Assembly (NCBI RefSeq): GCF_006345805.1
Contig: NW_021835067.1
Coordinates: 1 to 43,692 of the forward strand
Origin: Octopus sinensis
Lineage: Eukaryota
Reading direction: 5' to 3'
Length of the DNA stretch: 43,692 bases
Below are positions 1 to 43,692 of the stretch, piece by piece (within the stretch, counting starts at the first letter, position 1; each line of letters opens with the position of its first letter). The notes under the pieces were generated by a model, which made no database searches, had not been told where the DNA came from, and worked only from the letters and a program-made list of their open reading frames with translations. The position numbers were made by a program, and so were the translations under genes.

Positions 1-375
1 TTAGCACGCCAGGCGAATTGCTTCGCGGTATTTCGTCTGCCGCTACGTTCTGAGTTCAAATTCCGCTGAGGTCGACTTTGCCTTTCGTCCTTTCGGGGTC
101 GATTAAATAAGTACCAGTTACGCACTGGGGTCGATATAATCGACTTAATTCGTTTGTCTGTCCCTGTTTGCCCTCTCTGTGTCTAGCTCCTTGTGGGTAG
201 TAATGAAATAGGTATTTCTTCTGTCGCTGCGTTCTGAGTCAAAATTCCACCGAGGTCGACTTTGCTTTTCATCCTTTCGAGATTGATAAATTAAATACCA
301 GTTGCATACTGGGGTCGATCTAATCAACTGGCGCCCTCCCTAAAAAATTTGGGCCTTGTGCCTACAGTAAAATTT
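1..375 (+). mobile_element. tRNA-derived SINE, family M (Meta/MESC-like central domain), dimeric copy truncated by the window start
   Basis: B-box GAGTTCAAATTCC, then core GTCGACTTTGCCTTTCATCCTTTCGGGGTCGAT...AGTACCAG. The module starting GGTATTT occurs at 28 and 211 (183-bp period). Many copies elsewhere in the window. Confidence 0.85.
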
Positions 376-429
376 TTTTTTCTCGAACGAAGACATTTAG
401 AGCAAGAATCCTCCCTCGGTTCCAAGCAA

Positions 430-765
430 TCTTGTCTTGTTCAGTTATAACAAAACCAACTGGCTCGTAATTGATTACGAGTACAAATCTTTCAGTTGAC
501 CCGATCAGCGGAGCGGCCTGCTCGAGAAATTAACGTGCAAGTAACTTAGCACTCCACAGACACGCGTAACCCTAAGGTACTTCTCATGGGATTCAGTGTG
601 ATACAGAAAGTGACAAGCTGGTATTTTGAAATACAGGTACCACTCATTTCTCTTACCAGCTAAGTTGACTGGGTCCACCTGAAATAAAATGTCTTGCACA
701 AGGACATTACGCGCTGCCGGAATTCGAGCTCACGGACCCGACACCCTTGAGTTGAATACGTTAAT
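430..765 (-). mobile_element. tRNA-derived SINE, family N (CORE-like segment plus a Nin-like central domain), diverged
   Basis: The minus strand reads ...GAGCTCGAATTCC...GTCCTTGTGCAAGACATTT (B-box-like then CORE-like), followed by a segment shared with 39170-39310 (GTGGAGTGCT..., ACGTTAATT...GGCCG.TCCG.TGAT). Confidence 0.55.
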
Positions 766-1220
766 ACATGAGAACCGTGAGCCGAATAGGTTGGATAGAT
801 ACAAATCTGGCATTTCAGATCATATTGCAAAGAAATGTCGGATTCTTATATCTCCATCCTGAAGACGAAGGCCGGATCTACCCAGTGTTTATTTGCTTCA
901 ATTACTGGTTGTATATTCTGGTGAACTACATCTGCCAACATTATACAGTAATTTCGAATCCACAGAATCTTCTGTCGGACTTGTAACACCAAATCTTCCA
1001 CAATTTACTTTTCTGTGTCTTTTTACTCTGTGTAAGTGTTCTCTGTTTAACGTATAAACATCTGCATATTTATAATTGAATAGTCATCATTTGAAAATTT
1101 TCAATCGTTTCTTTCTTTCTCTTTGTTTACATGTATACATGTATCCACATTTTGTATATCAAATCCAAGCTGTTTTATTTGTTTATTTCCATCACCGTCT
1201 CTCTCTTTTTTCTACATTCC

Positions 1221-1251
<31 letters not shown>

Positions 1252-2276
1252 TACTTTCTCTCTGAATATATATAACTATATGAGATATAGTTATGTACAG
1301 TCATACTTAACATATTCGTGGTGCATTCGAACATGGAAAGACAGCACGCTGGAAAATGCATCGGAAGAAGAAATTCTCATTATAGACAATATGGCTGTAA
1401 ATGTATTCCTAGGCCATGAAGAACGTCACTGGACTGTATGAAGCATGCATTTCATCAACAACTTTTGATGCACTTCTCAGTCTCATCATCTAGATGGTGC
1501 GATGCTAGCTGCTGTTGTAATACCTCCATAGTAGCTACATCCAATGTAGTCGACATTGACATTGCGTCCAGAATTTCGTATTAGCTTTATGTATCAACGG
1601 TCTTAGAGTGTTCTATTTTTGTGTGTTATTCGTGTATTCTGATATTTGTGTATTTATTTTAGCATTGTTCTGTAGGTCGTTATTGCTCCAAACATCAATT
1701 TTTCCTATATCATTTGTGTGTTTTGCTGCTAACATTAATCGCTTGAATGTATCTTTAAAAGGCTATGTACCACAGAATTCCGGAAGTAACAGTTTGGACG
1801 CTAAATAAAACTATAAACTCATAATAAAGAAAAAATTACCAGCGGGAAATTTATATTAAAAAATAAAAGTTATCGATAAATCAGCGATAAATATTTATTT
1901 AGAAATGTATACTCATCTCTTGATAATATACAGACATCTCTTTCACGATGAATTAGATATATAAGTATGAAAAAAATTGTTAAGCAAACACTAGAAAATG
2001 AAAACATTTTTTCCCACAAAGGAAGATAAATTTCTTAAGCTTTTACCATATATACTCTTGCCAGATCAAATACACACCTCAGCTTCACGACGTATCTCCG
2101 TTTACTATCGAGATTCGACCTAAATCGAAAAAGTCTACTCAATCAATCCCGAGAGTACCTTAGAGATTAAAGATGGTATTATAAATATAGCTGATTAACT
2201 TCAGCACTTAGACCGAGGTGAAAGTAATAAAAACAGATGCATACAGAATAATATAATATAATACAGTATATATATA

Positions 2277-2301
2277 CATACATACACACACACACACACA
2301 T

Positions 2302-2360
<59 letters not shown>

Positions 2361-2421
2361 TATATAATACAATATAATATAATATAATATAATATAAAAT
2401 AATATAATATAATAATATATA

Positions 2422-2480
<59 letters not shown>
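2277..2480. repeat. compound microsatellite (CA)n-(TA)n-(GATA)n-(TAATA)n-(TA)n
   Basis: Read directly. Confidence 0.95.
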
Positions 2481-2484
<4 letters not shown>

Positions 2485-2949
2485 TTAGGCCATGACAAAT
2501 CTGAATGGCTTAAAAAATAACAAGAACATCATAATGTGTAAATGTGTGAAGAGTAATATGTTTTTAATTATTGATAAGTATAAATATATTGCAAAACTTA
2601 TCATCTTATAAAACGACAGAAATAAATCCGTAAGGATTCAGAACGTCTACATTAGGCAATAAATAATTAAAATTAATAATTTAATTGCGTGGATAATAAT
2701 ATAAATAGGTTTTTGGGGGGGCTTTTTTTGTTTTGATTTTTTTTTTTTTTCACTGTTTCGCATTGGGGAAGAATTTTAGCTCTGCTTATGGAACATTATA
2801 AATATTACTCTCAAGTAAATACATAAACATAGAAGAACGTAAAACAATTTGATAAGATTAGAAAGCAATAGACACTGGAAAGATAGATTTTAGTGTCACC
2901 TGATCTTTGCAGTAATGTTCTCAACTATTAACTACATTCAATATAAATA

Positions 2950-3193
2950 CTGGGTTGGTGAATAATTATTGCGGCTTTTTTTAAAAAATTTATTCAACAA
3001 AGACAATAGCATCATGTAACAAAGACATCTTTAAGTGATTATTGCGAAGCATATTGACCATCTCCTTCCCATTTGCATGGCAGGCGGTCAGACCGTCATA
3101 TAAAGATGTTTTTGTTAAATATTGTTATTGTTTTTGTTGAATAAAATTTGTTGAAAAAAAAAAAAAAGCCGCAGTAATTATGCACCAACCCAA
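2950..3193. mobile_element. Tc1/mariner-type MITE, ~244 bp
   Basis: 26-bp terminal inverted repeats CTGGGTTGGTGAATAATTATTGCGGC (2950-2975) and GCCGCAGTAATTATGCACCAACCCAA (3168-3193), 23/26 matching and resembling mariner TIRs. TA on the left flank; the right TA is not preserved. Confidence 0.75.
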
Positions 3194-3570
3194 AATGTAT
3201 ATTTACGTCTTTTAGTTTGGAAAGAGGCGGAGGGGAAAGAAAAGGAAAATTAAAGTAAGTGGTAAGTAATTGAAAGAGCAACGGAGAAAATGAGGAGATA
3301 AGCGTTATAGTATTGATCTTTAGTAGGGGGAGATATGAAAGTTCAGAAGTGAGAAGAAAGAAAAAGGAAACAAGATGTAGGGCTCACTAACGTCGATGAC
3401 GTGGGTTGATGGCGTGTAGGATCTGGGGTGGAAAAGGTTTTCTGACCTTGCCCAATGATTTCCTTAATATCGCCGACTGCATTTTTCCTTCGAATGCAGG
3501 ATACAACTAATAGAATTTTTGCAGATACCACTGGTACTTATGTAAAACGGAAACCATAGGAATACATTGG

Positions 3571-3782
3571 TTTCAGGTTTTGGCATAAGGCCAGCAATTA
3601 CGAGGAAGTGAGTATGTCTATTACATGGACCCCAGTACTCAACTGGTACTTATTTTATCGGCCCCAAAAGGAGGAAAGACAACATATACCGCGGCGGAAT
3701 CTGAACAATGAGCATAAAGACGGACGAAGTGCCGCTAAGCATTTTGCTGGTCGCACTAAAGATTCTTCCAGCTCGCTGCCTA
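3571..3782 (-). mobile_element. SINE family M, diverged monomer
   Basis: Reverse complement of the M head (GGCAGCGAGCTGG), core and tail. Confidence 0.75.
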
Positions 3783-3881
3783 CCGTACGAACGAAGACGT
3801 TGAAACTCCCGTCATAGATCGAAGCAACCTCACCAGACGGCGTAAAATTTTCTGGTATAACAGCTGATGTATATCAGAATA

Positions 3882-4192
3882 GTGGAGGCGCAATGGCTCA
3901 GTGGTTACGGTAGTGGACTCGCGGTCGGAGAATCGTGGTTTCGATTCCCAGACCGGGTATTGTGTGTGTTTATTGAGCGAAAACACCTAAAAGCACCACG
4001 AGGCTCCGACAGGGAGCGGTGGTGACCCTTGTTGTACTCTTTCGCCCAACTTTCTCTCACTCTTTCTTCCTGTTTCTTGAGTAACGCTGCGATTGACTGG
4101 CGTCCTGTCCAGCTGAAGGAACACATACGCCACAGAAACCGGCAAACCGGGCCCATGAACCTAGCTAGGCTTGAAAAGGACGCATAAAAAAA
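3882..4192 (+). mobile_element. full-length tRNA-derived V-domain-like SINE with poly(A) tail and 9-bp TSD
   Basis: A box TGGCTCAGTGG, B box GTTTCGATTCC, V-domain-like GCGATTGACTGGCGTCCTGTCCAG, A-tail. ATCAGAATA at both 3873-3881 and 4193-4201. Confidence 0.85.
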
Positions 4193-5207
4193 ATCAGAAT
4201 AAATGCATTTATTTCTGAGATCCCCTTCGAACATAATCGTCCAAAGACTCCTTGAAAGTTCTTCAATAAATATGAAAACATCAGTCATGTTTGGAAACAA
4301 CTGAGAGAAATGTAATGGTTTGCCAGTGATTATTACTTTCTCACAAGGCCTTATCCGAAGCTGCAGGAAAATATAATCCAACTCACCGACTCCATTAGCA
4401 AAAGGCATAGTATTGCTCTCATAACCAACTTGACCTGTACATGAAAATGGTTGAGGAATACTGGTTTCTAGCATGACCATATTCTCTATTAGTTTAATTC
4501 ATGTATACGCTGATAGAAGATTCCATTTACTTCTTCCCAACTTTTTTTTTCTTGGAAATTGTTAAAAAATGTGACGAATACATCGCATGTTTGGAATCGA
4601 ACCCACTTTATAACCATCTTCGTCATGCCAACAGTTTTCCGCCCAGATAACTATGTGAGCATCTTTATGTCCGTTTTAAAATATCTCTACTAACTTCTAA
4701 CACTTAAATACTACTTGCTTCTGGTAATCGATGAATGTTCGAGGTTTCCTTTCGCGTTTGCGTGATCAGATATGACAGTTGCTAGAGTAATTCGATGTCT
4801 TCAAAATATATTTTTCATGTTTGATTCTACAGCTTCAATCCACTCGAAACGGGGATACGAATTTATGTCATGAAATGTTTCGCCGTTATTTTTTTCTTAA
4901 GAGAAACAACATTGTTGAAACTAAACAAAAAAATAAAATAAAATAAGACAAAAATTTCCACACCATCCTAGTGCAAACACTCATGTAGATCTTCTAATGG
5001 AACTCCATGGAGAATAAATACACGTGCCCTTCCTTCAATAAATCTGCCACAAAAAAAGCTGCAGCGGACGTTTTAGGAGATTCACGCCATACTACGATTA
5101 GATGAGTGCTTACAAAATCATTCCTGGTACTTCTAGTCAAGGTGCATTAGAGTATATTGTAGTTAAATGTTGGCAGCTGGTGATTTGCAATTAAAAACTC
5201 AAAGGCA

Positions 5208-5231
5208 TACACACACACGCACTCACGCACG

Positions 5232-5273
<42 letters not shown>

Positions 5274-5633
5274 ACACACACACACCACATGCACACACTT
5301 ACATATACATTTGCGCGTCGAACGGTGAAGTTGAACACTTTAGCACAATAAAACGATTTCATTCACAGTAACTGTTTCTAGACACATCAATGTATACATC
5401 TCACTTTCCCTCTCTCTCTCTTCTTCTCGCCCTTTCTGTCTGTCTATTTGTGTCTCTCAGCACACGCACATGTATATGTTCGCATATGTTTATATTATGT
5501 ATATGTATGTACTCGTGTGTATGAGTGTATGTATGCATACATATATATATACACACATATATATAATATATATATATATTATATATATATATATTATATA
5601 TATATATGTACATATATATATATACACACACAC

Positions 5634-5680
<47 letters not shown>

Positions 5681-5799
5681 GTATTCATATACATACATGC
5701 ATATTTGTGTGCGTACATACGTATACATGTATACATATGCATTTACATATATCTGTATATACACAGAATGTACATATATTCATATATATATATACATAC

Positions 5800-5871
<72 letters not shown>

Positions 5872-5965
5872 ATACATACATACATACACATATATATATG
5901 TATATATATACATATATATGTGTGTGTATGCATATCTATATCTATCTATCTATCTACACACACAC
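5208..5965. repeat. (CA)n, (CT)n and long interrupted (TA)n microsatellite block
   Basis: Read directly; explains the ORFs at 5147-5982. Confidence 0.95.
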
Positions 5966-7084
5966 ATGGTTCCGTTGATTGAACGCTATGAACACACCTT
6001 CATCAATATCAGAACATCAGCGTTGGAGTCCTATCAGAACCGCGATAAAATTTTTCGTTTATTTATTTTCGTAATGTCCTTTGTTTAGCTATTATATTTT
6101 TATTACTACAGATTCCAGTTTAAATAGCTGGCAACTCAGTTGAGAAAACAACCATTTATAGAGATACAAAAGGAAACACGAGACTGTATAATCGATCGTT
6201 ATCTTTGTGTTAGCCACACACACACACAACACAGCCAGTTAACAAACAATTGGTCATATAGTTGAAAAACAAAAGTCGATGCAGTGGTTATACTGAATAG
6301 AGCGGGAAATTATCTAATAGTAGGCTTGTTTCAATAGAAACTTTCTCGTTTAATATTAAATGACTGTGTGTTGTAGTTCTCGAGGTAAACCACGTCATTA
6401 CACACACAAATACACACGTACAAAAACAACTGTTAATTGAATATCGATTACAGAGGCGGAAACATGAACAGCCATGCTTACACTGAGATGTTGTTGTGAT
6501 TATTGTTTATGTTTTTGGTAGTGTAATTGTTACGTAACCTCAACTGAGCTCTGATCGTACAGGCCTATCATCAAAGACATTCCGAAAATGACCATCCAAC
6601 GTACTTTATTTATATTTCTATACAGTGGATATAAAGCTAATGTAACAATATTTTTAAGATTTCAAGAACTTGGCTGCTTTGTCAATTAAACCTAGCAACC
6701 ACAGACGATTCCTTCTATTTCTGATCTTATTGTTTTGTCCCAGGGCATCATTGACTGGGAAAATGTCTGACCAGAAGTATTCCAGCCATGACCATTACGT
6801 TGTCTATGCTGTATTATGTAAGGCACCCCGACAACAAGGAGTGATATGAATGAGATTTTACTGCTTTATCTAGCAACCCAACAAGGCCACCCAAATGGCT
6901 CTACCATAATAATAAAGCTGGTAATGGTGATTGTCTTTAATCCCAAATAAACCTGGCCCCAGCAAAGCTTTGATCAAATACACACTAGCCATAATCATGT
7001 AGTTATTTGTTATCTATATTTTTTTATACACCCAGGCCTATTCCACATTTTTTAGGAGGGGTAGCCACAATAAGACACATACCA

Positions 7085-7550
7085 GGCATTCTATTCACTT
7101 CCCAGCTCAAAGAGGCGAGCCCCGTTCTATGATCGGGTTGAGGCATAGAACGCAATCCCAATATCAGCAACAGGGCCCTACAGCATATGCTGGTTTACCC
7201 CCGCTGCATCATGCTGGTTCCATACCCGTATGAGTAACATCAAATTCACTTATCCTTCCACAAACACTCTCCAAGCTTTCCTATCATTTATAAACTCTCT
7301 TGCCTCTCTCACTCCAACACCTCTAACCACCAAAGTTTTCCTCTCCCCATCCATTCACACAAACCGTGGTCTGCCTCTGGTTCTGCTGCCTACCACTCCT
7401 GTCTCATAACACTCCTTACCATCTGCTCCTCATCCATCCTCTCCATGTGGCCAAACCACCTCAACATTCGTCTATCCATTTTGGTAATTAGTTTTTTCTA
7501 TTATTCCTGCTCGCCTTCGCACTTCTTCATTCCTCATCCTGTCCATCTAT
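7085..7550 (-). mobile_element. RTE-clade LINE 3' fragment (ORF2 C-terminus remnant plus 3' UTR)
   Basis: Minus-strand translation with frameshifts gives MDRMRNEEVRRRAG, RMLRWFGHMERMDEE and GSRTRGRPRF, matching the RTE C-terminal motifs R.RNE, WFGH..RM and RGRP. There is a 9-bp hairpin CGTTCTATG/CATAGAACG at 7123-7152. Confidence 0.8.
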
Positions 7551-7939
7551 AACATACACCGCCAAATGCACGTCCTTCTATTTTCACAAGTGTCGAGGAA
7601 AATTTAAGGAAATCAGGCTGCTATTTCTAACATATCAAACTATCGATCTGACTTGAATTCACCGTTGTTGTTGCTGGCGGTATTGTTGTTACTGTTGTTT
7701 TTTTTTTTTTCTATGATCTATAGTTCCAGGTCATCCCAAAACGTACAATTTAATAATCTATAGTCTCTAACTTGGCAGTCGACAATTACCTGTTTTTCTT
7801 TTTTTTTTTTTTTTTTTTGTTTCTTAACCGAAGATTTTTTATTCATTTCTGAAGCTGCTAGTTATGACAGGAAGAAAGGCTAGAAAATTCCTATCTATAC
7901 TGTCTTCTAGCAGTGAGGTTAGTTTTTAATATTTATTTC

Positions 7940-8515
7940 AAATTTTGGCAAAAAGCCCGGCATTTCAGGGAACGGGTTAAGTCGATCACATTGACCCCAG
8001 TAGTACCAAACTGATACTTATTTTATCGACTCCGAAAGAATGAAAGCAAAAGTCGATCTCGGCAGAATTTAAACTCAGAACGTAATGACGGACGAAATGC
8101 CGCTAAGAATTTTGTCCGACGTGCAAACGATCCTTTTCTACTATAGGCACAAGGCTTAAAATTTTAGGGGAAGGGACTAGTCATTTACATTGACCCCAGT
8201 GTTTCACTGGTACTTAATTTATCGAGCACGAAAGGATGAAAGAAGAAGTCGACCTCGGCGGAATTTTGACTCGGAACTTAGCGACGGGTGAAACACCTAT
8301 TTCTTTACTACGCACAAGGGGACAAACAAGGACAGACAAACGGATTAAGTCGATTATATCGACACCAGTGCGTAACTAGTACTTATTTAATCGATCACGA
8401 AACGATGAAAGGCAAAGTCGACTTTGGCGGAATTTGAACTCAGAACGTAGCGGCAGACAAAATACTGCTAAGCATTTCGCCCGGCGTGCTAACGTTTCTG
8501 CCAGCTCGCCGTCTT
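7940..8515 (-). mobile_element. cluster of three SINE M units
   Basis: Reverse-complement M cores; an intact head GCGAGCTGGCAGAAACGTTAGC ends near 8512. Confidence 0.85.
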
Positions 8516-8539
8516 ATGTTACTTTTTAATATTAGTCTG

Positions 8540-9385
8540 ATTCTATTTCGTCTGTCTTTACGTTCTGAGTTCAAATTCCGCCGGGGTCGACTTAGCCTTT
8601 CATCCTTTCGGGTCGATAAATTAAATACCAGTTACGTAATGGGGGATGATCTAATCGACTGGCACCTTACCCCCAATATTTCGGGACTTTTGCCTAGAAC
8701 AGAAATGAATGCAAATCTGACTCTAAAGCGGCGAGTGGCAGAAACATTACCATGCCGGACTAAGTGCTTAGCAGCTTTTCATACACTAGAATAAGCGGCG
8801 AGCTGGCAGAAACGGTAGCACGCCGGGCGAAATGCTTAGCGGTATTTCGTCTGCCGTTACGTTCTGAGTTCAAATTCCGCCGAGGTCAACTTTGCCTTTC
8901 ATCCTTTCGGGTCGATAAATTAAGAACCAGTTACGCACTGGGGTCGATTTAATCGACTTAATCCATTTGTCTGTCCTTGTTTGTCCCCTCTGTATTTAGC
9001 CCCTTGTGGGTAGTAAACAAATAGGTATTTCGTCTGTCGTTACGTTCTGAGTTCAAATTCCGCCGAGGTCGACTTTACCTTTTATCCTTTCAGGGTCGTT
9101 CAATTAAGTACCAGTTACGCAAATGGGGGTCGATGTAATCGACTTAATCCCTTTGTCTGTCCTTGTTTAGCCGCTTGTGAGCAATAAAGAAATAAGAAAC
9201 GTTAGTACACCGAGCAGAGAGCTCGGTGGTATTTCGTGTAACTTTACTTTCTAAGTTGAAATCCTACCGGAGCCTACTTTGCCTTCCATCCTTTTAGGGT
9301 CAATAAAATAAATTCCAGTTGAACACTGAGGGTCGATTTAATCGACTCACGTCATTTCCCGAAATTACTGGCCTTGTGCCAAAAT
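8540..9385 (+). mobile_element. cluster of about four SINE M units
   Basis: Head at 8793, module starts at 8841 and 9024 (183-bp period), and degenerate units at 8540-8705 and 9200-9385. Confidence 0.85.
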
Positions 9386-10213
9386 TAATCTTATTCCTCT
9401 GCCATACTATTCCTAAACCTCCTCCTTTATCTACTTCTAAATTTTTGCATTGGCGTTATAGATCTAATTATATGACATTTCAATCTCTATTTAATTTAAT
9501 ATTTTCAGCTTCAGTTAATTAACCTCTTCTGGTCTAATCTCATGATCCCATATTCATTGTCTTTATGTTGCTGAATTTATGAACAAGTTTTAGATGATTA
9601 TTACGAGTGGGTTGTGTCCATTTCAAATATAGAAGAAGCAACGATCATTAATACGGCGTCTTTGAGTTCAAATTCCTCCGAAGTTAACTTTAATGTTCAT
9701 GCTTTAGAGGGTCTATGAAATAAAGTATCACGCAGAATATAGGATCCCAGTAGTACCAGACTGGTACTTATATATAATCGACTTGCTCCCTTCGCTTAAA
9801 ATCACTAGCCTTGAAACATGTCACTGACCAAAGACACTTTCAAGGCAATATTGTACCCTCAGTGACCTATACACAGAAGAAACCTGGTAGTTGGCCTCAT
9901 GATTCTTAGAGATCACGATATGTGTGTCTGTATATATATACACACTATAAACAATAAATTAAGATACGTAAAAAATAGAGAGATACATATGACAATCCCG
10001 AAATTTTATATCATATGACATAATATATATATATATATATATTCATAAACAAATTACAGCAGATGGGTTGTTGTTCAGTCACTACATCTATTTCAGACGT
10101 TTTTTGTTTTATTTTATTGATTAACAGAATTTATTACATCATGCGAAAAAAATCATTTTTCATCATGTGAATATATGTGTCGGTTAAAGAATTCAAAATC
10201 CTTTAAATTTCAA

Positions 10214-10249
<36 letters not shown>

Positions 10250-10255
10250 CATGCA

Positions 10256-10287
<32 letters not shown>

Positions 10288-10556
10288 TATATAATACATG
10301 CATACATATATATATATTTGCGTGATAATGCAAATAAACAACGTGATCAGGATAAATTATCCATACATTGCAGAAAAATACGTTACCCACCAGCCATGAG
10401 ACTCGAACTTACATCTTGTGATAATTTATCCTGATCACGCTATCTATTAACATTATCACGCGTTTGAGAATAAAAAATAATAATTTTTGTATCTTTCAAT
10501 ACATCTCAACGCTTCTAAAACTAACTTTGTTTACTTTCATTTTAAGTTGAATGAGT

Positions 10557-10608
<52 letters not shown>

Positions 10609-11412
10609 TACATACATACGTATCTATCATTCAACTTGCAATCCCACGTGGAACACCCACTGCAGAAAATGCATATAGCCACATTGCTGAAACGTAAATC
10701 GGAACAAAGGACATTAAAGTGGATCTTGTGTTTATCATACTTCTCCTTTTTGTTTTCAATAGAGTTAGTTGTAAAACGGCTAAATTAAGTAAAAACCTCA
10801 GTTTTATTTTTTTTTATTTTTCAAAGTAATCTAGATTAAGATTCTCTGCAGTGCTATAAATTCACCAGTAACAATCGCAAACTTAACTGTACATCCGAGA
10901 AATGATATATATATTTATACGCATAGAAATTATTTTTGCATTCTTTAATTGACGGAAAGTTTCGAGAGTGATTTAAACACCCAAAGTTTATTTTATGTTC
11001 CATGGCACTGAGCAAATCGATAAGTGCCATGTCTGTTATGCTAAACATCTGTAGATGTATAAATATACCTACACACGTACATGCACACACATACACACAA
11101 ATATATATACATACTTGCATGCAAACATTTGCATACATGTATACACACACACACACACACCTATTTATGTATATATTTCTATACACACGTACTCATGCAT
11201 TTACATTTACACGAAGATAGGTAGATGCATAAAGATAGAAATTAGAGAAAAAGAGAGAGAGATTTATGCATGCATACATATGCAATCGTAGGTGTTTGTC
11301 AATAAGTGCATGTATCTTATATATGAATATATGTAAAAATGTATCCATGATATATATATATATATATAGATATATATATATACACTTTTATAGCTACCAT
11401 AACATCATATAT

Positions 11413-11458
<46 letters not shown>

Positions 11459-12229
11459 TATATAATGTATATATTTACATATATATATATGTGTGTGTGT
11501 GTGGTGTGTGTGTGTGCGTGTGTGTGTGTGTGTGTGTATCCGGTAGTTTAAAAATAAAATACCAACTATTTCCTATTATATATAAGTCTTCAATAAACAA
11601 TATTATTATTTCAAAGTTTTTCTTAAACATTGATTAAATTTTCCCCATCTGACCTTTCCTTGTCTTCTCTCTTGTCTTCCCATGTTTTCTTTTCATTCGC
11701 AAACTTTAGTTAATTATTCTTTTGTTTTCTTTTGTTTTCTCTTTTTTTTTGTACTTTTATTATTCTTATTGTTTTTTTCTGTTGTTTTTGTTGTTGCTTT
11801 CTTTTAAATGGGTGGAGTTTTGTTGGCTTCATTCCCGGCTACAAGGACCACTCAATATATTTGGTTGAGATGCCAGCAAAGATCAGAGGTGATCAATTTC
11901 GTCTATTACTGTTTCGAAACTGTATCTTAATTGTCGTATCGATTTTCTTTTCTTCTTTTTTCGTGATATTTGCGTATTTGTGTGTGTGTGTGTGTGTATG
12001 TGTGCGGTTTTCCGTCTTGGACGAGTACGTAAATGCGAATATGTATGCCTCTGTATATATGTGTGTTTGTTATTCTTCGATTGAACTGAGAATGGTAACG
12101 GTAAAGAAGAATATGAAGGAGAAGAAACTTTCATGAAACGACCCAGGTGAAGCTTCTTTACTTGTAATGCAATCATTTGTTCCACTGTTATAAAACTGTC
12201 TGATTTATATAAATCGATTTGCGAAGAAG

Positions 12230-12259
12230 TGTATCTCTTACTGTGTCACTTGTTGCTGT

Positions 12260-12299
<40 letters not shown>

Positions 12300-12522
12300 A
12301 ATGATGATGATGATGATGATGGTGATGATGACGATAATAATGATGATGATGTTGATGATTGAGATAGGAATAACAATGATCGCGATGACGACGGCGATGA
12401 TGATTATGATGATGATGATGATGATGATGATGTTGTTGATGGTGGTGGTGATGATTGAGATAAGAATAATAACAATCATCACTACCATCATCAACAACAT
12501 CATCATCATCATCATCATCATC

Positions 12523-12573
<51 letters not shown>

Positions 12574-12748
12574 GTCGTCGTCGTCGTCATCGCGATCATT
12601 GTTATTCCTATCTCAATCATCACCATCATCATCATTATTATCGTCATCATCACCATCATCATCATCATCAGCAGCAGCAGCAACAACAACAACAGCAACA
12701 AGTGACACAGTAAGAGATACATGATGATGCTGTTGTTGTTTTGGTCCG

Positions 12749-12781
<33 letters not shown>

Positions 12782-13014
12782 CGATTAATGATGATGATAG
12801 TGATGATTGAGATAAGAATAACAATGATCGCCATGATAATTATGATGATGATGATGATGATGGTAGTGATGCTGATTGAGATAAGAATAATAACGATGAT
12901 GATGATGATGCTGTTGTTGTTTTGGTCCATGATGATGATGATGATGATGACGACGACGACGACGACGACGATGATGATGATGATGATGATGATGATGACG
13001 ACGACGACGACGAC

Positions 13015-13048
<34 letters not shown>

Positions 13049-13050
13049 TT
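12230..13050. repeat. composite trinucleotide repeat [(GTT),(GCT),(ATG),(ATC),(GAC)] containing a ~490-bp foldback
   Basis: The unique anchor TGTATCTCTTACTGTGTCACTTG at 12230 recurs inverted, ending at 12721. The motif GATTGAGATA(G/A)GAATAA recurs several times. Confidence 0.9.
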
Positions 13051-14094
13051 GTTTTGTTCCATGTCTGCTACGATCAAAGATATCGCAGTCGTGACCATTC
13101 CATTTTTTTTTTTGGGTATTTGTTATTTGTTATCTTTTTTTCATTCAGATAATTTGTATCTAGGACAACATTATCCAATTATTCAACGAACCGTTCCTTT
13201 ATTCTAAAATGGTAACCTATAATATCAAGTAAATATTTGACTGCTATTTCCAGCATAATTAAAACTTAGCACGTGGAGATTCTTTCTTTGTGCCTATTGG
13301 CAAACAGTCAATATTGAGTTCTCCATACATATCTGTATGATCTTAATGTCAATGTAGTGAGGGCATGTATGCGTGTGTGTGCGTGTGTGTATGTGTGTGT
13401 GTGTGTGTATGTGTGTGTGTGCGTGTACTTATTTGAGCTTGCGTGCTTTGCAACAGCAAGACATAGTTTGGCGTTGACCTGCTAAGTGGAAAGATATTGA
13501 TGTATGTGTGTGTGTATGTGCGTGTGTGTATGTATGTGTGTATGTGCGCGTGTGTCCGATGATGACTTAGGCAGCCGGAAGTTCGAGGTCTCTGTCAACA
13601 ATGTTATTGTAAAAAACTTGTATAAAGTATAAAAATCTAAAGTATAGAAAAACCCATCAAATCAACGTGAAATTGTTTTATTATAACTGAATAACACACA
13701 AAAAATTATGCACACACACACACACACGCGCGCTCACACATATGTATATATACATATGGTAGTAATTTGCGGTCACAGTCAGTTCAACTTGTCATGCTAC
13801 CAAAATTAACGGATATTATCACGTGCTCTTGCAGGAAAAAAGAAAGTAAACTATGAGCGTTAATCTTAATTTTAATTTTAGTTTAATTTTATTAATATTT
13901 CTTTTCTCTTTACATATTCCATTTTAGTATATATTTTTCATAAGGTTTTTCAAAAACCGAAACGTAAAATGAAAATTAAAATGTACCCAATTGTAAGAAA
14001 GTTGCATTTTCGTTCTTGTTTTTCATAAATATCTACTTTCTCGTGTGTTACCTCTACACACCTTTTCATATATATATATATATATATTATATAT

Positions 14095-14589
14095 AATGAT
14101 AAATCTCAGAGCGAGTTATCTACAGTAGCGGTAACACATCGTGACGCATATTTGCCATTTGAATATGGCTAACCCCTAAGGGTGGATGCTACTGTAGTTT
14201 GAAGATATCTCCTCCAGCTGGCTATAGACACACTATCTGTGTCCTCTCAGTATTTGTGAAGGGAAGACATCCTCCCCGTCTTCAACTCATGATACACACG
14301 GACTCGAGTTTCAAGGTGTTTACCTCTCATCAGCGTGTGACAATCATGGTTGTCGACGAGAAGTCAGCTCCCTTCACAAATACATATACTTTTTCCAGTG
14401 TCGATTGACACTGATATTGAAAAAGTGAAATCAAACAATGATAAATCTCAGAGCGAGTTATAAACAGTAGCGGTAACACATCGTGACGGATATTTGCCAT
14501 TTGAATATGGCTAACCCCTAAGGATGGATGCTACTGTAGTTTGTAGCCCCAGGAAGATATCTCCTCCAGCTGGCTATAGACACACTATC
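14095..14589 (-). mobile_element. retrozyme-like element A: 1.4 head-to-tail copies of a 342-352 bp HHR-bearing monomer
   Basis: 14095-14237 is repeated at 14437-14589 (342-bp period; the second copy has a 10-nt insert). It contains a canonical HHR, and its 3' end abuts (TA)n. Confidence 0.8.
14283..14352 (-). ncRNA. type I hammerhead ribozyme with canonical core and GUC cleavage site
   Basis: Minus strand: CACACG-CUGAUGA-GAGGU(AAAC)ACCUU-GAA-ACUCGAGU-C-CGUGUG. Stem I extends through an internal loop (CATGAT/ATCATG, CAAC/GTTG). Confidence 0.9.
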
Positions 14590-14857
14590 CCTTTTTTTTA
14601 TTTTTTTATAATTTTCTTCTTATTATTTTTTTAACTATCAAAACGTATTAGAAAGTTTAATATAATATAATAAGTAAAAAGTTTAATATAATATAATAAG
14701 TGAAATTTGATTTAATCCTAAATCTAATTTTTCCCTGTAAGCTTGGATTTACTCCCTAATATTATCATATATATATATATATATAATTTAATAAATAAAA
14801 TTATATGCATACATACATACATATATGTACGTACCTACATCTATATGTATATATACA

Positions 14858-14901
<44 letters not shown>

Positions 14902-14929
14902 ATAGATATATATATATATATATATATAT

Positions 14930-15300
14930 GAGTACAGGACACCACAAACAAACGTAGAACACAACGAGAAACGAAAACATAAAAACAAACTAGGAAACGG
15001 CCTTTTTTAACAACGAAAAAACAGAGTACAAGTCAAACAATACAAGTAATATTCCTCTTCATCAGCTGTCCCTGGTTCGACTCAATGCGTGTTTCGAAGG
15101 TAAGGACAGAACACGATCCGGCCGAAGCAATCCTTCCTGCAAAAGAATTAAATAAGATTCTTTTGTAGAGGGAAAAACAAGGAAAGAAAAAAATGTGACA
15201 AGAACAGGACGTAATAGCAATACAAATAAAAATACAGTACACATAAAGAATAAAAACAGGACAACGAAACCAACATTGAGGGCTTTTTTTAAAGCCTAGA
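14930..15300 (-). mobile_element. unclassified ~0.4-kb element ending TCCTGTACTC-(TA)n, possibly Penelope-derived
   Basis: Shares its 3' end motif and the order GAAA...CTGATGA with 25380-25624. The left boundary is sharp; the right boundary is approximate. Confidence 0.4.
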
Positions 15301-15402
15301 CGATGGCAAAATTCGGAGCGCAAGAAAAAGTCGATGTTCACTTGTAGAAAGCTGCGAGCAAAAGAACGTTGGTAGTCCACTCAGCAGTGAGAGAGATGTG
15401 GA

Positions 15403-15444
<42 letters not shown>

Positions 15445-15890
15445 AATGAAACTAGAAAGGGTGAAAAATAAGAAGAAGAGAGACAGGTAAAGAGGAAGAC
15501 AGACAGGAAGGAAGGTCAAGTAAAGGGTCACAGAGTTCACGTCATAATTATATATAAAAACTTATATATACATATATAAGGAAGAGAGAATGATAGATAA
15601 ATAGATACACAGACAAATGTTAGAGTTTCTTGATTTTTTTTTCTTTTTTTCACGTCTGATAGCTTAGTCTTCTTTCTTAGTCTTTATGCAGAATTGTTTA
15701 TGTATAATCATAGTTAGCAAATTATTTCTTCAACTCTTAACTAAATCCCACTGCATATCATCGAAAGACAATTTCTCATTTCTTCTTTTCTTTTCTTTTT
15801 TTATATTTTGTTAAAGCTTCACATTGACTCATGTTGGAATGAAACAGGCTAAATTTTAAACTGCAGTGAATCATGTCGGATGGATTATAC

Positions 15891-16179
15891 CAGAGCTGTG
15901 AATTCGAAGTCGGTGTCGTGGAGCCGGAGTTGAAAACAATTAAGGGTTTGCTGGAGTCGGAGTAAATAAAACTCTGCTGACTCCGACTCCGACGCACAAT
16001 ATCTTTATTGTTTAATATAAACCAATTATAACATATTGGCCTACTCAAAGTACAAGTGTATGCATATGCTTTATGAGATGTGTAGACCACAATCAATTAC
16101 ATAACGAGGAGTCGGAGGTGCCGATAGTACAGGAGTCAAAGTCTGAGTCAAGGTTTTTTCTTTCGACTCCACAGCCCTG
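15891..16179. mobile_element. hAT-superfamily MITE, 289 bp
   Basis: Termini CAGAGCTGTG...CACAGCCCTG, internal GGAGTC/GACTCC repeats, and a perfect 8-bp TSD GATTATAC at 15883-15890 and 16180-16187. Confidence 0.85.
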
Positions 16180-16339
16180 GATTATACCTATAATTCTGGA
16201 AGATAAGAAGACTGTAGCCTTATTAAACATTGTGTCTCTTTGTTTGGTTCTGGGGATTTTGTTTAGATTATATATGTGTATGGAAGACTCGTAAGGCGGT
16301 GAGAGCTGACAGAATCAACAGCACGCCGAACAAAATGCT

Positions 16340-16500
16340 GAGCTGCATTTCTTCCGGTTCTTTAGGTCCTCGATACAAATCTAGCCGAAGTCAACTTTGT
16401 CTTTTAATCCCTGAGGGTGATAAAATACAGTACCAGTCAAATATTGGGATCGAAGTAAAGAACTAGCCCACCTCTCTAAAATGTCTGCTCTTCTCAGAAA
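16340..16500 (+). mobile_element. degenerate SINE M
   Basis: GTCAACTTTGTCTTTTAATCC...GATAAAATACAGTACCAGTC resembles the M core. Confidence 0.55.
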
Positions 16501-16691
16501 CTTTGAAACAACCCTTACACGGTGCCAGTTTGCCAATTGTCTTGGGAATTGTCTCGGATGGCAAAATGTGAATATCTATCTTTATAGGAGTATCTTATTG
16601 TTTTGTTCGCATTTTACGGAGTGGGTTGTGGTAGGCGCTTATTATGCATTAATTCTTTTTATCTGGTGCTTTTTTTTTTTTTTTTTTTTTT

Positions 16692-16920
16692 TTTTACTTG
16701 TTTCGGTCATTGAAATGTAGTCATGCTAGGGCACCGCTTTGAAATGTTTAGTCGAACACATCACCTGCACTGCATTTGGGGTGGAGTGGGGTGGGGGTTT
16801 GTCTGCTACTTACTCTATCAACCCCTTTTGTCGAACTGCTATGTTACAACGACGTAAAACGAATTAGCGCCGTTTGTCAGACTGGTAAAGAACAAATACA
16901 ACATAAATACAAAGATATCC
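16692..16920 (-). mobile_element. degenerate 3' tail of CORE-type SINE (family C)
   Basis: TTTACTTGTTTCGGTCATTG...CATGCTAGGGCACCGC matches the start of 23144-23531. Confidence 0.55.
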
Positions 16921-17156
16921 ACGTACATATATACAAAATCATAAATACACACACGATACATTACTATACATTACTATATATACGTATATATGCTTACGTA
17001 TCTATCTATATCTATATACACACACACGCACGCACACACAATCACAAACACATACACATATACATTACTATATATACTTATATACGCATTTGTATATATC
17101 TATATATATATACACACACACTCACGCTCACACACACACAAACACATACATACATT

Positions 17157-17195
<39 letters not shown>

Positions 17196-17512
17196 ATATA
17201 TGCATACATATCTGTCTGTCTGCATGCACACAAACACAAACACACACACCAACACACCAATACATACAAACACATGCATTACAACATATACGTATATTTA
17301 CATACATATATATCTATATATGTACACACACATACAAACACACGCATATATATCAAATTCCCAGGATTTTAGAGAATCAGGTATTTAAATAGTGAAAGCA
17401 CCAAGGTAGAGTCGTTGACAGCGTTATTGTGAACAATGTATGACGATAGATACGTACTCACTAAAGTACGCGCAGATTTGTTTTCCAGTTATGCACACAT
17501 TCAAAAACTAAT

Positions 17513-17630
17513 TAAGTCGGTGTCGTGGAGTCAGACTCGGAGTTGAAAATAGTTAAGGAGTAGCTGGAGTCGGACTCGGAGTCGGAATTGGTAAAACTAT
17601 GCCGACTCCGATTACGACTCCAACTCACAA
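17513..17630. mobile_element. internal fragment of the same hAT MITE family
   Basis: AAGTCGGTGTCGTGGAG...GGAGTTGAAAA...TTAAGG is shared with 15907-15995. No termini seen. Confidence 0.7.
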
Positions 17631-17808
17631 TTTCTTTTTGTTTCTTTTGTATATTCGCCTCATCTCGGCCGTTCAAGAATTATTTACTTTCAGCCCATTT
17701 AATTAGACTACACAACGAGTGGTCAAGGCCATACACGGGTACACTCATCGCACCCATTGCACCGCCGCCTATAGACTCAGATCCAAATGTATTCTAGGTT
17801 TCGACACC

Positions 17809-17937
17809 GTATCCGTTCACAAGGCATTGGTTGGCTCGAGGTTACAGTTGAAGACACTTGCCGAAGGTGCCACGCAGTGGATCTGAACCCCAAACCATGT
17901 GGTTGCAAAGAGAGTTTCTTAACTATACAGTTATACC
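17809..17937 (-). mobile_element. CORE-type SINE (family C), head fragment
   Basis: GAAGACACTTGCCGAAGGTGCCACGCAGTGG...AACCATGTGGTTG matches 23440-23500. Confidence 0.75.
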
Positions 17938-18324
17938 TTCCTTTTAGTTTTCTTCGTTTTCTTTTTGTTCGGTTTTTCACTTTTTGTCATTTCGCATCCG
18001 TGCAGGCAAAAATTGCTTTGCTTTTGGAAGGTATATCCAGCGTGGTCTGTTTCCCTTCTTGTTCCTACCTCTCCCTGATCTTTTTACAGAACAAACTAGA
18101 AATCCGTGATCTGTGCAATTAATGAGACTAATAATCTGAATCACGGATACTGCGAACTGAATCTACTTTTTCCGGCGCGGAAGGATTTAAGGGACTAGAA
18201 TATCTAATTAGTTAAGCGAGAATTGGCAGGTGCAATCAATAACAAATTGTGCGTGTCATTAGCACTAGAAAATTAGAGCAGAATTCTTCGTCAATGTTAG
18301 CAGAGAAGAAGTCAGTCAAGCGAT

Positions 18325-19600
18325 TTGGAAGAGCCAAACAGAAATGGCATCGTTTATGATATATTGGTGGCAAGAATGATACTCAACCCCAAGCTGTTTC
18401 TTGGTGCAAAATACAAGGGATGCATTCCTTTTGCTGGGGACGTTTTACCCAAATCTGTTCGTGTGTGTGTTTGGTGCATAGGTACAGTATGGCATTCACA
18501 ACTTGGTCTTTAAGGATGGACCGAATATACACTAACCTATTCTAGGCACTGGTAAGCGGTTTTGCAACATTATTTTACTGAACTGATCGCAAATATCGAC
18601 GGACTGAAGATAATACATTTTGATGGTTTTCTTCGCAGTCTTCTTCGACTCTCTCGGCTGAAGATGGATGAACGACAATACAAGCACAGGATATAAAAGC
18701 GTGTGCGTTTAAAGAGAAAGCGAACGGATGAAAACGGATGATTATATAATAAATAAATTTGCCAGAAGGTGGATTGCAATCTTAGTCCGCTAAAAATGTC
18801 CGTGCATTTTGGAATATTCTAGCACGTAATTGCCAAAGCTCTTCCTTAGTTGTAGTCTTCGAGCGACATGTGTATGGTGAAAGTAATGGTAAAGATTATA
18901 CTCCTGTACTCTCACCAGATTTTCAGAAAATTCATTGGAAGAGGAAACCAGTTGCAACCCAAAGTTTTCTTTCCAATAGAAGTTGAAAGAGGTGGTGGAG
19001 GCTTCATTGGAAAGAAAATTGCCTGGTCTTTGATCTTACTTCTTTCAGCCACTTCCACTACACAGCCTCGTTCGTTCCTTCAACCAAAACAGTAGACAAC
19101 TTCTTGCTCTTTTCCTACCAAAAGGAAATAAAGTGGAGGATCATCGCGATAAAATCCGGCGATAGCTGGGTTCATCATATATGCAACGACAACAACACTT
19201 CTGTCTAATTACACAACTCAGCTATGCTATATAACACCGAAAGACTGCGCGCGGAACGGTTCCGGTGTTCCGAGCGCATCGCATAAAGGTCGCTCTGTAA
19301 GTAAATGTCTGTCTATCATTCTCGATGCTACATCGGGCATCTACGCAGAGAGAGTGGCAGCATGTGAACCGTAAAGCCAGTGGAGTATGTTCCTTTTATA
19401 TGAAGCGAATAATCCAAACTGGTCATGAAAAAACTAGAGCTAATCTTTGATGACCGAGTAGTAATAAATAACAGGGGGCGATATGCATGTCCGCCTCATC
19501 TCGGCCGTTCAAGAATTATTTACTTTCAGCCCATTTCTGCACACCACTGCTCCAAAGTACCACCCAGTTCCTATCTAATTGGAAGGTTGGAATGAGCCAG
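18325..19600 (+). pseudogene. possible heavily decayed LRR (TLR-like ectodomain) gene remnant
   Basis: By-eye motifs: LPKSVRVCVW; IIHFDGFLRSLLRLSRLKMDE; FFQPLPLHSLVRSFNQ; LRRCT-like VPFI*SE*...YACPPHLGRSRIIYFQPISAHHC. Many stops and frameshifts; may be chance. Confidence 0.25.
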
Positions 19601-20329
19601 ATGCGGAGTAATATAATCTGTCCGTTTATCCAGTACCTCCCGATGCTGATTTATGACACAAATATAAAATGAGGAGTCAAAGAAGATAAAAACATAAAAG
19701 GCTTGTCTCCCTTTTTACCCAATCCTGATACACATATTTCTTAAAGCCAAATCTTGTTCCGGCGGATTATGTTACCCTGATTAAGATGTTGAATATTTGG
19801 ATTTCTACTCAGACCAGCACTAATCTAGTGCTTATCTCTACTCTACGCTTATGATACCGTCTTCTCATCCCTTCAATATCTGTGTGTTTTTGTGTGAGGG
19901 TTGTGTGTGAAGGTCAATGCTACAGCATAGACACAAATGATGGGATGGAAGAGGGAAACGGGTAAATATAAAAGTATAGACACGTGAGCACGCACACATA
20001 CACGCACATCCTCCATCTCCCTTTCTGTGTCTCTGTCTGTCAATCTGTCTGTTTCTCTCTCTCTCTCTCACTTTGTCTCTATTTATCTATCTATCTATCT
20101 CATACACACACACACGCACATACACGCAAACACATACACACACATAGCATTTATATGTTTTTTTTTATGTAGTTTAGAATGTGGGTTAAGCAAAGTCGAA
20201 AATCAGGTCCCCACTAACACATCAATACTTATGATAGCACAAATACCTACGTAATACATACATATCATTAAACACACACACACACATAAGGTATGCATAC
20301 GCTTCTTCATGCATCAGTCATACAAATAT

Positions 20330-20590
20330 ATTCATATGTACATATATACATACTTAAAGACATATACATAAGTATAATAAAGAGAAAGGTAAAAAGCTGG
20401 ACTGAGAGTCAGAACGGAAATACAGGCAGACAAAAAGATGGAGATATACAAAGTTTTTAATGAATATGTCCACGAGGATACATCAATAATGTTTTCGGTC
20501 TCTGTTATGGCTCGGGGCATATATGAAGATTCTATGTAAATAAACAACCGAGCGAACAAAAAATATATACATACATATATACAGACATGC

Positions 20591-20672
<82 letters not shown>

Positions 20673-20752
20673 GCATACATATCTATGCTATGTATTCATA
20701 CGTGTGTTTGCATGTATTTGTTTGTGTACGTATGCATATGAATATACATACA

Positions 20753-20796
<44 letters not shown>

Positions 20797-21132
20797 CTAT
20801 ATATATATATATATATGTATATATAGATATATAATAATATAATAATATAATAATAATATAGATATATATATATATAATATATATATATTATATATATATA
20901 TATATATTATATATCTATATATATATATATATATACATATATATTATATATATATATATATATCTATACATATATATACATATACATATACATATATACA
21001 TAAATATACATATTTATACATACTATTTCTGTCTATGTGTTTGTATAAAAACTACCCCAAAATAACTTTACGAAAAAAAATATATCATTATTGTCATTAT
21101 TATATTATATTATATTATTATTATTATTATTA

Positions 21133-21203
<71 letters not shown>

Positions 21204-21230
21204 TATTATTATTATTATCATCACCGATTA
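20330..21230. repeat. (TA)n/(CA)n/(TTA)n microsatellite-rich block
   Basis: Read directly. Confidence 0.9.
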
Positions 21231-21620
21231 TATTTTGGCATATATGTTAGACAACTAGAGATAAGTTTTGTTCTTTTCAAATCATCATCGGCGAACTATG
21301 ATTACCGTAGTCCTGGAATAATGAAGGACGAATGAATTAACTGAAATTTGAATGGTTTACAGAAGAAATTTCTCGGCGATGTCCTTGGCCAGAACATTAA
21401 TTGTTTATTCATTTGTTAATGTATGAGATGCATATTATATTAACTAGGAATAAGAGTATACGTAATAATAATTGTTTAACAATACTATGTAAAGTAATTT
21501 GCTATGTATATATACATATGTGTGTCTTTGTATATATATATATATATATATATAAAGGTGTATACATACATACATGTATATGTATATATTTATGTATGTA
21601 TCTATGTATGTATATATATT

Positions 21621-22599
21621 ATACTTTCTGAGGTACCCGGTAATACACGGGAGTGGGGATATTCCCAGTTCCCATAACAATGCCTAGTTTCTCTCAGACG
21701 GAAAATGAAATCAAGACGGATAATAGAAGGCATAAGCAAATTCATTCACTAAACAATAATACAAATAAATACGTGTGGAATCGGAAAAAGACAATTGTTT
21801 GATCAGGTAAGAGAAAAGCTGAAAATATATGATCAATGGAAACACGAAGAAGGGAATTGTAAAGGAGTGCTATGAAAAAAAAAGAGCATAAAAGTTTGAA
21901 AATTAAAGAAAATATTATTTAGAGAAAAGGCGCTTTATTTGACGACTGTGTTTCATGGGTACAGTTCCACTGATCGTGAGAATGAAATATCGATCGCAAC
22001 GGTTAGAACCAGCAATTTTAAGTGCAGGTGTTAAGAAAATACATGTTACATGTTTTAGAACACAACGTTGCAACGTTTAGAATTAATAATTTTAACTGCA
22101 GGCGCTAAGAATATACATGTTATAGCAACCTAAGAATGTTGAAATAATTTATGAATATTTTAAACCCACAATAATTTAGGCCAAATTTCGTTAATCAGTT
22201 AATCAAAGATCATCATGCGCCTCGCTTGAGTGGCCTAGTTAACATTGTTTTTGTCTTAACACATTCTTAGCATATTTTCCATCTGTGTATAAATTTTCAA
22301 GAAAATCGGTTGTAAACTTTAAAAGTTTTGGCAGAAAATAACATTCATATGAGAATTTGCATTGTAATGTTCTACTGATTTTTGAAAAATCGAGGCCCAC
22401 GTGAGAATATCCCCTGTCTGAAAAAGTCCTACTGATTTTTGAAAATTCAATGCAGATTAAAAATTATTGACTTTTTTTAAACTCCAAGTGCACAAGTCCC
22501 ACACACGCGTCAAGTTTCATCAAGATCGGTTGGACAGTCTCGGAGGAGTTAAATTAACAAATTCACAAACACCACCAGCCGATAACAGAGATTACCATT

Positions 22600-22600
<1 letters not shown>
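21621..22600 (+). mobile_element. non-autonomous Helentron/DINE-1-like element, ~1 kb
   Basis: Subterminal palindrome CCCG...CGGG at 21636-21651, internal ~75-bp tandem duplication near 21996-22125, 3' motif CAAGTTTCATCAAGATCGGTTG...GGAGGAGTT, and T/(TA)n ends. Confidence 0.5.
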
Positions 22601-22666
<66 letters not shown>

Positions 22667-23143
22667 GGTATGTGTATGTATATAGACAAACATATGCTAG
22701 AAGTAGATCACATACGATCTAACTACCAAGAAAGAATGTACTCTAGAGAAAATTCAGCGAACACCAGAACATAGGCGGACAAGACATGAAAATTATATAA
22801 AAATCAAGAATTAATCGTATACCGGTTTCGTCTATCACCTAATAAATTACTTACGCAATCCACCGTCCGTAAATGGCTGTCCACGTTGTGGTATTCTAGC
22901 CCTAAAATATACACATGTATTAGAATTTTCTCTAATAAACTTAATAGTCGTTAGTAAATGACAACAAAGCAACAATAGAATGTAAAGGATATTTTATGTA
23001 AAGTAAAAAGAATGTCAAGATCATTTATAATTTTAAAAATTATTGTTATAATTGCTCTCTGAATCTCTCTCACTCGCACCAGACTCGCGCACACCATATC
23101 TTGTTGACGCAATCGTCGATTCACAAGCGCTCGTAGACAGACT

Positions 23144-23531
23144 TACTCTTTTACTTGTTTCAGTCATTTGACTGTGGCCATGCTGGTGCACCGCCTTTAT
23201 TCGAGCAAATCGACGCTAGGACTTATTTTTTGTAAGTCTAGTACTTATTCTATCGGTCTCTTTTGCCGAACCGCTAAGTTACGGGGACGTAGACACACCA
23301 GTATCGGTTGTCACGCGATGCTGTGGGGACAAGCACAGACACTCAAACAAATACACATATACATATATGCGACGGGCTTCTTTCAGTTTCCGTCTACCAA
23401 ATGCACTCACAAGGTTTTGGTTGGCCCGAGGCTATAGTAGAAGACAATTGCCCAAGGTGCCATACAGTGGGACTGAACTCGGAACCATGTGGTTGGTAAC
23501 CAAGCTACTTACCACACAACCACTTCTACGC
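23144..23531 (-). mobile_element. near full-length CORE-type tRNA SINE (family C)
   Basis: Minus strand: tRNA-like head (GTGGTAAGTAGC..., GAGTTCAGTCCC), CORE-like GCACCTTGGGCAATTGTCTT, internal (TA/TG)n, and a tail ending AAACAAGTAAAAGAGTA. Confidence 0.85.
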
Positions 23532-24236
23532 ATATGTAGACTTGTAGATTTCTTTTTAAAAACATGTCTAGAGTTGTTTGCTTAGAAGAAGCTATTTTCG
23601 TTCTCTATAAATTTCTCGGAAACACGTAGAAGCATTTGTTATCGTAGAAGAAACTTCTGCACTCCGTTCAAAATTTTGATCTTTATATTCATTATAAAAC
23701 AAAACTCGTAAAACGGGTGTCTAATAAAGTGAGTCCTCGTACAGTGAGATATTACTCTGTGTATGTGTGCGTGTGTGTGTTTATATATATACATGTATGT
23801 ATGTATGTATATATATATATATATATATATATACATACACATATTCGTTTTGGGATCATCAGTACTTTATTATCTCCCCTTCTTTCTAGCCCTCCTGTGA
23901 AACTTTTTTCTCCTAACCAGTCCCCATGTTTAATAACTAAAGCCACATGTTTCTTTACTTTCTCTCTATTTATGTTCTCTTACTCCTTTCCGTTGAAGAG
24001 CGCAGGCTCGAAGCGAAAAAGACTTTCTCCTTTTCCCGAGCGTCAAACTAATATACCTGTTTGTTGTTCAAACTCCTATCTACGTCTTTTTTCTGTACAT
24101 TATATATTTATGAATTATTATTATTATTATATAAATATATATATGAAATTTGTTTACGGTAAATGTCCTGAATATGCAACGTGCGTAGCGATATATTAAA
24201 TGTTTATAAATTCGATCCAAGGGTTATTGTTGTTAG

Positions 24237-24311
<75 letters not shown>

Positions 24312-24811
24312 AAACAGGGTTAGCGATTATAGTAACCGACTTTGTATTAATAAAAAAGTTATATATGTGTGGTCCAATCGATTTGTAGGTTAATCTGGGG
24401 TTTTTTCCATTTTCTAATTCTGATATATATATATATATTATATATATATATATATTATATATATATATATATATATCGTTGGTATTATGCAAAACTGTTG
24501 TAAGTCCAAAACGTTGATTTTTCAAAAAACGGGAAACTAGTTTCACCATTCCATAGAAAAACCGTTCTACTATACTTTGACAATTTTGATATCTCAACAG
24601 CCGAAGTAACTGGAGATACGATAGCTTGGCCAAAAGAACCGGCTATTACAAGCAAAAATATATACTGAAAAAAACGTTTTGGGCCAAATTTGGGCATACG
24701 ACAGTCTACTATAATAAGGAACGTTATATATATGTGTGTGCGTGTGTGTGTGTGTGTGTGAGTGAGTGTTTGTACATGTGTGTGTTTTTGTGCGTGCGTG
24801 TGTGTGTGTTA

Positions 24812-24911
24812 CTGTGTTTAATTGTCCTGTTCTCCATTTTTCTATCGTTATTTGCGTATTTAACTCGTTTGTTTTCGTATTTCATGTTTACACAGTTGGT
24901 GACGTCCTGTA

Positions 24912-24954
<43 letters not shown>

Positions 24955-25624
24955 CTTATATTACTTATATTATTATTTAATTGAATGCCACGCTTCCATT
25001 TCCAAGTAAGTTTACCTTAAACGTTTTGATTCGACTCTACTCTTTACTGTTTTCTTCCTCCATCCTTCTCTAATTCCCTTTTTCTCCCTTTTCACCGTTT
25101 TCTATCTGTCTCTCCCTACCTCTTTCTCATTTTCTCTCTTGTTGCTCACACGTGACCATCGTCCATCTTTCTTTCCCTCACGTGGCCATCTTTCTCTTCC
25201 TGCACGGACGTTCAAACGACTGGATATCATCTTTGTCTGTTCTATCTTCTCTTTTCAAAATTAAAAACATTTCTCCCAGCGTTCATTATTTTCCTCTCGT
25301 TCTAGTCGTCTATCAACCCTCCGTGTTTTTTTTTGTGTTTTTGTTCGGTTTCCTTTTTATGCCTCTACTGTTTTGTTTTTGGTCCCAGCTTTGACCCTCC
25401 ATAAATCCTAAATTCTATTTTATGAGAGCAACTGTTTTTGAGGATCCATATTGTCGTTGAATGCTCGAAATGAGGAGTAGATAGACAGCCGACAACTGAT
25501 GAACGATCGTTCTCTGTGTTTACCTATCCTGTTCTCCATTTATTTTTTCTCTCGTTATTTACGTATTTAACTCGTTTGTTTTCGTATTTCATGTTGTTTA
25601 CGCAGTTAATGACCTCCTGTACTC
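24812..25624 (+). repeat. two copies of a ~105-bp tail (24812-24914 and 25514-25624) of an unclassified element
   Basis: Shared CGTATTTAACTCGTTTGTTTTCGTATTTCATG; each copy ends TCCTGTA(A/C)TC before a microsatellite. Confidence 0.7.
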
Positions 25625-25640
25625 GTATATGAATATATGT

Positions 25641-25672
<32 letters not shown>

Positions 25673-26225
25673 TGTGTTGTTTATGTATGCATGTATACAG
25701 TGTATTTTGTTGTTGTTTCGCCCTAGATTTAGCCAAACCTGTTTTAATTTGTGTATGCCACACCTACTATAACTAAAACTAAAATTAACCTATTATGTTT
25801 CGTTTATTTCGACAGTAGACTATGCAATCAGGGTTACAGCGTGCAGGTAATTCTAGCAAATCATATTAACAGATTTTAAATAAATTGCATTAAAAATGTG
25901 GCCTCTCATCATGACTGCGAATTCTCTGGCAGTAAACCTGAGATCATATAATCAACGTTTTCCTCATAATTACTACACAGTGCACAGTTTTCCCATATTG
26001 TTCTTGTAGTTACTGTTGTGTAGCACAGATTGATAAGTGCTGCCATCAGAAAGCCTTTATTTTCAGCTTATAAACCTTAATCTTCTGTACAGATGATGGG
26101 ATTCTCTCTGTTATTTACTGATTGGCACTTCTGAGTTTCATATACGATTCACAATTCAAAATGCTTTCTCCGCCATCAGCTTATCTTAATCTTTTCGTGA
26201 ACGTATTATTATTATTATTATTATT

Positions 26226-26906
<681 letters not shown>

Positions 26907-28309
26907 GTTGTTGTCTTCAAATGATTCGCTTTTATTTTCTCCCCCACCCTCATTTCTCCGCATCAGCTTCTTCCTGTTATTTGTCAGCTTCATTGAAGAC
27001 ATTGAAAACATTTTTTAATATTTATTGTATTTTGTGACTCTGTATTAATCTACAACTATATTCAACAGTTATTTACATAAAACTACAGTAATTTTCTTCT
27101 ACCACCTACGCGTGGTACACACTACTATTTAGTGCCTACCTTTATGCAGTTTATTTTAAAATCTCATTGTCTTTCTTCGTGTACAAGCTACCATTTTCCC
27201 CCGTGTATTATATAAAAATATCTATACCTGCTTATATCTTGGGCTAATGTGTTTATTCTTCAAACGAAAATTTTACAACCAAGTATCATTTTTTTTAGTA
27301 ACCTAATATATCAATCATATTTCGATATTATTTTGTTATAGACTTGGACACATATTCATGCCTACTTTTAATTTTGCCAGGTTTCTAAGTCGTTCTATTA
27401 GCTGATTGTAATATATAGCATTCCAAATATTTCCTTAGAGTAACATATTATCTCTACCATAGAATGTGCGATGTGATGTGTGCAGCTGTTTTATAAAGTG
27501 TACATAATGTTGTTGTCGTTTTTGTATACATTGCTATTGTCATCGTTGTTGTTATTGTTGTTGTTGTTGTTAGTGGTGGTTGTTGTGGTGGTGGTGATTT
27601 TGTGCTTATTCTCTAATTCAAGGTCAAACCTCATCGAGCAAATTTGTGCTCAAAAGTATTCTAACCGTGATCATCCCGTTTTTTTTTTATTCCTTTGCGC
27701 AGAAAACAAAAACTCAGTTCTAACCACATTCTCCAACAATATTTATGATTTCACAGATATTTGACTGCTATTTCTAACCGACCAGGTAACAGTGTAAATC
27801 AATGATTTTCTGATAGATCTCAGTAACAGATTCTAGATACACCACATATTTTTTAAAACAAGATTTAACACTGTATAAAATACACACTAACTTTCAACAG
27901 CTTAATCATTATGTTATAATTTTGCTATAACTACGTATGATAAATAAACCGAAACAAGCAATAATTTTCTTATATTTTCCCTCTAGATTTGTAACTTCAA
28001 AAAGGTTATTTTTTAAAAATTTCCAGACGATGTGTGCTAGTAAACATTTATTTGATCTCCAGTGCAGCACGAAATCAAAATGATTAAAAATAAATAATGC
28101 AGACGCTTCCTCGTCGCTCGCCATTCACTGCTTGCTTGTACTGTGAGTCTTCACCGTGACCCAGACGCATCACCGTCAACGATCAAGTTCTGATAGCACT
28201 ATGTAGGTATGGCACCGCGCAACGTAATTCTTCTTTAAGTAGCAGGATAAGAAGGTCTTCTTCGCTAGTGAATGAGTTATACAATGAAATACGATGTTTG
28301 TTGCTGTTC

Positions 28310-28827
28310 ATTATTTTATCTTAGTGAAAAGGTGGTGGGCTGACAGAATCGTCAGCCCACCGGGTGAAATGTTTACCGGTATTTCGCCCGTCGCTACATT
28401 CTGAGTTCAAATTCCGTGGAGGTCGACTCAGCCTTTCATCCTTTCGGAGACGGTAAATTAAGTACCAGTCGAGTGCTGGGGTCGATGTGATCGAGTGCAC
28501 CCCGCCCCACAAACCACCACCACTACAAAAATCTAGACCTTTCACCTATAATAGAAAGGATTATTTTATCTTAGTGAAAAGGTGGTGGGCTGACAGAATC
28601 GTCAGCCCACCGGGTGAAATGTTTACCGGTATTTCGCCCGTCGCTACATTCTGAGTTCAAATTCCGTGGAGGTCGACTCAGCCTTTCATCCTTTCGGAGA
28701 CGGTAAATTAAGTACCAGTCGAGTGCTGGGGTCGATGTGATCGAGTGCACCCCGCCCCACAAACCACCACCACTACAAAAATCTAGACCTTTCACCTATA
28801 ATAGAAAGGATTATTTTATCTTAGTGA
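28310..28827 (+). repeat. exact 250-bp tandem duplication of a variant SINE M unit
   Basis: 28321-28570 appears identical to 28571-28820, and the two 74-aa ORFs in the track are identical. A diverged third M unit follows to ~29030. Confidence 0.9.
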
Positions 28828-29477
28828 GAAATGTGGCGAGCAGGCAGAATCGTTACCATTCTGGACAAACTGCGTGACGGGGATTTGTCTGGTTTTACGC
28901 TTTGAGTTCAATTCCACCGGCGTCAACCTTACTTTCATCCTTTCGGGGTCGATGAAATGAGCACTAGGGGGAATCTAATCGACGAGACCACTCTTTCACA
29001 GTTTCAAACCTTGTACTTATTAGAAAAGATTTAATACTAGTGAGAGTCTGAGCCAATCACTGAGCACCTTTGTTTTAACACCGGGGTTTAGACACGACTG
29101 AGTGGACACTAGAGTCTGTTATGGCAACATTTGGACATTTTGGTGCTGGTGGCACACACACGCGTACGCGCATTCATACATACAGAGACGCAGGTACGCA
29201 TGTACGTAGGCGCAGAAATATACAAATGCAGATAAAAAGGGAGACATTATAATTGATTAATTAAACAAAAATTATATAAACACTTTCTCTCTCCTCATGC
29301 ACTGAGAATGGGAGAGAGAGCGTGGGAGAAGGAGGGATGGCGGGGGAAGGGAGAGAGGAAGAAAGGAGGAAGATAGAGGGAGGGAGAGAGGGGGAGTGAG
29401 GAGTAAGATAGAGGGAGGGAGAAAACGAGAGAAAGATGAAAACATCTGATGTTTATTAAGCCAGCATCGAATCGGCG

Positions 29478-29695
29478 GCGCTATATAAGCGGCAGCAAAA
29501 CACCATATAAGCGGTGGAAAATGGCGACGCCGTATAAGCGGCGGCAAAACAGTGACGTCATATAGGCGGCCACAGAACGGTGACGCCATATAAGCGGCGT
29601 CAGAACGGAGACGCCATATAAGCGGCAGCAAAACGATGACGCCATATAAGCGTGGGAAAACGGCGACGCCATACAAGCGGCATCAAAACGGCTAT
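29478..29695. repeat. GC-rich minisatellite, ~8 copies of a ~28-bp unit (CCATATAAGCGGCGGCAAAACGGTGACG)
   Basis: Read directly. Confidence 0.9.
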
Positions 29696-30339
29696 GACAA
29701 AACGTCTAACAAGCATGTGATGAAATACAGCAATATTTAGTTGAAATAAATTCTCCCTCAAACGCTTCTTCATCTCAGAGGAATCTATTCTTCAAATTTA
29801 TATTAATAAACATTCGTATCGTTTTACATTGCAACAAGACAAACAGCACACATGACGGTCCCACTATCTGCAGAAATAAAACCGTTAAGGAGAAATAAAC
29901 CAGAAAGCAACATTTCTGTCAGAAGAACCGCACGAATTATCAGAAAGGAAACTTGCTTTCAGTGCTTCCAATAGACTAAAGATAATTGCGCATTGCACAA
30001 AAAGAGATTTTCGGTCTATCACACAAAAGCGCTTCAAGTTGGCAATTTCAGGAATTTAAATGCATCTGACATTTCTCCGATTATTATATTATTCGTTTAA
30101 AATATCATCTGTTCGTGTATACGCAAGGGTGTGTATGTGTGCGCATGTATGTGTGTATATATGTGCATGTTTGCACACACAAGTATCTACAACATATGGC
30201 TATACATGCGGTAGGTTATATTTTGCTAAGTAAACAAACGCACTATAAATTTGGTCTACACTTCAGCTTTTATTATTATTATTATTATTGTTGTTGTTGT
30301 TGTTGTTGTTGTCGTCGTCGTTGTTGTTATTATTATTAC

Positions 30340-30411
<72 letters not shown>

Positions 30412-30418
30412 CATCATT

Positions 30419-30931
30419 GAGTGAGAGAGCAGTACATGCCATCAAAGTGACACTGGGGTACAAATATACGAAACCCAGTATACCCATCATGACTACCTGT
30501 CTGATAAGGATACACTAAGTACATGCATTACAACCATATCTGCGAGACATGGTGATCTCATATCAAGATAAACAGCACATGACCTTGCAGAATTTTTTTT
30601 CTGGTTGAGTAGCCAATCCCGCTCAAAAGGTCCCTGAATAAGGGTTGTTTCCAGTGGTGAATTATTCAAACCACAAAGAATCCCTCTCAACACATGGCTA
30701 TGATGCTCCCCCACTACTTCTGCTCGTGATCAGAGATGCACATATTGTCAGCCACTAAAGGACATGCTCAACTGGTTAAGGTCAAGCAACTGACAAGCAA
30801 ATCTGTGGTATTGAGCAGAATATTTGCTGTAGCCCATCTTTTATACCGAGACAAAACAATGTACATGATAACACTTTCAATCTGTTAAGATCAGAAGCCA
30901 TGAGAGCCACTGCTTGGTACTACATCAGGGC

Positions 30932-30933
<2 letters not shown>
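30419..30933. mobile_element. (TTA)n-flanked element, copy 2 (515 bp, two internal deletions)
   Basis: Colinear with 26226-26781, same ends, same orientation. Confidence 0.85.
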
Positions 30934-30967
<34 letters not shown>

Positions 30968-30981
30968 CATTATTATTATTA

Positions 30982-31014
<33 letters not shown>

Positions 31015-31086
31015 GGTTACTGCCTGTAATCGAAATCGGAATCTTGGGGTTAGTAATCCGCGCTCTTATCCACTACAGCATATGCC
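31015..31086 (-). other. degenerate tRNA-like segment (pseudo-tRNA or SINE head) running into (TAA)n
   Basis: Minus strand GGCATATGCTGTAGTGGATAAGAGCGCGG...GATTTCGATTAC has A- and B-box-like motifs at tRNA spacing. Confidence 0.45.
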
Positions 31087-31105
31087 TACGGGCGTAATAG
31101 CATCG

Positions 31106-31281
31106 AAAAATACCTTAGGAATGAGGACCTAGGTTCGAAATTTTTCCAAGACACCTGATGAAGGCTGGAGGGTATATGAGCCGAAACGTTATATTAACAA
31201 CAAAAAAGATGAGAACAAATATCCGTCAAATGTAAATAATGTAAATAATGTACATTAATTCCTCATTTCTTAAATATAGAA
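31106..31281 (+). mobile_element. HHR-bearing Penelope-like terminal repeat, family B, copy 1 (HHR at 31150-31195, stem I mutated)
   Basis: GACAC-CTGATGA-A-GGCT...AGCC-GAA-ACGT-T-ATATT; colinear with 37114-37270. Confidence 0.75.
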
Positions 31282-31439
31282 ATGTATTATTTAATTGTGT
31301 TTATCTGTATTATTATTTTCATATCATCTCACCTGGATTTCTCTTATAGCCACTCTTTATTCCATGGACCTAAATTTAGGAATTCAAGTTCGAATCATGT
31401 GAACGTATTTTCTGTATTAAACATCTCAAGCATTTCACT

Positions 31440-31717
31440 CTTGATTGTGTGTGTGTACATGTATGTGTGCATGTGTGTGTGTATGTGTGTGTGTATGTGT
31501 ATGTGTGTGTGTTTATGTGTTGGTGCATGAGTATGTATGAGTCTGTGTCTGTGCGTGTGTGCGTGTGTGTGTGTGCATGTGTGTGAGTGTGCGTGCTTGC
31601 ATGTGTATATGTGTGTGTGTGTGTGTGCGTTCCTCCGTGCGTGCATGTGTGTGTGTATGTGTATGTGTGTGTGTGTGTGCGTGTGTGTGTGTGCATGTGT
31701 GTGTGTATGTGTGTGTG

Positions 31718-31760
<43 letters not shown>

Positions 31761-32143
31761 GTGTGAGTGTGCGTGCTTGCATGTGTATATGTGTGTGTGT
31801 GTGCGTGTGTGTGTGCGTGTGTGTGTGTGTGCGTGTGTATGTGTGTGTATGTGTGTGTGTGTGTGCGTTCCTCCGTGCGTGCATGTGTATGTATTTGTGC
31901 GTGCGTGCATGTGTGCGTTTGTGTGTGTGCGTGCCTCCGTGTGTGCATGTGTATGCATTTGTTGGTACGTGCATGTGTGTGTTTGTGTTTGCGTATGTTC
32001 GAGTGTGCGTGCGTGCGTATGCGTGCGTGCGTGCGTGCATGTGTGTGTGTGTGTGCGTTCCTCCGTGCGTGCATGTGTATGTATTTGTGCGTGCGTGCAT
32101 ATATGTGTTTGTGTGTGCGTGTGTGTGAGTGTGCGTGCTTGCA

Positions 32144-32175
<32 letters not shown>

Positions 32176-32210
32176 CGTGTGTGTGTGCGTGTGTATGTGT
32201 GTGTATGTGT

Positions 32211-32264
<54 letters not shown>

Positions 32265-32270
32265 GTGTTT
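31440..32270. repeat. compound (GT)n/(GCGT)n array with recurring GCGTTCCTCCGTGCGTGCATG interruptions
   Basis: Read directly; explains the His/Thr and Cys/Val ORFs. Confidence 0.9.
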
Positions 32271-32884
32271 AAAAACGAGAAACAAAACGAAGGTGTATAT
32301 TTATCAAAAGCTTGAATTATTACTTTATCCGAACGGCAAGCTTCACGTCTCCAATTCTCACAATATGAACATCGGAAACATGGAAATTCTAGTTAAGATG
32401 AATGGATAATTTCAGCTTTGAATATAAATGCGTGTGCTCCGTGTGTGCATTTACATATCTATATCATTCTATGAGTTATTAAACGTAGATGTGTACATGG
32501 TCCTTTATACATATGCATGTATGTGTATGTGTCTCTATATTGCTGTAAATCTGTATGTTTTGTTCTAACATTTTGTCCCAATGCTCATATATTTTATTTT
32601 AATATTTTTAAAAAATATCCTCTATAATTGATGATCGATGTCGTTATTCTAGCGCAGAAATTAGCATAGTTGCCCATGTTAACATTTTTCTTTGCATATT
32701 TCCATGTGTCAAGGAAGAATGTTTACCTGGATGCAGTTAATTCATATTTAATGTATTCTATTACTAACATGCTGCATAGGAAATATATTATTTTTTTTGC
32801 TATTTCAATGTGTGCTGCTAAAATCTTTTATGGAATTTTGCATGGAATTTCATGTAAATTACGCACACACACCTACACACATCT

Positions 32885-32916
<32 letters not shown>

Positions 32917-32917
32917 T

Positions 32918-32956
<39 letters not shown>

Positions 32957-32964
32957 GAGAGAGA

Positions 32965-33002
<38 letters not shown>

Positions 33003-33927
33003 CATAGATATAGAGATAACAATATATCGATATATTGATAGGCATGTTTTTCTGTCTCTTTCTCTTATACAAACCATAAAGTCATGAGTTGTGAGGGTGT
33101 GAATATAGATTTACTTATCCACGTGACCTCTATAGGATTACGACCGTTTTGGAAAGGTCTTCATATAGTATTAATTGCAGTATGCAACAAATTTTTAGTA
33201 ACATTACGTTACATTGTAAATGATTGTTGTGTGGACTGATAGCCGAGTCTGTAGAAAAAGCTTACAGTGAGATCCACGCGATAACCTGAATCTATATCTC
33301 ATACTAATGTTGCGTGTGTGTGTGTGTGTGTGTGTTGTGTGTGTTTCATATATATATGTATGGCATGTTAGTGTTTGAGGGATGGTACCCCTCTGCCAAG
33401 GCATGTCCAATTCAAAGCGGTAGAGTAGGCTCATCATGTCAGTATCCTCACAAGCTCAAATTCACGGCCACCATATCAAGCCGTGGTTGCTGCAGAGATC
33501 ATGCTGAGACCTTCGTCCTGCAGTGAACCGGACATAAGCAATGCAATTTAAAATGGACGTATGGCTTTCTGCAAGTAGAATACTATTTTAAAATATCTAC
33601 ACAAGCACTTCAACAACAGTAAGTAAGTTATGAAAGGAAGGGTAGCCAAAATATCAAGACAATGTCCCAGATAGCTTTTTTCTACAGCTCAATATGGGAC
33701 TGTAGAACACAAAATTGTTTCTCAACTACGAGAAAGGCTCGTATGTATCAGAGAACATCAAAACAGACCATTGAATATTCCAGGGCTATTCACCCTTCCC
33801 TCTCCTCTTCTGTCTTTCCATCATTCCCTTGTCCCACGAGCTGAATAGAACAATTTATGGTTACAAAATATTGGGTTGTCCGGGAAAAAGAATCGTATCC
33901 AGCAAAATAAGCTGAGAGTTTTTATCA

Positions 33928-33989
<62 letters not shown>

Positions 33990-34014
33990 TAATGATAATA
34001 AAATTTTTTTGTTT

Positions 34015-34200
34015 CCTAATTTAGACTCAAGGCCAGCAATATTGCGGAGAGTGGGTTAACCGTTGCCACCGCTCTCAGTACTTGCCTGGTATATCGAATA
34101 CGAAAAGATTAAGGACACAGTTGACCTCGGTGTTATTCGAATTTAAAATGTAAAGAAGTGGAGCCAAAACAGAAACACCCCCCCCAACGTATTTTGCCGG
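34015..34200 (-). mobile_element. degenerate SINE M
   Basis: AAGGCCAGCAAT...GTTGACCTCGG resembles the reverse-complement tail and core. Confidence 0.5.
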
Positions 34201-34802
34201 ACACTTTCATGATTCTAGAAATCCAGAGATGACAATAGAACCAACCTTAAATTATGGGACCAGATTTTCTTGTAAAATTCTAAATTTCTCTAACATCATT
34301 ACTAACACTAGAAAGAAAAATTTCCAAGGGCCAACGACTAGATTCAAGTTCGTTAGAGCGTGAATAATACTTTAATACTCATTAAAAATCAACAACAGCA
34401 AGAGTTTCAAGAGAAGCTCTCTCCAATTCGCTAAATTCCCCTAAACCAATACGTTATCATTGTATTTCCTCCATTGTAGGCTTAATGAAGTTATTTCCCG
34501 TAATTGATAAACACATTGCGGGAGAGATTTTTCCCTTTTCTCTCGCTTAATTGCGCATTTGTTTTTATGGAACATTGGGCGAAATTACGATTCTATTCAA
34601 AATTCTTCCTATGCCTGGATTCCTAAGATAAAGTAAGCAAAATAGCTGCAGTATCATTAATTAAACAAGCCTACTAATAATTTTCCAGAAATTTCTTCAT
34701 TAGCCACGTAGTCCAAATTTCCATCCAACCTCTTCCAGCCAACGCATTTTCTTTTAAGCTATATCTTCTTTTGTAATAATAATATAAATATTATATATAT
34801 AC

Positions 34803-34839
<37 letters not shown>

Positions 34840-34840
34840 G

Positions 34841-34903
<63 letters not shown>

Positions 34904-35539
34904 CATCTATATATACATATATATATATACATATATATATACATATCTATGTATACATATATATATGAGTGTGTGTATAAGTATGTGTGCCTATATTTGT
35001 ATATGGATATATATGTATATATATAAATGTAGGTACGTGTGTGTGAATGTGTGTGTGTGTGTGTGTGTGTTGGCTAAATCACAATATGTTGGTCTATGTT
35101 GCAAAATTTTTATTATTTTTGTAATTTGGTTATTGCGTGTATTTTACAATTTTGGTGGGTTTTTTTTAATGTTATATATTTATTGTGATATCGAACCAGG
35201 ATATCAGTATATTGTTATTTCATGCGTAAATCTAGTTACGTTTACTCCATGATTCTGAAATAAAATCCCATTGCGAATGGAAGGTTATTTTCTAACCAAC
35301 AACTACTGATACCTTTAAACTGGCAATTTACCGATAACCTATGGTGGATTTGGCAAATAGTAAATGCAAAATTAATTTAATGATTAAATTCTTAAAACTT
35401 AAAAATATTTCTGCCTTTTTCACGTTTTAATGGTTTCTGTCACTGGGCTGCTTGTATGTTGAGGCTCTGCTATGATAGGTTTTAAGTCCAATAACTCGAT
35501 CTCAGTATATAGTTATTTTATTAAAGTCTGGCATATATT

Positions 35540-35810
35540 CTATCGGTTTCTATTACACAGCTGCTAGGTTACAGGGTGGGGGTAAAGAAAACCAACAATA
35601 GTTGTCAAGCGGTAATGGAAACAGCCAAACACAGACATAAAGACATATACTCACTCACGCACATATACACACGTACACGCACGAATACAAGCCGGTTCAG
35701 TTCCACTGCGTGGCACTTTGGACAGGTGTCTTCTACTATAGCCTCGGACCGACCAAATCTTTGTGAGTGGATTTGGTAGACGGACACTGAAAGAAGCCCA
35801 TTGTAAATAT
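35540..35810. mobile_element. CORE-type SINE (family C) pieces in opposite orientations
   Basis: A tail-like segment on the minus strand (35540-35650) and a head/CORE segment on the plus strand (35692-35810, GGTTCAGTTCCACTGCGTGGCACTTTGGACAGGTGTCTT). Confidence 0.65.
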
Positions 35811-35866
35811 GTATATATATATATATATTAATCAAAATAAAATAAAAACATGATGCGAAGGATTCA

Positions 35867-35944
35867 GCGGTACATATGTTTCGGGCCTTTATTAGACAGA
35901 TTTATAACAGTGCATAATGTATGTCTGTGGCCTTCTTCAGCCGC
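35867..35944 (-). ncRNA. type I hammerhead ribozyme, family D (CUGAAGA core, long stem II, GUA site)
   Basis: Minus strand: GCGG-CUGAAGA-AGGCC...GGCCC-GAA-ACAUAUGU-A-CCGC. The first stem II pair is an A-C mismatch. Confidence 0.75.
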
Positions 35945-35982
35945 GCACAACAGCTTCCACAAGGACATGTGTTACATCAAAA

Positions 35983-36016
<34 letters not shown>

Positions 36017-36058
36017 ATGCACATATATACATACACACACACATATATATATACGCAC

Positions 36059-36089
<31 letters not shown>

Positions 36090-36201
36090 GGTCCCGGTTG
36101 AGTCGGGGTTAACCACAGTAAATAAGGTACTCAATACATAACAGAGTAAAGTAATTTATTTTATAGAAGGAGCTTCTACAGGACTAGAACTGTTTCATTC
36201 A

Positions 36202-36237
<36 letters not shown>

Positions 36238-36409
36238 ATATATATATATATAATGGTTGTATACTGTCAACTTAACGTGACGGTAGGGGATTACACCACC
36301 GCTGTTCAGCCCTAGGAGGCATCGACGCTTCCTGTTGCCTTCGACACACTTACTGTGCCCTTATATATTTACGAAGGTGAGACAAATACCCCTAACAGTT
36401 AGGCCTGTA

Positions 36410-36456
36410 TCTAGAGACACGCATATTTCAGGGTCCTTGCCCTTCATCGGTCTAGG
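36410..36456 (-). ncRNA. type I hammerhead, family C (CCGAUGA variant core), copy 1
   Basis: Minus strand: CUAGA-CCGAUGA-AGGG(CAAGGA)CCCU-GAA-AUAUGCGUGU-C-UCUAG. Confidence 0.65.
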
Positions 36457-36715
36457 GTAGCATTAGTCTGCTACCTGCGAATATTTGTCACGATTTCGTA
36501 AATATATATATCTAATTTTCAGTGAAGTTTATTCGCTGATTACCAAAATCAGAAATATTAAATTTCTAAATATCTCATAGAGATATGTACGGTGGTGAGG
36601 CGATATAATGGTTGTATACTGTCAACTTAACGTGACAGTAGGGGATTACATCATCGCTGTTTAGCCCTGTTTACGAAATCGAGACAAATATTCACAGCTA
36701 GCAGGCTAATGCTAC

Positions 36716-36762
36716 TCTAGACCGATGAAGGGCAAGGACCCTGAAACATGCGTGTCTCTAGA
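36716..36762 (+). ncRNA. type I hammerhead, family C (CCGAUGA variant core), copy 2
   Basis: UCUAGA-CCGAUGA-AGGG(CAAGGA)CCCU-GAA-ACAUGCGUGU-C-UCUAGA; predicted cleavage after C36756. Confidence 0.75.
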
Positions 36763-36963
36763 TGCAGGCCTAGCTGTTGGGGGTATTTGTCTCCCATTCG
36801 TAAATATATAAGGACACAGTAAGTGTGTCGAAGCCAACAGGAAGCGTCGATGCTTCCTAGGGCTGAACAGCGGTGGTGTAATCCCCTACTGTCACGTTAA
36901 GTTGACAGTATACAACCATTATATCGCCCCACCACCGTACATATCTCTATGAGATATTTAGAA

Positions 36964-37047
<84 letters not shown>

Positions 37048-37113
37048 GTGTCTTTGTTTGTCCCCCCCCCCAGCATTGTTGCTTGAAATAATGATAATAA
37101 TAATAATAATAAT

Positions 37114-37270
37114 AACATGGAGAAAATACCTTAGGAATGAGAACCCAGGTTCGAAATTTCCCCCAAAGACACCTGATGAAAGCTGGAGGGTATATCAGCC
37201 GAAACGTTGTGTTAACAACAAACAAGATGAGGACAAATATCTGTCAAATGTAAGTAATGTAAATAATGTG
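37114..37270 (+). mobile_element. HHR-bearing Penelope-like terminal repeat, family B, copy 2 (HHR at 37168-37213)
   Basis: GACAC-CUGAUGA-A-AGCUG...CAGCC-GAA-ACGU-U-GUGUU, a minimal loopless palindromic stem III. Preceded by (TAA)n. Confidence 0.8.
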
Positions 37271-37782
37271 AGTAAAATTAATAAAGTAGAATAAAAATAA
37301 AAATAATGTATATATCTATATGCATGAGGGTGCGTGTGTGTGTCTATGTATGTGCCCGTTTTATGTGTGTGTTTGTGTGTGTTTGTGTGTGTATGCATGC
37401 GTCGCGCGTGCGTGTATGTTTGTTTGTTTGGTTGAAATGTCCTGCATTAGCGTAGATATCGTCTTTCACATCTCGAAAGTTCAAACCAACATGTTATGAG
37501 AAGTAATCATCCTGCTATTTGTACGTCACGATTATCATCCGGTGCATATATTCCTCAGATCGTGTGACATTTATAGACAGAAGCGATCTTTTATTTTGTT
37601 AATTTTAACACGGTCAGAGAACGACAACCGTTGCTGATAATTTGCATGTATTAAAGAGTAGTAGCCTCCGTCTCCGTCTCGGCACAACACAACTCTAACG
37701 ACGTTGCACTTACGTCTTCGTTTATTTCTTCTTTTACGTGTCTGAGCTGGGTCAGCTAGTGTGTATAACATTCACAATTTTG

Positions 37783-39160
37783 TAAAGCGGCGTTAGCACG
37801 CTGGGCGAAATGCTTAGCGGTATTTCGTCTGCCGCTACGTTCTGAGTTCAAATTCCGCCGAGGTCGACTTTGCCTTTCATCCTTTCGGGGTCGATAAATT
37901 AAATTACCAGTTACGCACTGGGGTCGATATCATCGACTTAATACCTATGTCTGTCCTTGTTTGTCCCCTCTGTGTTTAGCCCCTTGTGGGTAATAAAGAA
38001 ATAGGTATTTCGTCTGCCGCTACGTTCTGAGTTCAAATACCGCCGGGGTCGACTTTGCCTTTCATACTTTCGGGGTCGATTAAATAAGTACCAGTTACGT
38101 ACTGGGGTCGATATAATCGACTTAATCCGTTTGTCTGTTCTTGTTTGTCCTCTTTATGTTTAGCCCTTTGTGGGTAGTAAAGAAATAGGTATTTCGCCCG
38201 TCGCTACGTTCTAAGTTCAAATTTAGTCATGGTCGACTTTGCCATTCATCCTTTCGGGGTCGATAAATTATGTACCAGTTGCGTACTGGGGTCGATCTAA
38301 TTGACTGGTCCCCTTTCCAAAAAATTCGGGCCTTGTACTTAAAGTAGAAAAGAATATATTTAAAGGCGGCGAGCTGGCAGAAACGTTAGCGCGCCGTGCG
38401 AAATGTCTTAGTAGTAAGTGTATTCGGCTCACGATCATAAAGTTGTGAGATCGATTTCTGCCCGAGTCCAGTAAGCTGGCAAAAATGAGTTATAAATGTA
38501 TTTTAAGGGACCCGCCTTGTCGCAATCTGTGTCACGCTGAGGCGGCGAGCTGGTAGAAACGTTAGCACGCCGGGCGAAATGTTTAGCGGTATTTCATCTG
38601 CCGCTACGTTCTGAGTTCAAATTCCGCTGAGGTTGACTTTGCCTTTCATCCTTTCGGGGTCGATTAAATAAGTACCAGTTACGCATGGGGTCGATATAAT
38701 CGAGTTAATCCGTTTGTCTGTCCTTGTTTGTCCTCTCTGTGTTTAGCCTTTTGTGAGTAGTAAAGAAATAAGTATTTCGTCTGCTGTTACGTTCTTAGCA
38801 CAAATTCAGCCGAGGCTGACTTTGCCTTTCATCCTTTCGGGGTCGATAAATAAAGTACCAGTTACGCACTGGGGTCGATCTAATCGACTGGCCTTCTCCC
38901 CAAAAATAAAATTGCGGGCCTTGTGCCTAAAGTAGAAAAGATTATTGTAAGCCTGTGAGCTGGCAGAATACTTAGTACGCTGGGCGAAATGCTTAGCGGA
39001 ATTTCGTCTGTCTTTACGTTCTGAGTTCAAATTCTGCCGAGGTCGACTTTGCCTTCGATCCTTTCGGGGTCGATGAATTAAGAACCAGTTGCGTACTGGG
39101 ATTGATCTAATCGACTGGGACCTTCCCTAAAAATTTTGGGCCTTGTGCCTAGAGTAAAAA
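37783..39160 (+). mobile_element. array of SINE M multimers (trimer 37783-38355, lone head ~38365-38410, dimer 38540-38946, monomer 38950-39160)
   Basis: Module starts at 37819, 38004, 38188 and at 38588, 38771 (183-185 bp period). Confidence 0.9.
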
Positions 39161-39310
39161 AAATCTGTGCCGTGTTGAATCTCCATGAGAACTACATTAA
39201 ATGTACACACGTTTGTGGAGTGCTCAGTCATTTACACGTTAATTCAACGAGAAGGCCGTTCCGTTGATTGAACCAACTGGAACTCACGCCGCAGTACACG
39301 AGGAAATGAC
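38420..39310 (+). mobile_element. SINE family N split by a nested SINE M insertion
   Basis: The left part ends ATCTGTGTCACGCTGA (~38540). The right part resumes ATCTGTGCCGTGTTGAATCTCCATGAGAAC (~39163) and matches the reverse complement of 490-600. Confidence 0.55.
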
Positions 39311-39662
39311 CGTTTTAATTACAATGCTTCCTACTGCGTCAATAGCTGCTTTGTGGTGGCCGTTTTTATTGTGGTTATTGTAGAGCGAGTACGCCATTAC
39401 TATTGTTTCTTTTCGTTAGTCAAATGATTTTGAACATTTAGATCCAGTGAGTGATTTAAGTTTTGTTTTTTTGTTTTTTGCCATATTATATCCAGATTTA
39501 ATTTATCCGTGTTTTCATCGCATATAATTCATAATGGCGGTTTTTTTCCTGTCTATAACGGTATTGTTGTATCATTTACCCACCCTTTTCATGTATTTTT
39601 ATCGACATTATTGATTTTGCAACAGCCAGCCTAAGTCCTGGAGGTTATGTACATACATACAA

Positions 39663-39707
<45 letters not shown>

Positions 39708-40537
39708 AGTATACATGTATATATGTATGTATGTATACAATGTGTTTATATTATGTGTGTGTGTGTGTGTGTGTATGTGTGTGCATTCAGCCAAAATGTG
39801 CCGGGTATACAAACACATACATCAGAGTTGTAGCGAGGAACCGACCGTATTGTCTATATTCAGTTTTATGCAACAATCATTAGTACAGCAAAGCACAGCG
39901 GTTATAATGCCGAATAGGCTGTAGAAAGTGTTGCAATATTTTTGGGGGGCCGAATATATTCTAAGTTCAAATCCCAACCAGTTCAGTATTATCTTTTAAT
40001 CTTTAAGAGTTCAAGAAATCATCAAAACACTATGAATTCAATGAATTCTTCTGGCAGCAATCATATAATAGATATTCTATTTTGCCAAGAGTGGAAGGGA
40101 CGAAAGTATATATGTGTCTTTTCAACTAGTGACACGAAGTTATGCTCGATTGCTAGTGACAACTGGAAATTTAGTCCTTTATTTATTATAGAAAATGCAA
40201 TCAATACTATGAATTAATCGGGATAATGTCAAAAAAACCCTTTAGTGTATTAAGTTACTCTCTACATTCTTAGTTAAAATTCAGTTTGTAATTCACCCTT
40301 TGACGATCGATAACGCAGCTATTTGTTGATAATATAAACTGATGTACCTAAAATCGACTGCCCACCCTCCTAAAACTTTTGTTCTTGCGGTAATTTTAGA
40401 GCGTAATTGAATCAAAAATCGGTGGATTTATCTTATTACATAAAACCAATAAACGTGACAAAATCCCAAGATTGACTTAGCCTTTCATATTTCTGGTCTC
40501 TAGTAAATGTACCTACCAAATATTAGGATAAATACAT

Positions 40538-41405
40538 ATGACTTTGTACTTTAGGTGTAACCTATGTTTCGAAAGCGTTCTTCCAATATGGCTGACCTTA
40601 GTTTTCTGCACACAAGATTTGTGCACAAAACATCCTTACCTTGACATTCCCTTCTTTAATCTAGAACTTAGGAAGCTGTACACAATTTGCTTGTTACAGT
40701 TGTTTCTGTATGTATTTCTGTATCGTAATTCGGGTGGGGCTGACTCAGAAAAGTATTTCATTGAAAATACTCTTCTCGTAATATTCCGAGATTTTGCATA
40801 TCCGTCCATGTATTTAGAGTTACTTTTAACTGTAGTGACGGAGACAGCGAATGTTGAAGTTTTCAATGGAACTTAAGAAGTTCCGACCCTCTCACACATC
40901 GAAAAGTAATTCCGTTTACATGATAGTATCTTTGTTTCGTTTCGTAAATAGTTTGTTGGCGTAAACCGTTTACAGATTTTATGTTGAGTGGATAATTGTT
41001 TTGTGTTCTTGTTTTTGCAGTGTATTGGGGTTTGCTGGGAAACTAAAATAAGCAACAATAAAAACATTGGGTAACCAGGCAGGGTTGGCATAATCGATAA
41101 TTGATCAAATTGGCATAATCGATGATTGATCAAATGTATCATTTGTATAACCTTGGACTATGTTTTTTAGTGACTAAATGTAGCAGCGAGAAGTCGAAAT
41201 AATCCCTGCGGGCATCTTATATTCAGGTCTTGATTGAGACAGAAGGATAAAATTTGAACGAGATTCCGAGCACAGAGACTGTGGTATTGTGAGATTTTAA
41301 ATACAGAAGCTTGATACCAACTGTTTCATGCAATGCAAAAATTTGAAACTTTTCGACTGTAGTCTCAATAATACTGCCTATCCAGTTCATGGCTGGAAAA
41401 AAACA
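40538..41405 (+). pseudogene. possible heavily decayed LRR gene remnant
   Basis: By-eye motifs: FVGVNRLQILC*VDN; KISNNKNIG; VEIIPAGILYSGL; KLDTNCFMQCKNLKLFDCSLNN. The frame change between motifs equals a 25-bp tandem duplication at 41085-41134. Many stops. Confidence 0.25.
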
Positions 41406-42204
41406 ATAACTCACACGCTCACGCGCACACACTCACACACACACACATTGTTGCGTTTTGGGATGATCATTACGTCAATAATAAACACATGACACGCACT
41501 GATTCAATTCCACTTCTTTGTTATTAGTCGATTGGTTAGCTTTTTAACCTACCAACTAATCGAGGTGGTTGGTTAGTAATATTGTGGAAGCCTCACAAAC
41601 ACAGAGAACAGTATTTTCGCTAAGACAGAATAGCCGAGCGAAGGCAATGCTCTCTCGCAGACGTTGTTTGAAATATTATTGACTTCTAGGCCGTTATGAA
41701 TGATATATACGTGTAAGGACGAGGTTATATTGTAACTATAAGTTTCAATAAAATCAGAGTCCGATGTGATAACTAGGAGGATAAATTATGAGCACAATAT
41801 GCATAGATCATATAAAATGCTGACAATATTTTTTTATTATAACGTCTGCAAATATTGCACAAAACCATCTAACAATTTCGCATACCATATCTCCCTCATC
41901 TCCATATATACATGCGCATATATATCATTCTTTCTCACTTTGCATGCGTTGGTGCTTTGTGTGCATGTGCGTATATGCACAGATATATATATATATATAT
42001 ATATATGTATACACACACACATACTCATAATTGTACGTGTTTATTTGTGTGTGTTTATACATGGAGATAAACAATTATGCTTTTGGTTTACGTATACATG
42101 TATATAGGTATGTGTGTGTGTATGCATAAATATATGTATGTATATATATATATTATCTATATATGTGTGTGGTGTGTGTGTATATATATATGCATGAATA
42201 TGTA

Positions 42205-42269
<65 letters not shown>

Positions 42270-42419
42270 ATGCATATATGCATATATGCATATATGCATA
42301 CACGCACACACTCATTATCATGTTGAGATTTACAGCATCAATAACACTATATCTTGACATATAAGTTTTTTGTGAGCCGTTCTTTATACGAGCGCATTGA
42401 TAGCTAATCAGAGACACAC

Positions 42420-42456
<37 letters not shown>

Positions 42457-42989
42457 AACATACACTGACACATACACACACTCAAAACTACACACATATG
42501 AATATGCATATATATGTTTATATATAAATTTGTGTGCGTGTGTGTGTGTATGTACGCTTGTTGATGCATATATTGTACGTATATGTATTGTGTATATATA
42601 CATGTCTGTGTGTGTGTGTGTGTGTGTACTGAATGAGCATAAACATCACATAAACAATAATATTATTTGCATAGTTCTGTTCTTGTTGTTCTTGTTTTCT
42701 GTAGGTTCTTCACAATCCGTTATAGATGTCGCTGCTGCCGATGATTTTGTTGTTACACGAAGATGATTTCTTCTACCAACTCTCTACAAATTGTTCCATT
42801 CTGTATTCTTCTTGTTGTTATTGTTATTGTCGTTGTTGGTGGTGGTGATGGTAGTGGTGGTGGTGGTGTTTATCTTTCTCTTGTATTTAATTTTCCTTTT
42901 TTGTTATTTTCCTGTTTTTTTTCGTTGCCGCCTCTCTTCCCCATTTCTTCTCTCTCTCTTCTTCATATCTTCATCATCAACACCAACAA

Positions 42990-43505
42990 CATGAACACAT
43001 CATCATCATCATCTTCTTCTTCTTCTTCTTCTTCTTCTTCTTCTTCTTCTTCTTCTTCTTCCTCTCCTTCACCTCCTTCTTCCCCTTATTCTTCTTCATC
43101 TTCTTCCTTTCCTTTTTCGCATTCTTCCATTTCTTCTTCTCCTCCTTTCTCTTCTTCCTCTCCTTCCTCTTCTCCCACTTCTCATTATCCCCACCCACCA
43201 TCCTTTCCTCCTTCCGCCCCTGCTTCTTTTCTCTTCTTTCCGTCCCTCTGCATTTGTCTCTCCTTCCACTACCACCACCACCCACCACCACGCACCACTC
43301 TTATTCTCCTCTTCCGCCTCCTGTTTCTCATATTTTTCTTTCTCTCTTCTTCCCCCCCCATCACCTATTTTCATCTCCTTTCCTCATTCCTTCTCTCTCT
43401 CCCTCTTTCTCTCTCTAATACTCTCCTTCCTCCAGTCTTTCCCTTTTACTCTTCTACTACACCCTCACTCTATTCACCTAACCCCACCACCACCACCACC
43501 ACTCA
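42990..43505. repeat. (TCT)n/(CCT)n/(CT)n pyrimidine-rich low-complexity tract
   Basis: Read directly. Confidence 0.9.
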
Positions 43506-43692
43506 CTGCAAATTGAACATCTCAACTACAACATGTCTTCGCATTATTCTAAAGAATTACGACCGACATTGGACAGGTTTTTGCCATTCTCCGAAATTTA
43601 TTATAAAATTATGAACGTAGAATATAGTTTACAGATGCGTGTGCTACATTATTTAGATATTTTTATGCCTTCTTCTAATAACATTCCTGCAG

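What the first reader, a model, noticed from the sequence alone, without database searches (positions are those of the whole stretch)
14095..14589. Retrozyme-like element: ~350-bp tandem monomer with a perfect type I hammerhead ribozyme
Seen: a 342-bp-period direct repeat (full monomer probably 352 bp) with no ORF of note. The minus strand has a complete hammerhead core: CUGAUGA, a 5-bp stem II, GAAA, palindromic stem III ACUCGAGU, a GUC site, and stem I CACACG/CGUGUG extended by an internal loop. The ribozyme is enclosed by a perfect 15-bp stem, GTATTTGTGAAGGGA (14250-14264) / TCCCTTCACAAATAC (14369-14383). The 3' end runs into (TA)n. Known: non-LTR retrozymes of cnidarians, bivalves and amphibians are 150-400 bp HHR-bearing tandem repeats processed to circular RNAs. 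Inference: this is a cephalopod retrozyme reverse-transcribed from a circle (more than one lap, less than two), probably by Penelope-like machinery. I know of no description of this family.
Basis: partly seen in the sequence, partly recalled or inferred. Interest (0 to 1): 0.92.

Follow-up and report, generated by a model that had tools for sequence, protein, structure and literature searches.

The report
Octopus retrozyme with hammerhead ribozyme
This is a 495-bp non-coding mobile-element copy in an octopus genome that carries a near-canonical self-cleaving hammerhead ribozyme; it is real, but it is a new family of a kind already known (animal "retrozymes" that ride on Penelope-like retrotransposons), so it is not a surprise.

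Summary
Window 14095-14589 is 1.4 units of a 342/352-bp head-to-tail repeat. It has no meaningful ORF. On the minus strand at 14295-14339 sits one complete type I hammerhead (HHR) that caps a 134-nt hairpin. A strict descriptor finds it once, against 0.005 expected per window. Rfam Hammerhead_1 aligns end to end but scores 28.4 bits, below the 34-bit cutoff. "Perfect" is overstated, because the 10.1-11.1 pair is G•U rather than G-C. Helix III is stable only as a dimer.

The host is an Octopus. A second, diverged but colinear relative lies at 36248-36968, with a 355-bp unit and 54% identity (z=16). It consists of two head-to-head partial copies inside a (TA)n tract. Between the two families, helix I, helix II and the outer stem keep pairing through compensatory changes. 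The second family's core is mutated (CCGAUGA).

The copies show a 3' end abutting (TA)n, 5' truncation, and partial-tandem and inverted layouts. No RT/EN ORF was found nearby. This fits a non-autonomous, Penelope-like-element-dependent non-LTR retrozyme.

With a single HHR, locus 1 cannot release a unit-length RNA. It is most likely an immobile daughter copy. A circular template is plausible but not shown. Verdict: new member of a known kind, moderate-to-low interest.

The parts
14095..14589 (-). Locus 1 (family A): 1.4 head-to-tail units of a 342/352-nt non-coding element. The 5' end (14589) is truncated inside the unit. The 3' end (14095) abuts (TA)n.
   Evidence: nhmmer profile covers 14590-14092
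14437..14589 (-). Upstream partial unit (153 nt). It keeps the ancestral 10-nt block CCUGGGGCUA.
   Evidence: family B has CCUAGGGC at the same place
14095..14237 (-). Downstream copy of the same segment (143 nt). It has a 10-nt deletion and 4 substitutions relative to the upstream copy.
14295..14339 (-). Type I hammerhead: helix I 6 bp, core CUGAUGA, helix II 5 bp (G•U at 10.1-11.1) with loop AAAC, GAAA, palindromic helix III ACUCGAGU, C17 at 14301.
14300..14301 (-). Predicted self-cleavage site (3' of C17 at 14301, 5' of C1.1 at 14300).
   Evidence: read from the sequence; activity not tested
14250..14383 (-). 134-nt hairpin of about 42 bp that extends helix I. The outer 15 bp are perfect. 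It is more stable on the ribozyme strand (-64.2) than on the complement (-54.5 kcal/mol).
14068..14094 (.). (TA)n tract at the 3' junction of locus 1 (presumed target).
36248..36668 (-). Locus 2 (family B), left array: about 1.19 units of a 355-nt period. Its 3' end sits at a TATAT microhomology with (TA)n, 44 nt short of the full unit end.
36670..36968 (+). Locus 2, right copy: a 0.84-unit, 5'-truncated copy joined head-to-head to the left array (36668|36670). Its 3' end abuts (TA)n.
36411..36455 (-). Hammerhead-like motif of B-left: CUAGA-CCGAUGA-AGGG-CAAGGA-CCCU-GAAA-UAUGCGUG-UC-UCUAG (U4->C in the core).
36716..36762 (+). Hammerhead-like motif of B-right, with the same U4->C core and a 6-bp helix I.
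   Evidence: not detected by Rfam RF00163
36203..36247 (.). (TA)n flanking locus 2 on the left.
36969..37005 (.). (TA)n flanking locus 2 on the right.

Best explanation
Locus 1 is a daughter copy of a short (about 350 nt), non-coding, hammerhead-bearing retroelement of an Octopus genome. In other words, it is a non-LTR retrozyme, or equivalently a non-autonomous derivative of Penelope-like elements (PLEs).

Inferred life cycle:
1. Master copies arranged as head-to-tail arrays are transcribed on the ribozyme strand.
2. Two neighbouring hammerheads pair through their palindromic helix III into a double hammerhead and cut after C17. This releases unit-length RNAs that a host RNA ligase may circularise.
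3. A PLE reverse transcriptase / GIY-YIG endonuclease nicks a (TA)n tract and primes cDNA synthesis at a defined point of the RNA (the ...AUCAUU end of the unit).
4. It copies more than one unit, from a circle, from a multimer, or by template jumping, and stops early.

The result here is a 5'-truncated 1.4-mer.

Shown: the motif, the repeat geometry, homology with a second family, compensatory changes in the helices, the (TA)n junctions, and the absence of coding capacity.

Inferred: transcription, cleavage, circularisation, and the identity of the mobilising enzyme.

This locus has only one hammerhead, and its helix III is unstable as a monomer. It could at most be cut once, and only with a partner RNA. 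It cannot produce a unit-length or circular RNA by itself.
For: Motif:
- One strict HHR hit, against 0.005 expected.
- Full-length RF00163 alignment at 28.4 bits.
- The architecture matches the 'canonical metazoan type I HHR' described in PMC4209133: helix I of 6 bp, helix II of 4-5 bp, and a short palindromic helix III.

Dimer design:
- The helix III hairpin is unfavourable at +2.9 kcal/mol, but its self-duplex is -10.7.
- Family B gives +1.7/+3.6 against -12.5 with a different sequence.

Family:
- The A and B units are colinear, with 54% identity and z = 16 against shuffles.
- The hammerhead block is among the best conserved.
- Helix I changed on both sides at 5 of 6 pairs, and the outer stem at 3 of 11. 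Helix II has one both-sided and one one-sided change (plus direct reading).
- Both families keep a hairpin of about 42 bp (z = -8.7, -6.2, -4.8) that is more stable on the ribozyme strand.
- The circular unit RNA folds at z = -8.5 / -7.9.

Retro-insertion signatures:
- The 3' ends of A and B-right fall at the same unit position (within 3 nt) and abut (TA)n.
- The chance of a (TA)>=6 run within 8 nt of a random junction is 0.039.
- The 5' ends are truncated at arbitrary unit positions.
- Locus 2 is a head-to-head pair with outward 3' ends.
- PLE literature describes (TA)n targets, partial tandems and inverted 5'-truncated copies (PMC8557442).

Non-autonomy: no Pfam domain in any ORF of >=70 codons between about 11.7 and 19.1 kb.

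Context:
- PLEs are present in Octopus genomes (PMC13282606, PMC8967140).
- Monomer derivatives are common among retrozyme families, and those families are related to PLE pLTRs (bioRxiv 10.64898/2026.07.22.740005).
Against: - Only two loci were available. No further copy was found in the rest of the window or in 62 kb of O. bimaculoides sequence, so copy number and the existence of true tandem arrays are unknown.
- No array with two or more same-strand hammerheads was seen.
- The G•U at 10.1-11.1 (A-U in family B) departs from the conserved G-C and may lower activity.
- Family B carries U4->C in both copies, which should cripple catalysis. Core conservation across the family is therefore imperfect.
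- No target-site duplication could be defined.
- No similarity to an octopus PLE pLTR could be tested.
- No expression or cleavage data exist.
Confidence: 0.75

Rival explanations
1. It is the terminal repeat (pLTR) of a 5'-truncated autonomous Penelope-like element, not a separate non-autonomous element.
For: PLEs carry type I hammerheads in their pLTRs. They form partial tandems and inverted 5'-truncated copies and prefer (TA)n. Retrozyme consensus sequences are sister to PLE pLTRs in Xenopus.
Against: The head-to-tail period is 342-355 bp in two diverged families, so the complete unit is about 350 nt rather than about 3 kb. The unit junction (...ATCATT|GTTTGAT...) joins the 3' end directly to non-coding sequence. 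No RT or GIY-YIG domain was found in ORFs of >=70 codons within about 2.4 kb upstream or 4.5 kb downstream.
Confidence: 0.1
2. It is a piece of hammerhead-bearing satellite DNA that was duplicated locally by DNA-level events (slippage or unequal exchange), with no retrotransposition involved.
For: Classical HHR repeats (newt satellite 2, cave-cricket pDo500) were first described as satellites. Only 1.4 units are present.
Against: Two dispersed loci of diverged families have the same unit 3' terminus abutting (TA)n and arbitrary 5' truncations. One is a head-to-head pair with outward 3' ends. These are marks of target-primed reverse transcription, not of local slippage.
Confidence: 0.07
3. It is a pol III SINE-like retroposon with a hammerhead, like Schistosoma Sm-alpha, mobilised by a LINE.
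For: Similar size (about 340 nt) and dispersed copies. SINEs are very abundant in octopus.
Against: No A or B box matches better than 2 mismatches, and never both in one unit. No tRNA/5S/7SL match in Rfam. There is no poly(A) or LINE-type 3' tail. The partial-tandem and inverted layouts are not typical of SINEs.
Confidence: 0.04
4. It is a chance hammerhead-like motif inside a foldback/MITE-type inverted repeat.
For: The motif sits at the tip of a long inverted repeat. Rfam's gathering threshold is not reached. A genome of 2-3 Gb would hold hundreds of chance descriptor hits at 0.005 per 44 kb.
Against: The motif is conserved, and its three helices covary in a 54%-identical homologue. The palindromic helix III is kept with a different sequence. 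G•U pairs make the ribozyme strand about 4-10 kcal/mol more stable than its complement. The inverted repeat is internal, not terminal.
Confidence: 0.03

Closest known systems
Metazoan non-LTR retrozymes (Cervera & de la Pena 2020, PMC7229834), for example the Mytilus galloprovincialis 350-390-bp repeats
   Same: Type I hammerhead. Unit length inside the 150-450 bp range and close to the mussel unit. Non-coding, GC below 50%, head-to-tail junctions, strongly self-paired unit RNA. Mollusc host that also holds PLEs.
   Different: Only 1.4 units with one ribozyme at locus 1, and opposite-strand copies at locus 2. No array able to release a unit was seen. U11.1 in place of C11.1. The hammerhead caps a hairpin of about 42 bp. 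Expression and circularity are untested.
Hammerheads in the pseudo-LTRs of Penelope-like elements (Cervera & de la Pena 2014, PMC4209133; Craig et al. 2021, PMC8557442)
   Same: Short palindromic helix III implying dimeric action. Partial-tandem and inverted 5'-truncated insertion layouts. (TA)n targets. Pairs of motifs 100-700 bp apart on opposite strands are reported there and seen at locus 2.
   Different: PLE 'min-HHRs' have a long helix II (7-8 bp), a short helix I (4-5 bp) and an extra base before 10.1. This motif has the canonical 6/5-bp helices. The unit is 350 nt with no RT/EN ORF.
Vertebrate non-LTR retrozymes as PLE derivatives, with monomer derivatives (Li, Clavereau & Pollet 2026, bioRxiv 10.64898/2026.07.22.740005)
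   Same: Locus 1 fits their 'monomer derivative' category (offspring that cannot transpose). The co-occurrence with PLEs matches.
   Different: Their survey covers vertebrates, three insects and a coral, but no mollusc. Homology of this unit to an octopus pLTR was not testable here.
Rfam RF00163 Hammerhead_1 (newt, Schistosoma and cricket seeds)
   Same: Full-length alignment 1-45/45 with all model pairs standard. Same palindromic helix III pattern (ACNCGNGU).
   Different: 28.4 bits, below the 34-bit gathering score. Family B is not detected at all.
L001 = JGI metagenome contig Ga0049110_10014201
   Same: Head-to-tail repeat with one type I hammerhead per unit and the identical GAAACUCGAGUC helix III.
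   Different: 662-bp unit, 52% GC, canonical G10.1-C11.1, passes the Rfam threshold (34.9 bits). No similarity outside the 12-nt core block. Unknown host.

Membership tests
Hammerhead ribozyme, type I (Rfam RF00163) | Conserved core CUGANGA ... GAAA ... UH, with three helices and an open helix I | tested here: met
   Locus 1: core CUGAUGA / GAAA / GUC. Helices I, II and III are 6, 5 and 2-3 bp. Family B: the core is CCGAUGA, so the feature is not met there.
Hammerhead ribozyme, type I (Rfam RF00163) | Conserved G10.1-C11.1 pair | tested here: not met
   G10.1•U11.1 in family A and A10.1-U11.1 in family B. Its conservation in canonical HHRs is stated in PMC4209133.
Hammerhead ribozyme, type I (Rfam RF00163) | Score at or above the curated gathering threshold (34 bits) | tested here: not met
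   28.4 bits, E = 1.1e-5 on 91 nt. No hit in the gathering scan or in the 701-nt scan.
Hammerhead ribozyme, type I (Rfam RF00163) | Mg2+-dependent self-cleavage 3' of position 17 | not testable with these tools
   Needs in vitro transcription of monomer and dimer constructs.
Metazoan non-LTR retrozyme | Head-to-tail repeat unit of about 150-450 bp carrying a type I hammerhead | tested here: met
   Period 342/352 (A) and 355 (B). The range is taken from PMC7229834.
Metazoan non-LTR retrozyme | Two or more same-strand hammerheads in tandem, so that a unit-length RNA can be released (the 'active' definition of Li et al. 2026) | tested here: not met
   Locus 1 has one HHR. Locus 2 has two, on opposite strands and with a mutated core. 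These loci are monomer derivatives. Arrays elsewhere in the genome could not be searched.
Metazoan non-LTR retrozyme | No protein-coding capacity, and GC below 50% | tested here: met
   Longest frame is 81 codons with no Pfam hit and no homologue. GC is 0.43 and 0.40.
Metazoan non-LTR retrozyme | Stable, highly self-paired unit RNA | tested here: met
   Circular fold -122.8 / -128.6 kcal/mol, z = -8.5 / -7.9.
Metazoan non-LTR retrozyme | Many dispersed genomic copies | tested here: inconclusive
   Two loci of two diverged subfamilies in 43.7 kb, but none in 62 kb of O. bimaculoides sequence. No cephalopod genome could be searched.
Metazoan non-LTR retrozyme | [quoted passage not shown] | not testable with these tools
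   No transcriptome access.
Metazoan non-LTR retrozyme | Host genome also holds Penelope-like elements | tested here: met
   From the literature only: PLE families and expansions in O. vulgaris and O. bimaculoides (PMC13282606, PMC8967140).
Autonomous Penelope-like element | ORF with a telomerase-like RT and a GIY-YIG endonuclease between the pLTRs | tested here: not met
   No Pfam domain in 20 ORFs tested, including all non-repetitive ORFs of >=70 codons between about 11.7 and 19.1 kb. The unit period is about 350 bp.
Autonomous Penelope-like element | Insertion layout: partial tandems, inverted 5'-truncated copies, microsatellite (TA)n targets | tested here: met
   compared with PMC8557442.
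tRNA-type SINE (Sm-alpha-like) | Internal pol III A and B boxes, and a LINE-type or A-rich 3' tail | tested here: not met
   Only isolated 2-mismatch box matches and no tail. No small-RNA family match.

The most novel reading that the evidence does not exclude
In this octopus lineage the selected feature may no longer be self-cleavage. It may instead be the hairpin of about 42 bp that the hammerhead caps. The hairpin, the dimer-forming helix III and a non-canonical U11.1 are all kept by compensatory change between two families that are only 54% identical, yet one family has lost the essential U4. On this reading the element would be a retrozyme lineage drifting away from ribozyme dependence. 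The long double-stranded RNA would then serve recognition by the PLE enzyme, or act as an ADAR or small-RNA substrate in an animal known for heavy RNA editing.
Probability: 0.12. Interest if true: 0.55.

Novelty: new member of a known kind. Interest (0 to 1): 0.33.

Why it matters
It adds cephalopods to the hosts of hammerhead-bearing non-LTR retrozymes. It also gives a clean, small example of PLE-style insertion by such an element: a (TA)n target, a fixed 3' end, 5' truncation, a partial tandem and a head-to-head pair. This supports the recent proposal that animal retrozymes are non-autonomous PLE derivatives.

It shows that standard Rfam annotation at gathering thresholds misses this family, so cephalopod hammerhead counts are underestimates.

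It provides a natural U11.1 variant and a natural U4C variant that could be tested side by side.

None of this changes the current picture of retrozymes.

Tried and rejected
- ORF trick to find other copies. I searched the 69-aa frame of the element against the 5.8-billion-protein set and found no homologue.
- Exact look-ups of three window ORFs returned nothing. The window's contig carries no such called genes and its source record could not be named.
- The 197-codon ORF 3908-4498(-) has no homologue.
- DNA pattern scans:
  - IMG/VR gave 0 hits.
  - GTDB genomes gave 0 hits.
  - JGI metagenomes gave one unrelated true hammerhead repeat (L001) and two bacterial chance matches, but not the window itself.
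- The 76-kb O. bimaculoides locus L004 holds no copy.
- The MAFFT alignment of the hairpin domains slips register after GAAA, because helix III differs in length. I therefore did not use it for pair counting and read the helices directly.
- RNAcofold of two family A hammerheads prefers other pairings and was uninformative. I used duplex energies of helix III instead.
- I considered that 14590-14766 might belong to the insertion, because similar (TA)n edges occur at 14063 and 14762 (family D3). I rejected this because family B shows that the unit ends at 14589, inside the unit, and nothing in 14590-14766 matches the unit.
- I looked for a second ribozyme or known RNA in the rest of the unit and found none.
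Full report
**1. What is in the sequence**

Window 14095-14589 holds a direct repeat. Positions 14095-14204 match 14437-14546 at a spacing of 342, and 14201-14237 match 14553-14589 at a spacing of 352. Read on the minus strand, the locus is a 153-nt segment, then 199 nt of unique sequence, then a 143-nt copy of the first segment. That makes 1.4 head-to-tail units. The two copies differ by four substitutions and one 10-nt indel.

The unique part carries a complete type I hammerhead on the minus strand: CACACG-CUGAUGA-GAGGU-AAAC-ACCUU-GAAA-CUCGAG-UC-CGUGUG, spanning 14339 to 14295. The perfect 15-bp stem at 14250-14264 / 14369-14383 is also right. It is the outer part of a 134-nt hairpin of about 42 bp that continues helix I (dG -64.2 kcal/mol, z = -8.7). 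A (TA)n tract at 14068-14095 touches the 3' end of the element on the ribozyme strand. The longest open frame is 81 codons, with no Pfam match and no homologue.

**2. Is it more than chance?**

I wrote a descriptor requiring helix I of at least 5 bp, helix II of at least 4, helix III of at least 2, and the CUGANGA, GAAA and UH boxes. It gives one hit in the window on both strands, at this site. The expectation from 200 first-order Markov randomisations is 0.005.

Rfam's gathering scan of the window finds nothing, and a 701-nt scan at E <= 10 also misses the motif. When only 91 nt are given, so that the filters relax, RF00163 Hammerhead_1 aligns end to end (1-45 of 45). Every model pair is standard, the score is 28.4 bits against a 34-bit cutoff, and E = 1.1e-5.

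At 0.005 per 44 kb, a 2-3 Gb genome would still hold hundreds of chance hits. The motif alone is therefore not enough, and the context below decides.

**3.

The hammerhead is not perfect. Position 11.1 is U, so the 10.1-11.1 pair is G•U. Cervera and de la Pena describe G10.1-C11.1 as highly conserved in canonical hammerheads (PMC4209133).

Helix III is the palindrome ACUCGAGU. As a hairpin it is 2 bp plus a tetraloop and is unfavourable (+2.9 kcal/mol). As a self-duplex it is 8 bp and -10.7 kcal/mol. This is the usual design of metazoan type I hammerheads, which act as double hammerheads when two copies are close (PMC4209133; axolotl retrozymes in PMC7229834).

Locus 1 has one hammerhead. It cannot be cut at both ends of a unit, and it would need a partner RNA even for one cut.

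**4. Host**

The window is microsatellite-rich, AT-rich eukaryotic DNA. A peptide read from one of its SINE-like repeats hits two Octopus bimaculoides proteins at 70% and 95% identity. The 76-kb O. bimaculoides locus fetched through one of them (chromosome CM046612.1) shares many interspersed repeats with the window at 80-93% identity. The host is an Octopus, so 'cephalopod' is confirmed.

**5. A second, related locus**

A weak 57-nt similarity to 14213-14270 turned up twice, in opposite orientation, near 36.3 and 36.8 kb (score 40, against a shuffle maximum of 28). This region is a second element at 36248-36968, lying inside a (TA)n tract (36203-36252 and 36967-37005).

Its inverted arms are 36248-36502 / 36670-36924 (255 nt, 94%) and 36559-36668 / 36859-36968 (110 nt, 96%). 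They resolve into two parts:
- a left array on the minus strand of about 1.19 units of a 355-nt period;
- a right copy on the plus strand of 0.84 unit.

The two are joined head to head at 36668|36670, with both 3' ends pointing out into (TA)n.

The 355-nt unit (family B) is colinear with the locus 1 unit (family A). Identity is 54% over 335 aligned positions, and the global score lies 16 standard deviations above dinucleotide shuffles. Family B has CCUAGGGC where the 352-nt form of A has the 10-nt block. The 352 form is therefore ancestral and the 342 copy carries a deletion.

**6. Comparative evidence for the RNA structure**

Family B has a hammerhead-like motif at the homologous place: CUAGA-CCGAUGA-AGGG-CAAGGA-CCCU-GAAA-(C/U)AUGCGUG-UC-UCUAG. 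Comparing A with B:
- Helix I changed on both sides at 5 of 6 pairs while staying paired.
- Helix II has one both-sided and one one-sided change.
- The outer stem changed on both sides at 3 of 11 pairs: G-C to A-U, G-C to A-U, and U-A to C-G (and direct reading).
- Helix III of B (ACAUGCGUGU) differs in sequence from A. It is again unstable as a hairpin (+1.7 / +3.6) and stable as a self-duplex through G•U pairs (-12.5 kcal/mol).
- Both families keep a hairpin of about 42 bp (z = -6.2 and -4.8 for B).
- The ribozyme strand folds better than its complement (-64.2 against -54.5, and -49.7 against -45.5 kcal/mol). This is expected if G•U pairs matter, that is, for a structure used as RNA.
- The circular unit RNA is strongly self-paired (z = -8.5 and -7.9).

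With position 4 of the core relaxed, the descriptor finds exactly these three motifs in the window and none in the O. bimaculoides locus.

Two cautions apply. Both B copies carry U4->C, which by established hammerhead biochemistry should cripple catalysis, and Rfam does not detect B at all. Also, three sequences from two insertion events are a small sample.

**7. How the copies were made**

The 3' ends of A (after ...AUCAUU) and of B-right (after ...GAAAUUUA) fall at the same position of the aligned unit, within 3 nt, and both abut (TA)n. B-left ends 44 nt earlier, at a UAUAU that overlaps the (TA)n. A random junction in this window has a (TA)>=6 run within 8 nt with probability 0.039, so two independent events give about 0.0015.

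The 5' ends are at arbitrary unit positions. Both families show the same unit junction (3' end joined to GUUUGAU... / AUAUUUC...). No target-site duplication can be defined.

These are marks of target-primed reverse transcription. They match what is described for Penelope-like elements: a (TA)n target bias, partial tandems that form pseudo-LTRs, and inverted 5'-truncated copies (PMC8557442). They also match the pairs of hammerheads 100-700 bp apart on opposite strands noted in Schistosoma (PMC4209133).

(TA)n is self-complementary, so both nicked strands could prime on the same RNA end. That would give the head-to-head pair. This is an inference.

The DNA ends are 206 nt away from the cleavage site, so cDNA synthesis did not start at a ribozyme-made 3' end. 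A circular template with site-specific priming, a multimeric read-through transcript, and template jumping between linear units all fit. The data cannot separate them.

**8. What it is not**

It is not an autonomous PLE. The unit is about 350 nt, and no Pfam domain was found in any of 20 ORFs tested, which cover the non-repetitive ORFs of >=70 codons from about 11.7 to 19.1 kb.

It is not a tRNA-type SINE. There are no A/B box pairs, no tail, and no small-RNA match.

It is not a plain local duplication, given the two dispersed loci with retro-insertion marks.

**9. Rough age (inference)**

Assume each locus's copies were identical at insertion. Then 4/143 (A) and 15/255 (B) pairwise differences mean about 0.014 and 0.03 per lineage. 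With the O. vulgaris calibration quoted in PMC13282606 (JC 0.09 at about 25 My and 0.2 at about 56 My), that is a few million years for each. Heterogeneous templates would make these upper bounds.

**10. Comparison with what is known, and novelty**

The class is known. Non-LTR retrozymes are 150-450-bp head-to-tail repeats with type I hammerheads. [quoted passage not shown] A 2026 preprint argues from vertebrate data that they are non-autonomous PLE derivatives. It also notes that monomer derivatives are common and probably immobile.

Octopus genomes hold PLEs. The giant squid genome paper lists 235 Hammerhead_1 loci without comment. My searches found no paper describing retrozymes in cephalopods.

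These loci are therefore a new family of a known kind. The features that stand out are:
- U11.1 shared by both subfamilies;
- the long hairpin capped by the ribozyme;
- a subfamily with a mutated core;
- an unusually clear set of PLE-type insertion marks.

**11. Limits**

No cephalopod genome or transcriptome could be searched with DNA. Copy number, the existence of active arrays, similarity to octopus pLTRs, transcription, cleavage and circularity are all open.

Noticed in passing
window 27-372, 3634-3766, 8002-9139, 37820-38349, 38587-39159: A dispersed SINE-like repeat family, often present as partial tandems spaced about 184 bp apart. Its translation gives a recurrent pseudo-peptide (..TPVxNWYLFxRPRKxERQSRPRxNLNSE..) that matches annotated 'uncharacterized proteins' of Octopus bimaculoides. 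Some octopus gene models therefore contain this repeat.
   Followed up: partly
window 28310-28809: An exact 250-bp x 2 tandem duplication (100% identity) of a segment that contains the same SINE-like repeat. It is either very recent or an assembly artefact.
   Followed up: no
window 3908-4498 (-): An open frame of 197 codons, long for 34%-GC DNA, with no Pfam domain and no homologue. Part of it (3882-4077) matches a repeat in the O. bimaculoides locus at 86%, so it is probably transposon-derived.
   Followed up: partly
window 23143-23539: A repeat of about 400 bp with at least five copies (74-84% identity) in the 76-kb O. bimaculoides locus L004. It is an abundant interspersed family that I did not classify.
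   Followed up: no
L001 1-1275 (JGI metagenome contig Ga0049110_10014201): A head-to-tail repeat of 662 bp with one canonical type I hammerhead per unit (Rfam 34.9 bits, above threshold) and the same GAAACUCGAGUC helix III. It looks like a retrozyme-like array from an unidentified eukaryote in a metagenome.
   Followed up: partly
window 36248-36313 vs 36603-36668, and the arms of locus 2: The differences between copies are mostly transitions. All four in the 66-nt internal repeat are A/G or C/U, and three of them are A-to-G on the ribozyme strand. This could be ordinary mutation bias, or A-to-I editing of the double-stranded RNA template before reverse transcription.
   Followed up: no
window 26736-26830 and 30888-30982: A 95-nt segment, 97% identical between the two sites, that each time leads into a long (ATT)n array. 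It may be a repeat family with a trinucleotide tail.
   Followed up: no
window 12229-13100: About 900 bp of compound trinucleotide arrays (GAT/GAC/ATT/GCT), giving long low-complexity open frames on both strands.
   Followed up: no
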